Source of the DNA: a virus
Taxonomy: Duplodnaviria > Heunggongvirae > Uroviricota > Caudoviricetes
Virus record (IMG/VR): IMGVR_UViG_2565956714_000004
DNA: 35,772 nucleotides
Reading direction: 5' to 3' (one strand)
Part shown: piece after piece, positions 1-35,772 of the stretch
Numbering within the stretch: the first letter of the stretch is position 1
How the letters are laid out: every line of letters starts with the position of its first letter
The notes under the pieces: model-generated
What the model saw: the letters and a program-made list of their open reading frames with translations, nothing else
The model's database searches: none
What the model was told of the DNA's origin: nothing
Translations under genes and position numbers: made by a program

Positions 1-1053
1 TTACGGGGTAATGCCAACCGCTGCCGCCACTTTGTCGCCACTTGGCAGCGTTGCCAGAGGATTGAAACGGAGCGCCGTTTCCAGATGATCCGGTGCCAGA
101 TGAGCGTAACGCATAGTCATTTTTATATCGTGATGTCCGAGGATTTTTTGCAAAGCAAGGATATTTCCACCCGACATCATGAAATGCGCCGCAAACGTAT
201 GGCGCAGAACGTGTGTCAGTTGACCGCGAGGGAGCACGATTGACGTTTTTTCCATCACGGATAAAAATTGAAAATAGCAGTCTGTGAAGAAATTGAACCC
301 ATCAAGCGCCATGATCTCTTCATAAAGCTCTTTACTGATAGGGATGCTTCTGTTTTTCTTCCCCTTCGTTCTTACAAAGGTAATTCGGTATTTAGTCACC
401 TGTGATCGGGTAAGGTTTATTGCTTCTCGCCAGCGTGCGCCTGTGCTTAAGCATATCTTGACTACCAGTGCCAGAATTGGGTCCTGACGTTTGCAATCAG
501 CCAGCAGTTCAACAATCTGCTCATGGGTAAGCCATGCCATCTCTTTTTCTGCGATGGTGAATTTTCGCATGTTCTCCAGTGGGTTTGGATACGACCATTC
601 GCCCAGGCGGGATAGTTCGCTAAAAACACTACTTAGATAGCTTTGCTCCAGGTTAATGGTGACCGGGCTTGCTCCTTTCTTCCATTTCTCGCTGAAGTAG
701 ATCTCACCTGTCAGGCGTTTATCTCGATAGTGGGCAAACATTTTAGAGGTGAGATCGGTTGCAAGGGGATTGCCCAGAGCGTCAACCATCAACAGCAATT
801 TATCATAGACATGCTGCCCAGCGGTTAGAGATTTACCATGTAGTTTGAACCATAGCTCAACCACGTCTTTCAGTGTTCGACGATCCACTGATTCTCCCAG
901 CCAGGGCTTTGCTTCGGTTTCTTCCATCGTATGGCGCTCAAAAGCCAGAGCTTCGCCTTTGGTGGCGAATTGTTTACGCACACGACGCCCACTACGTCCG
1001 GCGGGGTAACATTCGCAAAGCCATTTTCCTGTGGTGAGTTTTCGTACTGCCAT
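1..1053 (-). CDS. int: tyrosine integrase, P2/186 family
   Basis: Translation has the conserved C-terminal catalytic region (ICLSTGARWREA ... HVLRHTFAAHFMMSGGNILALQKILGH ... MRYAHL) and N-terminus MAVRKLTTGKW typical of P2-like Int. Start chosen at ATG 1051..1053 rather than the upstream extension in the ORF track; stop at 1..3. Confidence 0.9.
   Translation of the reverse strand: MAVRKLTTGKWLCECYPAGRSGRRVRKQFATKGEALAFERHTMEETEAKPWLGESVDRRTLKDVVELWFKLHGKSLTAGQHVYDKLLLMVDALGNPLATDLTSKMFAHYRDKRLTGEIYFSEKWKKGASPVTINLEQSYLSSVFSELSRLGEWSYPNPLENMRKFTIAEKEMAWLTHEQIVELLADCKRQDPILALVVKICLSTGARWREAINLTRSQVTKYRITFVRTKGKKNRSIPISKELYEEIMALDGFNFFTDCYFQFLSVMEKTSIVLPRGQLTHVLRHTFAAHFMMSGGNILALQKILGHHDIKMTMRYAHLAPDHLETALRFNPLATLPSGDKVAAAVGITP
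19..40. repeat. attL: attL core (direct repeat cgctgccgccaCtttgtcgcca)
   Basis: Matches 32918..32939 at 21/22 positions; lies inside the 3' end of int. Confidence 0.6.
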
Positions 1054-1239
1054 AAAAAATGCCCTCCAATAGAGAGCATTTTTACTGTATATATAACCAG
1101 TGTCAATGTATGAAATCCTGCGACCATACATCTCACTGAAGCCATAATGAAGTTGGCTATTTTTTGCTATGTGAGTATGTGACTTTTGCGGTTAGCCTGC
1201 GGCTCATTGTTATATTAGGCGCAGATATAAAAGCAAAAT

Positions 1240-1431
1240 TTATCGCGAGTTTTTAGTACAGATTTTTTTTGATTTACTAATAGTTCCATCATTGCAAACG
1301 AACTTTCCATCGGAGGTACAGTGAGAGACACCTCCCTTTTTCCCAGAACAAGGATAATTTTTAGCATAGGTAGTTAGTGGGTTTAATAACAAAGAGCATG
1401 ATAAAACCACAAAAAATACCTTACCAAGCAT
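1240..1431 (-). CDS. small secreted cysteine-containing protein (cargo/moron), 63 aa
   Basis: N-terminal signal-peptide-like hydrophobic segment ([23 protein letters not shown]) followed by ~40 residues with 4 Cys; strong RBS GGGAGGA upstream; AT-rich; sits between cI and int on the same strand. Confidence 0.5.
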
Positions 1432-1446
1432 AGTTTCCTCCCGGTA

Positions 1447-2022
1447 TTACCTAACGTACTTAATTGTTAAACTTATAATTTTCCCAATTATTTCAACATC
1501 TTCTATCTTGCACTCGAAGGCTCTGCTTCCACCTTCAACGAAGATTCTTCCACCGGGTAAACGAGTAATATCGCGGATTGTTATTTCGCCATCAATACTT
1601 ATTACCCATTTACCGTCACGTATATCATCAAATTCTTTATCACAAATAAATTCAGAATTGTTATCTGTGATGACAAAAGGTTTTTTAAACGTAGAGGGTA
1701 GAAATCCCTTATCAAAAATATAAAAACCGTCTTCACGCAAGGCACCATCAGATAATACATATTTAGCAACTTCCATAGTATTTGTATTACCTGAAGTTTG
1801 CTTTGAACCATGTCCGGTTGTGAGCCAATTAAGCGAGGTGCCCGTTTCAAGGGCGCACTGGATTACCCATTCTGCTGGGAATGAGTCACGCATGTAGCGT
1901 GTGGCGAGTGTACTTTTAGAGATTCCTAAATGATCGCACAACGCCTGTCGAGTTTTGAATCCATAAGCTTCTACCATGCGCTCTATAGCGCCTCGTCCGC
2001 CTTTCTCCAAATTCATGGTCAC
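1447..2022 (-). CDS. cI: 186-type CI immunity repressor
   Basis: 191 aa, N-terminal HTH-like region (TRQALCDHLGISKSTLATRYMR) and C-terminal oligomerisation domain; position upstream of int, divergent from apl/cII. Confidence 0.8.
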   Translation of the reverse strand: MTMNLEKGGRGAIERMVEAYGFKTRQALCDHLGISKSTLATRYMRDSFPAEWVIQCALETGTSLNWLTTGHGSKQTSGNTNTMEVAKYVLSDGALREDGFYIFDKGFLPSTFKKPFVITDNNSEFICDKEFDDIRDGKWVISIDGEITIRDITRLPGGRIFVEGGSRAFECKIEDVEIIGKIISLTIKYVR

Positions 2023-2040
2023 TCCAAGTGAACTTTTATC

Positions 2041-2069
2041 TTGACGATTTCACTGTGCGATCGTATGTT
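2041..2069 (+). promoter_or_regulatory. candidate early lytic promoter pR (-35 TTGACG, 17-bp spacer, -10 TATGTT)
   Basis: Sigma70-like hexamers with 17-bp spacing in the cI/apl intergenic region, oriented toward apl-cII. Confidence 0.4.
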
Positions 2070-2141
2070 TACGGTGTTCACAAAATACAAACGATCCGTA
2101 TTCGTCCTGATTAATCATCATTAAACGAGGAATGTTGCATC

Positions 2142-2363
2142 ATGAGACCTAACATTTCAATCACTCTTACCACGCCTCATGTGACTATTGAACGCTATAG
2201 CGAGCTGACAGGGCTGTCCATCGATACCATCAATGACATGTTGGCTGACGGACGCCTTATCCGTCACCGTCTGCGCAAAGATAAAAAACGTGAAAAAGTG
2301 ATGATCAACATAGCAGCCATGACCGTTGATGCGCTTTCAGAATGCAATCTAAACCTTAATTAG
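2142..2363 (+). CDS. apl: Apl/Cox-like excisionase and transcriptional regulator
   Basis: 73-aa protein as first gene of the rightward early operon; HTH-like segment [21 protein letters not shown]; assignment is by position and size. Confidence 0.55.
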
Positions 2364-2395
2364 TTCGATTCTGAAATACATCAGAGGCATTGACC

Positions 2396-2905
2396 ATGTT
2401 TGATTACCAAGTTTCCAAACATCCACATTTTGATGAAGCCTGTCGTGCATTCGCATTGCGCCACAACCTAGTGCAACTGGCAGAACGTGCAGGCATGAAT
2501 GTGCAGATTCTGCGGAACAAGCTGAACCCAGCTCAACCTCATTTATTAACCGCACCAGAAATCTGGTTGCTTACCGATCTGACTGAAGATTCAACGCTGG
2601 TAGATGGCTTTCTGGCACAGATTCACTGCCTGCCATGTGTACCGATTAATGAGGTGGCAAAAGAGAAACTGCCGCATTACGTCATGAGTGCAACTGCAGA
2701 GATAGGGCGTGTCGCGGCAGGTGCGGTTTCTGGCGATGTAAAAACCAGTGCAGGCCGTCGTGATGCGATCAGCAGCATTAACTCTGTTACACGACTGATG
2801 GCGCTGGCTGCTGTTTCATTGCAGGCCCGTTTACAGGCTAATCCTGCGATGGCGAGTGCAGTTGATACCGTGACTGGCCTCGGTGCTTCATTCGGTTTGC
2901 TGTGA
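2396..2905 (+). CDS. cII: 186-type CII transcriptional activator
   Basis: Translation [45 protein letters not shown]... resembles 186 CII (recalled from memory); start at ATG 2396 after RBS AGAGG, not the TTG at 2390. Confidence 0.8.
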
Positions 2906-2912
2906 GGTGCTT

Positions 2913-3113
2913 ATGCTGACGAAAGAACCATCATTTGCATCGCTGCTGGTAAAACAAAGTCCGGCAATGCACTACGGTCACGGCTGGATCATGGGTGAGG
3001 ATGGTAAACGCTGGCATCCGTGCCGTTCACAAGATGAATTGCTGGCAGAACTATCTACGAAAAAACGGGGGAACAAATGGCTATTGAAGGCGCTGCGGCG
3101 ACTGTTCCATTAA
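2913..3113 (+). CDS. hypothetical early protein (Fil/Dhr position), 66 aa
   Basis: ORF with RBS GAGGTG 4 nt upstream of ATG 2913; follows cII as in 186 early operon. Confidence 0.4.
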   Translation: MLTKEPSFASLLVKQSPAMHYGHGWIMGEDGKRWHPCRSQDELLAELSTKKRGNKWLLKALRRLFH

Positions 3114-3418
3114 GACCCGGTGAACGCCTGAATGGACTTAATCATATTGCGGAGTTAAGGGCGAAAGTTTTTGGTTTGAATATTGAGTCAGAGCTTGAGC
3201 GGTTTATTAAAGATATGCGTGATCCTCGGGATATCAATAATGAACAAAATAAACGGGCACTGGCTGCCATATTCTTTATGGCAAAAATTCCAGCTGAACG
3301 TCATAGCATCAGCATTAATGAGCTGACCACTGACGAAAAGCGGGAGTTGATTAAAGCAATGAATCATTTTCGTGCAGTGGTGAGCTTATTTCCCAGACGG
3401 CTAACCATGCCGAATTAA
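3077..3418 (+). CDS. hypothetical early protein, 113 aa
   Basis: ORF with GGGGG RBS; overlaps upstream ORF by 37 nt. Confidence 0.45.
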   Translation: MAIEGAAATVPLRPGERLNGLNHIAELRAKVFGLNIESELERFIKDMRDPRDINNEQNKRALAAIFFMAKIPAERHSISINELTTDEKRELIKAMNHFRAVVSLFPRRLTMPN

Positions 3419-3485
3419 CCAACTAATGAAATTAATGGCGTAAACCCGCCGGGCATCCCTTTATCTAAATTCAGGAGAATTGCTT

Positions 3486-3719
3486 ATGCGTAATATTGAA
3501 ACCCTCACGACCAAAACCGGACCGGATGATGCAGGTCTTAATCTTTTACTGACAGAGGCTCGTCTGGAAGAACGCCGGGCAAGGGCTGAAGCAATGGCTG
3601 CTCGCCTCGATAGCCTGGCGTGTCATATCACCTCCCGCCAGCTAAACCACGTCGAAGCGGCAGAACTGCTGCGTGTGACTGCTGAAGCAATCCAGAACGA
3701 AGCGCAGGAGATCCACTGA
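3486..3719 (+). CDS. hypothetical early protein, 77 aa
   Basis: ORF with AGGAG RBS upstream of ATG 3486; stop overlaps next start (TGATG). Confidence 0.45.
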   Translation: MRNIETLTTKTGPDDAGLNLLLTEARLEERRARAEAMAARLDSLACHITSRQLNHVEAAELLRVTAEAIQNEAQEIH

Positions 3720-3946
3720 TGGCTGATGCAATGGATCTCGTACAGCAGCGCGTTGAAGAAGAACGCCAACGCCATATCCGTGCTGCCCGTGCCAAAACGC
3801 CGGGCGTGTCCCGCGTGCTTTGCGTTGAGTGTGAAGCGCCAATTCCGCCAGCACGCCGCCGTGCCATTCCGGGTGTGCAGCTTTGCATTACCTGTCAGGA
3901 AATCGCAGAGCTGAAAGGCAAACATTACAACGGAGGTGCTGTATGA
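3719..3946 (+). CDS. TraR/DksA-family C4 zinc-finger protein
   Basis: 75 aa with CVEC...17 aa...CITC (C-x2-C / C-x2-C) typical of phage TraR/DksA-type zinc fingers; translationally coupled on both sides. Confidence 0.6.
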   Translation: MADAMDLVQQRVEEERQRHIRAARAKTPGVSRVLCVECEAPIPPARRRAIPGVQLCITCQEIAELKGKHYNGGAV

Positions 3947-4797
3947 GCACCATCCTGAAATGGGCAGGAAATAAAACCGCCATAATGTCCGAACTGAAAA
4001 AGCATCTTCCTGCTGGCCCGCGACTGGTTGAACCTTTCGCGGGTTCCTGTGCAGTGATGATGGAGACGGATTACCCCAGCTATCTTGTTGCGGATATTAA
4101 TCCTGATTTAATCAACCTCTATAAAAAGGTTGCTGCTGATTGTGAGTCGTTTATATCTCGTGCCAGAGCTTTATTTGAGGAAGCAAACAGGGAGGTGGCT
4201 TATTACAACATAAGGCAGGAGTTTAATTACTCCACTGAAATTACTGATTTCATGAAAGCGGTATATTTCCTGTATCTCAATCGTCACGGTTACCGTGGTT
4301 TATGTCGCTATAACAAGAGCGGGCATTTCAACATTCCCTACGGTAATTATAAAAATCCGTATTTCCCTGAAAAAGAAATTCGCGCATTTGCAGAGAAAGC
4401 CCAGCGGGCAACGTTTATCTGCGCCAGCTTTGATGAAACGCTGGCGATGTTGAAGGTGGGGGATGTGGTGTATTGCGATCCGCCTTATGACGGTACGTTT
4501 TCCGGCTATCACACTGATGGTTTCACTGAAGATGATCAGTATCACCTGGCATCTATTCTTGAACATCGGTCATCAGAAGGACATCCGGTCATTGTTTCTA
4601 ACAGTAACACGTCTTTGACCCGGTCCCTTTATCGTAATTTCACTCACCACTACATCAGGGCGAAACGCAGCATCGGCGTTGCAGCGGGGGAGGGAAAATT
4701 TGCAACAGAGATGATTGCCACTAAATCTGCTAATTGGTTTAGTGCCGATTTTAGTAGGGGACGTGACTCTACTGTTATTTTCGGGGTGCAAGTGTGA
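3943..4797 (+). CDS. dam: DNA adenine methyltransferase, Dam family
   Basis: N-terminal [11 protein letters not shown]-binding motif and downstream DPPY catalytic motif; start at ATG 3943 with GGAGG RBS. Confidence 0.85.
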
Positions 4798-5624
4798 AAG
4801 AAATGCACCACGGAATTCATCATTTCCATGGGACGCCTGTCTGGGGAAGTGCTGGCGACGTTCATCGTATTGCGGTGAGCGGAGCTGGCGCTTTCGTCTC
4901 CTATGTACGACCAGATCAGATTGCGGCGTCCATTCAGCACGCTCAGGTCGTCGGCATTGATAACGGCGCATTTTCTGCATGGGTGCGTGGGCTAAAAATT
5001 AACTGGAGTGATTTTTATAAATGGCTCCTGAACTATTACCACCATCCTAAGGTCGCTTTTTTTGTCATTCCTGATGTTGTGGACGGAGGTGAACGTGACA
5101 ATGATGCCCTGATAAACGAAGTTCCGAAAATGTTCTACGGGAAGGCAACTCCCGTCTGGCATCTGCACGAGTCAATCGAGCGGCTTATCGAGCTATGTCG
5201 TGAATGGCCTCGTGTCTGCTTTGGATCGTCTGGTGAATATGCGGCTATCAGAACTGCGCACTGGCATCGTCGTATGCAGGACGCTTTTGAAGCAATTTAT
5301 TGCCGACACAATTTCAAAACAGCTGTTCATGGTTTGCGCATGCTTGACGGTCGTGTGTTGGGAAATTACCCACTGGCGACTGCCGACAGTACAAATCTTG
5401 CCTGCAATGTCCCCAAATTTAATAGCAAATATCCTGAGCTGACGCGGGCTATTCAGGAGGCTGAGTATTCGCGCAATCTGACGGAAAAGGAGCTGAAAGC
5501 TGTCATTCTGAAAAACCGTTGCGCAATTTTAAAAGGTGCAATTGAAGCTGTTCGCCCACCTTCAGTTTCTGATTGGCTGTCGAATGGTTTGCAGCCTTCA
5601 CAGCTCGAACTGGAGATTGCGTAA
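4794..5624 (+). CDS. unknown protein with TGT (queuine tRNA-ribosyltransferase)/DpdA-like motifs, 276 aa
   Basis: GTG 4794 overlaps the dam stop (alternative ATG at 4803). HGTPVWGS near the N-terminus and VGIDNGAFS resemble the TGT substrate motifs (TP-F-PVGT and D-S-G-G-F-Q); no CxCxxC zinc motif. Assignment tentative. Confidence 0.45.
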
Positions 5625-7996
5625 TGAGCTACAGCTATTCCTGGAATGCTGAGAAAAAAGCAATCAATCCTTACGTAGAGACAGAAGAGCAATCTTCAGT
5701 TTCTGCGCTTTCAAACCTGATCGCTCTGTACGCTGCCGATAACGAGCAGGAACAGCTGCGCCGCGAGGCACTGAGTGATCAGGTCTGGGAGCGTTATTTC
5801 TTTAATGAATCCCGTGATCCTGTCCAGCGCGAAATGGAGCAGGATAAGCTCATTAGTCGGGCAAAGCTGGCGCATGAGCAGCAGCGTTTTAATCCAGATA
5901 TGGTCATTCTGGCGGACGTCAATGCCCAGCCTTCCCATATCAGCAAGCCGCTGATGCAACGTATTGAATACTTCAGCAGCCTGGGCAGGCCAAAGGCTTA
6001 TTCCCGCTATTTGCGTGAGACGATTAAGCCATGTCTGGAACGGCTGGAGCATGTACGCGACTGTCAGCTATCCACTTCTTTTCGCTTTATGGCAAGCCAT
6101 GAAGGGCTGGACGGCCTGCTGATCCTGCCTGAAATGAGTCAGGATCAGGTGAAACGCCTGTCCACCCTGGTAGCTGCGCATATGAGCATGTGCCTTGATG
6201 CAGCTTGTGGCGATTTGTATGTCACCGATGACGTTAAGCCAGAAGAAATCCGCAAGACATGGGAAAAGGTGGCAGCGGAAACCCTGCGTCTGGATGTCAT
6301 CCCGCCTGCGTTTGAGCAACTCCGCCGGAAAAGAAACCGCCGTAAACCCGTGCCCTATGAACTCATTCCGGGTTCGCTGGCGCGTATGTTGTGCGCTGAC
6401 TGGTGGTACCGGAAATTATGGAAGATGCGTTGCGAATGGCGGGAAGAGCAGTTGCGTGCTGTCTGCCTGGTCAGCAAAAAAGCATCTCCCTATGTCAGCT
6501 ATGAAGCCGTGATGCATAAACGTGAGCAGCGCCGTAAGTCGCTGGAGTTTTTTCGTTCTCATGAACTGGTGAACGAAGACGGCGACACGCTGGACATGGA
6601 GGATGTGGTAAACGCCAGCAGCAGCAACCCTGCGCATCGCCGCAATGAGATGATGGCCTGTGTTAAAGGCCTGGAGCTTATCGCGGAAATGCGCGGTGAC
6701 TGCGCCGTTTTCTACACCATCACCTGTCCGTCACGTTTCCATTCCACGCTAAATAATGGCAGGCCCAACCCAACTTGGACAAATGCGACGGTAAGACAAA
6801 GCAGTGATTATCTGGTCGGCATGTTTGCTGCATTTCGTAAGGCGATGCACAAAGCCGGATTGCGGTGGTATGGCGTGCGGGTGGCTGAGCCGCATCATGA
6901 CGGTACAGTTCACTGGCACCTGTTGTGTTTTATGCGCAAAAAAGACCGCCGCGCCATCACTGCATTACTGCGTAAGTTTGCCATCCGTGAAGACCGCGAG
7001 GAACTGGGCAATAACACTGGGCCGCGTTTTAAGTCTGAGTTGATTAACCCGCGCAAAGGTACGCCAACAAGCTACATCGCGAAATACATCAGTAAGAACA
7101 TTGACGGGCGTGGTCTGGCTGGCGAGATCAGCAAGGAAACGGGGAAATCCCTGCGTGATAATGCTGAATACGTTAATGCCTGGGCGTCTTTGCATCGTGT
7201 TCCGCAATTCCGCTTCTTTGGCATTCCGGGGCGTCAGGCTTACCGTGAACTGCGATTGCTGGCTGGTCAGGCGGCAAGGCAACAGGGGGACAAAAAAGCA
7301 GGTGCGCCGGTACTGGATAACCCGCGCCTTGATGCCATCCTGGCTGCTGCTGATGCTGGTTGTTTTGCCACCTACATCATGAAGCAGGGCGGCGTACTGG
7401 TTCCCCGCAAATATCACCTCATCAGAACCGCTTATGAAATCAACGAAGAGCCGACCGCCTATGGCGATCACGGCATTCGTATTTATGGCATCTGGTCACC
7501 TATTGCAGAGGGCAAGATCTGCACTCATGCCGTGAAGTGGAAAATGGTTCGTAAGGCCGTTGATGTTCAGGAGGCGGCAGCCGACCAGGGCGCTTGCGCC
7601 CCTTGGACTCGTGGCAATAACTGTCCCCTTGCTGAAAATTTGAACCAGCAGGAGAAAGATAAATCAGCTGATGGGGACACCAGAACGGACATTACCCGCA
7701 TGGATGACAAGGAGTTGCACGATTATCTGCACAGTATGAGCAAAAAAGAGCGCCGGGAACTGGCTGCAAGGTTACGCCTGGTTAAGCCGAAACGGCGTAA
7801 AGACTACAAACAGCGAATTACAGATCATCAGCGACAGCAGCTCGTCTATGAACTGAAGTCCAGAGGATTTGATGGCAGCGAGAAAGAGGTCGATTTACTC
7901 CTTCGCGGTGGCAGTATTCCGTCAGGAGCAGGCCTGCGTATCTTCTATCGGAACCAGCGTTTGCAGGAAGATGATAAGTGGCGGGATCTGTATTAA
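5624..7996 (+). CDS. A: replication initiator (gpA rolling-circle endonuclease)
   Basis: [15 protein letters not shown] (HUH metal-binding motif) and [14 protein letters not shown] (active-site Tyr region) match P2 gpA; start at ATG 5624 (TAATG overlap with upstream stop). Confidence 0.85.
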
Positions 7997-8088
7997 TTAC
8001 GCGGGTTAACAATTCGTGCTCTTAATAATACCAGGTATATCAGGCTGATGATCGTAAAAAAACGTTTTACATCAGTAAGATTATTATA

Positions 8089-8108
8089 TACTGTAAATAT
8101 AAACAGTG
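8089..8108 (+). promoter_or_regulatory. LexA (SOS) box TACTGTAAATATAAACAGTG
   Basis: Perfect CTG-N10-CAG core with AT-rich spacer, 40 bp upstream of the ORF starting at 8148. Confidence 0.6.
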
Positions 8109-8147
8109 GTTATGCATACAGTATTGCTTGGTGTCATAGGAGGAAAG

Positions 8148-8336
8148 ATGCAGGACTATTTTTTGGAGTCTTTGAAGCTCCAGCGCATTGATTTTTTTCT
8201 TAAGCTTGTAGCGGCTAGTGAGTGTAGTGATGAAGAGAAGGGGCTGGCTTTGCAGTGGGTTTCTGAACTAACAGATGAACTCATGGCAAAAATCAGAACC
8301 CACGAATACAACCGCTCAATGGATGTCATCAGCTGA
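8148..8336 (+). CDS. small SOS-regulated protein, possible Tum-like antirepressor component (62 aa)
   Basis: ORF immediately downstream of LexA box with AGGAGG RBS; same position as the 186 tum locus. Confidence 0.45.
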   Translation: MQDYFLESLKLQRIDFFLKLVAASECSDEEKGLALQWVSELTDELMAKIRTHEYNRSMDVIS

Positions 8337-8346
8337 GGTGACTTTT

Positions 8347-8580
8347 ATGCGCATTGAAATAATGATCGATAAAGAGCAGAAGATTAGCCAGTCTACCCTG
8401 GACGCCCTTGAATCCGAGCTTTACCGCAATCTGCGCCCCCTGTATCCCAAAACGGTAATTCGTATCCGTAAAGGTAGCTCTAACGGTGTGGAACTGACTG
8501 GACTGCAACTGGACGAAGAAAGGAAGCAAGTGATGAAAATTATGCAGAAGGTGTGGGAAGACGACAGCTGGCTGCATTAA
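8347..8580 (+). CDS. DinI-family protein
   Basis: MRIEIMIDKEQ...LDALESELYRNL...KIMQKVWEDDSW follows the DinI pattern (MRIEV ... W-x-D-W C-terminus); RBS GAGGTG. Confidence 0.7.
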   Translation: MRIEIMIDKEQKISQSTLDALESELYRNLRPLYPKTVIRIRKGSSNGVELTGLQLDEERKQVMKIMQKVWEDDSWLH

Positions 8581-8714
8581 GAAACGTTGCTGGCGTCTGA
8601 ACTTGTTTCTGGCGTCAGCAAGGTTGAACAACGAGCCCTTGTGAGGCGTTAGCTCTGTAGTGCATGTCTATGCCGCATGAGATCGCATGATCGTTTGAGG
8701 ATCGTTTTTGCTAA

Positions 8715-8740
8715 GGCCCGCCAGAACTGGCGGGCTTTTG
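8715..8740 (+). terminator. rho-independent terminator (GCCCGCCAG-aact-CTGGCGGGC + TTTTG)
   Basis: 9-bp GC-rich perfect stem, 4-nt loop, followed by T-run; downstream of the DinI-like gene. Confidence 0.55.
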
Positions 8741-8784
8741 CGTAGATCATGCAGGTGCATGAAAACCACTACATAAAGCGGGCA

Positions 8785-8803
8785 GGCGTGGCGGGGATAC
8801 GAG
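8785..8803. other. cos: candidate cos site (GGCGTGGCGGGGATACGAG)
   Basis: First 13 nt match the 186 cohesive end and resemble the P2 cohesive end, as I recall them; located between replication and packaging modules. Confidence 0.45.
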
Positions 8804-8958
8804 CGCGCGCAAGCTGGTACCATTATGTTGTTGGATTTCCGAAGTAGACCAGTTATGCCGTTTCTTCGTTAGGCTACTAGTAGCTGTGTGGATAATCTAA
8901 TATACTGAAAGAATGATTGTTCGTGCCAAATGGCGCATGAATTGTTCAGGAGGATAAA

Positions 8959-9654
8959 ATGGAATTATTATTTCAAAATTACCAAGCATCATATTTTACA
9001 AACAATTCTGATGTCACTGCTACACCGCCAGTGCTTTCGATGCTGTTGTCTAATTTGGCTGCGTTATCCCTTTTACCCATGTTTGGGCAGGAGTTGAATG
9101 CTTTAACAGGGGAAAAGCGTCAAATAGTTATTATGACTTCGCCTGACCAAAATTTTCGGGTTGAATTTCCCTTGGGGGCTATTGTCTTTCATGGAGTCGG
9201 CGGTTCCAGTGAAGAGTTCATAAATAAAGTTAAAGATATTATGAAGTCTTTACAGTCAATATTCCCTAATAAAAAAGCGACAAGACTGTCAGTTATTAAT
9301 TCATATTTTTATCATGATAGTCAGGATAATTACTCCAGGCTTTACAGAGAGCTATTCACTCATCGTAATGCAGAACCATTTGAATGGGATAATCGTATTG
9401 TTGAGCGAGTCAATTTGAAAAATTTAAATGAGAGTGTGAATAGTGGGAGTACTGTTCGTCGTTGTTTCATTCAGACTCCATTAGTAAATAATAATCATCC
9501 AACAGAAGTAATAAACTTTGAGGTGGATACAAATACATTGGCAGAAAATAATTCGCTTCGGTTTGATTTTAATTCTGCGAACTCTATTGTTAGTGAGTTG
9601 CAAGAAAATAATGCCAATTTAATTGAGCAATTATCTCGTTATACGAATAAGTGA
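8959..9654 (+). CDS. hypothetical protein, cargo operon gene 1 (231 aa)
   Basis: Long ORF in strongly AT-rich DNA, AGGAGG RBS; no recognisable motifs. Confidence 0.6.
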   Translation: MELLFQNYQASYFTNNSDVTATPPVLSMLLSNLAALSLLPMFGQELNALTGEKRQIVIMTSPDQNFRVEFPLGAIVFHGVGGSSEEFINKVKDIMKSLQSIFPNKKATRLSVINSYFYHDSQDNYSRLYRELFTHRNAEPFEWDNRIVERVNLKNLNESVNSGSTVRRCFIQTPLVNNNHPTEVINFEVDTNTLAENNSLRFDFNSANSIVSELQENNANLIEQLSRYTNK

Positions 9655-9661
9655 GGCTGCC

Positions 9662-10321
9662 ATGGATAAAAATTATGGAAATATAATTTTGTCTGAGGCT
9701 TCGTCAGAAGTTAACACTATTATTAATGATAATAACTTTGACCGTTTTTTGGTTAACTCATCAGTATCTGATAACTCAAAAAAATTATCCTCTTATGTAG
9801 CTAACGATATTAGAATAAATTCAAATAAAACAGCAGTTCAAGCTGGCTCGTTTTTTTTGAAAAAAATTGATGATTCAAATAATTCTTTTGAAAGCATAGT
9901 CATTAAAAAACAAAAAATGACTATGAGTTTACTATTTTCAGAAGATTATGTTGAAGGTGAAATCACTAAGACTCAACTTTATCTTGAAGGCCTTTACAAA
10001 GAAAATTCATTTGTTTTTAGGGAGGTTTTTCAACGGGTTTGGTTAGACCTCTTTCGCAATAAAAATACGTATGAATTACGAAATTTCATATGTGTTGCAT
10101 CTTGCTTAGAATATGAAATTCTTGGTGATAAGGCTGATGCTATCATATTGGCTGCATCGGTTTATGATGATAAATATGTAAATGAAGCAGCTCTGCGTGC
10201 GGCAGAAGGATGGGGCAATCCACAACTTGCACTATATCTAAATGGAATAAGAGATTTTGGAATAAGTTGGTTGGATAATTATAAAAAATCTGTCATAGAC
10301 TATTTGGGACGCATGCAATGA
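9662..10321 (+). CDS. hypothetical protein, cargo operon gene 2 (219 aa)
   Basis: ORF starting 7 nt after gene 1 stop with GAGG RBS; AT-rich; no recognisable motifs. Confidence 0.6.
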   Translation: MDKNYGNIILSEASSEVNTIINDNNFDRFLVNSSVSDNSKKLSSYVANDIRINSNKTAVQAGSFFLKKIDDSNNSFESIVIKKQKMTMSLLFSEDYVEGEITKTQLYLEGLYKENSFVFREVFQRVWLDLFRNKNTYELRNFICVASCLEYEILGDKADAIILAASVYDDKYVNEAALRAAEGWGNPQLALYLNGIRDFGISWLDNYKKSVIDYLGRMQ

Positions 10322-10842
10322 GTTATTTGTTAAGAAAAATATCAATTGCAAAATGGGAACCTAACTTAACATTGCAGCCTGATAATTTTTCAGGCGATGC
10401 TATTACTGGGTGTACACGAACAAAGAATAATACTCTTTCTGTTTGGGCTTCAGATTCAATTGACTTTACCACAGAGGATGTCGAGAAAATCGTTGTTGCA
10501 TTAGCTACAACTATGTCCTCGCCTGATATCATTGATCTTATTTGGTTGGATGAGGACTGGCTTAGAGAAAATGGTGTTCAGATAGCTAACAATCCGGGGC
10601 AAAGTAAGTTTGAAGCTGTAAATCCTATGCATAGGGATTTAGTCGCTATTGACCATCGACAACTTGCAATAGTTGGACAACATATAGTAGAGCAATATAA
10701 TGCAAATCCTGAACTGTATTATAAGCGTTATTCTAGGCCAGAAATTATAGCTTTGGTTCATAAATGGTTGACAAAAAATAATACATTTAAGCTAGAGGAT
10801 TTGCATGAGAAATGGGTAAAGCCTCTTGATAAAATAAAATGA
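10318..10842 (+). CDS. hypothetical protein, cargo operon gene 3 (174 aa)
   Basis: ATGA start/stop overlap with gene 2 (translational coupling); AT-rich; no recognisable motifs. Confidence 0.6.
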   Translation: MSYLLRKISIAKWEPNLTLQPDNFSGDAITGCTRTKNNTLSVWASDSIDFTTEDVEKIVVALATTMSSPDIIDLIWLDEDWLRENGVQIANNPGQSKFEAVNPMHRDLVAIDHRQLAIVGQHIVEQYNANPELYYKRYSRPEIIALVHKWLTKNNTFKLEDLHEKWVKPLDKIK

Positions 10843-10856
10843 CACTTTTGTGTCAT
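10839..10856. terminator. possible bidirectional terminator hairpin (ATGACAC-tttt-GTGTCAT)
   Basis: 7-bp inverted repeat flanked by T/A runs between the convergent cargo operon and portal gene. Confidence 0.3.
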
Positions 10857-10865
10857 TTGTATATT

Positions 10866-11897
10866 TTATTTTAGGTCATAAGGAATGAACTTAATGAGTT
10901 CACATCCAACAAACTCATTAAGTTCTTCTATTCTTTTCTGAAGCGGGAGCAATTCATTACGTACGAATACCTTACTGGCCTTCTCCACATCCCCAAACCC
11001 CCCGACATTATTAGGCATTATCCCCATCATTTGTGGCGGCACACGATGCGCCGCCATCATGTCGTCCCGGCTCACGTTCTTGATATTCAGGAACTCATCC
11101 TTCGCCGCCACTTCTGACAACGGGATAATCTGAAGCCCGTCCTTTTTGCCGTTAGGCGAGTACATAAACAGGTTGCGGAAGTTACCCGGTCCTTTGGCGC
11201 TTTTCATCGCGTTGCGGAGGTTGTTCACGTCCTCCTGGTTCTGCGCGGCATCGGTCATGTACATGATGAAGCCCGCATGACTGCCGTTAATGTAATACTT
11301 GCGACGGAACAGCGTGGCGGACTCATTGAGCAGGGCTGACGGAATAGCAGAAAGATAGCCGGGCAGGCCATAGATCTCCTGATTTATGTCCGGTTCCATC
11401 AGATGGAAAATGCTGCCTTTCGTGAACTGATACGGCTGCGTGGTCATGCCGTATTGCACAAACCAGTAGGTATCCAGGTCTAAACCGCGTCGGGTGTATT
11501 TTGCCAGCGCAGGTTCAAGGGCGATAACTTCACCGAAGCGGTTCGTGCGTTTCTCCAGATAGGCGTTACCAAATACCAGATAGTCCTGTACAAAACGCGA
11601 AAAAGCCTGTTGGCTGAGCAGCGGATGAGGGATATAGGTACTGGTCAGAATGTTGCACTTTACTGCAATCGGGGAACTGTGATGCACGGCAGCGCGGAAG
11701 GTGCGCGCCAGTCCGTCAAAGCTGACGGGCGGCTCATACCAACGGTCCATCTGTACGCATTCCACATAGTCCAGTAATTCTCGGCGGTCCAGAACTGGAA
11801 CGGGATCGCCGAAGCTGAATGCTTCGGCTGTAGTCTGGTTTTTATGCTGGATCTGATTCGTCGCCGCAGTGCGGTTTTTCTTACTCTTTCCCATCAA
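10866..11897 (-). CDS. Q: portal protein (gpQ)
   Basis: 343 aa, size and position as P2 gpQ, immediately downstream of and overlapping the terminase large subunit gene. Confidence 0.85.
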   Translation of the reverse strand: MMGKSKKNRTAATNQIQHKNQTTAEAFSFGDPVPVLDRRELLDYVECVQMDRWYEPPVSFDGLARTFRAAVHHSSPIAVKCNILTSTYIPHPLLSQQAFSRFVQDYLVFGNAYLEKRTNRFGEVIALEPALAKYTRRGLDLDTYWFVQYGMTTQPYQFTKGSIFHLMEPDINQEIYGLPGYLSAIPSALLNESATLFRRKYYINGSHAGFIMYMTDAAQNQEDVNNLRNAMKSAKGPGNFRNLFMYSPNGKKDGLQIIPLSEVAAKDEFLNIKNVSRDDMMAAHRVPPQMMGIMPNNVGGFGDVEKASKVFVRNELLPLQKRIEELNEFVGCELIKFIPYDLK

Positions 11898-13660
11898 AAA
11901 ATCTCCACAATATTGCTGGTATTGGCGGACTCGCCCTGCAGCGGTTCGTTAAACAGTGCGTGCATCGTTGCCCAGGCCAGATCGGCGTGGCTGGCTTCTT
12001 CGCTGCGGCTGGCTTCATAGGTTGGGCGGTTGCCACTGGCGGTGGTTGCGCGACGGATTGCCATGAATGACTGCGCAATGTCGGTGTGCCCGGCGTCAAA
12101 CTCCAGACGGCGGTGGCTGATAATGTCGTAGGCCTTGAGTACCAGGGCGTTTTTAACGTTGGGGTTGTAGACAAACTCCCTGACGGCAGGAAAAAACGCT
12201 TTCACGTTCTCGTAAACCCCGTGACCGACGCCGGTCGAGTCGATGCCGATATAGGCCACGTTATACTGTTCGGTCAGTTTTTTGATGGCGTCAGCCTGGG
12301 CGCGGAAGTCCATTCCGCGCCACTGGTGACGCTCAAGAATGCGGAACTTACCGCCCGGCACGGCTGGCGGTGCCACCACCACGCATCCGGCGCTGTCGCC
12401 GTTCTGCGTACCTTTTGCCGGGTCATAACCGATCCACACTTCGCGCCAGCCAAACGGGCGCAGGGCCAGTGCATGAAAGTCGGTCCAGACTTCCCAACTG
12501 TCCACCATACACGCCTGCAGCTCGCTGAGCGGGAACACGGACGCGAGATCGTCCACGAACTCACACATCAGCAGGTTCTGGTATTCGTCCGGGCTGTATT
12601 CCATGCGCAACTGGTCAAGGTCGAACAGGTTACAGCCGCCGCGCACCGCATCTTCTACGGTGACTATCTGGCGGTATTGCCCGTCTGCGCACAGCAGGCC
12701 GGGGGCCAGATTGCTGTGGGACAGGTCGATGTCCACCTTATCGGCTTTGTTGCGCCCACGGTTGAACAGCGCACCGGACCAGAACGGATAAGCACTGTGT
12801 GTCAGGCTGGATGGCGTGGAAAAATAGGTTTGTCGCCATTTTTTGTGGATAGCCATACCGGAAGCCACTTTGCGCAGCTCCTGGAATTTCGGTATCCAGA
12901 AATATTCATCCAGATACAGGTTGCCGTGGTAACTCTGGGCCGTGCGGGCATTGGTGCCGAGGAAGTAAAGCGTGGCCCCGTTAGGAAGCACCATCGGATC
13001 GCCTTTCAGCTCCACCTCCACTTCTTTGGCGAAGTCGATGATGTACTGTTTAAAGACGTGGGCCTGTGCCTTACTGGCGGAAAGGAAAATCTGGTTACGT
13101 CCGGTAAGCAGGGCGTCAATCAGGGCTTCACGGGCAAAGTAAAAGGTCGCGCCGATCTGGCGTGACTTCAGCAGGTTGCGGATGCGGTTGGTTTTTCCGG
13201 CTTCCCACCAGTGGCGCTGGTAGTTGAACATGGAGGAATGGAAAATTTCTTCCAGCTTCTCAATCTGTTCATCGGTGAAAACATTCTTTTCCGGCTGACG
13301 GCGCGGGCCTTTGTTGCGGTTGGCGACGTTTGGGTTTAAGTCGGCTTCGTTGCCGCCATTGTTAAACTTGCCGATCCGCGCGTGGCGTTCCGATTGGCGC
13401 GCCAGCAGGTCAATCTCTTTGAAATCTTTCCCTTCTTTGTGCTCCTTCATAATGAGCTGGCAGTAGCGTGCGGCGGTGGTGAGCTGCATCTGATCCAGCG
13501 GCCCATAGTCACCCCACTTGTCGCGTTTTTTCCAGCTGTGAACGGTTGCAACTTTCTCGCCCAGCATTTCAGCAATGCGGGCTACGCGGTATCCCTGAAA
13601 GTACAGCAGCATGGCCTGCCGACGGGGATCGAGATCTGCGGGTGTCAGTGTGGTGTTCAT
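11894..13660 (-). CDS. P: terminase large subunit / ATPase (gpP)
   Basis: 588 aa, P2 gpP-like size and position; divergent from the O-N-M-L capsid operon. Confidence 0.85.
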   Translation of the reverse strand: MNTTLTPADLDPRRQAMLLYFQGYRVARIAEMLGEKVATVHSWKKRDKWGDYGPLDQMQLTTAARYCQLIMKEHKEGKDFKEIDLLARQSERHARIGKFNNGGNEADLNPNVANRNKGPRRQPEKNVFTDEQIEKLEEIFHSSMFNYQRHWWEAGKTNRIRNLLKSRQIGATFYFAREALIDALLTGRNQIFLSASKAQAHVFKQYIIDFAKEVEVELKGDPMVLPNGATLYFLGTNARTAQSYHGNLYLDEYFWIPKFQELRKVASGMAIHKKWRQTYFSTPSSLTHSAYPFWSGALFNRGRNKADKVDIDLSHSNLAPGLLCADGQYRQIVTVEDAVRGGCNLFDLDQLRMEYSPDEYQNLLMCEFVDDLASVFPLSELQACMVDSWEVWTDFHALALRPFGWREVWIGYDPAKGTQNGDSAGCVVVAPPAVPGGKFRILERHQWRGMDFRAQADAIKKLTEQYNVAYIGIDSTGVGHGVYENVKAFFPAVREFVYNPNVKNALVLKAYDIISHRRLEFDAGHTDIAQSFMAIRRATTASGNRPTYEASRSEEASHADLAWATMHALFNEPLQGESANTSNIVEIF

Positions 13661-13706
13661 GGCACAAACCTACAGCCTTGAATGAAGGCTTTCCCCGCCT
13701 GCGGTT

Positions 13707-13724
13707 TGTGTGGTTGTCGGTACA
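13707..13724. promoter_or_regulatory. Ogr-type late activator box (TGT-N12-ACA) in P/O divergent promoter region
   Basis: TGTgtggttgtcggtACA between divergent P and O starts; centre ~55-60 nt from either gene start. Confidence 0.5.
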
Positions 13725-13802
13725 AATACCGCGCATTGTTTCACTGCCCCCATCACCGCAACCATAAGGCTCCAGTAAGTTTTTTCTAACGGAGCACGGC
13801 TC

Positions 13803-14636
13803 ATGACAGTGAAAACAAAGCGTTTTCGCATCGGGGTGGAAGGTGCCACCACCGACGGACGCGAAATCCAGCGTGAATGGCTGGAACAGATGGCAGCCAG
13901 CTACAACCCGGCGGTGTATACCGCGCTGATTAACCTTGAGCACATCAAGTCTTATCTGCCGGACAGCACCTTTAACCGTTACGGCAAGGTGACGGCGCTG
14001 TTTGCCGAAGAAATCACGGAAGGTCCGCTGGCAGGCAAGATGGCGCTGTATGCCGACGTTGAGCCAACGGAATCCCTGGTGGAGCTGGTGAAAAAAGGCC
14101 AGAAATTATTCACCTCTATGGAAGTCAGCCCGAAGTTCGCTGATACGGGCAAAGCCTACCTGGTCGGCCTGGCTGCCACTGATGACCCTGCCAGTCTGGG
14201 TACGGAAATGCTGACATTCAGCGCCAGTGCAGCTCATAACCCGCTGGCAAACCGCAAGCAGAATCCTGCAAATCTCTTTACCGCTGCAGAGGAAACGGTG
14301 ATCGAACTGGAAGAAATCCAGGATGACAAACCGTCCCTGTTTGCCCGTGTCACGGCGTTGTTTACCAAAAAAGAACAGTCCGATGACGCCCGGTTCTCTG
14401 ATGTGCATAAGGCCGTGGAGCTGGTCGCCACTGAGCAGCAGAACCTGAGCGCACGCACCGAAAAATCCCTGTCTGAGCAGGAAGAACGCCTGTCTGAACT
14501 GGAGACTGCTCTGCAGGAGCAGCAAACCGCCTTTAACGAACTGGTGAATAAGCTGAGTCATGAAGACAGCCGCCAGGACTACCGCCAGCGTGCAACAGGC
14601 GGTAACGCCCCCGCTGACACTCTGACCAATTGCTGA
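13803..14636 (+). CDS. O: capsid scaffolding protein (gpO)
   Basis: 277 aa, first gene of capsid operon, P2 gpO-like. Confidence 0.8.
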   Translation: MTVKTKRFRIGVEGATTDGREIQREWLEQMAASYNPAVYTALINLEHIKSYLPDSTFNRYGKVTALFAEEITEGPLAGKMALYADVEPTESLVELVKKGQKLFTSMEVSPKFADTGKAYLVGLAATDDPASLGTEMLTFSASAAHNPLANRKQNPANLFTAAEETVIELEEIQDDKPSLFARVTALFTKKEQSDDARFSDVHKAVELVATEQQNLSARTEKSLSEQEERLSELETALQEQQTAFNELVNKLSHEDSRQDYRQRATGGNAPADTLTNC

Positions 14637-14652
14637 TGGAGCACAAAACCCG

Positions 14653-15711
14653 ATGAAGAAGAATACCCGCTTTGCTTTTAACGCTTACCTGCAGCAGCTG
14701 GCGCGTCTGAACGGTGTGGCAGTTGAAGAACTGTCCAGCAAATTCACCGTAGAGCCGTCTGTGCAGCAGACGCTGGAAGACCAGATCCAGCAATCCGCCG
14801 CATTCCTGACGCTGATTAACGTCACGCCAGTGACTGAGCAGTCTGGTCAGTTGCTGGGGCTGGGTGTTGGCAGCACCATTGCCGGAACCACTGATACCAC
14901 CGCAAAAGAGCGTGAGCCTGTCGATCCGACGCTGATGGTCGATGTGGAATATAAATGCGAGCAGACCAACTTTGACACGGTGCTGACCTACGCGAAGCTG
15001 GACCTGTGGGCGAAGTTTCAGGATTTCCAGGTGCGTATCCGTGACGCCATCGTGAAACGTCAGGCACTGGACCGCATCATGATCGGCTTTAACGGCGTGA
15101 AGCGTGCGAAAACCTCCAACCGTAGCGAAAACCCGCTGCTGCAGGATGTGAACAAAGGCTGGCTGCAGAAAATCCGTGAGGATGCACCGGATCACGTCAT
15201 GGGCAGCACCACTACGGGCGGTGAAACCACACCGGGCGCGGTGAAAGTCGGTAAAGGGGGCGAATATGCCAACCTGGACGCTGTGGTGATGGATGCGGTC
15301 AATGAGCTTATCGACGTGGTCTACCAGGACGATGACGATCTGGTGGTGATTTGCGGGCGTGAACTGCTGTCTGACAAGTATTTCCCGCTGGTCAACAAAG
15401 AGCAGGAAAACAGTGAAAAACTGGCTGCCGATATGATCATCAGTCAGAAACGCATGGGGGGCCTGCAGGCCGTGCGTGCGCCGTTCTTCCCGCCGAATGC
15501 GCTGCTGATCACCCGTCTGGATAACCTGTCCATCTACTGGCAGGAAGACACCCGCCGCCGTTCAGTTATCGACAACCCGAAACGTGACCGGATTGAAAAT
15601 TTTGAATCCGTTAACGAAGCCTACGTGGTTGAGGACTACCGCTGCGCCGCACTGGTGGAAAACATCCAGATTGGCGACTTCAGCGCCGCCGCAGCAGAAA
15701 CCGGAGCGTAA
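14653..15711 (+). CDS. N: major capsid protein (gpN)
   Basis: 352 aa; translation aligns with P2 gpN along its length (TRFAFNAY...KFTVEPSV...GFNGVKRA...VGKGG.YA.LDA). Confidence 0.9.
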   Translation: MKKNTRFAFNAYLQQLARLNGVAVEELSSKFTVEPSVQQTLEDQIQQSAAFLTLINVTPVTEQSGQLLGLGVGSTIAGTTDTTAKEREPVDPTLMVDVEYKCEQTNFDTVLTYAKLDLWAKFQDFQVRIRDAIVKRQALDRIMIGFNGVKRAKTSNRSENPLLQDVNKGWLQKIREDAPDHVMGSTTTGGETTPGAVKVGKGGEYANLDAVVMDAVNELIDVVYQDDDDLVVICGRELLSDKYFPLVNKEQENSEKLAADMIISQKRMGGLQAVRAPFFPPNALLITRLDNLSIYWQEDTRRRSVIDNPKRDRIENFESVNEAYVVEDYRCAALVENIQIGDFSAAAAETGA

Positions 15712-15714
15712 TTC

Positions 15715-16365
15715 ATGAGCCTGAGTCCCGCACGGCAGCATCGCCTGCGCGTTCAGGCTGAACAGGCCGCTCGCGAGGGTGGCAGTGTTCGCCACGCGTC
15801 GGGCTATGACCTGATGCTGCTGCAACTGGCGGAAGACCGCCGCCGTCTCAAGGGCGTTCAGTCCACGGTCAAAAAAGCGGAAATCAAAGTGGAGCTGCTG
15901 CCGAAGTACGCCGCCTGGGCAGAGGGTGTCCTGGCTGCCGGAGGCGCTCAACAGGATGACGTGCTGATGTACGTGATGTTGTGGCGCATTGATGCCGGAG
16001 ATTATGCCGGGGCGCTGGAGATTGGGCGTCATGCCCTGCGTCATGGCTGGGTGATGCCGCTGGGTAACCGCAACGTGCAGACCGTGCTGGCAGAGGAAAT
16101 GGCAGACGCGGCGCAGAGCGCAATGCTTGCCGCCACCGGCTTTGATGCCGATCTGTTGCTACAGACGCTGGAGCTGACAGACGGTCTGGATATGCCGGAC
16201 CAGTCACGGGCGCGTCTGCATAAAGCGATTGGCGCAGTCCTGAGTGAAAGCAATCCGGCTTCCGCCCTTAATCATCTCAACCATGCGTTACAGCTCGATC
16301 CCCGCTGTGGCGTGAAAAAAGACAAACAGCAGCTGGAGCGCAGACTGCGCAATGACAGCCGCTGA
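15715..16365 (+). CDS. M: terminase small subunit (gpM)
   Basis: 216 aa; QDDVLMYVMLWRIDAGDYAGALEIGRHAL matches the conserved gpM core. Confidence 0.85.
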   Translation: MSLSPARQHRLRVQAEQAAREGGSVRHASGYDLMLLQLAEDRRRLKGVQSTVKKAEIKVELLPKYAAWAEGVLAAGGAQQDDVLMYVMLWRIDAGDYAGALEIGRHALRHGWVMPLGNRNVQTVLAEEMADAAQSAMLAATGFDADLLLQTLELTDGLDMPDQSRARLHKAIGAVLSESNPASALNHLNHALQLDPRCGVKKDKQQLERRLRNDSR

Positions 16366-16460
16366 CAGAACGTGCCCCCGCGCACGGGCGGCACGGGGTG
16401 GCGAAAGGCACTGCCACATCAAAACCCCGTCCACCGCCCTCTATTTCAGGAGAAAGCAGC

Positions 16461-16925
16461 ATGAAGTTTGTTGCGCCAGAACAGGCACCGGAACAGGCGG
16501 AAATCATCAGAAATACGCCGTTCTGGCCTGATGTGGACCTGTCGGAGTTTCGCAGTGTCATGCGCACTGACGGCACGGTGACGCAGCCGCGTTTAAAGCA
16601 GGTTGCGCTGTCGGCAATTTCGGAGGTCAACGCAGAGCTGTATGAGTTTCGCAGACGTCAGCAGATGCTGGGGTATGTGTCGCTGGCTGAGGTTCCGGCG
16701 GAACAGCTGGACGGCAAAAGTGAGCGCATTCAGCACTATTTCAACGCGGTTTACTGCTGGGCACGCGCCATGCTCAACGAACGATACCGGGACTATGACG
16801 CCACGGCATCCGGTGTGAAGCGAGGCGAGGAACTGGCGGAATCCAGCGGTGATTTGTGGCGTGACGCCCGCTGGGCTATCAGCCGGGTGCAGGATGCGCC
16901 GCACTGCACAGTGGAGCTTATCTGA
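16461..16925 (+). CDS. L: head completion/stabilisation protein (gpL)
   Basis: FWPDVDLSEF...ATVELI matches P2 gpL; start at ATG 16461 after AGGAG RBS, not the upstream extension. Confidence 0.8.
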   Translation: MKFVAPEQAPEQAEIIRNTPFWPDVDLSEFRSVMRTDGTVTQPRLKQVALSAISEVNAELYEFRRRQQMLGYVSLAEVPAEQLDGKSERIQHYFNAVYCWARAMLNERYRDYDATASGVKRGEELAESSGDLWRDARWAISRVQDAPHCTVELI

Positions 16926-17128
16926 TGAAAGTGCGTGCGCATCAGTATGACACGGTGGACGCGCTTTGCTGGCGTCATTACGGGCGCACGCAGGGTGTCA
17001 CGGAGCAGGTACTGAAGGCAAATCCGGGGCTTGCCGAATATGGCCCCTTTTTACCTCACGGGCTGCAGGTGGAGCTGCCGGACATTCCGACCACCACCAC
17101 CGTGCAGACCGTCCAGCTATGGGACTGA
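16925..17128 (+). CDS. X: tail protein X (gpX)
   Basis: 67 aa, same size and position as P2 gpX; TGATG overlap with L. Confidence 0.7.
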   Translation: MKVRAHQYDTVDALCWRHYGRTQGVTEQVLKANPGLAEYGPFLPHGLQVELPDIPTTTTVQTVQLWD

Positions 17129-17131
17129 ATT

Positions 17132-17347
17132 ATGACGCTTGAGCGAATCAGCGCCTTTATCACGTACTGCATCGCCGTTGTGCTGGCCTGGCTGGGCGAT
17201 TTGTCCATCAAGGATGCCTCAACGCTGGGCGGCCTGATGATTGGTGTGCTGATGCTGGCTATCAACTGGTACTACAAACACAAAGCCTACCAGCTTCTGC
17301 GCGACGGGCAGATCTCGCGGGAGGACTATGAATCCATCAATCGTTAA
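17132..17347 (+). CDS. holin (class II, two TMDs, pinholin-like)
   Basis: 71 aa with two hydrophobic segments and a charged C-terminus, directly upstream of the endolysin. Confidence 0.65.
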   Translation: MTLERISAFITYCIAVVLAWLGDLSIKDASTLGGLMIGVLMLAINWYYKHKAYQLLRDGQISREDYESINR

Positions 17348-17840
17348 ACGCTGCCTTGTCGGGGCCGTGCTGACTATTGCTGCCACGCTGCCGGGTTTTC
17401 AGCAGCTTCACACCTCCGTGGAGGGGCTGAAACTGATTGCCGATTACGAAGGTTGTCGTCTGCAGCCGTATCAGTGTAGCGCGGGGGTATGGACTGACGG
17501 CATTGGTAATACGTCGGGCGTCATTCCCGGCAAAACCATTACGGAGCGACAGGCAGCAGAAGGGCTGATCTCCAACGTGCTGCGTGTGGAGCGGTCACTG
17601 GAAAGGTGTGTGAAGCAACAGCCACCGCAGAAGGTGTATGACGCTACGGTGTCATTTGCCTTCAACGTGGGAACGGGCAATGCCTGCAGCTCCACGCTGG
17701 TGAAATTGCTCAATCAGCGGCGCTGGGCGGATGCGTGCCGACAGTTGCCGCGCTGGGTTTATGTAAAAGGTGTGTTTAATCAGGGGCTGGATAACCGCCG
17801 TGCGCGGGAGATGGCTTGGTGTTTACAGGGAGCAAACTGA
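17328..17840 (+). CDS. SAR endolysin (T4-type lysozyme, GH24)
   Basis: Catalytic E...D...T triad region (DYEGCRLQPYQCSAGVWTDGIGNT) preceded by a weakly hydrophobic Gly/Ala-rich N-terminal segment (LVGAVLTIAATLPG) typical of signal-anchor-release endolysins. Confidence 0.8.
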   Translation: MNPSIVKRCLVGAVLTIAATLPGFQQLHTSVEGLKLIADYEGCRLQPYQCSAGVWTDGIGNTSGVIPGKTITERQAAEGLISNVLRVERSLERCVKQQPPQKVYDATVSFAFNVGTGNACSSTLVKLLNQRRWADACRQLPRWVYVKGVFNQGLDNRRAREMAWCLQGAN

Positions 17841-17841
17841 A

Positions 17842-18219
17842 ATGAAAAAGAAATTAATCAGCGGGCTGTTTCTGATGTTATGGATGGCGCTGTTAATCGC
17901 AGCAATGGTGTATCCGCAGGGGATTTTTCCGGTACTGGCAGCGTCCGGCGTTTGGGTAGCCTGTCTGCTGACATGGGCGGTAATTCCGGTAGCACTGGCT
18001 GCGTTAATTAAGAATGGCCCGCTCTGGCAGGAGTTGAGGGCATCTTTGCTGAAGACAATTACCCGAAAAGAAAACGTATTTATCAGCTGGGTGATGCGAT
18101 TGCTGATTGTCGTCAGTCTCGCCTGGACGGGGTGGGCTATTACCCTGGTCTTTTATCTACTGACCGTTATTGCCTTCTGGATCACCCGTAATCAGATGGC
18201 GCAACAGGTAGCAGCATGA
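17842..18219 (+). CDS. LysA-like membrane protein (lysis-timing accessory)
   Basis: 125 aa with about four predicted TM segments, between endolysin and spanins as in P2. Confidence 0.5.
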   Translation: MKKKLISGLFLMLWMALLIAAMVYPQGIFPVLAASGVWVACLLTWAVIPVALAALIKNGPLWQELRASLLKTITRKENVFISWVMRLLIVVSLAWTGWAITLVFYLLTVIAFWITRNQMAQQVAA

Positions 18220-18644
18220 ACCGGTTGCTGCTGGTTGTGCTGGCGTTATTACTGGCGTCGCTGGGCTGGCAGATGTGGCGGCTGGCTGATGCCAGCCAGA
18301 CCATCAGCACGCAGGCAGACGAGCTGCGGAGCAAAAGTCAGGCACTGGCAAAGAGCAACAGCCAGCTTATCAGCCTGTCCATTCTGACTGAAACCAATAA
18401 CCAAGAGCAGGCGCGGCTCTATGCCGAAGCAGAACAGACCAGCGCGCTGCTGAGACAACGACAACATCGGATTGAGGAACTGAAACGTGAGAACGAGGAT
18501 TTACGCCGCTGGGCTGATACTCCTTTGCCTGCTGACATTATCCGGCTGCGGGAACGTCCGGCACTCACCGGAGGTGCAGCTTACCGTCAGTGGTTGTCCG
18601 CGAGTGACGCCGTGTCGGCTGGATCAGGCAGCGCCGCGCACTAA
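18216..18644 (+). CDS. i-spanin (Rz/LysB-like)
   Basis: N-terminal TM segment then coiled-coil-like charged region; contains an embedded +1-frame lipoprotein ORF. Confidence 0.7.
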   Translation: MNRLLLVVLALLLASLGWQMWRLADASQTISTQADELRSKSQALAKSNSQLISLSILTETNNQEQARLYAEAEQTSALLRQRQHRIEELKRENEDLRRWADTPLPADIIRLRERPALTGGAAYRQWLSASDAVSAGSGSAAH

Positions 18645-18777
18645 CGGTGATCTGAACGCATTGCTGGATGAAACGGAGGCCGCCTGGGCGGTCTGTGCAG
18701 ACAAAGTGGACATGATTATTGCGTGTCAGGAGCGAAACAGTGAACAAACCACAATCCCTGCGCCACGCCCTCAATAA
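18487..18777 (+). CDS. o-spanin lipoprotein (Rz1/LysC-like), partly embedded in the i-spanin gene
   Basis: Signal peptide with lipobox LSGC and Pro-rich mature region; starts inside the i-spanin gene in another frame and extends past its stop. Confidence 0.6.
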   Translation: MRTRIYAAGLILLCLLTLSGCGNVRHSPEVQLTVSGCPRVTPCRLDQAAPRTNGDLNALLDETEAAWAVCADKVDMIIACQERNSEQTTIPAPRPQ

Positions 18778-19171
18778 AGCAGTGCCTTATGTCCGCAATA
18801 ACCCGGACAAACTGCATCTGTTTGTGGATAACGGTTCGCTGGTTGCCACGGGAGCCAGCTCCATGTCATGGGAGTATCGTTACACCCTGAACGTAGTGAT
18901 AGAGGATTTCAGCGGCGACCAGAATCTGTTGATGGCCCCGGTTTTGCTGTGGCTGCGGGATAACCAGCCCGATGCCATCAATAACCCGGCGTTACGGGAA
19001 AAGTTATTCACCTTTGAGGTGGATATTTTGCGCAACGATGTCTGTGATATCAGCCTTAACCTGCAACTGACGGAACGTGTGCTGGTCAGCACTGACGGCA
19101 CTGTGTCCAGCGTTGAAGCTGTAGCGGAACCCGATGAACCTGAAGAAATGTGGACGGTGAAACGTGGCTGA
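18740..19171 (+). CDS. R: tail completion protein R (gpR)
   Basis: N-terminus NKPQSLRHALNKAV...LHLFVDNGS resembles P2 gpR as recalled; GTG start at 18740 after AGGAGCG RBS. Confidence 0.7.
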   Translation: MNKPQSLRHALNKAVPYVRNNPDKLHLFVDNGSLVATGASSMSWEYRYTLNVVIEDFSGDQNLLMAPVLLWLRDNQPDAINNPALREKLFTFEVDILRNDVCDISLNLQLTERVLVSTDGTVSSVEAVAEPDEPEEMWTVKRG

Positions 19172-19610
19172 ACTGCAGAAGGTGGACGACTGGCTGAGTG
19201 CTTTGCTGGCGAATCTGGAACCAGCCGCAAGAAGCCGCATGATGCGCCAGCTGGCGCAGGAACTGCGCCGGACACAACAGCAGAATATCAGGATGCAGCG
19301 CAACCCTGACGGCAGCAGCTATGAACCTCGACGGGTAACAGCACGCAGTAAAAAGGGGCGCATCAAACGTCAGATGTTTGCAAAGCTGCGTACCACAAAA
19401 TACCTGAGAACTGCCGCCAGCTCTGATTCTGCCAGCGTACAGTTTGAAGGTAAGGTGCAGCGTATTGCCCGTGTTCATCACTACGGCCTGCGCGATCGCG
19501 TCAGTCGCAAAGGACCGGAGGTCCGCTATGCAGAGCGCCGCCTGCTGGGTGTAAATGATGATGTTGAGGCAATGACCCGCGACATGATTCTGCAATGGCT
19601 GGCGGGATGA
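19164..19610 (+). CDS. S: tail completion protein S (gpS)
   Basis: 148 aa, overlaps R by 8 nt; last gene of the O operon as in P2. Confidence 0.75.
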   Translation: MAELQKVDDWLSALLANLEPAARSRMMRQLAQELRRTQQQNIRMQRNPDGSSYEPRRVTARSKKGRIKRQMFAKLRTTKYLRTAASSDSASVQFEGKVQRIARVHHYGLRDRVSRKGPEVRYAERRLLGVNDDVEAMTRDMILQWLAG

Positions 19611-19614
19611 TCTT

Positions 19615-19632
19615 TGTATCAGCACTGATACA
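19615..19632. promoter_or_regulatory. Ogr-type late activator box (TGT-N12-ACA) upstream of V
   Basis: TGTatcagcactgatACA, nearly palindromic, in the S/V intergenic region. Confidence 0.5.
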
Positions 19633-19678
19633 AGTTGCAGCACTGCCGCCTTTCTTCCCCTGATGGCAACCTTTCCCT

Positions 19679-20257
19679 ATGAACGCACAATTAACCGAAA
19701 TCATGCGCCTTATCACCAACCTGATCCGCACAGGTGTAGTCACCGAAGTGGACAGGGCAAACTGGCTGTGTCGGGTGAAAACTGGCGACCTCGAAACCAA
19801 CTGGATCAGCTGGCTGACGCTGCGTGCCGGGAATGCCCGCACATGGTGGCGACCATCGGAAGGTGAGCAGGTGGTGCTGCTGAGTCTGGGCGGCAATCTG
19901 GAAACCGCCTTTGCGCTGCCCGCTGTCTATTCGAATCAGTTCGCACCACCGTCGACGTCGGCGGACGCCTGCGTGACAGAACATCCTGACGGTGGCTGGT
20001 TTGAATACGAACCCGCCACCGGGCGCTGGTATGTCAGGGGCATCAAATCAATGGTCATTGAGGCCGCTGACAATATCACCCTGAAAACCAGTGAGTTTGT
20101 GCTGGAGGCTGACCGCACACGTATTAACAGCGAAGTGATGATCAATGGTGGCGTTACCCAGGGCGGCGGTGCAATGAGTTCTAACGGAATTGTGGTTGAT
20201 GCGCATCAGCATACTGGCGTCCTGAAAGGCGGCGATACAACCGGAGGCCCGGTATGA
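19679..20257 (+). CDS. V: baseplate spike/assembly protein V (gpV)
   Basis: 192 aa; aligns with P2 gpV (RTWW.PS.GEQV...SSNG...H.HTG) as recalled. Confidence 0.8.
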   Translation: MNAQLTEIMRLITNLIRTGVVTEVDRANWLCRVKTGDLETNWISWLTLRAGNARTWWRPSEGEQVVLLSLGGNLETAFALPAVYSNQFAPPSTSADACVTEHPDGGWFEYEPATGRWYVRGIKSMVIEAADNITLKTSEFVLEADRTRINSEVMINGGVTQGGGAMSSNGIVVDAHQHTGVLKGGDTTGGPV

Positions 20258-20613
20258 CGCTTTATAGCGGGATGAACAATACCAGCGGCAAAGCCATTAC
20301 TGATATTGACCATCTGCGCCAGTCGGTGCGGGACATTCTGCTGACGCCGCAGGGTAGCCGCATTGCCCGTCGGGAATATGGTTCCCTACTGTCGGCACTG
20401 ATAGATCAGCCACAAAATCCGGCATTACGCCTGCAGGTCATGTCGGCAGTGTATGTGGCGCTGAGTCGCTGGGAGCCACGGCTGACGCTGGATTCCATCA
20501 CCATCAACAGCAACTTTGACGGTTCTATGGTGGTGGAGCTGACCGGGCGGCGGAATAACGGTGTGCCTGTGTCCCTTTCCGTATCAACAGGAGCAGAGAA
20601 TGGCAGTGATTGA
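20254..20613 (+). CDS. W: baseplate wedge protein W (GPW/gp25 family)
   Basis: 119 aa, translationally coupled to V. Confidence 0.8.
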   Translation: MTLYSGMNNTSGKAITDIDHLRQSVRDILLTPQGSRIARREYGSLLSALIDQPQNPALRLQVMSAVYVALSRWEPRLTLDSITINSNFDGSMVVELTGRRNNGVPVSLSVSTGAENGSD

Positions 20614-21508
20614 CCTTTCGCAGTTGCCTGCACCGCAGATTGTGGATGTGCCGGACTTTGAGACGCTGCTTGCCGAACGCAAGGCCGAATTTGTTGCGCT
20701 TCATCCGAAAGATGAGCAGGAAGCAGTGATCCGCACGCTGGAACTGGAATCTGAACCCGTCACCAAATTGCTGCAGGAGAACGCTTACCGTGAGTTGCTT
20801 CTGCGCCAGCGCATTAACGAAGCCGCGCAGGCGGTAATGGTGGCTTACGCGATGGGCAGCGATCTTGACCAGCTCGCTGCCAACTACAACGTGAAACGCC
20901 TGACGGTGACGCCTGCTGATAATGACGCTGTGCCGCCCGTTGCAGCAGTGATGGAAAGCGATGAAGCGTTACGCCTGCGTGTGCCTGCAGCCTTTGAGGG
21001 GCTTTCAGTTGCGGGACCAACTGCCGCTTATGAATTTCATGCCCGAAGCGCCGACGGTCGGGTGGCGGATGCCAGTGCAACCAGTCCGGCACCTGCAGAG
21101 GTGGTGCTGACAGTCCTTAGCCGCGAAGGCGACGGAACAGCAGAAAAAGACCTGCTGGATGTGGTGGAGAAAGCACTGAACAGTGAGAATGTCCGCCCGG
21201 TGGCTGACCGTCTGACGGTTCGCAGCGCGGAAATCATCCCGTACCGCGTGGAAGCCACCATTTTTCTCTATCCGGGACCGGAAGCAGAGCCGGTAATGGC
21301 AGCGGCAAAAGCCAGCCTGCAGAGGTACATTGCCAGTCAGACGCGGCTTGGTCGGGATATTCGCCGTAGCGCCATTTTTGCCGCGCTGCATGTTGAGGGT
21401 GTTCAGCGTGTGGAACTGGCTTCCCCGCAGGCGGACGTGGTCCTGAACAAAACGCAGGCGGCATCATGTACGCAGTGGAGCGTGACCAACGGGGGAACGG
21501 ATGAATAG
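20600..21508 (+). CDS. J: baseplate protein J (gpJ)
   Basis: 302 aa from ATG 20600 (AGGAGCAGAGA upstream), P2 gpJ size. Confidence 0.8.
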   Translation: MAVIDLSQLPAPQIVDVPDFETLLAERKAEFVALHPKDEQEAVIRTLELESEPVTKLLQENAYRELLLRQRINEAAQAVMVAYAMGSDLDQLAANYNVKRLTVTPADNDAVPPVAAVMESDEALRLRVPAAFEGLSVAGPTAAYEFHARSADGRVADASATSPAPAEVVLTVLSREGDGTAEKDLLDVVEKALNSENVRPVADRLTVRSAEIIPYRVEATIFLYPGPEAEPVMAAAKASLQRYIASQTRLGRDIRRSAIFAALHVEGVQRVELASPQADVVLNKTQAASCTQWSVTNGGTDE

Positions 21509-22106
21509 TCTGCTGCCACCGGGTTCAACGCCACTGGAGCGCCGACTGGCGCAAACCTCTAGCGGGATTTCTGATCTGCAGGTGTCACTGCGTGACTTGT
21601 GGAATCCGGCAACCTGTCCGGTCAGTTTCCTGCCTTATCTCGCCTGGGCGTTCTCTGTGGATCGCTGGGACGAGGGCTGGACAGAAAGCGTCAAACGCCA
21701 GGTAGTGAAGGATGCTTTTTATATTCATCAGCACAAAGGAACCACCAGTGCCGTACGGCGGGTGGTGGAGCCGTTCGGCTTCCTGATCCGCATTATTGAG
21801 TGGTGGCAGACCGGAGAAACACCGGGCACGTTTCGTCTGGACATTGGTGTGCAGGACCAGGGCATCACTGAAGATACCTATCTGGAACTTGAGCGATTGA
21901 TAAGCGATGCCAAACCATGTAGCCGTCACATGATCGGCATGTCCATCAATCTGCAGACCAGCGGTCCGCATTGGGTGGGAGCCGCCAGTTATCTTGGCGA
22001 AGAAATCACGATCTATCCGTATATCAACGAAACAATTATTTCCGGCGGCACCGCGCATGAAGGCGGGGCGGTCCATGTTATTGACACAATGAGAGTGAAT
22101 CCATGA
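21501..22106 (+). CDS. I: baseplate/tail protein I (gpI)
   Basis: 201 aa, overlaps J and H as in P2. Confidence 0.75.
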   Translation: MNSLLPPGSTPLERRLAQTSSGISDLQVSLRDLWNPATCPVSFLPYLAWAFSVDRWDEGWTESVKRQVVKDAFYIHQHKGTTSAVRRVVEPFGFLIRIIEWWQTGETPGTFRLDIGVQDQGITEDTYLELERLISDAKPCSRHMIGMSINLQTSGPHWVGAASYLGEEITIYPYINETIISGGTAHEGGAVHVIDTMRVNP

Positions 22107-23632
22107 GCACAAAATTTTATACCCTGCTGACGGATATTGGCGCGGCGAAACTTGCCAGCGCCGCCGCGCTCGGTGTGCCGCTAAAAATTACCCATATGGC
22201 GGTCGGCGATGGCGGCGGAACATTGCCAACGCCGAACGCAAAGCAGACAGCATTAGTAAATGAGAAACGCCGGGCTGCGCTGAATATGCTCTATATCGAC
22301 CCGCAGAACAGCAGCCAGATTATTGCTGAACAGGTGATCCCTGAAAACGAGGGCGGTTGGTGGATACGTGAAGTGGGCCTGTTTGATGAGTCCGGGGCAT
22401 TGATTGCCGTGGGCAACTGCCCGGAAAGCTATAAACCGCAACTGGCTGAAGGCAGCGGGCGTACCCAGACCGTGCGCATGGTGCTGATTACCAGCGGCAC
22501 GGACAATATCACCCTGAGAATCGACCCTGCCGTAGTGCTGGCAACCCGCAAGTATGTGGATGACAAGGCACTGGAGCTGAAGGTGTACGCGGATGATCAG
22601 ATGGCAAAACATCTTGCCGCACCGGACCCGCATTCACAGTATGCACCCAAAGAAAGTCCGACGTTTACCGGGACACCCAAAGCGCCAACGCCAGCCGCAG
22701 GGAATAACACCACGCAGATTGCGACCACCGCGTTTGTTCAGGCGGCTCTGACGGCTCTTATTAATGGTGCGCCAGCCACGCTGGACACGCTGAAAGAAAT
22801 AGCCGCAGCCATTAACAATGATCCGAAATTCAGTACCACCATTAACAATGCGCTGGCACTGAAAGCGCCGCTGTCGAGTCCGGCACTCACCGGAACGCCA
22901 ACCGCACCTACTGCGGCACAGTCGGTCAACAATACACAGATTGCCACTACGGCTTTTGTGAAATCGGCGATTGCGGCAATGGTGGGTTCTGCACCTGCTG
23001 CACTGGATACACTGAACGAACTGGCGGCGGCGCTGGGAAATGACCCGAACTTTGCCACGACAATGGTGAATGCTCTGTCAGGTAAACAACCGCTGGACAA
23101 TACGCTGACTAATTTGAGTGGAAAGGATGTAGCTGGTCTTCTCACATACCTTGGTTTGGGAGAAGGCTCTGCATTACCTGTTGGTGTGCCTGTTCCATGG
23201 CCTTCAGCCACACCGCCAACAGGCTGGCTGAAATGCAACGGTGCGGCTTTTTCTGCTGAAGAATACCCGGAACTGGCAAAGGCTTATCCGACAAATAAAT
23301 TGCCTGATTTACGTGGTGAGTTTATTCGTGGCTGGGATGACGGGCGCGGTATTGATGCAGGACGTGTTTTATTGAGCATTCAGACAGGGATGCTGGAAAA
23401 ACACCGCCATATTGTTGTTGCCAATGATGGTTACGACACAAAAGATGAATGGGAACTGGCTACGATTTTCAAAAAGACATACACACAAGGACGGGGACTT
23501 GATGCCACAAATACAGGAGGGAGTCTGATCCCATCACCGACACTTCATTCACGAGGGAGTATCGGTAATACTGGCGGGAGTGAAACCCGTCCACGAAATA
23601 TTGCATTTAACTATATCGTGAGGGCTGCATAA
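22103..23632 (+). CDS. H: tail fiber protein H (constant N-terminus plus currently expressed variable C-terminus)
   Basis: 509 aa; N-terminus MSTKFYTLLTDIGAAKLA typical of P2 H; contains a hix/gix-like crossover site at 23139..23164. Confidence 0.85.
   Translation: MSTKFYTLLTDIGAAKLASAAALGVPLKITHMAVGDGGGTLPTPNAKQTALVNEKRRAALNMLYIDPQNSSQIIAEQVIPENEGGWWIREVGLFDESGALIAVGNCPESYKPQLAEGSGRTQTVRMVLITSGTDNITLRIDPAVVLATRKYVDDKALELKVYADDQMAKHLAAPDPHSQYAPKESPTFTGTPKAPTPAAGNNTTQIATTAFVQAALTALINGAPATLDTLKEIAAAINNDPKFSTTINNALALKAPLSSPALTGTPTAPTAAQSVNNTQIATTAFVKSAIAAMVGSAPAALDTLNELAAALGNDPNFATTMVNALSGKQPLDNTLTNLSGKDVAGLLTYLGLGEGSALPVGVPVPWPSATPPTGWLKCNGAAFSAEEYPELAKAYPTNKLPDLRGEFIRGWDDGRGIDAGRVLLSIQTGMLEKHRHIVVANDGYDTKDEWELATIFKKTYTQGRGLDATNTGGSLIPSPTLHSRGSIGNTGGSETRPRNIAFNYIVRAA
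23139..23164. repeat. invertase crossover site (hix/gix-like), left: TTCTCACATACC-TT-GGTTTGGGAGAA
   Basis: 26-bp imperfect palindrome with 2-bp core inside H; inverted copy at 24981..25006 shares GGTTTGGGAGAA. Confidence 0.7.
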
Positions 23633-24234
23633 TGGATAACGCCGTATTAAATAGCGAGCTTATTGCCACGAAGGCGGGGAATATTACCGTCTATAACTAT
23701 GATGGTAAAACTCGGGAATATATTTCTACTTCAAATGAATATCTTGCCATTGGTGTCGGTATCCCTGCATATTCCTGTCTGGATGAACCTGGTATACATA
23801 AGGCGGGTTATGCTATCTGCCGTTCGATGGATTTAAACTCATGGGAATATGTGCCAGACCATCGCGGTGAAATCGTCTATAACACCGAAACGGGAGACGC
23901 CAAAGAAATCACAGCTCCGGGTGATTATCCTGAAAATACAACCACTATCGCCCCGTTAACGCCATTCGATAAATGGGATGGTAAGAAATGGGTGACCGAT
24001 ACTGAGGCACAGCATAGCGCCGCAGTAGACGCGGCAGAAGTACAGCGTCAGTCACTGATTAATACTGCAATGGCTTCCATTAGTCTGATTCAACTTAAAT
24101 TGCAGGCCGGGCGGAAGCTGATGCAGGCAGAGACCACCCGACTTAACACTGTGCTGGATTACATTGACGCGGTGACGGCAACAGATACCAGCACAGCGCC
24201 GGATGTCATCTGGCCTGAACTGCCGGAGGCGTAG
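23632..24234 (+). CDS. G: tail fiber assembly protein (gpG/Tfa), currently expressed copy
   Basis: 200 aa; C-terminal LDYIDAV...DTS..PDV.WPELP typical of Tfa chaperones. Confidence 0.8.
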   Translation: MDNAVLNSELIATKAGNITVYNYDGKTREYISTSNEYLAIGVGIPAYSCLDEPGIHKAGYAICRSMDLNSWEYVPDHRGEIVYNTETGDAKEITAPGDYPENTTTIAPLTPFDKWDGKKWVTDTEAQHSAAVDAAEVQRQSLINTAMASISLIQLKLQAGRKLMQAETTRLNTVLDYIDAVTATDTSTAPDVIWPELPEA

Positions 24235-24643
24235 GCCATTCAATATCTGGCACACTGGAGGTATCAACCAGCTCCAGTGCGTCCAGGTAATCCAGCCACA
24301 AATTATATTGCGCCAGTTCCTCGTCTTTCAGACGACCAATAGCGGCTTTACCGGGCCATTGTTTACTGTTCATGTATTCGTTGGCCTGATTAAGCAATAA
24401 TTGCCTTTCTGATTCTGCCTGTTGAATAAGTTCTTCATGTGATGGTGGAGGTATTAGTGCCCATGTGGGTAATCCATTTTCTCCTGCAACACGAATTTTG
24501 CCATCTGGGGGCGTATTTATTGCAAATTCATTATAAACATCATCACTGACAGCCAGAGCATCATCTGGCCATGAATTTGCATTAATGTAATCATCCTTAA
24601 GTGCAGGATTCACAAAAATGTTTAAAGATGGACTATAAAACAT
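24206..24643 (-). CDS. alternative tail fiber assembly protein (Tfa') in invertible segment
   Basis: 145 aa with the same conserved C-terminal motif (WLDYLDAL...DTSSVPDIEWP); convergent with G. Confidence 0.75.
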   Translation of the reverse strand: MFYSPSLNIFVNPALKDDYINANSWPDDALAVSDDVYNEFAINTPPDGKIRVAGENGLPTWALIPPPSHEELIQQAESERQLLLNQANEYMNSKQWPGKAAIGRLKDEELAQYNLWLDYLDALELVDTSSVPDIEWPTPPAVQAR

Positions 24644-24644
24644 A

Positions 24645-24992
24645 TTACACCCCTATAGCGATATAACGACCTAATACAGCGTTTGCAGCAGTCGCTATGC
24701 TTGAAAAACCGCGGAACTGATTTGATGTAATTGCAGAAGCCGACAGGATTCCTGCACCTGAAGGTGTATGCCCCACATGACTAACTATCATTCCATAACA
24801 TGCTGACGGAAAGGCAAAAGGAAAATCATTAAGATATCCGGCATCTTCACCACCAGACCCACCAAATCTCGCCTGCCCCCACTGAATAATCAGTGTTCTC
24901 CGGGAACCTGAAATAATTAACGGAATCGTTACATACCCATTCAGACCAATGACACCCGATGCAGTGCCAGCCAGAGATAATTCTCCCAAACC
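24645..24992 (-). CDS. alternative tail fiber variable C-terminal segment (silent until inversion)
   Basis: Minus-strand frame encodes VGLGELS at the crossover site, paralleling LGLGEGS in H at the other site; no independent start expected. Confidence 0.65.
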   Translation of the reverse strand, partial: GLGELSLAGTASGVIGLNGYVTIPLIISGSRRTLIIQWGQARFGGSGGEDAGYLNDFPFAFPSACYGMIVSHVGHTPSGAGILSASAITSNQFRGFSSIATAANAVLGRYIAIGV

Positions 24993-25006
24993 AACGTTTA
25001 AGAAAA
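24981..25006. repeat. invertase crossover site, right: TTCTCCCAAACC-AA-CGTTTAAGAAAA
   Basis: Inverted copy of the site in H; 2-bp cores are complementary, as required for inversion. Confidence 0.7.
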
Positions 25007-25061
25007 TGCAGAGGTAACAGCTAACTGGCATCATCCCCGGTTTTTAGTCAGGGGGATAATC

Positions 25062-25628
25062 ATGCTTATTGGCTATGTACGCGTGTCAACAAATGACCAG
25101 AACACCGATTTGCAACGTAATGCACTGAACTGCGCGGGATGTGAGCGGATTTTTGAGGATAAAATCAGTGGCACTAAGTCCGACAGACCGGGGCTGAAAA
25201 AACTGCTCAGGACACTATCGGCAGGAGACACGCTGGTTGTCTGGAAGCTAGACAGGTTGGGGCGCAGTATGCGGCATCTTGTTACGCTGATAGAAGAGTT
25301 GCGTCAGCGTGGCGTGAATTTCCGAAGCCTGACTGACAGTATTGATACCAGCACCCCAATGGGCCGTTTCTTTTTTCATGTCATGGGAGCCCTGGCTGAA
25401 ATGGAACGCGAACTGATAGTTGAACGTACCAGGGCAGGGCTGGCTGCAGCTCGTGCCAAAGGCAGAGTAGGTGGACGCCGTCCTAAGTTGACCACTGAAC
25501 AGTGGGCACAGATTGGACGTTTACTCGAGGCCGGAGAATCAAGACAGCGTATTGCACTGATTTTTGATGTAGGCGTTTCTACCATTTATAGAAAATTTCC
25601 GGCAAATAAGAGCAATGAATCCCCCTGA
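25062..25628 (+). CDS. serine DNA invertase (Gin/Hin/Pin/Cin family)
   Basis: MLIGYVRVSTNDQNTDLQ (catalytic Ser motif) and C-terminal HTH GVSTIYRKF; 188 aa. Confidence 0.9.
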   Translation: MLIGYVRVSTNDQNTDLQRNALNCAGCERIFEDKISGTKSDRPGLKKLLRTLSAGDTLVVWKLDRLGRSMRHLVTLIEELRQRGVNFRSLTDSIDTSTPMGRFFFHVMGALAEMERELIVERTRAGLAAARAKGRVGGRRPKLTTEQWAQIGRLLEAGESRQRIALIFDVGVSTIYRKFPANKSNESP

Positions 25629-25676
25629 ATCAGCATAATTTTGATTATCCCTGCAAGCAGACAAATACCGTCATTT

Positions 25677-25694
25677 TGTGTGAATAACGGTACA
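25677..25694. promoter_or_regulatory. Ogr-type late activator box (TGT-N12-ACA) upstream of the sheath gene
   Basis: TGTgtgaataacggtACA about 77 nt upstream of the FI start; similar to the box at 13707. Confidence 0.5.
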
Positions 25695-25770
25695 ACTGCG
25701 CTTAGCTGTTTGTCAGGCACAATCACTTCAACATAGGGCGAAGCCTAATCCAATCAGGAGGTTCGCCACT

Positions 25771-26943
25771 ATGGCTCAGGATTACCACCACGGGGTGCGC
25801 GTTGTTGAAGTCAACGAAGGCACCCGATCCATTACCACGGTGAGCACCGCCATCGTGGGTATGGTCTGCACGGGCGATGATGCCGATGCAAAAATGTTTC
25901 CTCTTAATAAACCCGTGCTGATCACTGATGTGCTGACTGCCAGCGGTAAAGCGGGTGAGTCAGGCACGCTGGCTCGTTCGCTGGATGCCATCGCTGACCA
26001 GGCAAAACCCGTGACCGTTGTTGTGCGTGTGCCGCAGGGTGAAACGGAAGACGAAACCACGACCAATATCATCGGCGCAGTGACTGCTGAAGGTAAAAAA
26101 ACAGGTATGAAAGCCCTGTTATCTGCACAGGCTCAGCTCGGCGTTAAACCGCGCATTCTCGGCGTGCCAGGCCACGACACCAAGGCGGTAGCTACTGAGT
26201 TGCTGAGCGTGGCGCAAAGCCTGCGTGGATTTGCTTACCTGTCAGCGTATGGCTGCAAGACGGTACAGGAGGCGATCACTTACCGTGAAAACTTCAGCCA
26301 GCGCGAAGGGATGCTGATCTGGCCTGACTTTACTGGCTGGGACACGGTGCTGAATGCCGAAGCAACGGCATATGCCACCGCCCGTGCGCTTGGTCTGCGC
26401 GCCAAAATTGACGAGCAGACCGGATGGCACAAAAGCCTGTCCAACGTGGGCGTGAACGGTGTCACCGGAATTTCTGCAGATGTGTTCTGGGATCTGCAGG
26501 ACCCGGCAACCGATGCAGGTCTGCTGAACCAGAACGACGTCACCACACTTGTGCGTAAAGACGGTTTCCGCTTCTGGGGTTCCCGCTGCCTGAGTGATGA
26601 CCCGCTCTTTGCCTTCGAAAACTACACCCGCACGGCGCAGGTGCTGATGGACACGATGGCAGAAGCACACATGTGGGCGGTGGATAAACCGCTTAACCCG
26701 TCGCTGGCCCGCGACATTATCGAAGGTATCCGCGCCAAAATGCGCAGCCTGGTCAGTCAAGGCTATCTCATTGGTGGTGATTGCTGGCTGGATGAGTCGG
26801 TGAACGACAAAGACACGCTGAAAGCCGGAAAACTCACCATCGACTATGACTACACGCCAGTGCCGCCACTTGAAAATCTGATGCTGCGCCAGCGCATCAC
26901 CGATCAGTACCTGGTGAATTTTGCCAGCCAGGTCAGCGCGTAA
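25771..26943 (+). CDS. FI: tail sheath protein (gpFI)
   Basis: 390 aa, N-terminus [13 protein letters not shown] typical of P2-family sheath; AGGAGG RBS. Confidence 0.9.
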
Positions 26944-26952
26944 GGGGACAAC

Positions 26953-27468
26953 ATGGCTTTACCACGCAAATTAAAACACCTGAACCTGTTTAACGACGGG
27001 AACAACTGGCAGGGGATCGTTGAGTCGCTGACGCTGCCGAAATTCACCCGCAAATATGAGAAGTATCGCGGTGGCGGAATGCCGGGGGCGGTGGATGTGG
27101 ATCTGGGACTGGATGACAGTGCACTGGATACAGAATTTTCCATTGGTGGTACTGAACTGCTGCTGTTTAAGCAGATGGGCAAAGCCACGGTGGATGGCAT
27201 CCAGCTGCGCTTTACCGGCTCTATCCAGCGTGACGATACCGGGGAAGTGCAGGCTGTGGAGCTTGTGGTGCGTGGACGTCACAAAGAAGTGGATTCCGGC
27301 GAGTGGAAGACGGGCGAAAGCAACACCACCAAAGTGACCAGTACCAACAGCTACGCGAAGCTGACCATCAATGGTGAGGTGCTCTATGAAGTGGACCTTA
27401 TCAACATGGTGGAAATTGTGGACGGTGTAGACCTGATGGAAGCGCACCGCAACGCCCTCGGCCTCTGA
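26953..27468 (+). CDS. FII: tail tube protein (gpFII)
   Basis: 171 aa, MALPRKLKHLNLFNDGN typical of P2 FII. Confidence 0.9.
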   Translation: MALPRKLKHLNLFNDGNNWQGIVESLTLPKFTRKYEKYRGGGMPGAVDVDLGLDDSALDTEFSIGGTELLLFKQMGKATVDGIQLRFTGSIQRDDTGEVQAVELVVRGRHKEVDSGEWKTGESNTTKVTSTNSYAKLTINGEVLYEVDLINMVEIVDGVDLMEAHRNALGL

Positions 27469-27522
27469 TCTATCTGAACGGCGCGGGATACCGCGCCAGA
27501 ACCCAATTTACAGGACAACAAA

Positions 27523-27825
27523 ATGAGCGATAAGCAGACTGAAAAGACCATTCAACTGGATACCCCTATCAAGCGCGGTAAAACAGAAATTACCGAAATT
27601 GTGCTGCGTAAACCGCAGTCCGGTGCGCTGCGCGGTACACGCCTGCAGGCCATTATGGATATGGATGTGAACGCGATGATGACCGTGATCCCCCGCATCT
27701 CCAGTCCGGTACTGACTGCACAGGAAATTGCAGAGATGGACCCGGCAGATCTCACTGCCATGTCGGTTGAGGTTGTCACTTTTTTGTTGAAGAAGTCGGT
27801 GCTTGCCGGTTTACCGACAGCCTGA
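27523..27825 (+). CDS. E: tail assembly chaperone E (gpE)
   Basis: 100 aa between tube and tape measure; contains slippery heptamer TTTTTTG at 27780..27786. Confidence 0.8.
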   Translation: MSDKQTEKTIQLDTPIKRGKTEITEIVLRKPQSGALRGTRLQAIMDMDVNAMMTVIPRISSPVLTAQEIAEMDPADLTAMSVEVVTFLLKKSVLAGLPTA

Positions 27826-27959
27826 CGGTTGACGATCTGGTGGCAGATATCGCCACCATTTTTCACTGGCCGCCATCCGTTACTGACGTTATGCCGCTGA
27901 CCGAAGTGCTGGAATGGCGGTATAAAGCGATTCAGAGAAGCGGGGCCAACGATGAGTAA
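27523..27959 (+). CDS. E+E': tail assembly chaperone E+E' (-1 programmed frameshift product)
   Basis: Slippery TTTTTTG at 27780..27786; the -1 frame stays open to TAA at 27957..27959, overlapping the tape-measure start, as in P2. Confidence 0.6.
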
Positions 27960-30900
27960 TAATAACCTGCGGCTGCAGGTCATTCTTAATGCGGTTGACA
28001 AACTCACCCGCCCATTCCGTGCTGCACAGGCCAGTTCGAAAGAGCTGGCTGGCGCAATCAGAAACTCCCGTGACGCATTAAAGCAACTCAATCAGGCGGG
28101 TAACAGCCTGGAAAAATTTCGCAAGCTGCAGGCCGATAACAAGAAGTTAGGCGACAGGCTGAACTATGCCAGACAGAAGGCTAATTTGCTTAGCTCTGAG
28201 CTGGAGGCGATGGAACAACCATCACAACGGCACCTTGTGGCTTTAGGTCGGCAAACGCTGGCAGTCCAACGCCTGGAAGAACAACAAAAATATTTGCAGA
28301 AGCAAACGGCGCTTGTGCGTGCAGAACTGTACCGGGCGGGAATTTCTGCGAAAGATGATGCGGGAGCAACTGCCCGTTTAGCCCGTGAAACATCACGTTA
28401 TAACCAGGAATTGTCGAAACAGGAGGCGCGGCTGAAGCGACTGGGTGAAGCTCAGCGCAGGATGAATGCGGCGCGTGCCAGTTATGCCCGTTCGCTGGAG
28501 GTGCGCGATCGTATTGCAGGAGCCGGAGCCACTACCACGGCTGCAGGGCTGGCAATGGGGACGCCAGTGATGGCGGCAGTAAAAAGCTATACCAGCATGG
28601 AAGATGCCATGAAAGGTGTGGCAAAGCAGGTCAATGGTCTGCGTGACGATAATGGAAACCGTACTGCACGTTTTTATGAAATGCAGGATGCCATCAAGGC
28701 TGCCAGCGAACAGCTGCCGATGGAAAACGGTGCGGTGGACTTCGCCGCACTGGTTGAAGGTGGGGCGCGCATGAACGTCGCAAACCCTGACGACAGCTGG
28801 GAAGACCAGAAACGTGACCTGCTGGCCTTCGCCAGCACAGCAGCAAAGGCGGCAACAGCCTTTGAGCTGCCAGCGGATGAACTGTCAGAAAGTCTGGGGA
28901 AAATCGCTCAGCTCTACAAAATCCCTACCCGCAATATTGAACAGCTCGGTGATGCGCTGAACTATCTGGATGATAACGCCATGTCGAAAGGGGCGGACAT
29001 CATTGATGTGATGCAACGCCTGGGCGGTGTGGCTGACCGTCTGGATTATCGTAAAGCGGCGGCGCTGGGTTCCACCTTCCTGACACTGGGCGCTGCGCCG
29101 GAGGTTGCAGCCAGTGCAGCAAACGCGATGGTGCGTGAATTGTCCATTGCCACCATGCAGAGCAAGAGTTTCTTTGAAGGGATGAATCTGCTGAAACTCA
29201 ATCCTGAAGTGATTGAAAAGCAGATGACGAAGGATGCGATGGGAACTATCCAGCGTGTGCTGGAGAAGGTGAACGCACTGCCGCAGGACAAGCGTCTGTC
29301 TGCCATGACTATGTTGTTTGGTAAAGAGTTTGGCGATGACGCGGCGAAACTGGCAAACAACCTGCCGGAACTACAGCGCCAGCTAAAACTGACAGCGGGC
29401 AATGATGCGCTCGGCTCCATGCAGAAAGAATCCGACATTAACAAGGATTCACTTTCTGCGCAGTGGTTGCTGGTCAAAACCACTGCACAGAATACCTTCA
29501 GCAGCCTGGGCGAAACGCTGCGCCAGCCGCTGATGGATATTCTGTACACGGTGAAAAGCATCACGGGGGCGTTGCGCCGCTGGGTGGAAGCTAACCCGGA
29601 ACTGACAGGCACACTGATGAAAGTAGCGGCTGTTGTGGCTGCGGTTACCCTAGGCCTCGGCACCTTAGCGGTGGCGCTGGCTGCAGTGCTGGGGCCGCTG
29701 GCAGTCATCCGTCTGGGATTCTCTGTGCTGGGTATCAAAACGTTACCTTCCGTTACGGCAGCAGTAACACGAACCAGCAGCGCGTTGTCCTGGTTAGCTG
29801 GCACTCCACTGGCACTGCTGCGACGCGGGCTTGCTTCATCGGGCAACGCAGCGGGTTTACTTACTGCGCCGTTGTCGTCTTTGCGCCGCACGGCATCACT
29901 GACGGGGAATGTCCTGAAAACTGTAGCAGGTGTGCCGGTTGCACTGTTGCGGTCTGGATTATCCGGTTTACGTGCTGTTGCTGTGATGTTTATGAATCCA
30001 CTGGCAGCACTACGCGGTGGACTGGCTGCCGCAGGCGCGGTGCTGCGAGTACTGGCATCCGGTCCGCTGGCGATGCTGCGCGTTGCCCTGTATGCCATAT
30101 CTGGTCTGTTAGGTGCTCTGCTCAGTCCGATAGGTCTTGTGGTTACTGCACTGGCGGGCGTGGCGCTGGTTGTCTGGAAATACTGGCAACCCATCACCGC
30201 ATTTCTCGCTGGTGTGGTGGAAGGATTCAAAGCGGCGGCAGGTCCCATCAGTGCAGCATTCGAACCACTTAAGCCTGTGTTTCAGTGGATTGGCGACAAA
30301 GTACAGGCGCTGTGGGGCTGGTTTACTAATCTGCTGACGCCCGTTAAGTCGACCTCTGCCGAACTGCAGAGTGCAGCGGCAATGGGGCGGCGATTCGGAG
30401 AGGCACTGGCGGAAGGGCTGAATATGGTCATGCATCCGCTGGACTCCCTGAAATCCGGCGTTTCCTGGTTGCTGGAGAAACTCGGCATTGTCAGTAAAGA
30501 GGCTGCAAAAGCGAAACTGCCGGAAAGCGTGACGCGTCAGCAACCTGCGACGGTGAATGCAGACGGTAAAGTGATAATGCCATCGGGTGGTTTTCCGTCA
30601 TGGGGATATGGCTTTGCGGGGATGTATGACAGCGGCGGGTATATCCCGCGCGGGCAGTTCGGCATTGTCGGTGAAAACGGGCCGGAAATTGTCAACGGTC
30701 CGGCAAACGTGACCAGCCGGAGAAATACCGCTGCACTGGCTGCGGTTGTCGCCGGAATGATGGGCGTTGCTGCCGCGCCAGCAGAGCTTCCACCGTTGCA
30801 TCCTTTGGCACTTCCCGCGAAAGGCGGTGAAGCGATGGTGAGTCGCGCAGCTGCTGTGCCGCCCGTTCACCGGATTGAGGCACCGACGCAGATCATCATC

Positions 30901-31029
30901 CAGACGCAGCCAGGACAAAGTGCGCAGGATATTGCGCGGGAGGTGGCACGCCAGCTTGATGAACGTGAACGCAGGCTGAAGGCAAAAGCCAGGAGTAACT
31001 ACAGCGATCAGGGGGGATACGACGCATGA
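27952..31029 (+). CDS. T: tail tape measure protein (gpT)
   Basis: 1025 aa, coiled-coil-rich N-terminal half and Ala/Leu/Gly-rich repetitive hydrophobic segment; position after E/E'. Confidence 0.85.
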   Translation: MSNNNLRLQVILNAVDKLTRPFRAAQASSKELAGAIRNSRDALKQLNQAGNSLEKFRKLQADNKKLGDRLNYARQKANLLSSELEAMEQPSQRHLVALGRQTLAVQRLEEQQKYLQKQTALVRAELYRAGISAKDDAGATARLARETSRYNQELSKQEARLKRLGEAQRRMNAARASYARSLEVRDRIAGAGATTTAAGLAMGTPVMAAVKSYTSMEDAMKGVAKQVNGLRDDNGNRTARFYEMQDAIKAASEQLPMENGAVDFAALVEGGARMNVANPDDSWEDQKRDLLAFASTAAKAATAFELPADELSESLGKIAQLYKIPTRNIEQLGDALNYLDDNAMSKGADIIDVMQRLGGVADRLDYRKAAALGSTFLTLGAAPEVAASAANAMVRELSIATMQSKSFFEGMNLLKLNPEVIEKQMTKDAMGTIQRVLEKVNALPQDKRLSAMTMLFGKEFGDDAAKLANNLPELQRQLKLTAGNDALGSMQKESDINKDSLSAQWLLVKTTAQNTFSSLGETLRQPLMDILYTVKSITGALRRWVEANPELTGTLMKVAAVVAAVTLGLGTLAVALAAVLGPLAVIRLGFSVLGIKTLPSVTAAVTRTSSALSWLAGTPLALLRRGLASSGNAAGLLTAPLSSLRRTASLTGNVLKTVAGVPVALLRSGLSGLRAVAVMFMNPLAALRGGLAAAGAVLRVLASGPLAMLRVALYAISGLLGALLSPIGLVVTALAGVALVVWKYWQPITAFLAGVVEGFKAAAGPISAAFEPLKPVFQWIGDKVQALWGWFTNLLTPVKSTSAELQSAAAMGRRFGEALAEGLNMVMHPLDSLKSGVSWLLEKLGIVSKEAAKAKLPESVTRQQPATVNADGKVIMPSGGFPSWGYGFAGMYDSGGYIPRGQFGIVGENGPEIVNGPANVTSRRNTAALAAVVAGMMGVAAAPAELPPLHPLALPAKGGEAMVSRAAAVPPVHRIEAPTQIIIQTQPGQSAQDIAREVARQLDERERRLKAKARSNYSDQGGYDA

Positions 31030-31511
31030 TGATGGTGCTGGGATTGTACGTGTTTATGCTGCGCACCGTACCGTATCAGGAGCTGCAGTATCAACGCAGC
31101 TGGCGACATGCGGCAAACAGTCGGGTAAATCGTCGTCCGTCCACGCAGTTTCTGGGACCGGACAACGACATGCTGACGCTTTCTGGTGTTCTTATGCCGG
31201 AGATAACAGGCGGCAGGCTGTCGTTGCTGGCACTGGAGCAGATGGCAGAACAGGGGAAAGCATGGCCCCTGATTGAAGGCAGCGGCACGATTTATGGCAT
31301 GTATGTGATTGAGGGACTGAATCAGACTAAAACGGAGTTTTTCCGCGATGGTATGCCGCGCCGGATTGAGTTCACCCTGTCGCTCAAACGGGTGGATGAA
31401 TCCCTGTCCGATATGTTCGGTGATCTCAGTACGCAACTGAATAATCTGCAGGACACGGCAACATCTGCCTTAAGTGATATCAGTAAAACGGTGGGAGGGC
31501 TGCTGTCGTGA
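31026..31511 (+). CDS. U: tail protein U (gpU)
   Basis: 161 aa, P2 gpU size and position; overlaps T and D. Confidence 0.8.
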   Translation: MMMVLGLYVFMLRTVPYQELQYQRSWRHAANSRVNRRPSTQFLGPDNDMLTLSGVLMPEITGGRLSLLALEQMAEQGKAWPLIEGSGTIYGMYVIEGLNQTKTEFFRDGMPRRIEFTLSLKRVDESLSDMFGDLSTQLNNLQDTATSALSDISKTVGGLLS

Positions 31512-32608
31512 ATTTCAGCTCTGAACTGCTTAACAAAGGCAACAAAACTCCCGCATTCAGCATCAGTATTGAGGGCAGGGATATCACTACTGTGCTGGAT
31601 AACCGTCTGATGAGTCTGACGTTGACGGACAATCGGGGCTTTGACGCGGACCAGCTTGATCTGGAGCTGGACGACGCCGACGGAAAAATCGTGCTGCCGC
31701 GCCGTGGTGCGGTCATTACGCTGGCGCTGGGCTGGAAGGGGCAGCCGCTTTTCCCGAAAGGGACATTCACGGTGGACGAGATTGAACACACTGGCGCACC
31801 GGACCGCCTGACTATCCGGGCGCGAAGTGCTGATTTTCGGGAAACGCTGAATACCCGCCGTGAAAAATCGTGGCATAAGACCACCGTCGGGGAAGTGGTG
31901 AAGGAAATAGCCGCGCGGCACAAGCTGAAGATGGCACTGGGTAAAGACCTGTCGGATAAGCCCGTGGAGCATATAGACCAGACTAATGAGAGTGACGGCA
32001 GTTTTCTGATGCGGCTGGCGCGACAGTACGGTGCCATCGCGTCGGTGAAAAATGGCAATCTGTTATTCATCCGGCAGGGGCAGGGCAAAAGCGCCACTGG
32101 TAAACCTCTGCCAGTGATCACTATCACACGCAAGGACGGCGACAGTCACCGATTTACCCTGGCAGATCGCGGAGCCTACACGGGCGTAATTGCCAGCTGG
32201 TTGCATACCCGCGAACCTGCGAAGAAAGAAAGCACCACGGTGAAGCGTAAGCGCAGAACTAAGAAGCAGAAGAAAGAGCCAGAAGCGAAGCAGGGCGATT
32301 ACCTGGTGGGTACGGATGAAAACGTGCTGGTACTTAATCGCACTTATGCCAACCGGAGCAACGCCGAACGAGCGGCGAAAATGCAGTGGGAACGCCTGCA
32401 ACGCGGCGTTGCGTCATTTTCGCTACAACTGGCAGAAGGGCGGGCAGATCTCTACACGGAAATGCCTGTGAAGGTCAGTGGTTTTAAACAGCCGATAGAT
32501 GATGCGGAATGGACCATTACGACTCTGACGCATACCGTCAGCCCGGATAACGGTTTTACGACCAGTCTGGAGCTTGAAGTGAGGATTGATGATTTCGAAA
32601 TGGAATGA
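31508..32608 (+). CDS. D: tail protein D (gpD)
   Basis: 366 aa, GTG start overlapping the U stop; P2 gpD size and position. Confidence 0.8.
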   Translation: MNFSSELLNKGNKTPAFSISIEGRDITTVLDNRLMSLTLTDNRGFDADQLDLELDDADGKIVLPRRGAVITLALGWKGQPLFPKGTFTVDEIEHTGAPDRLTIRARSADFRETLNTRREKSWHKTTVGEVVKEIAARHKLKMALGKDLSDKPVEHIDQTNESDGSFLMRLARQYGAIASVKNGNLLFIRQGQGKSATGKPLPVITITRKDGDSHRFTLADRGAYTGVIASWLHTREPAKKESTTVKRKRRTKKQKKEPEAKQGDYLVGTDENVLVLNRTYANRSNAERAAKMQWERLQRGVASFSLQLAEGRADLYTEMPVKVSGFKQPIDDAEWTITTLTHTVSPDNGFTTSLELEVRIDDFEME

Positions 32609-32698
32609 TTCTTCGCAATGGAGAACTTTTAAGTTTTCAAAATGGAATAATGCGGTATCATTATTGTGAATTTAGCAAAAATGGGGAGAACTCGAAAA

Positions 32699-32917
32699 AT
32701 GATGATTTGCCCACTGTGTGGAAGTGCCGCCCATACTCGCAGCAGTTTTCAGGTATCTTCATTGACCAAAGAGCGTTACAACCAGTGCCAGAACATTAAC
32801 TGCAGCCATACTTTTGTTACCCATGAAACTTTTGTTCGTTCGATTGCAACGCCAAAAGAGTCAAATCCGGTTCAGCCGCATCCAATGAAATCAGGACAGG
32901 TGGCGCTCTCTCTTTGA
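32699..32917 (+). CDS. ogr: late gene transcriptional activator, Ogr/Delta/B zinc-finger family
   Basis: CPLCG...TKERYNQCQNINCSHTF matches the Ogr/186 B zinc-finger signature; start at ATG 32699 after GGGGAGA RBS. Confidence 0.85.
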   Translation: MMICPLCGSAAHTRSSFQVSSLTKERYNQCQNINCSHTFVTHETFVRSIATPKESNPVQPHPMKSGQVALSL

Positions 32918-32939
32918 CGCTGCCGCCATTTTGTCGCCA
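32918..32939. repeat. attR: attR core (direct repeat cgctgccgccaTtttgtcgcca)
   Basis: 21/22 identity with 19..40; begins immediately after the ogr stop. Confidence 0.6.
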
Positions 32940-33152
32940 TCGTTAAAAAACAGTGCTTCTAACATCATGATTTTAAACAGCTTAAATTCCAGGCAACAAA
33001 AAACCCATCAACCTTGAACCGAAATGGCGGGGTTGATGGGCTCCACAAAATGGGGACATCAAAGAAAAGCAGTGGCACTAATTAAGACTGATGCCCTGCG
33101 GAAAAGTTCTGCGGTTGTGCAAAAAAATTTCATTTTCAGGGCAACTTCAGTT

Positions 33153-34838
33153 TTATCCTAATCCTGGCCATACCATGACGATGATTGTCCCTGCCAGCGT
33201 CAGCAGGACGTTGGCGATTGCATAGGTGCCCGCATAGCCCAGCGCCGGGATGTTACTGCGAGCTGTATCACTGATGATCTCCATTGCCGGCGCGCAGGTA
33301 CGTGCGCCCATCATTGCGCCGAACAACAGCGCGCGGTTCATTCGCAATACATAAGCACCGAACAAGAAACAGATAACCACGGGCACCAGACTGACAATCA
33401 ATCCGGCAATCAACATCTGACCGCCAATCGCGCCCAAGCCGTTATTAATACCGCTACCGGCGCTCAGACCAACGCCTGCCATAAACACCATCAAGCCGAA
33501 CTCTTTCACCATGCTTAATGCACCCTGCGGAATGTAACCGAAGGTCGGGTGGTTAGCACGCATAAAGCCCAGCATAATTCCGGCGAATAACAACCCGGCA
33601 GCGTTCCCCATGCCGAAACTGAATGTGCTGAACTGGAAGGTGATCATCCCGATCATCAGCCCAATAACAAAGAAGGCGCAAAATGCCAGCAGGTCAGTGA
33701 CCTGGCTGTGAATCGAGATAAAGCCGATGCGATCGGCGATGGTTTTTACGCGACGGGCATCACCGCTGACTTGTAAAACGTCACCTTTGTTAAGCACGAC
33801 GTTGTCATCTATCGGCATCTCAATCTGGCTACGAATGACGCGGTTAAGGAAGCAACCGTGATCGGTCAACTTCAGTTGTGCGAGACGTTTACCTACAGCG
33901 TTATGGTTTTTAACGACCACTTCTTCAGTGACGATACGCATGTCGAGAAGGTCACGATCGAAAACTTCTTTACCGTTACGGAAGCTGGGATCGAGTCGGG
34001 CATGGGCGTCGGGATAGCCTACCAACGCTATTTCATCGCCCATTTGTAGCACGGCATCACCGTCTGGATTTGCCAGAATCCCGTTACGTCGAATACGTTC
34101 AATGTAGCAGCCGGTTTGTCGATAAATACCCAGTTCACGCAGATTTTTGCCGTCGGTCCAGGCCACCAGCTCCGGGCCGACGCGATAGGCGCGGATCACC
34201 GGTAAATAAACCTTACGGTTGGCATCAGTGTCCAGGCCACGTTCGCGGGCGATTTGCTGGGCGCTGGTCTGTAAGTCCTGATGCTGCAATTTCGGCAAGT
34301 AACGCGCACCAACAATCAAACTCACCAGACCGATTAAATAGGTTAAGGCATACCCGAGGCTCAGATTATCCAGTGCCAGTGAGAGCTGCCTGCTTTCCAT
34401 GCCGGAATGACGCAGTGTATCGCCAGCACCGACCAGAACCGGTGTCGACGTCATAGAGCCTGCTAACATACCGGCCGTCAGGCCAATATCCCAGCCAAAC
34501 AGCTTACCTAACCCTAAGGCGATCACCAGCGCACTGCCAACCATCACCAGTGCTAACATTAGGTAATTTTTCCCATCGCGAAAAAAAATGGAAAAAAAGT
34601 TCGGTCCGGCTTCAACCCCAACACAGAAAATAAACAGCATAAAGCCAAGATTAAGCGCATCGGTGTTAATGCTGAAATGTTGTTGGCCTAATAACAGCGA
34701 TACGACTAAAACGCCAATGGAATTACCCAGTTGGATCGAACCAAGTCGTAACTTTCCGAGACATAGCCCAAGCGCGAGGACCACAAATAATAACAGAATG
34801 TAATTCCCATTTAACAATTCGGCGACGTTTATATTCAC
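33153..34838 (-). CDS. ybjL: putative transport protein YbjL (AAE-family transporter with TrkA-C domains)
   Basis: 561-aa polytopic membrane protein; I recognise the sequence as E. coli YbjL, and ybjM/grxA follow as in the host chromosome. Confidence 0.85.
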
Positions 34839-35107
34839 GGAGGCTAACTTCTTGTTTACTAGTAAGCTGTTGAAAGAAATGGTAATTTACGATAATGTTT
34901 TTTACCAGAATTCAGGGCGCAGATTCATTCAGCGCACCTAAACGATAGTAAAGTAACAATATATTTTACTAGTGTAATCACATTAGGTATCAACGGCTAT
35001 ATGAATTGCGTTGGCCTATATTAGCATGGAATGCGAAGCGGCTTTATCTTACTGAACGCCACACTGGCGAAAAATGTGTTCGATAGACGCAGTGTCAGGA
35101 GGAACGA

Positions 35108-35485
35108 GTGAAACATAAACAACGTTGGGCGGGGGCAATCTGCTGTTTTGTCCTCTTCATTGTGGTGTGCCTTTTTCTGGCGACGCACATGAAAGGCGCT
35201 TTTCGGGCTGCCGGGCATCCTGAAATCGGCTTGCTATTTTTCATTCTTCCTGGAGCAGTCGCCAGCTTCTTTTCACAGCGTAGAGAAGTCCTGAAACCTC
35301 TTTTTGGCGCAATGCTGGCGGCACCCTGTTCGATGCTCATTATGCGGCTGTTTTTTTCACCGACGCGCTCATTCTGGCAAGAGCTGGCATGGTTATTAAG
35401 TGCGGTGTTCTGGTGTGCGCTGGGGGCACTGTGTTTCTTATTTATCAGTAGTTTGTTTAAACCACAGCACAGAAAAAATCAGTAA
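35108..35485 (+). CDS. ybjM: inner membrane protein YbjM
   Basis: 125-aa hydrophobic protein, position between ybjL and grxA. Confidence 0.75.
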   Translation: MKHKQRWAGAICCFVLFIVVCLFLATHMKGAFRAAGHPEIGLLFFILPGAVASFFSQRREVLKPLFGAMLAAPCSMLIMRLFFSPTRSFWQELAWLLSAVFWCALGALCFLFISSLFKPQHRKNQ

Positions 35486-35504
35486 AGCCCTCAACGCGAG
35501 GGCT
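35486..35504. terminator. bidirectional rho-independent terminator (AGCCCTC-aacgc-GAGGGCT)
   Basis: 7-bp perfect stem between convergent ybjM and grxA. Confidence 0.5.
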
Positions 35505-35514
35505 TGTCAGACGA

Positions 35515-35772
35515 TCAGGCGTCCAGATTTTCTTTCACCCATGCAGCAAAATCGGTATAGCCGCCGATATGTTGCTGATCGACAAAAATCTGCGGCACGG
35601 TTTCTACGGGTTTACCTGCCTTTTGTTGTAGATCTTCTTTAGTGATCCCTTCCGCACGAATATCTACATAGTGATACTGAAAATCATCGTGTTCATTGCT
35701 CAATTTCTCAGCCAGATCTTTTGCACGCACACAGTAAGGGCAACCCGGACGACCAAAAATAACGGTTTGCAT
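35515..35772 (-). CDS. grxA: glutaredoxin 1
   Basis: 85 aa with CPYC active site (MQTVIFGRPGCPYCVRAK); start codon at the window edge. Confidence 0.9.
   Translation of the reverse strand: MQTVIFGRPGCPYCVRAKDLAEKLSNEHDDFQYHYVDIRAEGITKEDLQQKAGKPVETVPQIFVDQQHIGGYTDFAAWVKENLDA

Follow-up and report, generated by a model that had tools for sequence, protein, structure and literature searches.

In K139-like Vibrio phages, the interval between the repressor gene cI and the integrase gene int is a described hotspot for defence genes (Rousset et al. 2022, PMC9122126). K139 itself encodes Glo in this interval, a protein of 137 aa annotated as periplasmic and involved in phage exclusion. On the side of protein structure, the closest described system is Dis2 (Lpg0823), a periplasmic, disulfide-rich Legionella protein with two lobes and five disulfides that forms part, as a stoichiometric subunit in 13 copies, of the Dot/Icm outer-membrane cap. 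Dis2 adjoins the outer membrane and touches the lipoproteins DotC, DotD and DotK (PMC8486379, PMC12716638), its deletion in Legionella gives almost no phenotype (PMC12716638), and it has been published as Legionella-specific and devoid of structural homologues (PMC8486379, PMC12716638). A further point of reference is the YdcA family, whose members combine a Sec leader with one core of ~32 residues (PCSGxKGG..C..FxCxDG..SxSKxxC) containing four invariant cysteines. To our knowledge, no function has been assigned to any member of this family. The only phenotypes reported for the chromosomal gene ydcA are sensitivity to 3-hydroxypropionate upon deletion in E. coli W and induction at acid pH, at pH 5 under YdcI (PMC7642389).

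The DNA studied here, hereafter the window, is the whole stretch of 35,772 nt. Its right end carries the host genes ybjL and ybjM, and in RefSeq genomes with identical DNA int adjoins rcdA, from which the window is read as a complete 186-like prophage at the rcdA/ybjL site. Positions 1-2905 hold int, a small ORF and cI on the minus strand, followed on the plus strand by an apl/cox-like gene (2142-2363) and cII (2390-2905). The integrase gene (1-1053, with Pfam Int_N and Phage_integrase domains) starts at an ATG at 1053, preceded by GGAGGG, inside an ORF listed as 1-1131. The 186-type cI gene (1447-2022, with the RefSeq start at 2016) matches Phage_CI_repr at 2.8e-33 and Phage_CI_C at 3.6e-28 and is annotated in RefSeq in the identical DNA of BL21(DE3). 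Between them lies the small ORF (1240-1431 on the minus strand, stop included), which runs from an ATG at 1431-1429 to a TAA at 1242-1240 and encodes 63 aa. It is separated from cI by 15 nt (1432-1446; coding strand ACCGGGAGGAAACT), and a Shine-Dalgarno sequence, GGAGG, can be read at 1437-1441 on the minus strand, 5 nt ahead of the ATG; in one diverged allele it reads GGAGT. The GC content is 35-36% over 1101-1500, as against 47-51% across most of int. These coordinates, the base composition and the GGAGG confirm the original prediction in placing the ORF between cI and int, on their strand, in AT-rich DNA and behind a strong ribosome-binding site. Its statement that 186 and P2 have no gene here is likewise correct: cI and int abut in 186, and the 115-nt gap between C and int in P2 contains no annotated gene.

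The boundaries of the inserted DNA can be drawn from the related phages. The int module (1-1053) together with positions 1054-1111 is 96-97% identical to Klebsiella phage 4LV2017 and E. coli phage 813R9, and megablast matches to it end at 1111-1113, which delimits an insert of approximately 1112-1446. At the same junction, 4LV2017 encodes a protein of 349 aa and 813R9 a protein of 558 aa that matches PD-Lambda-1 at 3.1e-120 (PADLOC), while a number of E. coli and Klebsiella prophages carry a YdcA gene followed by a KAP NTPase that matches PDC-S20, a candidate defence protein, at 2.6e-171. The small ORF of the window thus shares its insertion site, between the cI stop and the conserved int leader, with defence cargo such as PD-Lambda-1 and PDC-S20; these defence proteins are cytoplasmic and variable, whereas the window protein is predicted to be exported. 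It has no match in PADLOC-DB 2.0 at E <= 0.01. The 15-nt gap to cI is too small to accommodate a promoter or a terminator, so that co-transcription with cI is the only simple reading, and we predict with high confidence that the ORF is transcribed together with cI from the lysogenic promoter in a lysogen.

The first 4 kb of the window contain 41 ORFs of at least 30 aa; an ORF of this size by itself therefore proves nothing, and independent evidence is required. Such evidence comes from protein models and from the pattern of divergence. The 63-aa product matches NCBIfam NF007463 over its full length (E 4.2e-34; 116.1 bits, with the cut-off at 93) and also phrog_6000 (E 5e-34), and Pfam PF27300 (‘YdcA’) is precomputed on the 97%-identical protein P0001 and on all close homologues. 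Two alleles whose DNA is ~92% identical to the window differ from it by 11 and 9 synonymous codons and by 2 non-synonymous ones each, the latter located in the leader or being K24R, the first residue past the predicted cleavage site. Within core residues 25-63, there are 0 non-synonymous and 9 synonymous differences between alleles; we estimate the chance of nine out of nine at ~1e-5, assuming that about a quarter of random changes are synonymous. This synonymous-only divergence of the core indicates a gene under selection. The DNA from 1132 to 1446 is found in 632 of 5426 complete E. coli genomes (~12%), including BL21(DE3), which has the identical DNA at HO396_RS04310, and ATCC 8739. The ORF is a functional prophage cargo gene.

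Conservation in related prophages, on which the original prediction had staked its claim, was found: the gene recurs at this position in HP2-like phages and in the 186-like prophages of E. coli, Klebsiella, Yersinia and Hafnia. In all of these, including the Haemophilus phages HP2 and S2, the YdcA gene takes the first slot after cI. In HP2 and S2 it is an unannotated ORF of 60 aa whose ATG overlaps the cI stop by one base, and its HP2 core is ~75% identical to that of the window, as against 32% identity between the adjoining cI proteins. Two metagenomic P2-like prophages have the order cI, OB-fold protein, YdcA, int, and in one of them (L039) the YdcA stop overlaps the int start by one base. 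Judged from these gene orders, the linkage of cI and YdcA appears strict from Enterobacterales to Pasteurellaceae. The survey shows the YdcA gene to be among the commonest occupants of the repressor-integrase cargo site in 186-like prophages.

The window protein belongs to the YdcA family, which is covered by Pfam PF27300, by the PRK10040 models of NCBIfam (NF007462 and NF007463) and by PHROG 6000. It is already catalogued and no orphan: hundreds of genomes have it annotated, under the name ‘YdcA family protein’ or ‘hypothetical protein’. A word-indexed search returned 64 relatives, nearly all carrying PF27300, and an exhaustive profile search of a representative library returned 459 family clusters at 50% identity. 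The residues that are invariant in the family alignments (C, S, G, G, C, F, C, G, S, S, C) are all present in the window protein, which has the leader and four-cysteine core of the family. It is 57% identical overall to E. coli K-12 YdcA (ydcA, b1419), with the same core motif, and scores 68 bits against NF007462, below that model’s cut-off of 118. We take NF007462 to be the model of the K-12 ydcA orthologue. On these scores, the window gene is a paralogue, rather than an orthologue, of chromosomal ydcA b1419, and belongs to a prophage-borne sub-type that is more basic (+7) than most members and is linked to a phage repressor gene. Chromosomal single-copy members of the family sit among housekeeping genes, and YdcA genes are also found on phages of Moraxella, Acinetobacter, Haemophilus and Pseudomonas (tblastn matches included) and on plasmids of Acinetobacter, Psychrobacter and Rhizobium. 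A local Pfam scan, with a model set that does not include PF27300, gave a sub-threshold GULLO2-like match (E 0.068) that we judged spurious. Literature searches under ‘YdcA family’, PF27300 or the BL21 accession returned nothing, and no experimental work on a phage YdcA protein was found; most papers on ‘ydcA’ concern unrelated genes of the same name, namely a B. subtilis rhomboid protease, a plasmid methylase and an ORF of a gonococcal island. A UniRef cluster bears the label ‘Conjugal transfer protein’, whose provenance is unclear and which was excluded from the evidence.

The precursor is divided into a predicted Sec signal peptide (residues 1-23; 1363-1431 on the minus strand) and a mature peptide of 40 aa, KNYPC...NSR (1243-1362, same strand). 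In the leader, the basic residue K4 precedes a hydrophobic core (V5-L19, with Kyte-Doolittle means of 1.9-2.7 over nine residues) and a cleavage-type motif, T-Y-A. The leaders of homologues all differ in sequence and yet are hydrophobic and end in an A-x-A-type motif (A-x-A/F-A/Y-A) at one column of the family alignment, and behind these unalignable leaders the mature part is almost invariant across the family. Variable leaders joined to a near-invariant core are what one expects of an exported protein in which selection acts on the mature part. Hydropathy and family alignment thus agree with the signal-peptide-like N-terminus and the cysteine-rich mature part of ~40 residues that had been proposed from the letters alone. 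Export by Sec and cleavage by SPase I after A23 are predicted with high confidence from these features. The mature peptide contains four cysteines (C28, C38, C46 and C58 in precursor numbering) in the motif PCSGxKGG[IV]xxC-x(3-5)-FxCxDGxxSxSKxxC, and has a net charge of +7 and a pI of 9.6. In the periplasm it is predicted, again with high confidence, to be oxidized to a mini-protein of ~4.3 kDa, with two disulfides assumed. AlphaFold models the mature part as a beta-hairpin and a short helix (mean pLDDT 81, and 76 for the model of the precursor). A fifth cysteine, C12, lies within the leader. Its reading as the lipobox of an exclusion lipoprotein of the Llp/Cor type was rejected: it sits in V-L-S-C inside the hydrophobic core, and homologues in the family alignment have no cysteine there or have one in a non-lipobox context. 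Metal binding is also unlikely, since the histidine of ‘SHC’ is kept in only 73-79% of sequences.

Comparison of the family profile with the PDB brings in Dis2, which is the best and sole convincing match by hmmsearch (E 2.4e-4 with leaders, 1.6e-3 with mature domains only). An hhalign comparison with a Dis2-like sequence gave a probability of 91.7%, and Foldseek searches with both AlphaFold models returned Dis2 at the top (probability 0.85-0.94, 38-39% identity, TM(query) 0.61-0.64), the next match having a probability of 0.10. A Dis2-like metagenomic fragment bears PF27300. Each lobe of Dis2 (7MUD chain AN) carries the motif CC-SK-MGG-I-x-Y-C...G-x-L-VCNNG-x-x-S, and the likeness of the window protein in sequence and fold is to one such lobe. 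The window protein is a single free four-cysteine domain in a host devoid of Dot/Icm, whereas Dis2 is a two-lobed subunit of the cap, and no type IV secretion genes were found in the neighbourhood of the window gene. The profile matches and predicted folds point to a relationship at the level of the domain, and the window protein is not an orthologue of Dis2. Since the published papers call Dis2 Legionella-specific, its relationship to YdcA appears not to have been noted there. Other PDB profile matches, to LDL-receptor class A repeats and plant proteinase inhibitors (E 0.04-8), were taken as compositional similarity among cysteine-rich proteins.

Additional clues to function come from a survey of domain partners and gene neighbours, which covered the best 150 of the 459 family clusters. 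Among these 150, longer members have the leader and YdcA domain fused to SNase (E 5e-24), to Endonuclease_NS (at least three proteins, with E-values down to 8e-33) or to the PLD-type domain PLDc_2 (5e-19), and one fusion has a weak match to HNH (0.009). The same set includes fusions to the C-terminal region of VasL, of type VI secretion (at least one), and to a basic PBCV adaptor domain, as well as tandem members with one or two extra copies of the YdcA domain. An anchoring domain would account for the nuclease fusions just as well as a domain that binds DNA. Next to YdcA, HP2, two further P2-like prophages and a plasmid of Acinetobacter lwoffii encode secreted, tRNA_anti-like OB-fold proteins that are homologous to one another. 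Apart from such OB-fold proteins, the genes that follow YdcA on one Psychrobacter plasmid, one Acinetobacter plasmid and a Moraxella chromosome are mutually unrelated. Basic residues are well conserved within the domain: the lysine of ‘GxKGG’ (core position 7) is present in 95-98% of sequences and SKK or SKR before the last cysteine in ~90%, and 150 of 159 unique YdcA domain sequences carry a net positive charge.

The protein’s identity, its expression together with cI and its export, taken together, are in our view very likely as described. The step from there to a role is more tentative. We propose, with moderate to low confidence, that the peptide is a small binding module at work on the periplasmic side of the outer membrane, where it may bind either a polyanion, be it DNA or lipid phosphates, or a machine close to that membrane. 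When carried by a prophage, it would form a constitutive barrier at the level of the envelope against superinfecting phage and possibly against transforming or conjugative DNA, by the same logic as K139 Glo. The outer-membrane location is proposed because of the likeness to Dis2; the link to DNA or another polyanion because of the nuclease fusions, the conserved basic positions and the OB-fold neighbours; and exclusion because of the analogy with Glo and the defence content of the hotspot. The analogy with Glo is one of position: both are small proteins, exported or predicted to be so, whose genes lie between cI and int, on the lysogenic strand, in a P2-related phage. In sequence the two show no similarity: Glo has neither the four-cysteine core nor the YdcA motif, and the tblastn search of phage records gave no match in K139. 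Of the two, Glo alone is annotated with an exclusion phenotype; its genomic logic serves as a working model for an envelope-level exclusion factor expressed by a prophage. Against exclusion, the phenotypes of chromosomal ydcA concern 3-hydroxypropionate and acid, not phage resistance, deletion of dis2 has next to no effect and PADLOC gave no match; moreover, the chromosomal copies among housekeeping genes make a house-keeping role in the envelope equally natural. The proposal as a whole, a cI-linked exported peptide forming an envelope barrier with a role in exclusion, is therefore put forward as possible rather than probable. A more specific version is unlikely, namely that the YdcA domain is an extracytoplasmic binder of DNA or other polyanions, homologous to the lobes of Dis2, that P2/186-like prophages, siphophage late regions and plasmids deploy in the form of a free 4-kDa peptide, in some cases alongside a secreted OB-fold protein, so as to keep foreign DNA from passing the envelope in superinfection, transformation or conjugation. 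E. coli is not naturally transformable, so that the link to competence could apply to other hosts only.

The main rival to this proposal is that the prophage carries a conversion gene for host fitness, supplying an extra, constitutive dose of the chromosomal YdcA function in the envelope or in acid or organic-acid stress. The 57% identity to K-12 YdcA and the shared motif, the 3-hydroxypropionate sensitivity of the ydcA deletion in E. coli W, the reported induction at pH 5 under YdcI (PMC7642389) and the single-copy chromosomal members among housekeeping genes all favour it. We nonetheless regard it as somewhat unlikely: E. coli already has ydcA and a second copy needs a reason, the gene is found repeatedly on phages and plasmids, the hotspot is otherwise filled with defence genes, and a role in stress leaves the nuclease fusions and OB-fold neighbours unexplained.

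Homology to Dis2 may also be read in another way, with the peptide as a pure protein adaptor at the outer membrane that docks like one Dis2 lobe on a lipoprotein or on a secretion, pilus or receptor complex, masking a receptor or modulating secretion or vesiculation with no binding of polyanions. The contacts of Dis2 with DotC, DotD and DotK (PMC12716638), the resemblance of two- and three-domain tandem members to the two-lobed Dis2 and the fusion of at least one member to the VasL C-terminal region are in line with such a role. It is an improbable one, given that E. coli is devoid of Dot/Icm and that no partner is known, that a polyanionic ligand is suggested by the conserved basic positions and by the recurring association with nucleases and OB-fold proteins, and that the core is near-invariant across Haemophilus, Moraxella and E. 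coli, which argues against a host-specific protein partner.

A cationic, disulfide-stabilised peptide of the defensin or bacteriocin type, freed by lysis or in vesicles and acting on neighbouring cells, is suggested by the size of 4.3 kDa, the net charge of +7, the probable two disulfides and the carriage on mobile elements, but is very improbable: no immunity gene, processing gene or dedicated exporter adjoins the gene in the window or in related prophages, an ordinary Sec leader would leave the peptide in the periplasm, the same domain occurs inside nucleases and in a structural protein of a type IV secretion system, and housekeeping chromosomal copies exist. Finally, the reading of the ORF as a chance frame, or as one translated merely to couple or space the expression of cI and int, which its shortness, its AT-rich DNA and the abundance of short ORFs in the window might invite, is effectively refuted by the conservation pattern, with HMM E-values around 1e-34, a family of 459 clusters (50% identity) in the representative library, synonymous-only divergence of the core and a core conserved far better than the neighbouring cI.

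The Pfam, NCBIfam and PHROG models of YdcA, the cI-int hotspot and the notion of a periplasmic exclusion protein encoded there were already known. Beyond existing annotation are the apparently strict linkage of cI and YdcA, the unannotated HP2 gene, the probable relationship to Dis2 and the associations with nucleases and OB-fold proteins. YdcA is one of many small envelope proteins of E. coli with no assigned function, and the Dis2 lobes, the nuclease fusions and the OB-fold partner turn it into a concrete hypothesis testable in BL21(DE3). The comparison further suggests a widespread domain as the building block of Dis2, which was published as Legionella-specific. If the barrier acts on DNA entry, it would represent a new class of entry-exclusion factor, very small and very widespread, present in ~12% of complete E. 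coli genomes; if the peptide is a plain envelope-stress factor, the finding is an ordinary one, an annotated family member at a known hotspot.

The 186-nt spacer that separates the ORF from int folds into a far more stable structure than shuffled sequences do (z -3.6). It contains a terminator-like hairpin of 13 bp with a U-run (1055-1083 on the minus strand; MFE -17.5 kcal/mol, z -5.2), which is flanked by an A-tract and the U-run, directly adjoins the int ATG, and has the int Shine-Dalgarno GGAGGG as its 3' arm. Equivalent hairpins with a U-run precede int in an E. coli prophage with the KAP NTPase, in a Hafnia prophage and in phage 813R9, and their stems differ in sequence (GUCCUCA/UGAGGAC, GCCCUCA/UGAGGGC). 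A terminator scan reported no minus-strand terminator between the ORF and int, which folding explains by the A-tract/U-tract hairpin taking the U-run into its stem. Rfam models gave a single sub-threshold match over 900-2500, to a plastid 3'UTR, taken as chance. From its structure and its conservation, the hairpin probably ends or attenuates the cI-ydcA transcript before int, and read-through from cI and the cargo would be terminated, or translationally masked, ahead of int. The original prediction had cI, the ORF and int co-transcribed in the lysogen: for cI this agrees with the 15-nt gap, whereas for int it is made doubtful by the terminator-like hairpin over the int Shine-Dalgarno. As the hairpin would mask the int ribosome-binding site, the lysogenic transcript may be mainly cI and the YdcA gene, which, with moderate to low confidence, probably make up most of the steady-state lysogenic mRNA. 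A candidate int promoter, TTGACA-17-AAAAAT, lies over the 5' arm of the hairpin (1078-1106 on the minus strand; a consensus match only, 10 of 12 positions), and a transcript from this int-proximal promoter would lack the 5' arm and hence be translatable. The block TTGAC...ATACAGT is kept in eight related loci, where the element has the form TTGAC-17-(A/T)AAAAT.

The cI-int junction, which in the window holds the gene for the small exported YdcA protein, is also the site of other cargo genes in six further loci. A KAP NTPase matching the candidate anti-phage defence model PDC-S20 and, weakly, PifA is encoded there in L008 (1642-2973, minus strand), an E. coli prophage (L013 5198-6529) and L024 (4198-5529), and a protein matching PD-Lambda-1, a second PADLOC model, in E. 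coli phage 813R9 (L005 4091-5767). The cargo proteins of L004 (3567-4616) and a Hafnia prophage (L029 4247-5290), ~347–349 residues long and unrelated, gave no family match.

Downstream of the cargo lies a conserved int leader (window 1055-1106, minus strand), with counterparts in L013 (6553-6621), L029 (5317-5385), L005 (5791-5859) and L024 (5553-5621). The leader contains a promoter-like TTGAC-17-(A/T)AAAAT element and the inverted repeat ACTG-N10-CAGT. The leader also carries a hairpin followed by a U-run, the 3' arm of which is the int Shine-Dalgarno sequence; pairing is preserved although the lineages have different stem sequences. The leader looks like a terminator combined with a ribosome-binding-site mask, which would shield int from cI and cargo read-through.

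In one strain, E. coli 730V1, the YdcA-like gene is interrupted and truncated at its 3' end by the IS5-family element ISKpn26 (L009 1873-2853). In Moraxella, the YdcA gene is followed by one for a membrane-anchored, Glu/Lys-rich protein, both in the chromosome (L033 4186-4884) and in phage Mcat17 (L002 3126-3578), the two copies having an N-terminal transmembrane segment in common. This is a recurrent YdcA neighbour distinct from the secreted OB-fold protein.

In the representative library, the YdcA domain is found behind the signal peptide, at the N-terminus of secreted nucleases from the three families SNase, Endonuclease_NS and PLD-type, and in one further protein in which the same arrangement accompanies a weak HNH match (together P0097, P0139, P0182, P0166, P0167 and P0184). 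Dis2 (Lpg0823), a protein of the Legionella Dot/Icm outer-membrane cap reportedly Legionella-specific and lacking structural homologues, appears to consist of two YdcA-type domains; PF27300 is already assigned to one Dis2-like fragment. The observation covers chain AN of PDB entries 7MUC and 7MUD, which is Dis2, as well as P0214 and P0215.

Elsewhere in the window, the replication gene (5573-7996) and the next large leftward ORF (10866-11897), presumably the portal gene by the P2 map, flank three consecutive plus-strand ORFs of 231, 232 and 174 residues (8959-10842) with no Pfam or PADLOC matches. These ORFs would occupy the old/tin defence hotspot position of P2-like phages and so might form a defence candidate that is as yet uncharacterised.

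Follow-up and report, generated by a model that had tools for sequence, protein, structure and literature searches.

A putative DpdA-only DNA-guanine transglycosylase gene between an orphan Dam gene and replication gene A in a P2/186-like Escherichia coli prophage

Insertion of preQ0 into DNA has been shown by experiment for the DpdA1 proteins of the Escherichia phages CAjan and 9g (Queuovirinae), whose dpdA genes sit inside a FolE/QueD/QueE/QueC/YhhQ cluster and in which 25-32% of the G is exchanged; in E. coli, dpdA of 9g gave rise by itself to dPreQ0 at 0.03-0.3% of G (PMC6884629). Other phages carry DpdA without linked precursor genes, and in these "DpdA-only" phages the modification is sparse: dADG makes up 0.02% of G in Salmonella phage 7-11 (PMC6884629) and 0.13% in Pantoea phage vB_PagS_MED16 (PMC8306585), and the DpdA-only phage Orion has none (PMC6884629, PMC8306585). 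All of the G-site restriction enzymes that were tested cut MED16 DNA (PMC8306585). The closest viral homolog of MED16 DpdA is gp38 of the Salmonella P2-like phage SEN1 (PMC8306585), a protein entered as DpdA among the DpdA-only phages by Hutinet 2019 (Supplementary Data 1, PMC6884629). Enzymes of the type described here are already catalogued, and the core identification is not new. Other systems that bear on the comparison are bDpdA of the Dpd restriction-modification system (S. Montevideo, PDB 7UI4), a protein of 413 aa with insertions that needs the DpdB ATPase for activity and DpdC for dADG; Cap10 of type IV CBASS (PDB 9NTN_B), which has a deazaguanylated CD-NTase as binding partner and acts together with the QueC-like Cap9; and bacterial TGT (PF01702), which has a CxCxxC zinc subdomain.

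We analyzed a stretch of 35,772 nucleotides (the window) from a P2/186-like E. coli prophage (IMG/VR record IMGVR_UViG_2565956714_000004). Its early genes follow in the order TraR-like zinc finger, Dam, a 276-aa open reading frame (ORF276) and replication gene A, and each join consists of overlapping stop and start codons (ATGA, GTGA and TAATG along the chain). The features discussed below are as follows.

1447-2022, leftward: CI repressor gene (PF07022/PF16452)
2041..2069, plus strand: promoter-like site, TTGACG-17-TATGTT, a consensus match only and a weak candidate for the early lytic promoter
3719..3946, plus strand: TraR/DksA-family C4 zinc-finger gene, 75 aa (PF01258, 4e-11; TIGR02419, 1.5e-18; PHROG 54)
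3943..4797, plus strand: orphan Dam-family N6-adenine DNA methyltransferase gene, 284 aa (PF02086, TIGR00571)
4719..5698, plus strand: exchange cassette with respect to P2-like phages of Klebsiella, from a blastn comparison with Klebsiella phage KP12
4794..5624, plus strand: ORF276, candidate DpdA1-family "DpdA-only" DNA-guanine transglycosylase gene, 276 aa
4794..4797, plus strand: GTGA overlap of the ORF276 start with the dam stop, read from the sequence; putative coupling
5622..5626, plus strand: TAATG overlap of the ORF276 stop with the gene A start, read from the sequence
5624..7996, plus strand: replication initiator endonuclease gpA gene (PF05840, 9e-128; RefSeq "replication endonuclease")

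An earlier note, made from the letters of this DNA alone, had described a Dam gene with ILKWAGNK and DPPY motifs that overlaps the zinc-finger gene upstream and whose stop overlaps the GTG start of a 276-aa ORF with HGTPVWGS and VGIDNGAFS segments. All of these elements were found. The dam ATG overlaps the TGA of the TraR/DksA zinc-finger gene in the ATGA at 3943-3946, with a GGAGG 7 nt before the dam start codon, and the two Dam motifs lie at residues 4 (ILKWAGNK) and 179 (DPPY). The dam TGA (4795-4797) overlaps the GTG (4794-4796) that opens the 276-codon ORF ending at 5624, in which HGTPVWGS and VGIDNGAFS lie at residues 12 and 53. Beyond what the note had reported, the TAA of ORF276 overlaps the ATG of gene A, which is preceded by a GGAG at 8 nt and is the last large gene of the early operon. 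From this arrangement, it appears that ORF276 may be translationally coupled to both Dam and gene A. The RefSeq/PGAP start differs (ATG at 4803, 273 aa, product "hypothetical"). However, among 80 related phage loci the start codon, which is ATG in several lineages, lies 9 codons (range 5-10) ahead of H(F/Y)HG wherever this motif was found, and the conserved spacing supports the start at 4794 and the 4-nt overlap.

Transcription signals were also surveyed. The promoter-like site at 2041..2069 has the leftward CI repressor gene on one side and the rightward early genes on the other. In all, the scan returned 3 promoter-like sites, where chance would give 8.0, and one of these lies within dam on the minus strand. 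Terminator-like sites across the operon showed no excess (9 against 7.2 in shuffled sequence). A terminator-like hairpin before the dam stop (4752-4774) had been considered as a boundary signal of the cassette and was dropped, as such sites are not above their shuffled frequency.

The Dam assignment is secure at the family level, with matches to PF02086 (2e-76, 257 bits, cut-off 22) and TIGR00571 (5e-95, 318 bits, curated cut-off 115). The protein is 47% identical to E. coli Dam and keeps the GLCRYN and FN(I/V)P(Y/F)G segments, and it is probably GATC-specific; its score against the equivalog NF008152 (289 bits) is under the 441-bit cut-off. The top PADLOC model was "orphan methyltransferase" (5e-110), and the neighboring genes are TraR and ORF276; this Dam is classed as an orphan methyltransferase that has no cognate restriction endonuclease. 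The window has 116 GATC sites where 139 would be expected, an unremarkable number.

We consider it likely that ORF276 is a DpdA-type DNA-guanine transglycosylase of the DpdA-only kind, carried as exchangeable early-operon cargo between the orphan Dam gene and gene A and coupled to both. PHROG 887 matches ORF276 (9e-97) and CAjan DpdA (8e-96), as well as 7-11 DpdA, MED16 DpdA and SEN1 gp38. When a profile of 77 diverse family members was compared by hhalign with CAjan DpdA, the probability was 98.9% (E 3e-17), and against a 17-sequence DpdA1 profile it was again 98.9% (E 1.5e-17). These alignments pair D56-N-G-A-F60 with DSGAF, H123 with CFH, H179 with KxH and D198-S199 with CDSS. D56, D94, H123, H179 and D198 are invariant in the 77 members; D56 (DNGAF) and D198 (ADST) align with the invariant D63 (DSGAF) and D206 (CDSS) of DpdA1, and H123 with its invariant H132, but DpdA1 D105 falls on position 97 and not on the invariant D94. 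An AF2 model of ORF276 (pLDDT 93.9, pTM 0.90) is an eight-stranded beta/alpha barrel like that of TGT, with the invariant residues at the C-terminal ends of strands. Residues were matched to bDpdA and Cap10 by motif and spacing, not by superposition; on that footing D56 would correspond to bDpdA Asp95 and D198 to Asp256, and D94 and H123 are candidate counterparts of the base-edge residues Asp130 and His181, the D94 pairing being the one that is shifted in hhalign. The proposed roles are acid/base for D56, nucleophile for D198 and base recognition for D94 and H123; H179 is a further proposed catalytic residue.

The absence of the CxCxxC zinc motif, also pointed out in the earlier note, holds throughout: it is found in none of the 77 family members and none of 17 CAjan-type DpdA1 proteins, while in E. 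coli TGT it reads CDCYTC, at residue 302. With the PHROG 887 and hhalign matches, the invariant aspartates and the missing zinc motif, the note's tentative TGT/DpdA-like call is now well supported. Against it stands that sequence profiles reach no solved TGT or DpdA. PDB sequence searches with ORF276, the family profile, CAjan DpdA and the DpdA1 profile returned neither enzyme, and the weak matches they gave (GCN4, coat protein) were set aside as chance. The family profile gave no hhalign signal against the single E. coli TGT sequence, and so TGT cannot be mapped onto ORF276 at the residue level by sequence. Pfam (PF01702 at its gathering score included) and NCBIfam matched neither ORF276 nor any of its 77 relatives, and PADLOC did not match ORF276. 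A scan of genome contigs with the single protein likewise gave no match; a closer alignment found the related loci.

Among described proteins, ORF276 most resembles SEN1 gp38 (YP_009217891) and SW9 gp39 of Salmonella P2-like phages, which are ~75% identical to it over the full length and, like it, overlap and directly precede gene A in a 186-like early operon that has no preQ0 genes. In SEN1, however, the upstream neighbor is a DUF5405 gene rather than Dam. MED16 DpdA (gp38; 54-57% identical, PHROG 887) is likewise a singleton without preQ0 genes, and MED16 also has an adenine methyltransferase gene on the same strand; it differs in being a lytic siphovirus whose methyltransferase belongs to another family and lies five genes off. 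The DpdA of 7-11 (34-39% identical, PHROG 887) is also DpdA-only and shares the invariant residues, but 7-11 is a large lytic phage and its DpdA, at 234 aa, is without part of the C-terminal helical region. CAjan and 9g DpdA1 align in their DxGAF, H, H and DS motifs and have neither a zinc motif nor a Pfam match, yet their identity to ORF276 is only ~20%, and in contrast to their gene clusters the window is without precursor genes. [quoted passage not shown] No Dpd partner (ParB-like ATPase or DpdC) was found in the same two sources, and PADLOC gave no Dpd match for ORF276. The missing DpdB-like partner counts against the DpdA reading.

Comparison with Klebsiella P2-like phages indicates that ORF276 is exchangeable. 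The cassette at 4719..5698 (980 nt) runs from the last ~26 codons of dam through all of ORF276 into the first ~25 codons of A. KP12 has 195 nt in its place, and there dam and A overlap directly; both flanks are 95-96% homologous to KP12. These Klebsiella relatives have Dam and no DpdA, and close homologs of ORF276 follow DUF5405 or TraR directly without Dam. Linkage to Dam is therefore facultative in this family, and a reading of Dam and DpdA as an obligate module is not supported. A part for ORF276 in core replication was rejected, since Klebsiella relatives whose gene A is 96% identical do without it. The family itself is large (>4,000 database members at E<=1e-3; 555 clusters at 50% identity). 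Some of its members are fused to other enzymes: DpdA-like::Dam fusions occur in two lineages with 42% identity between them, one DpdA-like::MT-A70 fusion was found, and P0205 is a QueD::DpdA-like fusion. Natural DpdA::Dam fusions include P0272 and one of Rosenbergiella (L012, 5977-7710). Genes for Vut_1/YhhQ-like transporters adjoin homologs in three lineages. The Dam, MT-A70 and QueD fusions and the recurrent YhhQ-like neighbor are new observations, absent from the main DpdA papers. Three other apparent fusions, P0011 (Dam 1-192 + ORF276 48-276), P0273 (ORF276 + gpA) and P0121 (ORF276 + GPD), derive from near-identical E. coli sequence and were set aside as products of deletion, frameshift or chimeric assembly.

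If ORF276 is a DpdA, it probably swaps a few DNA guanines for a host-made 7-deazaguanine, as its analogs do. That it acts on DNA, which base it inserts and how densely, and any protection that this gives against host defenses are inferred, and the individual steps are drawn by analogy with TGT and DpdA. The operon would be transcribed upon induction or infection, and the enzyme would flip a guanine out of double-stranded DNA, with D56 as general acid/base, D198 as nucleophile, and D94 and H123 reading the base edge. A 7-deazaguanine base drawn from queuosine synthesis in the host (preQ0, or perhaps ADG) would then resolve the intermediate, leaving a few dPreQ0 or dADG residues at specific motifs, perhaps ~3-22 sites per ~33-kb genome by analogy with 7-11 and MED16, while Dam would methylate GATC adenines in parallel. 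Supply of preQ0 by the host, as the earlier note had supposed, is reasonable for a prophage without preQ0 genes, given that 9g DpdA alone yields dPreQ0 in E. coli. It may be that DpdA-only enzymes insert ADG directly, which would explain dADG in phages without a DpdC-like enzyme. The note's further terms fare less well: because the marks of DpdA-only phages are as sparse as described above and MED16 DNA was cut by all G-site enzymes tested, neither "hypermodification" of the phage DNA nor a "double anti-restriction" strategy is proven.

The same figures lend some weight to the reading that ORF276 is active but that in this phage-host pair its mark is too sparse to act against classical restriction, and would instead serve as an infrequent mark at particular sites, by which one defense system is evaded or triggered, or as a self-label for replication or packaging. 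The position of the gene, always directly upstream of gene A, fits such a role. However, the high-density DpdA1 phages CAjan and 9g do gain restriction resistance (PMC6884629), and the gene is dispensable, being missing in close Klebsiella relatives, which argues against a core role in replication. We regard this reading as possible but doubtful. A Cap10-like activity, in which ORF276 would have a 7-amido-7-deazaguanine attached to a protein as the group that it binds or transfers, or would disturb a deazaguanine-based host immunity, and would not modify phage DNA, is very unlikely: the likeness to Cap10 is structural only, the neighboring genes are TraR, Dam and gpA, and genes for Cap9 and for a CD-NTase with the N-terminal G-rich tail were found neither in the annotated near-identical prophage nor in the scanned window ORFs.

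A still smaller chance is given to action on tRNA in the manner of canonical TGT, by which ORF276 would remodel host or phage tRNA during infection. The fold is TGT-like and homologs are labeled "queuine tRNA-ribosyltransferase" in RefSeq and PHROG, but the family escapes PF01702, lacks the zinc subdomain motif of TGT (than which ORF276 is also ~100 residues shorter) and has members fused to DNA adenine methyltransferases, and 9g DpdA does not complement an E. coli delta-tgt mutant. Least credible is a decayed, inactive remnant travelling with the dam-A cassette, a reading to which the PGAP label "hypothetical" and the frameshifted or chimeric database versions (P0011, P0273, P0121) might point but which the selection analysis largely refutes: ORF276 is under strong purifying selection (dN/dS 0.05-0.11 across lineages, with dS saturated), every candidate catalytic residue is invariant, and an intact ORF is present in 105 of the 5426 complete E. 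coli genomes (~2%), with >=99% identity in 102.

Returning to ORF276 as a DpdA-only transglycosylase, its placement beside Dam raises the question of cooperation. On at least three separate occasions this family has become linked to an adenine methyltransferase, as the coupled dam-dpdA operon of P2-like phages, as DpdA::Dam and as DpdA::MT-A70, and the methyltransferase might direct or license the exchange of guanines within or beside its own recognition site. The DpdA proteins of CAjan and iggy modify a GA context, and GATC contains GA. We think it improbable that Dam and the DpdA-like enzyme work together as a two-mark module rather than being independent cargo genes; if they did, m6A and 7-deazaguanine would combine into one composite mark.

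Finally, these results expose an annotation gap, as the family of ORF276 goes undetected by Pfam, NCBIfam and PADLOC and its product is "hypothetical" in RefSeq. The fusions and the YhhQ-like neighbor provide independent genomic evidence, which suggests that this clade acts on DNA with a salvaged 7-deazaguanine base. An inducible P2-like E. coli prophage, combined with queC, queD, yhhQ and dam mutants, would be a convenient test system, one that bears on the role of DpdA in DpdA-only phages and on the origin of dADG without DpdC (PMC6884629, PMC8306585).

We examined the 276-codon open reading frame at 4794-5624 (plus strand; ORF276), for which the earlier note had tentatively proposed a TGT/DpdA-like function, DpdA being a 7-deazaguanine DNA transglycosylase. 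Direct reading of the sequence confirmed the proposed four-gene layout, including a Dam gene that overlaps both of its neighbors:

3719-3946, TraR-like zinc-finger gene (PF01258, TIGR02419); its TGA overlaps the dam ATG (ATGA, 3943-3946)
3943-4797, dam, with ILKWAGNK at residue 4 and DPPY at residue 179
4794-5624, plus strand, ORF276, opened by a GTG that overlaps the dam TGA
5624-7996, replication gene A, whose ATG is overlapped by the ORF276 TAA (TAATG, 5622-5626)

Dam shares 47% identity with E. coli Dam, and its scores far exceed the cut-offs of Pfam and TIGR00571. The RefSeq/PGAP version of ORF276 (WP_001420002.1, 'hypothetical protein', 273 aa) starts at the ATG at 4803. However, in 80 related viral loci a start codon, ATG in several lineages, lies nine codons (range 5-10) before H(F/Y)HG wherever this motif was found, and a GTGA/ATGA/TTGA overlap is kept in dam-containing lineages. 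Because both the start position and the overlap are conserved, we accepted GTG 4794 over ATG 4803. Terminator-like hairpins in the operon were no more frequent than expected by chance.

ORF276 had no match in Pfam, NCBIfam or PADLOC, and none of 77 diverse relatives matched Pfam; validated CAjan-type DpdA proteins likewise have no Pfam domain on record. PHROG 887 matches ORF276 at 9e-97 and also takes in the DpdA proteins of CAjan (8e-96), 7-11 and MED16, as well as SEN1 gp38. A profile of the 77 relatives aligned (hhalign) over residues 43-206 with CAjan DpdA and with a 17-sequence profile of DpdA1, the CAjan/9g type, at 98.9% probability and E ~1e-17. ORF276 is approximately 75% identical to SEN1 gp38 and SW9 gp39 of Salmonella P2-like phages, 54% to MED16 DpdA and 34% to 7-11 DpdA; a dN/dS of 0.05-0.11 points to strong purifying selection on the gene. 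The HGTPVWGS and VGIDNGAFS segments are present at residues 12 and 53 and CxCxxC is absent, as had been claimed; the TGT zinc motif, present in E. coli TGT, is found neither in the whole family nor in DpdA1.

An AlphaFold2 model built from the 77-sequence alignment is a confident eight-stranded beta/alpha barrel (pLDDT 93.9, pTM 0.90), and the fold is thus predicted to be TGT-like, resembling Cap10, DpdA and TGTs.

Structural matches to the ORF276 model, with scores
Cap10, 9NTN, 15.8
DNA preQ0 insertase DpdA, 7UI4, 15.2
Archaeosine TGT, 1IQ8, 14.6
Bacterial TGT, 3UNT, 13.7

Foldseek agreed at ranks 1 and 2 and placed 7UI4 only at rank 18. A comparison with predicted viral structures gave 33 matches at E<1e-3, the named ones nearly all phage "queuine tRNA-ribosyltransferases". 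Seven residues (D56, A59, D94, H123, H179, D198 and S199) are invariant in the 77 sequences and in a set including the fusion proteins and MED16 and 7-11, two phages whose DNA contains dADG. In the model they are located at the C-terminal ends of strands 3, 4, 5, 7 and 8 or directly after them. The candidate catalytic aspartates, D56 and D198, align with invariant DpdA1 motifs: DSGAF with D56-N-G-A-F60 and CDSS with D198-S199, while invariant DpdA1 histidines align with H123 and H179. The hhalign alignment is ambiguous at one point, where a conserved DpdA1 Asp falls on position 97 and not on the invariant D94.

Probable counterparts of ORF276 residues in bacterial DpdA (PMC10164549) and Cap10 (bioRxiv 2025.04.06.647259), assigned by motif order and spacing, not superposition
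D56/F60: Asp95 (acid/base)/Phe99 in bacterial DpdA
D56/N57: D73/S74 in Cap10
D94: Asp130 in bacterial DpdA; D122 in Cap10
H123: His181 in bacterial DpdA; no Cap10 counterpart given
H179: H226 in Cap10; no bacterial DpdA counterpart given
D198: Asp256 (nucleophile) in bacterial DpdA; D248 in Cap10

The tentative assignment is therefore borne out by PHROG 887, the DpdA1 profile match, the predicted fold and the motifs; it is secure as far as homology, fold and motifs go.

The window represents a P2/186-like Escherichia coli prophage. Among 5426 complete E. coli genomes, 102 carry bases 3700-5700 at 99.8% identity, and host genes (Asp-Al_Ex permease, YbjM) run from 33153 to the right end. A near-identical prophage in E. 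coli D9 adjoins rcdA; its PGAP gene order is integrase, CI, CII, Fil, DUF5347, DUF2732, TraR/DksA, DNA adenine methylase, "hypothetical protein" and replication endonuclease. Over most of its first 24 kb the window shares ~95% identity with Klebsiella P2-like phages such as KP12 and 4LV2017. Farther along, 24206-25628 looks like a candidate Gin/Cin-type invertible host-range switch:

22103-23632, plus strand, tail fiber, lying with its assembly gene upstream of the 24206-25628 block
24206-24643, tail-fiber assembly gene, adjoining the invertase gene and alternative fiber module
24645-25034, minus strand, alternative tail-fiber C-terminal module (Gp53-like_C), adjoining the invertase gene
25062-25628, serine recombinase/invertase gene (PF00239 2e-53, HTH_7)

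Three co-directional ORFs (231, 232 and 174 aa) occupy 8959-10842, between a DinI-like gene (8275-8580) and the portal gene. They had no significant Pfam match (one sub-threshold HTH_70) and no PADLOC match, and in D9 this slot holds different genes, two hypotheticals and a PIN-domain protein. The slot is a variable cargo hotspot, and its cargo is possibly defense genes.

ORF276 is itself exchangeable cargo. In KP12 dam directly overlaps gene A, and window 4719-5698, comprising ORF276 in full, the final ~26 codons of dam and the opening ~25 codons of A, stands in for 195 nt (L003, the KP12 locus, 5020-5214). Since the recombination boundaries lie inside dam and A, the cassette was transferred by homologous exchange between P2-like phages in which dam-dpdA-A was already the gene order. 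We surveyed 80 IMG/VR loci with homologs of at least 71% identity; all are P2-like, and the homolog is directly upstream of A wherever the downstream flank was recovered. Its upstream neighbor varies (Dam in ~51 loci, DUF5405 in ~22, TraR directly in ~8), so linkage to Dam is frequent but facultative. FolE, QueC/D/E, YhhQ, DpdB/C and Cap9 were found neither in the annotated near-identical prophage nor among the window ORFs scanned.

Some relatives are joined to other domains. A 577-aa Rosenbergiella metrosideri protein (locus L012, 5977-7710) combines a DpdA-like domain with a D12-class Dam domain, and so does P0272 (575 aa, 42% identical to it). The P0272 gene (loci L106/L107, 6001-7728) belongs to a lambdoid-type prophage, where it has an overlapping Vut_1/YhhQ-like transporter gene on one side and a C5-methylase gene on the other, a compact DNA-modification island. 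P0274 carries an ORF276-like domain with an MT-A70 methyltransferase, and P0205 (locus L020, 2840-3847) with QueD (PTPS). Vut_1 is likewise a neighbor of two other homologs, one 61% identical (Flyfo siphovirus Tbat1_6) and one 43% identical (representative P0137). These fusions and transporter neighbors tie the ORF276 clade to 7-deazaguanine supply and a DNA substrate; such fusions are not mentioned in Hutinet 2019 (PMC6884629) or Cui 2023. Three database versions of the E. coli ORF276 gene were rejected as real fusions: P0011 (Dam 1-192 joined to ORF276 48-276; chimeric/frameshifted, probably an artifact), P0273 (ORF276 joined to gpA; chimeric/frameshifted, probably an assembly/frameshift artifact) and P0121 (ORF276 N-terminus joined to baseplate GPD; probably an assembly/frameshift artifact).

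SEN1 (YP_009217891) is listed with 7-11, HK106, SfI and BTP1 in Supplementary Data 1 of Hutinet et al. 2019 (PMC6884629). MED16 DpdA, whose closest viral homologs are SEN1 gp38 and SW9 gp39, matches T. maritima TGT at 99.18% by HHpred (PMC8306585). Measured modification in the DpdA-only group, phages with DpdA and without preQ0 genes, is low: dADG replaces 0.02% of G in 7-11 (PMC6884629) and 0.13% in MED16 (PMC8306585), and Orion, whose host lacks the pathway, has none (PMC6884629 / PMC8306585). All G-site enzymes tested cut MED16 DNA (PMC8306585). What has been learned from these closest characterized relatives does not support a general role of the double anti-restriction kind suggested in the earlier note. 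When expressed alone in E. coli, 9g dpdA leads to dPreQ0 at 0.03-0.3% of G (PMC6884629), so the host pool suffices.

ORF276 is most likely a DNA-guanine transglycosylase of the DpdA-only type. Its expression would come from the early lytic operon, alongside Dam and gpA, and it would draw on preQ0 (or ADG) from the host to introduce 7-deazaguanine marks sparsely. If 7-11 and MED16 are a guide, each ~33-kb genome would have perhaps a handful to a few tens of such sites. The DpdA-only enzyme group is already known; the associations with methyltransferases, QueD and YhhQ add interest, and an E. coli prophage offers a tractable system for the question of DpdA function in DpdA-only phages.

Follow-up and report, generated by a model that had tools for sequence, protein, structure and literature searches.

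The question that this locus raises is how a prophage with a 186-type immunity repressor senses DNA damage in its host, and which of two small genes standing behind one LexA operator does the inducing. The genes lie in a module at positions 8066-8580 of the window (the whole stretch of viral DNA that was analysed, 35,772 nt long), which consists of a predicted LexA-operated promoter, a 62-aa gene (ORF1) and a 77-aa DinI-family gene (ORF2). The evidence assembled below indicates that this module is very probably the operon through which a P2/186-family prophage of the Fels-2/DuoHS type responds to SOS induction, i.e., the tumA/tumB form of the phage 186 tum gene, with TumA as the inducer. Its position between the replication endonuclease gene A (5573-7996) and the predicted cos end (8785-8803) corresponds to the tum slot of phage 186, as the earlier note on this DNA had proposed. 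The features concerned are the following.

8066-8071, + strand: putative -35 hexamer TTTACA, 17 nt before LexA box 1
8089-8094, + strand: putative -10 hexamer TACTGT, inside LexA box 1, proposed by analogy with the annotated -10 of 186 p95
8089-8108: LexA box 1, TACTGTAAATATAAACAGTG, matching the consensus at 17 of 20 positions, with CTG and CAG intact
8104-8123: LexA box 2, CAGTGGTTATGCATACAGTA, matching the consensus at 14 of 20 positions, with GTG replacing CTG and a 5-bp overlap with box 1
8138-8143, + strand: Shine-Dalgarno sequence AGGAGG of ORF1, read in the sequence as AGGAGG-N4-ATG
8148-8336, + strand: ORF1, tumA-like gene, ATG at 8148 and TGA at 8334-8336, 62 aa, predicted CI antirepressor
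8325-8342, + strand: small hairpin over the tumA stop and the ORF2 Shine-Dalgarno sequence, terminator-like in the scan
8335-8341, + strand: Shine-Dalgarno sequence GAGGTGA of ORF2, read as GAGGTGA-N5-ATG
8347-8580, + strand: ORF2, tumB or DinI-like gene, ATG at 8347 and TAA at 8578-8580, 77 aa
1447-2022, - strand: cI, 186-type immunity repressor (Pfam PF07022 and PF16452), predicted target of TumA

The order given by the earlier note, a small ORF followed by a DinI-family ORF, is correct (62 aa, then 77 aa with a Pfam DinI match), and so is its view of the two as genuine genes, each of which has a strong ribosome binding site of its own and remains intact across phages and E. coli genomes. 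The two ORFs are read in different frames and are separated by a 10-nt gap, and the hairpin at 8325-8342 may couple the translation of tumA and tumB. The same note had also pointed to a joint span of 144 codons, close to the size of 186 Tum; the span holds (8148-8580 comprises 433 nt, and 186 Tum has 146 aa), but the two proteins sum to only 139 aa and their frames differ.

The bare CTG-N10-CAG pattern is uninformative as evidence for a LexA site, with 18 matches against about 10 expected, and the 20-bp consensus was used instead. With at most three mismatches allowed, this consensus occurs at just two sites in the 35.8-kb window (8089-8108 and 1083-1102) against 0.00 expected, and the LexA box is considered real for this reason. 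The intact CTG-N10-CAG box reported previously is therefore upheld at 8089-8108, although it ends 39 nt rather than 40 nt before the ATG of ORF1, and the second, overlapping box had been missed. Both boxes are kept in Fels-2, vB_EcoM-813R9, SopEPhi, ST437-OXA245phi4.1 and E. coli HS, and each of the five phages compared has TTTACA exactly 17 nt 5' of box 1. In SopEPhi and ST437phi4.1, the 35 bp of the operator share 83-91% identity with the window, against just 58-68% for the flanking DNA.

The putative promoter has the geometry TTTACA-N17-TACTGT, to be compared with TTCACA-N18-TACTGT of the annotated p95 promoter of 186, whose -10 likewise falls within a LexA box; an alternative -10, TATACT at 8087-8092, would leave a 15-nt spacer. 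A consensus promoter scan of 7950-8950 returned no promoter, a result that is not counted against the proposed one because the thresholds of the scan exclude the weak -10 TACTGT, which 186 p95 also uses. A single LexA box is present in 186, PSP3 and the ESSI-2-type phages. Box 2 was considered as the counterpart of the single 186 box on the basis of their pairing by MAFFT and of their similar distance, about 40 nt, from the start codon, and this assignment was rejected; given the shared promoter geometry TTYACA-N17/18-TACTGT, box 1 corresponds to the 186 box and box 2 is an addition.

An operator of the same build is found in front of colicin and cloacin genes, where two 20-bp boxes also overlap by 5 bp and the second also has a GTG half-site. 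The colicin-type double SOS operator differs from that of the window in its promoter hexamers and in controlling a bacteriocin rather than a prophage antirepressor. A plasmid search with the Fels-2 version of the operator returned 1206 records, and many of the matches listed are ColE1-type plasmids of about 9.3 kb. In one plasmid, NZ_CP031807, the sequence TACTGTATATAAAACCAGTGGTTATATGTACAGTA stands just 5' of a colicin-like tRNase bacteriocin gene; counted by eye, 29 of its 35 positions are shared by the window operator and 32 by that of Fels-2. The paired overlapping boxes of colicin operators are reported to be bound cooperatively by two LexA dimers, leading to very tight repression (PMC2994835). 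We infer that the double operator serves the very tight shut-off of a lethal function.

The earlier note had suggested, as a check, aligning the two ORFs with 186 Tum and E. coli DinI; ORF2 matches both, and ORF1 matches Tum by profiles only. ORF2 covers positions 1-63 of the 63 of the Pfam DinI profile PF06183 with 81.3 bits (cut-off 24.2; E 6.6e-23) and retrieves the E. coli DinI structure 1GHH at E 2.7e-6. This alignment with DinI is full-length and includes the region of the acidic C-terminal helix, although the two proteins are only about 30% identical and ORF2 is phage-encoded. ORF2 is additionally 41% identical to residues 71-145 of 186 Tum (E 3e-24), 78% identical to TumB of PSP3 and identical at 77 of 77 residues to STM2726.1 of Fels-2.

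For ORF1, BLASTP gave no alignment with 186 Tum, a Pfam search gave no family, and a PDB sequence search gave no relative among solved structures, even at E 10. The link appears in PHROG profiles of families of ~60-aa proteins, three of which are reached both by ORF1 (phrog_698 at E 3.6e-38, phrog_8554 at 2.4e-8 and phrog_1993 at 0.0022) and by the N-terminal 70 residues of 186 Tum (6.7e-6, 3.3e-12 and 2e-23, respectively). The alignment also brings a common Cys and an ALxW/L motif into register. At the profile level, then, ORF1 is distantly homologous to the N-terminal half of Tum. Its closer relatives are STM2728 of Fels-2 and ECHS_RS04495 of E. coli HS, each identical at 61 of 62 residues, and TumA of PSP3 is 22% identical. 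In ESSI-2-type phages, a LexA box is accompanied by a TumA homologue (41-49% identical) and no DinI-like gene is found within 600 bp on either side of it, so that the module appears to be built around the small protein, with the DinI-like gene as an optional addition.

The guess that the two ORFs could be a split tum is thus substantiated, ORF2 corresponding to the C-terminal half of Tum and ORF1 to the N-terminal half, and the arrangement is already known, a prior description that the earlier note missed. In the PSP3 record, the module position is occupied by tumA ("similar to 5' end 186 tum; UV induction of prophage") and tumB ("similar to dinI and 3' end of 186 tum"). The original paper on lexA and tum in Fels-2 is reportedly that of Bunny et al. 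from 2002. Tum of 186 has been described as resembling a fusion of an antirepressor and DinI, and both Fels-2 and PSP3 as carrying a split tum whose upstream gene is the antirepressor (Lemire et al., 2011); for PSP3, this assignment is a personal communication cited second-hand in the same paper (Lemire et al., 2011). In 186, Tum is made after derepression of p95 and inactivates CI reversibly by sequestration (Lemire et al., 2011, among other sources).

The relatives differ from the module in informative ways. Tum of 186 (146 aa, transcribed from p95) shares with it a 186-type CI as target and a C-terminal half resembling ORF2, but it is one fused polypeptide with nested internal starts, follows a single LexA box and is itself followed by orf97. 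PSP3 likewise has two genes after gene A, although there tumA and tumB share one frame split by a stop codon, TumA has diverged as given above and the LexA box is single. Fels-2 has a nearly identical TumA and an identical DinI-like protein, and its module likewise follows gene A and is headed by a double LexA operator; it differs in having a further gene right after the DinI-like gene and in its CI, which is about 71% identical in the N-terminal domain and about 25% in the C-terminal domain. More distant are the dinI-gfoA/gftA operons of Gifsy-1/2/3, which are also LexA-controlled, also combine a small antirepressor with a DinI homologue and also leave the repressor uncleaved, but in these lambdoid Salmonella prophages dinI comes first and the repressor and antirepressor belong to other families.

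Genetic evidence comes from DuoHS, the prophage of E. coli HS. Its proteins are nearly those of the window (CI 179 of 189 residues identical, Apl-like 73/73, CII 168/169, TumA 61/62, DinI-like 77/77), and it has the same double operator and the same region upstream of int; unlike the window, it carries another gene directly after the DinI-like gene. The DuoHS tum gene is ECHS_RS04495 and its DinI-like neighbour ECHS_RS04500. In the Phollow paper, Δtum and lexA(Ind-) derivatives of E. coli HS each failed to lyse or to produce virions after mitomycin C, so that both tum and a cleavable LexA are needed for induction, and the SOS reporter response of the Δtum strain was still normal (PMC12055606). 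The published Δtum primers (PMC12055606, supplement) fuse ...ATAGGAGGAAAGATG straight to TGAGGTGACTTTTATGCGCATTG, and the two primer halves match the window exactly, one ending at 8150 and the other starting at 8334. The deletion therefore takes out exactly the ORF1 orthologue and spares the DinI-like gene together with its ribosome binding site, which identifies the ORF1 orthologue, and not the DinI-like gene, as the inducer in DuoHS. Since the CI repressors of the two prophages are nearly identical, this result carries over to the window.

The repressor itself argues in the same direction. CI of the window has the helix-turn-helix and C-terminal domains of 186 CI, is 32% identical to it and retrieves the 186 CI structure 2FJR at E 3.3e-31; a Pfam search found no peptidase-family match in it, and cleavage is therefore not expected. 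Of the 186-type CI/Apl/CII immunity that the earlier note had described, CI and CII are both confirmed by Pfam as being of the 186 type, whereas the Apl assignment is less secure, the Apl-like ORF showing 22% identity to Apl of Fels-2 (E 5e-7) and no Pfam match. The central proposal of that note, namely that the SOS response induces the prophage by way of a LexA-derepressed Tum-like antirepressor and not by CI autocleavage, gains support from the DuoHS Δtum and lexA(Ind-) strains and from the lack of a peptidase-family match in CI.

An alternative is that the module is SOS-induced for some other role, such as RecA modulation or superinfection functions, and that the prophage is induced by another route. 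The observation that virtually the same TumA is paired with CI repressors only 38-54% identical to that of the window could be read in this sense, given that TumA need not then fit every CI. However, DuoHS, whose CI and TumA are close to identical with those of the window, needs tum for induction; self-cleavage of a CI lacking a peptidase match is unlikely; and no second LexA-boxed candidate for an antirepressor was seen in the window, its one remaining consensus site being that at int. We regard this alternative as improbable.

Still less probable is that the DinI-like ORF2 is the actual inducer or antirepressor, with the 62-aa ORF as an accessory or a leader peptide, even though it is ORF2 that clearly resembles 186 Tum in a pairwise alignment and database records name the whole of 186 Tum after DinI. 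Induction of DuoHS is lost upon deletion of the ORF1 orthologue only, ESSI-2-type phages combine a LexA box and TumA without a DinI-like gene, and it is the upstream gene of PSP3 that was reported as the antirepressor (Lemire et al., 2011). Finally, that ORF1 and ORF2 are the remains of a single decayed tum gene, as their 144-codon span might suggest beside the 146 codons of 186 Tum, is scarcely credible for two ORFs with a strong ribosome binding site each that both persist undamaged in 66 phage records as well as 1144 of 5426 complete E. coli genomes, given also that stand-alone small-protein families of the TumA kind exist (phrog_698, 8554, 1993 and 37919), that 186 tum itself has an annotated internal GTG start yielding the DinI-like part alone, and that the ORF1 orthologue is functional in DuoHS.

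With the module read as an SOS-induction operon in which TumA is the inducer, the following course of events can be proposed. In the lysogen, host LexA would occupy the two overlapping boxes, which, judging from the sequence, cover the -10 region and the transcription start. Upon DNA damage, LexA would cleave itself, the module promoter would fire and the 62-aa TumA-like protein would be made. TumA would then bind the 186-type CI and block its binding to DNA, turning on the lytic promoter, and CI would not be cleaved in the process; this step is modelled on 186 biochemistry and DuoHS genetics, CI binding being known for 186 Tum. The co-transcribed 77-aa DinI-like protein is probably an accessory rather than the inducer and is predicted to modulate RecA filaments and hence the strength or duration of the SOS signal. 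Deletion of the dinI homologues of the Gifsy prophages had no clear effect (Lemire et al., 2011).

The pairing of TumA with CI can be followed across related phages. Those with a 98-100% identical TumA have CI repressors that are just 38-54% identical overall to that of the window, and the divergence is unevenly spread over the protein, with 69-78% identity in the N-terminal DNA-binding domain and 25-42% in the C-terminal oligomerisation domain. Among 14 phages, which are related and hence not independent, TumA identity rises and falls with that of the CI N-terminal domain (Spearman 0.88) but not with that of the C-terminal domain (0.31). These comparisons hint that TumA may recognise the N-terminal domain of CI and might act across immunity types. 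In the Klebsiella phage Kp4860-7, in ST11-OXA245phi3.1 and in PSP3, CI has about 286 aa and carries two tandem N-terminal helix-turn-helix domains, and these tandem-domain repressors pair with the same TumA as single-domain repressors do.

Downstream of ORF2, the window continues into sequences that resemble the right end of the 186 genome.

8587-8621, + strand: strong hairpin without a U run in the RNA fold, 7 nt after the ORF2 stop
8716-8739, + strand: G+C-rich hairpin followed by UUUU in the RNA fold, 136 nt after the ORF2 stop and 46 nt before the predicted cos end
8785-8803: predicted cos cohesive end, GGCGTGGCGGGGATACGAG, the 186 right terminus aligning up to 8784

The strong terminator that the earlier note had placed behind ORF2 is thus only partly recovered, in that a hairpin with UUUU does exist but lies 136 nt downstream, near cos, and the nearer hairpin at 8587-8621 lacks a U run. 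The counterpart of orf97 of 186 and of the corresponding Fels-2 gene is absent after ORF2, and the sequence just past the nearer hairpin matches 186 DNA 3' of orf97. Window positions 8719-8784 align with the final 66 nt of the 186 genome, and the bases that come next, GGCGTGGCGGGGA, coincide with the opening 13 bases of the annotated 186 cos. This alignment of the 3' flank with the 186 right end and cos makes the module the last transcription unit before cos. The hairpin at 8716-8739 is 96% conserved in Fels-2 and is likely to be the transcript end, a cos-proximal element or both; since the hairpin with which it aligns near the 186 right end has no U run, it may serve packaging besides or instead of termination. 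An Rfam search of 7900-9100 found no RNA family, and neither the leader nor the 3' region showed signs of a riboswitch or small RNA.

The second consensus LexA site of the window, TACTGTATATATAACCAGTG at 1083-1102, lies upstream of int (1-1053, - strand). It fills exactly the 17-nt spacer of a promoter-like site, TTGACA-N17-AAAAAT (1078-1106, - strand), which is located about 25 nt 5' of the GGAGG and ATG of int. 813R9, KP12, 4LV2017 and E. coli HS, phages and prophage whose upstream neighbours differ at this point, all retain the TTGA and both half-sites (CTG and CAG) unchanged, and the 106-bp segment upstream of int is found in 961 of 5426 complete E. coli genomes. From its arrangement, the integrase gene looks directly LexA-repressed. 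In 186 and Fels-2, unlike in the window, int directly follows cI. Here, the two are separated by a 63-aa ORF (1243-1431, - strand) with a signal-peptide-like N terminus, several cysteines and a GGGAGG 5' of it, which belongs to phrog_6000 (unknown function) and is identical at 61 of 63 residues in E. coli HS; this insertion may explain why int has a promoter of its own. A literature search for a LexA-controlled int promoter in P2-like phages found no description, which does not in itself prove novelty. The broader proposal that one TumA would serve many immunity types via the CI N-terminal domain, and that LexA cleavage would also license int excision directly, is offered as a tentative one, more doubtful than not in its combined form.

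Beyond cos, the stretch up to the portal gene (8959-10842, + strand) is taken up by three consecutive, partly overlapping ORFs of 231, 232 and 174 aa, which have 29-39% G+C against about 52% in their flanks and fall into PHROG families of unknown function (19817, 21208 and 10743). Pfam and PADLOC gave no useful match for these three ORFs. They fill a variable slot, in which Fels-2, 813R9 and E. coli HS carry other genes, and may represent an uncharacterised accessory or defence cassette. In a comparison that covered 45 kb of E. coli HS and ended inside the tape-measure gene, the window differs from E. coli HS at 4719-5698, at 8579-10950 (save for a 151-bp match by cos) and at 22567-25644. The published primers for deletion of the entire prophage from E. 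coli HS have an exact counterpart in the window at 7-44 and one with two mismatches at 32918-32957, which suggests that the prophage spans the window from its start to about 32.96 kb, with host DNA beyond.

The module is widespread. A 701-bp segment covering it is found in 1144 of 5426 complete E. coli genomes, with at least 80% coverage in 710 of them, and it is also present in 56-66 phage records from Klebsiella, Escherichia, Salmonella, Yersinia and Cronobacter. Among the E. coli and phage matches listed, the 62-aa gene is annotated as "hypothetical protein". As a system, the module is already known and has been experimentally tested in a relative, so that no new biology is claimed for it; what is added beyond the literature found is modest, namely that the operator is double and colicin-like, that a promoter-like site with a LexA box precedes int and that one TumA is paired with many CI repressors. 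If int is LexA-repressed, LexA cleavage would directly permit excision at the same time as CI repression is lifted, and if TumA binds the conserved N-terminal domain of CI, it could cross-induce co-resident P2-family prophages whose CI repressors are different overall. For annotation, the value of the finding is that an unnamed 62-aa gene present in about one fifth of complete E. coli genomes very probably encodes the inducer of these prophages. The module explains how they sense DNA damage and helps to predict which prophages are induced by fluoroquinolones or mitomycin C.

What the first reader, a model, noticed from the sequence alone, without database searches (positions are those of the whole stretch)
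8959..10842. AT-rich three-gene operon of unrecognisable proteins between the cos-like site and the portal gene: candidate undescribed anti-phage or accessory system
Three co-oriented ORFs (231, 219 and 174 aa) form a tight operon with a 7-nt gap and an ATGA overlap. The DNA is markedly AT-rich (about 30% GC by eye) against the GC-balanced phage backbone, indicating foreign origin. The operon is wedged between the cos-like site/SOS module and the 3' end of the portal gene, on the opposite strand to the packaging genes. In P2-like phages the cos-proximal region is where old, tin and other defence systems are carried. None of the three proteins shows a motif I can recognise (no Walker A, no clear nuclease or HTH signature).
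Basis: partly seen in the sequence, partly recalled or inferred. Interest (0 to 1): 0.85.

Follow-up and report, generated by a model that had tools for sequence, protein, structure and literature searches.

The report
Untested three-gene prophage defence candidate
A real, AT-rich, three-gene cargo operon sits in the known defence hotspot of a P2/186-like prophage; it belongs to a widespread, always-together gene trio found on phages, small plasmids and chromosomal islands that has been flagged by a machine-learning predictor but never tested, and its third protein looks weakly like an ADP-ribosyltransferase-type enzyme.

Summary
Three co-oriented genes (A 8959-9654, B 9662-10321, C 10318-10842) have a 7-nt gap and an ATGA overlap. 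They are 34% GC against 52% for the rest of the window and lie between the cos core and the portal gene of a complete 186/P2-family prophage.

They are variable cargo, not core phage genes. Only 2 of 5,426 complete E. coli genomes carry this DNA, while 1,277 share the adjacent cos flank.

All 39 first-round related loci keep A, B and C adjacent and in order, and so do all later ones. The contexts are P2 hotspots, lambdoid and Acinetobacter prophages, 4-7 kb plasmids and chromosomal islands.

None of the three proteins matches Pfam, NCBIfam, PADLOC 2.0 or PDB sequences. The trio is unrelated to Rousset's '3HP' and to DefensePredictor's DS-21. Protein B is listed in DefensePredictor's table of predicted but untested defence genes.

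Predicted folds:

Best reading: a new, uncharacterised abortive-infection or toxin-antitoxin-like defence module. The mechanism is inferred, not shown.

The parts
8785..8803 (.). P2/186-type cos core, the left boundary of the variable hotspot
   Evidence: GGCGTGGCGGGG at 8785-8796. The first ~120 nt of the query 8700-10900 match 1,277 E. coli genomes while the cargo does not. The same cos flank, in reverse complement, is at the start of Rousset's cloned P2-hotspot insert pFR109.
8806..8958 (+). Leader and presumed promoter region of the operon (promoter not identified)
   Evidence: No strong sigma-70 match on the + strand; the best relaxed match is TGGATA-17-AATGAT. Upstream regions are not conserved between cassettes in different contexts.
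8948..8953 (+). Shine-Dalgarno AGGAGG for gene A
   Evidence: Read directly from the sequence, 5 nt upstream of the ATG at 8959.
8959..9654 (+). Gene A, 231 aa. Two tandem beta-alpha-beta4-alpha (TBP-like) halves forming one antiparallel sheet, with guanido-kinase/glutamine-synthetase-like fold similarity. Proposed nucleotide- or nucleic-acid-binding sensor or regulatory enzyme.
9651..9656 (+). Shine-Dalgarno GTGAGG for gene B, overlapping the stop codon of A
   Evidence: Read directly from the sequence. It supports the ATG at 9662 rather than the TTG at 9623 as the start of B.
9662..10321 (+). Gene B, 219 aa. Poorly conserved Ser/Asn-rich N-terminal ~80 residues plus a conserved, probably helical (HEAT-like) C-terminal ~135 residues. 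Proposed adaptor or antitoxin-like partner of C.
   Evidence: Residues 1-80 are 27-29% identical and 81-219 are 44-68% identical between cassettes. Invariant R179, E182, W184, Y207. Weak HEAT signals only (Pfam HEAT_2 E 0.2 in one member; HHblits probability 50-60% over 10% of B in DefensePredictor Table S10). Listed as 'Predicted novel defense gene', mean log-odds 7.04.
10318..10842 (+). Gene C, 174 aa. N-terminal ~110 residues with a weak ADP-ribosyltransferase-like fold plus a small helical C-terminal domain. Proposed enzymatic effector or toxin.
10837..10858 (.). Bidirectional terminator-like hairpin between the converging C and portal genes
   Evidence: AAATGACAC-TTTT-GTGTCATTT with T-rich tails on both strands.

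Best explanation
The operon is one member of a widespread, strictly conserved three-gene mobile module, carried here as cargo in the cos-proximal defence hotspot of a 186/P2-family prophage. Most likely it is an anti-phage system of the abortive-infection or toxin-antitoxin-like type that protects the lysogen against other phages. In the proposed mechanism, C is the enzymatic effector. It is a small protein with an ADP-ribosyltransferase-like fold whose invariant Arg (strand 1), Ser (strand 2) and His-x-Asp (strand 5), plus an invariant Cys, would form an NAD+-using or related active site. C would modify or deplete an essential target. B is translationally coupled to C. It has a conserved helical, HEAT-like domain and a fast-evolving N-terminal tail, and would hold C inactive and/or recognise the phage trigger. 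A has a TBP-like/guanido-kinase-like sheet studded with invariant Arg, Glu, Asp and Asn residues. It would bind a nucleotide or nucleic-acid cue, or catalyse a regulatory step that couples infection to release of C. Shown: the genes are real, under purifying selection, foreign, variable at this hotspot, always together, and move between phages, plasmids and chromosomal islands. Inferred: defence function, the roles of A, B and C, and NAD+ chemistry.
Confidence: 0.4

Rival explanations
1. A tripartite addiction (toxin-antitoxin-type) module whose main role is stabilising the mobile element that carries it, with no meaningful anti-phage activity. C would be the toxin, B the cognate antitoxin and A a regulator or third component.
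For: The trio occupies ~40% of tiny ColE1-type plasmids and sits on a MOBQ plasmid, where stabilisation modules are common. The B-C start/stop overlap resembles antitoxin-toxin coupling. ART-fold toxins with antitoxins (RES/MbcT, DarT) are among C's structural neighbours. Chromosomal copies lie beside other TA pairs.
Against: High-copy ColE1-type plasmids need little post-segregational killing. The preferred sites are phage cargo hotspots known for defence. Many TA modules are themselves defence systems, so this rival overlaps with the main reading. No DNA-binding antitoxin domain was detected in B.
Confidence: 0.2
2. An accessory module serving the carrier element offensively or for host manipulation rather than defence. 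Examples would be an anti-defence function, or an enzyme that modifies host proteins or nucleic acids, as the ADP-ribosyltransferases Alt, ModA and ModB of phage T4 do (established knowledge).
For: Phage-encoded ART enzymes exist, and the ART-like fold lead for C is compatible with this. The cassette is frequently on temperate phages.
Against: The same trio occurs on small plasmids and in chromosomal islands with no phage genes nearby, which fits a self-sufficient cellular function better than a phage life-cycle function. In a survey of 1,511 P2-like elements, anti-defence genes were found in only 28.
Confidence: 0.12
3. Conserved core genes of P2/186-like phages, or chance ORFs or decaying remnants with no function.
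For: None beyond the location inside a prophage.
Against: The DNA is present in 2 of 5,426 E. coli genomes while the flank is in 1,277. No deposited phage record holds this DNA. ORF lengths never occurred in 2,000 shuffles, and dN/dS is 0.14-0.30. Full-length homologues exist in distant taxa.
Confidence: 0.01

Closest known systems
Rst_3HP, the 'hp + hp + hp' P2-hotspot system of Rousset et al. 2022 (E. coli E1114, plasmid pFR109, protects against P1)
   Same: Same hotspot, cos-proximal between gpA/DinI and the portal gene of a P2-like prophage. Three co-oriented genes without recognisable domains.
   Different: Proteins of 333, 359 and 227 aa against 231, 219 and 174 aa here. BLASTP finds no similarity (best E 0.82). 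It is a different system that happens to share a site and a gene count.
CmdTAC (tripartite toxin-antitoxin-chaperone system with an mRNA ADP-ribosyltransferase toxin; known to me from the literature, not read here)
   Same: It is the nearest working analogy to the proposed mechanism: three genes, an ART-fold effector held in check by partner proteins, and release on infection.
   Different: No PADLOC hit of any kind for A, B or C. No SecB-like chaperone signal in A's fold search. Gene sizes and order differ. The resemblance is one of logic, not of family.
DarTG and RES-Xre/MbcTA (ART-fold toxin with antitoxin)
   Same: DarT, RES and MbcT are among C's top structural neighbours. The toxin gene is adjacent to a partner gene.
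   Different: No macrodomain or Xre partner. No sequence-profile match to DarT or RES. There are three components rather than two. C's candidate catalytic residues (R, S, HxD, C) differ from the H-Y-E and R-E-S sets (those sets are from established knowledge).
McsB protein-arginine kinase and phosphagen kinases (for protein A)
DefensePredictor 'uncharacterized clusters' (Science 2026, Table S10)
   Same: Protein B of this operon (WP_077625515.1) and the B of the second E. coli allele (WP_000240425.1) are listed there as predicted novel defence genes.
   Different: That list holds single-gene predictions without experiments. The three-gene unit, its distribution and the folds of A and C are not described there. 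The tested set (Table S6) does not include it, and DS-21, the tested trio of hypothetical proteins, is unrelated.

Membership tests
Rst_3HP (Rousset 2022) | Sequence homology to the three validated proteins | tested here: not met
   BLASTP of A, B and C against hp1-3: best E 0.82. Sizes are 333/359/227 aa against 231/219/174 aa.
Rst_3HP (Rousset 2022) | Location in the P2 gpA-gpQ cos-proximal hotspot | tested here: met
   Location alone does not define the family.
Any system in PADLOC-DB 2.0.0 (including PD-T4-9/CmdTAC, DarTG, PDC and HEC candidates as far as they are in that release) | HMM match of at least one component | tested here: not met
   No hit at E of 1 or less for A, B or C. Only noise for divergent members. 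Newer DefenseFinder or PADLOC releases could not be run.
DefensePredictor DS-21 (validated trio of hypothetical proteins) | Same proteins or architecture | tested here: not met
   DS-21 proteins are 365, 140 and 211 aa with a PD-(D/E)XK LmuA-like effector.
ADP-ribosyltransferase superfamily (protein C) | ART split-sheet fold | tested here: inconclusive
ADP-ribosyltransferase superfamily (protein C) | Catalytic triad positions: R/H on strand 1, S/Y on strand 2, E/D/Q on strand 5 | tested here: inconclusive
   Invariant R6 (strand 3-8), S41 (strand 38-45) and H105-x-D107 (strand 105-111). The order and strand assignment fit, but the canonical Glu is replaced and I could not inspect coordinates to confirm that the residues line one cleft.
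ADP-ribosyltransferase superfamily (protein C) | Sequence-profile match to a described ART family | tested here: not met
   No Pfam, NCBIfam or PDB-profile hit. No consistent weak hit across 29 members.
ADP-ribosyltransferase superfamily (protein C) | NAD+ binding and ADP-ribosyl transfer or NADase activity | not testable with these tools
   Requires biochemistry.
Phosphagen / protein-arginine kinase (Pfam ATP-gua_Ptrans) (protein A) | Catalytic-domain fold | tested here: met
Phosphagen / protein-arginine kinase (Pfam ATP-gua_Ptrans) (protein A) | Sequence-profile homology and the CPxN[IL]GT signature | tested here: not met
   No Pfam hit. hhalign of 154 A-family sequences against a McsB/AK/CK alignment gave probability 0.06 (the McsB sequence was verified against PDB 8wtb). 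The signature is absent from A.
TIGR04255 family (protein A) | NCBIfam model score above the cut-off (30 bits) | tested here: not met
   A itself has no hit. One distant relative, P0193, scores 23.2 bits, E 5e-5, below the cut-off.
HEAT-repeat proteins (protein B) | Profile match to HEAT repeats, or a helical-repeat structure | tested here: inconclusive
   Pfam HEAT_2 E 0.2 in 1 of 8 members. HHblits probability 50-60% over ~10% of B in DefensePredictor Table S10.
Type II toxin-antitoxin modules | Adjacent, translationally coupled small genes | tested here: met
   B and C share an ATGA overlap and A and B are 7 nt apart. The adjacency is conserved in all loci.
Type II toxin-antitoxin modules | Toxicity of one component neutralised by another | not testable with these tools
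   Requires expression experiments.
Anti-phage defence systems in general | Reduced phage plating or abortive infection when the system is expressed | not testable with these tools
   Only contextual support and an ML prediction.

The most novel reading that the evidence does not exclude
The trio is a new family of anti-phage immune system, widespread in Gammaproteobacteria and in AT-rich metagenomic lineages. A TBP-like/guanido-kinase-fold protein (A) senses infection or generates a nucleotide-type signal. A small ART-fold enzyme (C) with an unprecedented Arg-Ser-His-x-Asp(+Cys) active site executes the response. An adaptor (B) with a hypervariable tail sets trigger specificity. None of the three protein families has been linked to immunity before.
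Probability: 0.2. Interest if true: 0.75.

Novelty: new variant of a known kind. Interest (0 to 1): 0.55.

Why it matters
If the trio is confirmed as a defence system, three protein families of unknown function would gain a role: A alone has at least 515 clusters at 50% identity. The module spreads on P2-like and lambdoid prophages, Acinetobacter phages and very small plasmids of clinically relevant Enterobacterales and Acinetobacter, where it could affect phage-therapy host range. It would also add an unusual ART-like active site, and a guanido-kinase/TBP-like sensor, to the known immune toolkit. It is compact (1.9 kb) and therefore easy to test. It is, however, one of about a thousand predicted, untested E. 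coli candidates, and finding unknown cargo in this hotspot is expected rather than surprising.

Tried and rejected
1. Identity with Rousset's 3HP system: rejected by BLASTP and protein sizes.
2. Identity with DefensePredictor DS-21: rejected.
3. The YgjP-like metallopeptidase hit for C (E 0.018): present in 1 of 29 members and C has no HExxH motif, so I treat it as chance.
4. The HTH_70 hit for A (E 0.0065, below cut-off): not pursued, and A's fold is not HTH.
5. My by-eye motif match between A and phosphagen kinases (ExxxR, N...R, DxNT): rejected as evidence after hhalign gave probability 0.06.
7. The AFDB50 fold library was unavailable.
8. A shared promoter or operator travelling with the cassette: upstream regions are not alignable.
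9. A Cys-His-Asp hydrolase reading for C (C32, H105, D107): considered, but no papain-like or NlpC-like structural neighbours appeared. It is not excluded.
10. Literature searches for the protein accessions, the PHROG ids, TIGR04255, McsB-like defence proteins, and ART+HEAT tripartite systems found nothing relevant.
11. PDB sequence-profile searches for A, B and C found nothing meaningful.

Full report
**Observation.** The three ORFs exist as described:
- A: 8959-9654, 231 aa.
- B: 9662-10321, 219 aa from the ATG. An upstream TTG at 9623 would give 232 aa, but a GTGAGG ribosome-binding site at 9651-9656 favours the ATG.
- C: 10318-10842, 174 aa.

A and B are 7 nt apart. B and C overlap by ATGA. 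A is preceded by AGGAGG (8948-8953). The operon ends in a hairpin (10837-10858) shared with the converging portal gene.

GC is 34.1% against 52.3% for the rest of the window. Open frames this long never arose in 2,000 shuffles of the region (maximum 164 codons against 232, 231 and 185 observed). dN/dS against divergent cassettes is 0.14-0.30 wherever dS is not saturated. The genes are therefore real and under purifying selection.

**Setting.** The window is a complete 186/P2-family prophage inserted next to host ybjL/ybjM. Its landmarks are:
- integrase 1-1131 and CI repressor 1447-2022;
- Dam methylase 3883-4797;
- gpA replication protein 5573-7996;
- DinI 8275-8580;
- cos core GGCGTGGCGGGG at 8785;
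- portal 10866-11897 and terminase 11894-13660 on the minus strand;
- head, lysis and tail genes, including an invertible tail-fibre segment.

The operon occupies the gpA-gpQ cos-proximal site. Rousset et al. 2022 showed this site to be a hotspot holding old, tin and many other defence systems. The cos flank here matches, in reverse complement, the flank of their cloned hotspot inserts.

**Cargo, not core.**
- Megablast of 8700-10900 against 5,426 complete E. coli genomes finds the first ~120 nt (the cos side) in 1,277 genomes. The cargo itself is in only 2.
- No deposited phage record holds the cargo DNA.
- A second allele of the same trio (C 56% identical) sits at the same site of similar prophages in 4 other genomes.
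- A third allele is frequent in Klebsiella pneumoniae P2-like prophages.

**An obligate, mobile trio.** Homologues of C led to loci in many contexts:
- Pantoea P2-like prophages;
- Citrobacter and Serratia lambdoid prophages, just after the replication genes;
- chromosomal sites immediately downstream of gyrB in marine Gammaproteobacteria, next to an IS3 element or RelE-type TA genes;
- Oceanisphaera, Microbulbifer, Kushneria and a Vibrio MAG;
- 15 IMG/VR viral contigs.

In 39 of 39 of these loci, local HMM searches find A, B and C adjacent, in the same order and on the same strand.

tblastn then found the trio in further places, all verified by HMM:
- 4.4-5.0 kb ColE1-type plasmids of Klebsiella and Enterobacter, where it makes up about 40% of the replicon;
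- a 7.5-kb MOBQ Acinetobacter plasmid and a 134-kb A. lwoffii plasmid;
- the genome end of Acinetobacter temperate phages Ab105-1phi and AbTJ.

The cassette is AT-rich (34-38% GC) whatever the host flank. Its upstream leader is not conserved.

An exhaustive HMMER search with the A profile gives 515 cluster representatives at 50% identity. There is a tight core of 34, then a large family of ~245-aa proteins. All five divergent members whose contigs I could read again head trios of similar sizes (245/225/162, 248/208/163, 257/239/164, 268/237/166 and 268/222/166 aa). Their B and C are homologous to ours. The window's operon is therefore one clade of a large, strictly conserved three-component system.

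**What is known about it.**
- Pfam, NCBIfam and PADLOC-DB 2.0 give no credible hit for any of the three proteins, nor for divergent members.
- PHROGs places them in three families of unknown function.
- PDB sequence-profile searches are empty.
- The trio is not Rousset's validated 'hp+hp+hp' system.
- It is not DefensePredictor's DS-21.

Two earlier catalogues do mention parts of it. Rousset's Table S5 lists the second allele's A (WP_032235580) among 'hypothetical' P2-hotspot arrangements. DefensePredictor's Table S10 holds 1,041 predicted, untested clusters. It lists this operon's B (WP_077625515.1, mean log-odds 7.04) and the second allele's B (WP_000240425.1, 7.07) as 'Predicted novel defense gene'. 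Neither is among the 118 transcription units that study tested. Of its 94 high-scoring predictions, 42 validated. The stored copy of Table S10 is truncated, so the scores of A and C are unknown.

**Protein A.** The AlphaFold2 model is confident (pLDDT 88, pTM 0.85). Its secondary-structure string reads as two tandem beta-alpha-beta4-alpha units, the TBP-like topology.

Across 154 family members the near-invariant polar residues are E45, R109, E142, W143, R146, E158, N161, R168, D190, N192, T193 and R201. Nearly all lie on or beside sheet strands. That pattern suggests a ligand-binding or catalytic surface.

I thought I saw phosphagen-kinase motifs in A. A profile-profile test against McsB, AK and CK sequences failed (hhalign probability 0.06; the B. 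subtilis McsB sequence was verified against PDB 8wtb, while the AK and CK sequences were recalled from memory and not verified). I therefore assign only a fold class to A, not family membership.

Residues identical in all members, including the most divergent, are R6, W13, D27, T30, C32, N38, S41, W43, H105 and D107. R6, S41 and H105-x-D107 lie on the first, second and fifth strands. In R-S-E ARTs the catalytic Arg, Ser and Glu sit at these positions (established knowledge). Members of the HopF family are reported to depend on an Arg/Asp pair (my recollection, not checked here).

The C-terminal ~60 residues are helical, with weak winged-helix-like matches. The ART-like assignment is a consistent lead, not a demonstrated membership.

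**Protein B.** The first ~80 residues are Ser/Asn-rich and only 27-29% identical between cassettes. Residues 81-219 are 44-68% identical, with invariant R179, E182, W184 and Y207. HEAT-repeat signals are weak.

**Interpretation.** Six points together best fit an anti-phage, abortive-infection or toxin-antitoxin-like module:
- the hotspot position;
- rapid turnover at the site;
- strict three-gene co-inheritance;
- transfer between unrelated phages, plasmids and chromosomal islands;
- neighbours that include TA pairs and NTPase genes;
- the ML prediction.

I propose that C is the effector, B its coupled adaptor or inhibitor and possible specificity element, and A a nucleotide- or nucleic-acid-binding sensor or regulatory enzyme. 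Only the genetics and distribution are shown. Every functional step is inferred.

My probabilities are about 0.55-0.6 that the trio is a defence system of some kind, 0.4 for the explanation as stated, and about 0.2 for the fully specified new mechanism. The main rivals are a pure addiction module (0.2) and an offensive or host-manipulating accessory function (0.12). The core-gene or chance-ORF reading is refuted.

**Verdict.** This is a good, compact, testable candidate for a new defence system family. It has been partly anticipated by a catalogue entry and by an ML prediction for one gene, and it has not been characterised experimentally.

Noticed in passing
L001 10645-11786 (E. coli 210205630, NZ_CP015912.1 4600409-4601550): One of the two E. 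coli genomes carrying this exact trio has an extra minus-strand gene pair (a ComF-family phosphoribosyltransferase-like protein plus a hypothetical protein) inserted between DinI and cos. Two cargo modules therefore sit side by side in one hotspot. This recalls PRTase-containing systems such as DprA-PRTase, but it was not analysed.
   Followed up: no
window 24206-25628: Invertible tail-fibre segment. A serine invertase (Resolvase+HTH_7, 25062-25628) lies next to minus-strand ORFs for an alternative tail-fibre C-terminus (24645-25034) and a tail-fibre assembly protein (24206-24643), downstream of the plus-strand fibre genes. This suggests host-range switching by inversion.
   Followed up: partly
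L009-L011, L020 (E. coli) against window 8959-10842: Two divergent alleles of the same trio (A 42%, B 39%, C 56% identical) occupy the identical site in closely related P2-like backbones. This is an example of allele swapping within one system family at the hotspot.
   Followed up: partly
L006/L007 6650-8537 and L017 5661-7537: In two different marine gammaproteobacterial genomes the trio lies immediately downstream of gyrB (dnaA-dnaN-recF-gyrB), once with an IS3 element and once beside RelE/MqsA-like and HTH genes. This may be a chromosomal integration hotspot near the replication origin.
   Followed up: no
L041 (NZ_OW968434.1, 4,375 bp) 220-2031: On a ColE1-type Klebsiella plasmid the trio is essentially the only cargo; the other annotated genes are rop, an HTH protein, a rep fragment and a 38-aa DUF1471 fragment. 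This makes a very small natural vehicle for testing the system.
   Followed up: partly
window 9662-10842 against L001: The only four nucleotide differences in the cassette between the window and strain 210205630 are all nonsynonymous (2 in B, 2 in C, none in A). The sample is too small to interpret, but it is worth checking in more isolates.
   Followed up: no
window 9623-9661: An in-frame TTG upstream of B would extend it by 13 codons and overlap the end of A by 32 nt. The Shine-Dalgarno at 9651-9656 and the RefSeq annotation favour the ATG at 9662.
   Followed up: yes
L012-L014 5010-5268 (Klebsiella) and L020 1276-1458 (E. coli): A small ORF (85 aa; a pseudogene with an internal stop in the E. 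coli copy) lies between DinI and the trio in some P2-like prophages. It is of unknown function and overlaps the cos-side flank.
   Followed up: no
window 33153-35485: Host genes ybjL (Asp-Al_Ex/TrkA_C permease, minus strand) and ybjM mark the right end of the prophage. The same prophage type in strain 210205630 has its integrase next to rcdA/ybjJ/ybjI, which places the attachment site in the ybj region.
   Followed up: partly

Follow-up and report, generated by a model that had tools for sequence, protein, structure and literature searches.

Does the tail-fibre locus of this prophage act as an inversion switch that exchanges fibre tips, and if so, to which known type of switch does it belong? 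The window (the whole stretch of DNA analysed, 35,772 nt) was shown to contain a P2-like (Peduovirinae) prophage with Pfam matches to integrase, GPA and GPD. P2-like phage records matched 85% of 24.8 kb with 96% identity, and a 99.9% identical relative was annotated with the gene order V-W-J-I-H-G...FI-FII-E-T. The prophage is apparently complete. A rare low-GC cargo of three genes was found at 8959-10842; it is unrelated to the inversion switch, and no Pfam or PADLOC match was obtained for it.

The features of the tail-fibre locus are given in Table 1. We consider it very probable that they make up a site-specific inversion switch of the Pin type (Din family: Hin/Gin/Cin/Pin), controlling the tail-fibre tip of the prophage. 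Besides the Pfam domains listed, the five proteins were compared with NCBIfam, and none of them (0/5) had a match at or above the family cut-off.

Table 1. Features of the tail-fibre locus, with positions in the window.
Feature	Position	Strand	Remarks
Constant part of tail-fibre gene H (354 aa)	22103..23164	+	Pfam Phage_tail_fib N-terminal domain, E = 1e-64
Left crossover site (pix/cix/gix-like, 26 bp)	23139..23164	+	TTCTCACATACC-TT-GGTTTGGGAGAA; core TT at 23151-23152
Invertible segment	23151..24994	.	1,844 bp, core to core
Variable tip 1 (155-aa collar-type C-terminus, StfE-like; currently expressed orientation)	23165..23632	+	Pfam Collar, E = 4e-15
Tail-fibre assembly chaperone, tip 1 (G / TfaE-like, 200 aa)	23632..24234	+	Pfam Caudo_TAP, E = 3e-31
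Tail-fibre assembly chaperone, tip 2 (Tfa', 145 aa)	24206..24643	-	Pfam Caudo_TAP, E = 7e-35
Variable tip 2 (111-aa gp53-like C-terminus; currently promoter-distal)	24645..24980	-	Pfam Gp53-like_C, E = 1e-12
Right crossover site	24981..25006	-	Minus strand = TTTTCTTAAACG-TT-GGTTTGGGAGAA; core at 24993-24994
Pin/Gin/Cin-type serine DNA invertase, 188 aa	25062..25628	+	Pfam Resolvase (E = 2e-53) + HTH_7 (E = 1e-15)
Homologue of recombinational (Fis-dependent) enhancer	25080..25151	+	Inside 5' end of invertase gene

Crossover Sites

The initial annotation had placed a pair of inverted 26-bp hix/gix-like sites around a segment of ~1.84 kb, and both sites were found base for base at the positions it gave. 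Among the inverted repeats of the region this pair ranked first (26 nt, 81% complementary), and an alignment of the left and right sites showed 21/26 matching positions. The 2-bp cores pointed out earlier were also found, and both read TT once the sites are brought into the same orientation. The architecture is an inverted 26-bp pair in which imperfect 12-bp half-sites flank identical 2-bp cores, and both sites could be aligned to those of e14 and to cix and gix.

The exact 14-mer TTGGTTTGGGAGAA was common to both sites and was found nowhere else in the 35.8-kb window, even with 2 mismatches, while shuffled sequence gave a mean of 0.27 matches to it. A third crossover site was not detected in the window by this search or by a search for AAACCNNGGTTT with up to 1 mismatch. 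Shufflon-type systems contain more than two crossover sites and generate several permutations, and the R64 recombinase is of the tyrosine type. A shufflon or multiple-inversion system such as R64 Rci or p15B Min was therefore rejected for this locus, which has only two sites in the window and a recombinase of the serine type.

The Fibre Gene and Its Two Tips

The left site was located inside H, at the border between the 354-aa constant shaft and the receptor-binding tip, where it encodes the C-terminal end of the constant part (...LLTYLGLGE). GC content was 46-47% in the invertible segment vs 55-58% in the flanks. The segment consists of two tip and chaperone pairs arranged tail to tail, and the pair facing H joins the constant part in frame. 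In the present orientation H is 509 aa long and carries the collar-type tip. Inversion of the segment in silico preserved the reading frame and gave an H of 465 aa, made up of the 354-aa prefix common to both orientations and the 111-aa gp53-like tip. The in-frame alternative C-terminus proposed earlier was thereby borne out, but not its length of 116 aa: the tip comprises 111 aa beyond the shared GLGE, and the higher number results from a count starting at the V of VGLGE, which the site itself encodes.

Each tip was found to have its own Caudo_TAP chaperone, with the stop codon of the tip tightly coupled to the chaperone gene (for H and G, stop and start overlap as TAATG), which supports the earlier view that inversion swaps G for the minus-strand Tfa'. 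The two chaperone genes are convergent with an overlap of 29 nt. G showed 87% identity to e14 TfaE, and the C-terminal half of Tfa' showed 50% identity to e14 TfaP. A further inverted repeat (24153-24170 / 24279-24296) was considered as a recombination site and rejected; it is accounted for by a C-terminal motif conserved in both of the convergent chaperones.

On the minus strand, tip 2 can also be read as part of a 129-aa ORF (24645-25034), in which a 13-codon leader starting outside the invertible segment extends the frame to an ATGATG at 25034. This raises the question of whether the promoter-distal copy is silent. In e14, an analogous product has been reported to block adsorption of phage T2 (Kirigo et al. 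2025). By analogy with what is claimed for e14 StfE2, the leader and whichever tip faces away from H could yield a free receptor-binding protein, expressed in the lysogen and masking surface receptors, although we regard this as very doubtful. If it were true, a single flip would alter both the host range of the virions and the phage resistance of the lysogen. Also highly unlikely, in our opinion, is that protection of the lysogen by such a small receptor-masking protein, rather than virion host range, is the main selected function of the switch. The T2 block and the ATGATG and leader, which were open in 8/8 cassettes examined, e14 among them, are consistent with such a function. However, the leader shares sequence with the outer half-site and probably also with the control region of the invertase, and this could alone explain its conservation. 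The gp53-like part is just 36% identical to K-12 StfP over 64 aa, and the prophage looks complete, so that the fibre is needed for virions. Besides, a sigma-70 scan, which as a simple pattern is uninformative, found no promoter-like site for the 129-aa ORF.

The Invertase and the Enhancer Homologue

The gene beside the right site, initially annotated as a Gin/Hin-family serine invertase, was confirmed to be full length and to encode both expected domains, Resolvase (residues 3-135) and HTH_7 (residues 138-181). The protein matched the Gin structures 3uj3 and 4m6f over its full length (E = 8e-93) and showed 87% identity to e14 PinE, 79% to P1 Cin and 75% to Mu Gin. All catalytic residues were present: among Y5, R7, S9, Q13, D64, R65, R68, H106 and M114, which were all found, H106 and M114 are the wild-type residues. 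With a length of ~190 aa, an N-terminal catalytic Ser and a C-terminal helix-turn-helix, this serine recombinase has the properties of the Din family (Hin/Gin/Cin/Pin). A repeat bracketing the invertase ORF (25053-25069 / 25635-25651) is probably due to chance.

In the P1 record the recombinational enhancer is annotated at cin nt +19..+90, and the homologue in the window was located at the same position of its gene. It was identical to the annotated P1 enhancer at 56/72 positions (cf. 55/72 for Mu gin and 57/72 for e14 pin). Two Fis-like 15-mers were found in it (25083-25097 and 25132-25146), both of which have kept the outer G and C; the distal one has a G/C-rich centre, as do its counterparts in P1 and Mu. 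Fis binding and enhancer function are predicted for this element by homology.

Occurrence of Both Orientations in Related Prophages

When the 2.8-kb region was flipped in silico, it gave a single contiguous match of 97.6-98.2% identity in the complete genomes of E. coli ST95-32, VTB97584v and PSJ-12. In all three, H was annotated with 1,398 nt, that is, with the predicted 465 aa. The relatives L002, L004 and L005 showed collinear flanks, and their segments showed 27% identity as read and 98.8-99.8% once flipped. The switch point in the naturally flipped relatives was exactly at the end of GGTTTGGGAGAA. A near-isogenic pair was formed by the prophages of SHP24 and VTB97584v, the flanks of which were identical at 351/352 and 3702/3706 positions, and the segments at 1835/1844 positions but only after flipping, so that the orientation is essentially their sole difference. 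Among records with at least 80% of the region, 35 had the orientation of the window and 26 were flipped. The presence of both orientations in near-identical prophages, with the change occurring at the sites, strongly suggests that the segment inverts in nature.

A reading of the locus as a fossil has to be weighed against these comparisons. In this reading, an intact architecture would go together with an invertase that is unexpressed or inactive here, and the prophage could no longer leave the collar-tip orientation. Some relatives are visibly decaying, with IS insertions in N18-04097 and G5, a deletion in SHP24 and a frameshifted sheath gene in PEC422, and no promoter was found upstream of 25062 by the sigma-70 scan, a simple pattern that is uninformative here as well. 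In addition, a junction census of complete E. coli genomes detected the H::collar junction in 477 genomes vs 28 for the present H::gp53-like junction. This ratio was rejected as a measure of orientation bias, however, since it is confounded by the many different partner modules with which the collar tip pairs. The full-length invertase ORF with all its catalytic residues, the intact sites and cores matching the experimentally active e14 sites, and the near-isogenic relatives in both orientations all argue against a fossil, which we therefore judge to be very unlikely.

Comparison with Known Inversion Systems

The closest known system was the P segment of e14 with PinE. Both have the order fibre constant part, site, tip and Tfa, Tfa' and tip', site, and then the invertase, with a segment of 1,797 bp in e14 vs 1,844 bp here and the same distance from site to enhancer within ~1 bp. 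The two systems have the same core and inner half-site, TT-GGTTTGGGAGAA, and between the right site and the PinE-proximal e14 site of K-12 there is a difference at 1/26 positions. The collar tip is identical to K-12 StfE over the first 63 and last 17 residues and diverges in the middle. In contrast, the left site has the outer half TTCTCACATACC here and CTCTCGAAAACC in e14, and the gp53-like tip is distant from K-12 StfP. Moreover, the constant part is here a P2 H-type shaft of 354 aa in a complete-looking P2-like prophage, whereas e14 is a defective element with a short StfP N-terminus. The right site and the 87% identity to PinE assign the invertase and sites specifically to the e14 Pin type.

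Inversion of the e14 P segment at the repeat TTGGTTTGGGAGAAGG, which is identical to the repeat of the present cassette, has been shown by experiment with PinE, PinQ and PinR, and PinQ was reported as the dominant invertase (PMC12529663). Invertases of the Din family cross-complement, and the present segment might be inverted mainly by invertases encoded elsewhere, such as PinE, PinQ and PinR of cryptic prophages, and not by the adjacent gene. We consider this unlikely, as a complete cognate invertase with its enhancer lies ~70 bp from the right site, an arrangement shared with Mu and e14. Furthermore, the cassette moves between unrelated prophages along with most of its own invertase gene, the 95% identity reaching from the left site as far as ~nt 460 of that gene, and an e14-type prophage in other strains bears the same cassette at this identity.

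Similar loci have been described in P2-like prophages of EPEC E2348/69, with an invertase, inverted repeats, alternative fibre C-termini and a reported inversion of ~1,800 bp (PMC4272514). Inversions were confirmed in these prophages, orientations were found to coexist, and PCR validation was reported for a locus with four variants (Goldberg et al. 2014, PMC4272514). That locus has three repeats, unlike the two sites of the window, and the likeness to the EPEC loci is one by published description (PMC4272514).

The Mu G segment with Gin has the same gene order (S-U / U'-S' and then gin), a crossover site inside S and an enhancer within the 5' end of gin, but the segment is ~3 kb, the gix core is TC/GA vs TT here, and the tips are unrelated. 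No similarity was found between the collar tip and Mu S, and for this reason the receptor specificity of Mu cannot be transferred to the collar tip. The P1 C segment with Cin shares the TT core, a close inner half-site (GGTTTAAGAGAA) and the homologous annotated enhancer, but it is 4.2 kb long and the 3' end of cin abuts cixL. In the Hin/hix system of Salmonella flagellar phase variation the sites are likewise 26 bp long, the enhancer depends on Fis and the recombinase is a serine invertase (PMC3798978). However, Hin flips a promoter and sits within its own segment, whereas the present locus exchanges coding sequence and has its invertase outside the segment.

Proposed Switch and Its Implications

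In the proposed Pin-type switch, the tip and chaperone pair facing H is fused with the constant shaft and is read together with the genes of the late tail operon. By analogy with the well-studied members of the family, invertase dimers would bind the two sites, which would be brought together at a Fis-bound enhancer within the initial 90 bp of the invertase gene. Ser9 would then cut both strands at the cores with a 2-bp stagger, one half of the tetramer would rotate by 180 degrees and the ends would be rejoined. With the non-palindromic TT core, only the inverted product would be expected to ligate. From this we infer a consequence for host range: the virions released by a population of lysogens would be expected to be mixed, with two different adsorption specificities among them, as a form of host-range bet-hedging.

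This is a textbook system. The switch is already known, and its mechanism, its site sequence and its occurrence in P2-like E. coli prophages have all been documented, while the same cassette and crossover sequence are known from E. coli e14 and phages Mu and P1. Nothing new is therefore added to the biology of DNA inversion. For annotation, the results indicate that the prophage can make two tail fibres, of 509 aa and 465 aa, and that the RefSeq CDS "gp53-like domain-containing protein" is the alternative fibre tip and not a separate gene. Because of the switch, assemblies of related strains differ at this locus, and the capacity for two fibres bears on the prediction of host range from sequence.

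Structure of the Invertible Tail-Fibre Cassette

The cassette was found to consist of two crossover sites with identical cores, an invertible segment carrying two tip-chaperone pairs, and an adjoining intact serine invertase gene (see table). The two sites form the best inverted repeat in the region (26 nt, 81% complementary, 1,816 nt between the arms), and in the same orientation they match at 21 of 26 positions with TT as the core of both, in agreement with the pair of sites and matching cores described in the initial annotation. Exact copies of the 14-mer TTGGTTTGGGAGAA are present at just two places in the 35.8-kb window, the crossover sites, compared to a mean of 0.27 matches in shuffled sequence. 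No further copies were detected in the window with up to two mismatches tolerated, and use of the palindromic centre AAACCNNGGTTT as the query revealed no third crossover site. The sites align with those of the e14 P segment, P1 cix and Mu gix. The invertase ORF lies almost exactly between the arms of a 17-nt inverted repeat (82% complementary, perfect for GGGATAATC/GATTATCCC), which may be due to chance.

Features of the cassette and the surrounding prophage, with related crossover sites oriented as those of the window
Feature	Position	Strand	Content
Integrase	1-1131		
Replication gene A	5573-7996		
Cargo ORFs	8959-10842	+	Three overlapping ORFs
Tail fibre H	22103-23632	+	Pfam Phage_tail_fib N-terminal domain; Collar domain (residues 361-408)
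Left crossover site	23139-23164		TTCTCACATACC-TT-GGTTTGGGAGAA; inside the 509-aa ORF
Invertible segment	23151-24994		1,844 bp
Chaperone of collar-type tip	23632-24234	+	Pfam Caudo_TAP
Chaperone of gp53-like tip	24206-24643	-	Pfam Caudo_TAP
ORF of gp53-like tip	24645-25034	-	Pfam Gp53-like_C (fibre C-terminal domain)
Right crossover site	24981-25006		Minus strand reads TTTTCTTAAACG-TT-GGTTTGGGAGAA
Region with leader of gp53-like tip	24981-25034	-	13-codon leader MMPVSCYLCIFLN
17-nt inverted repeat	25053-25069/25635-25651		GGGATAATC/GATTATCCC
Invertase	25062-25628	+	Pfam Resolvase and HTH_7
Putative enhancer	25080-25151		Position in gene matches P1 Cin enhancer
First Fis-like 15-mer	25083-25097		GTGTCAACAAATGAC
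Second Fis-like 15-mer	25132-25146		GCGCGGGATGTGAGC
Gene D	31508-32608		
e14 PinE-proximal site			TTTTCATAAACG-TT-GGTTTGGGAGAA
P1 cixR			TTATCCAATACC-TT-GGTTTAAGAGAA
Mu gix			TTATCCAAAACC-TC-GGTTTACAGGAA

In silico inversion of the segment kept the reading frame. Both fibre forms have the first 354 residues in common, ending in LLTYLGLGE, followed by 155 residues of the collar-type tip in the present state (509 aa) and by 111 residues of the gp53-like tip in the inverted state (465 aa). The in-frame alternative C-terminus predicted earlier therefore exists, but it was shown to be 111 aa instead of 116 aa long, the extra five residues (VGLGE) being encoded by the site. The predicted swap of the chaperone also held, as each strand carries a chaperone ORF coupled to its own tip, and the fibre stop codon and chaperone start are tightly coupled in both orientations (TAATG at present, TAA-T-ATG after inversion). 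Compared to the E. coli K-12 element e14, the chaperone of the collar-type tip showed 87% identity to TfaE, and the first 63 residues of this tip are identical to StfE and divergent thereafter, while the gp53-like tip is only a distant relative of StfP.

Invertase and Putative Enhancer

The assignment to the Gin/Hin family was upheld by the intact ORF, its domains and its catalytic residues. Residues 1-184 can be aligned to 3uj3 and 4m6f, both crystal structures of Gin (E = 8e-93), and the protein showed 87% identity to e14 PinE, 79% to P1 Cin and 75% to Mu Gin. Y5, R7, S9, Q13, D64, R65 and R68 are all present, and so are H106 and M114, the positions altered in Fis-independent mutants; chain 3uj3 has V where wild-type Mu Gin and the window invertase have M114. 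Because of these conserved residues and the homology to PinE, Cin and Gin, the invertase appears to be an ordinary family member that depends on an enhancer.

In the P1 record, the Cin enhancer is annotated at cin nucleotides +19 to +90. The corresponding stretch of the window is identical to it at 56/72 positions (Mu gin 55/72, e14 pin 57/72), which exceeds the identity of the rest of the invertase gene (66-72%). Both Fis-like 15-mers retain the outer G and C, and TAATG lies between them, as likewise described for the spacer of the hin enhancer (PMC3798978). The computed distance from the centre of the first 15-mer to that of the right site is approximately 96 bp, the same spacing as in Mu and e14. 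By its homology, the stretch would function as an enhancer.

Both Orientations Are Present in Relatives

The in silico flipped sequence was searched against 5,426 complete E. coli genomes. Strains ST95-32, VTB97584v and PSJ-12 contain it as one uninterrupted match along 100% of its 2,801 bp (97.6-98.2% identity), and their annotated H of 1,398 nt has precisely the length predicted, 465 aa; whole-length matches to the window orientation were found in five other strains. Among records with at least 80% of the region, 35 had the window orientation and 26 were flipped. At base level, the swap begins directly after GGTTTGGGAGAA at both ends and the flanks are collinear, with segment identity between the window and the flipped relatives of 27% as read and 98.8-99.8% after flipping. 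The near-isogenic prophages of SHP24 and VTB97584v have flanks identical at 351/352 and 3702/3706 positions and segments identical at 1835/1844 positions only once flipped. This comparison provides strong evidence that inversion happens at the predicted sites in natural relatives. The invertible tail-fibre switch proposed initially was confirmed as an observation and is supported as an interpretation.

It is very unlikely that the switch is a fossil in the window's own copy: a promoter scan with a simple sigma-70 pattern gave no match upstream of the invertase, but neither the invertase ORF nor the sites are damaged, and flipping has taken place among near-isogenic relatives.

Systems of this kind, with this site sequence and in this type of host phage, are already known. 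The e14 P-segment repeats are TTGGTTTGGGAGAAGG and its complement, and PinE, PinQ and PinR invert this 1,797-bp segment, as shown by sequencing and qPCR (Kirigo et al., 2025, PMC12529663). Since cross-reactivity was reported for these three enzymes (PMC12529663), a contribution to catalysis by invertases encoded elsewhere is plausible and compatible with the switch described here; that they are the main catalysts is unlikely. Inversion in e14 was also confirmed by PCR, two P2-like prophages of EPEC contain inversions, one of approximately 1,800 bp, and four coexisting variants of a three-repeat EPEC locus were PCR-validated (Goldberg et al., 2014, PMC4272514).

Prophage Context and Cassette Exchange

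The window is a P2-like prophage with the gene order V-W-J-I-H-G...FI-FII-E-T, as annotated in the 99.9% identical relative PEC422, and the invertase gene is located between G and FI, which encodes the sheath. P2-like phage records showed 96% identity over 85% of 24.8 kb, and the host genes ybjL and ybjM adjoin the prophage.

Between a DinI-like gene/gene A and the portal gene, the P2 cargo hotspot, three co-directional ORFs of 231, 232 and 174 aa have a GC content of 33-36% compared to approximately 55% for the prophage. They had no Pfam or PADLOC match and matched only PHROGs 19817, 21208 and 10743, all of unknown function. The cargo DNA was absent among 50,697 phage records. Of the 5,426 complete E. 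coli genomes, just 2 contain it, with an annotation of three hypothetical proteins. The ORFs may form an accessory or anti-phage operon.

The same cassette (95% identity; 5992-8375 of the BCE049 locus vs. 23139-25523 of the window) was found in an e14-type prophage of strain BCE049 whose baseplate genes are Mu-like and whose constant part of the fibre is much shorter. Homology extends from inside the left crossover site to approximately 460 nt into the invertase gene, so that exchange between unrelated prophage types involves the cassette and most of the invertase. Different fibre modules were also found in P2-like prophages with the rare cargo: J2 has a long, non-invertible fibre of 757 aa, one chaperone and no invertase, and 210205630 has an invertase identical at protein level to that of PEC422 and a different, shorter segment. 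The fibre modules are thus mosaic even in a single prophage lineage. Taken together, these comparisons indicate that the cassette is a mobile, exchangeable module, and its lower GC content (46-47% vs. 55-58%) agrees with this. Such exchange was reportedly proposed in the early 1990s by Sandmeier, Iida and Arber and by Haggard-Ljungquist.

Several relatives are in decay, while the window's own genes of the region are intact. IS421 and IS1A insertions are located within or beside the cassette in N18-04097 and G5, a deletion in SHP24 left H partial, its N-terminus lost, directly after lysB, and the sheath gene of PEC422 is frameshifted.

Promoter-Distal Tip and Predicted Mechanism

The promoter-distal tip is annotated in RefSeq as a CDS in its own right ('gp53-like domain-containing protein'). 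It always starts from an ATGATG of its own, followed by a leader of 13 codons that starts outside the invertible segment. The leader frame is open in 8/8 cassettes examined (the window and loci L001-L005, L009 and L010 of relatives), with residues 4-9 variable. This conserved start and open leader echo e14 StfE2, but protection of the lysogen as the role of the ORF is very unlikely: the sigma-70 pattern scan gave no match for a promoter of the ORF, and the leader lies partly within the site bound by the recombinase.

As in other members of the family, invertase dimers at the two sites would assemble with the Fis-bound enhancer, Ser9 would cleave both strands of the TT cores with a stagger of 2 bp, and one half of the tetramer would rotate by 180 degrees before religation, which the asymmetric core would restrict to inversion. 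One lysogen population would thereby be expected to give rise to virions of two receptor specificities.
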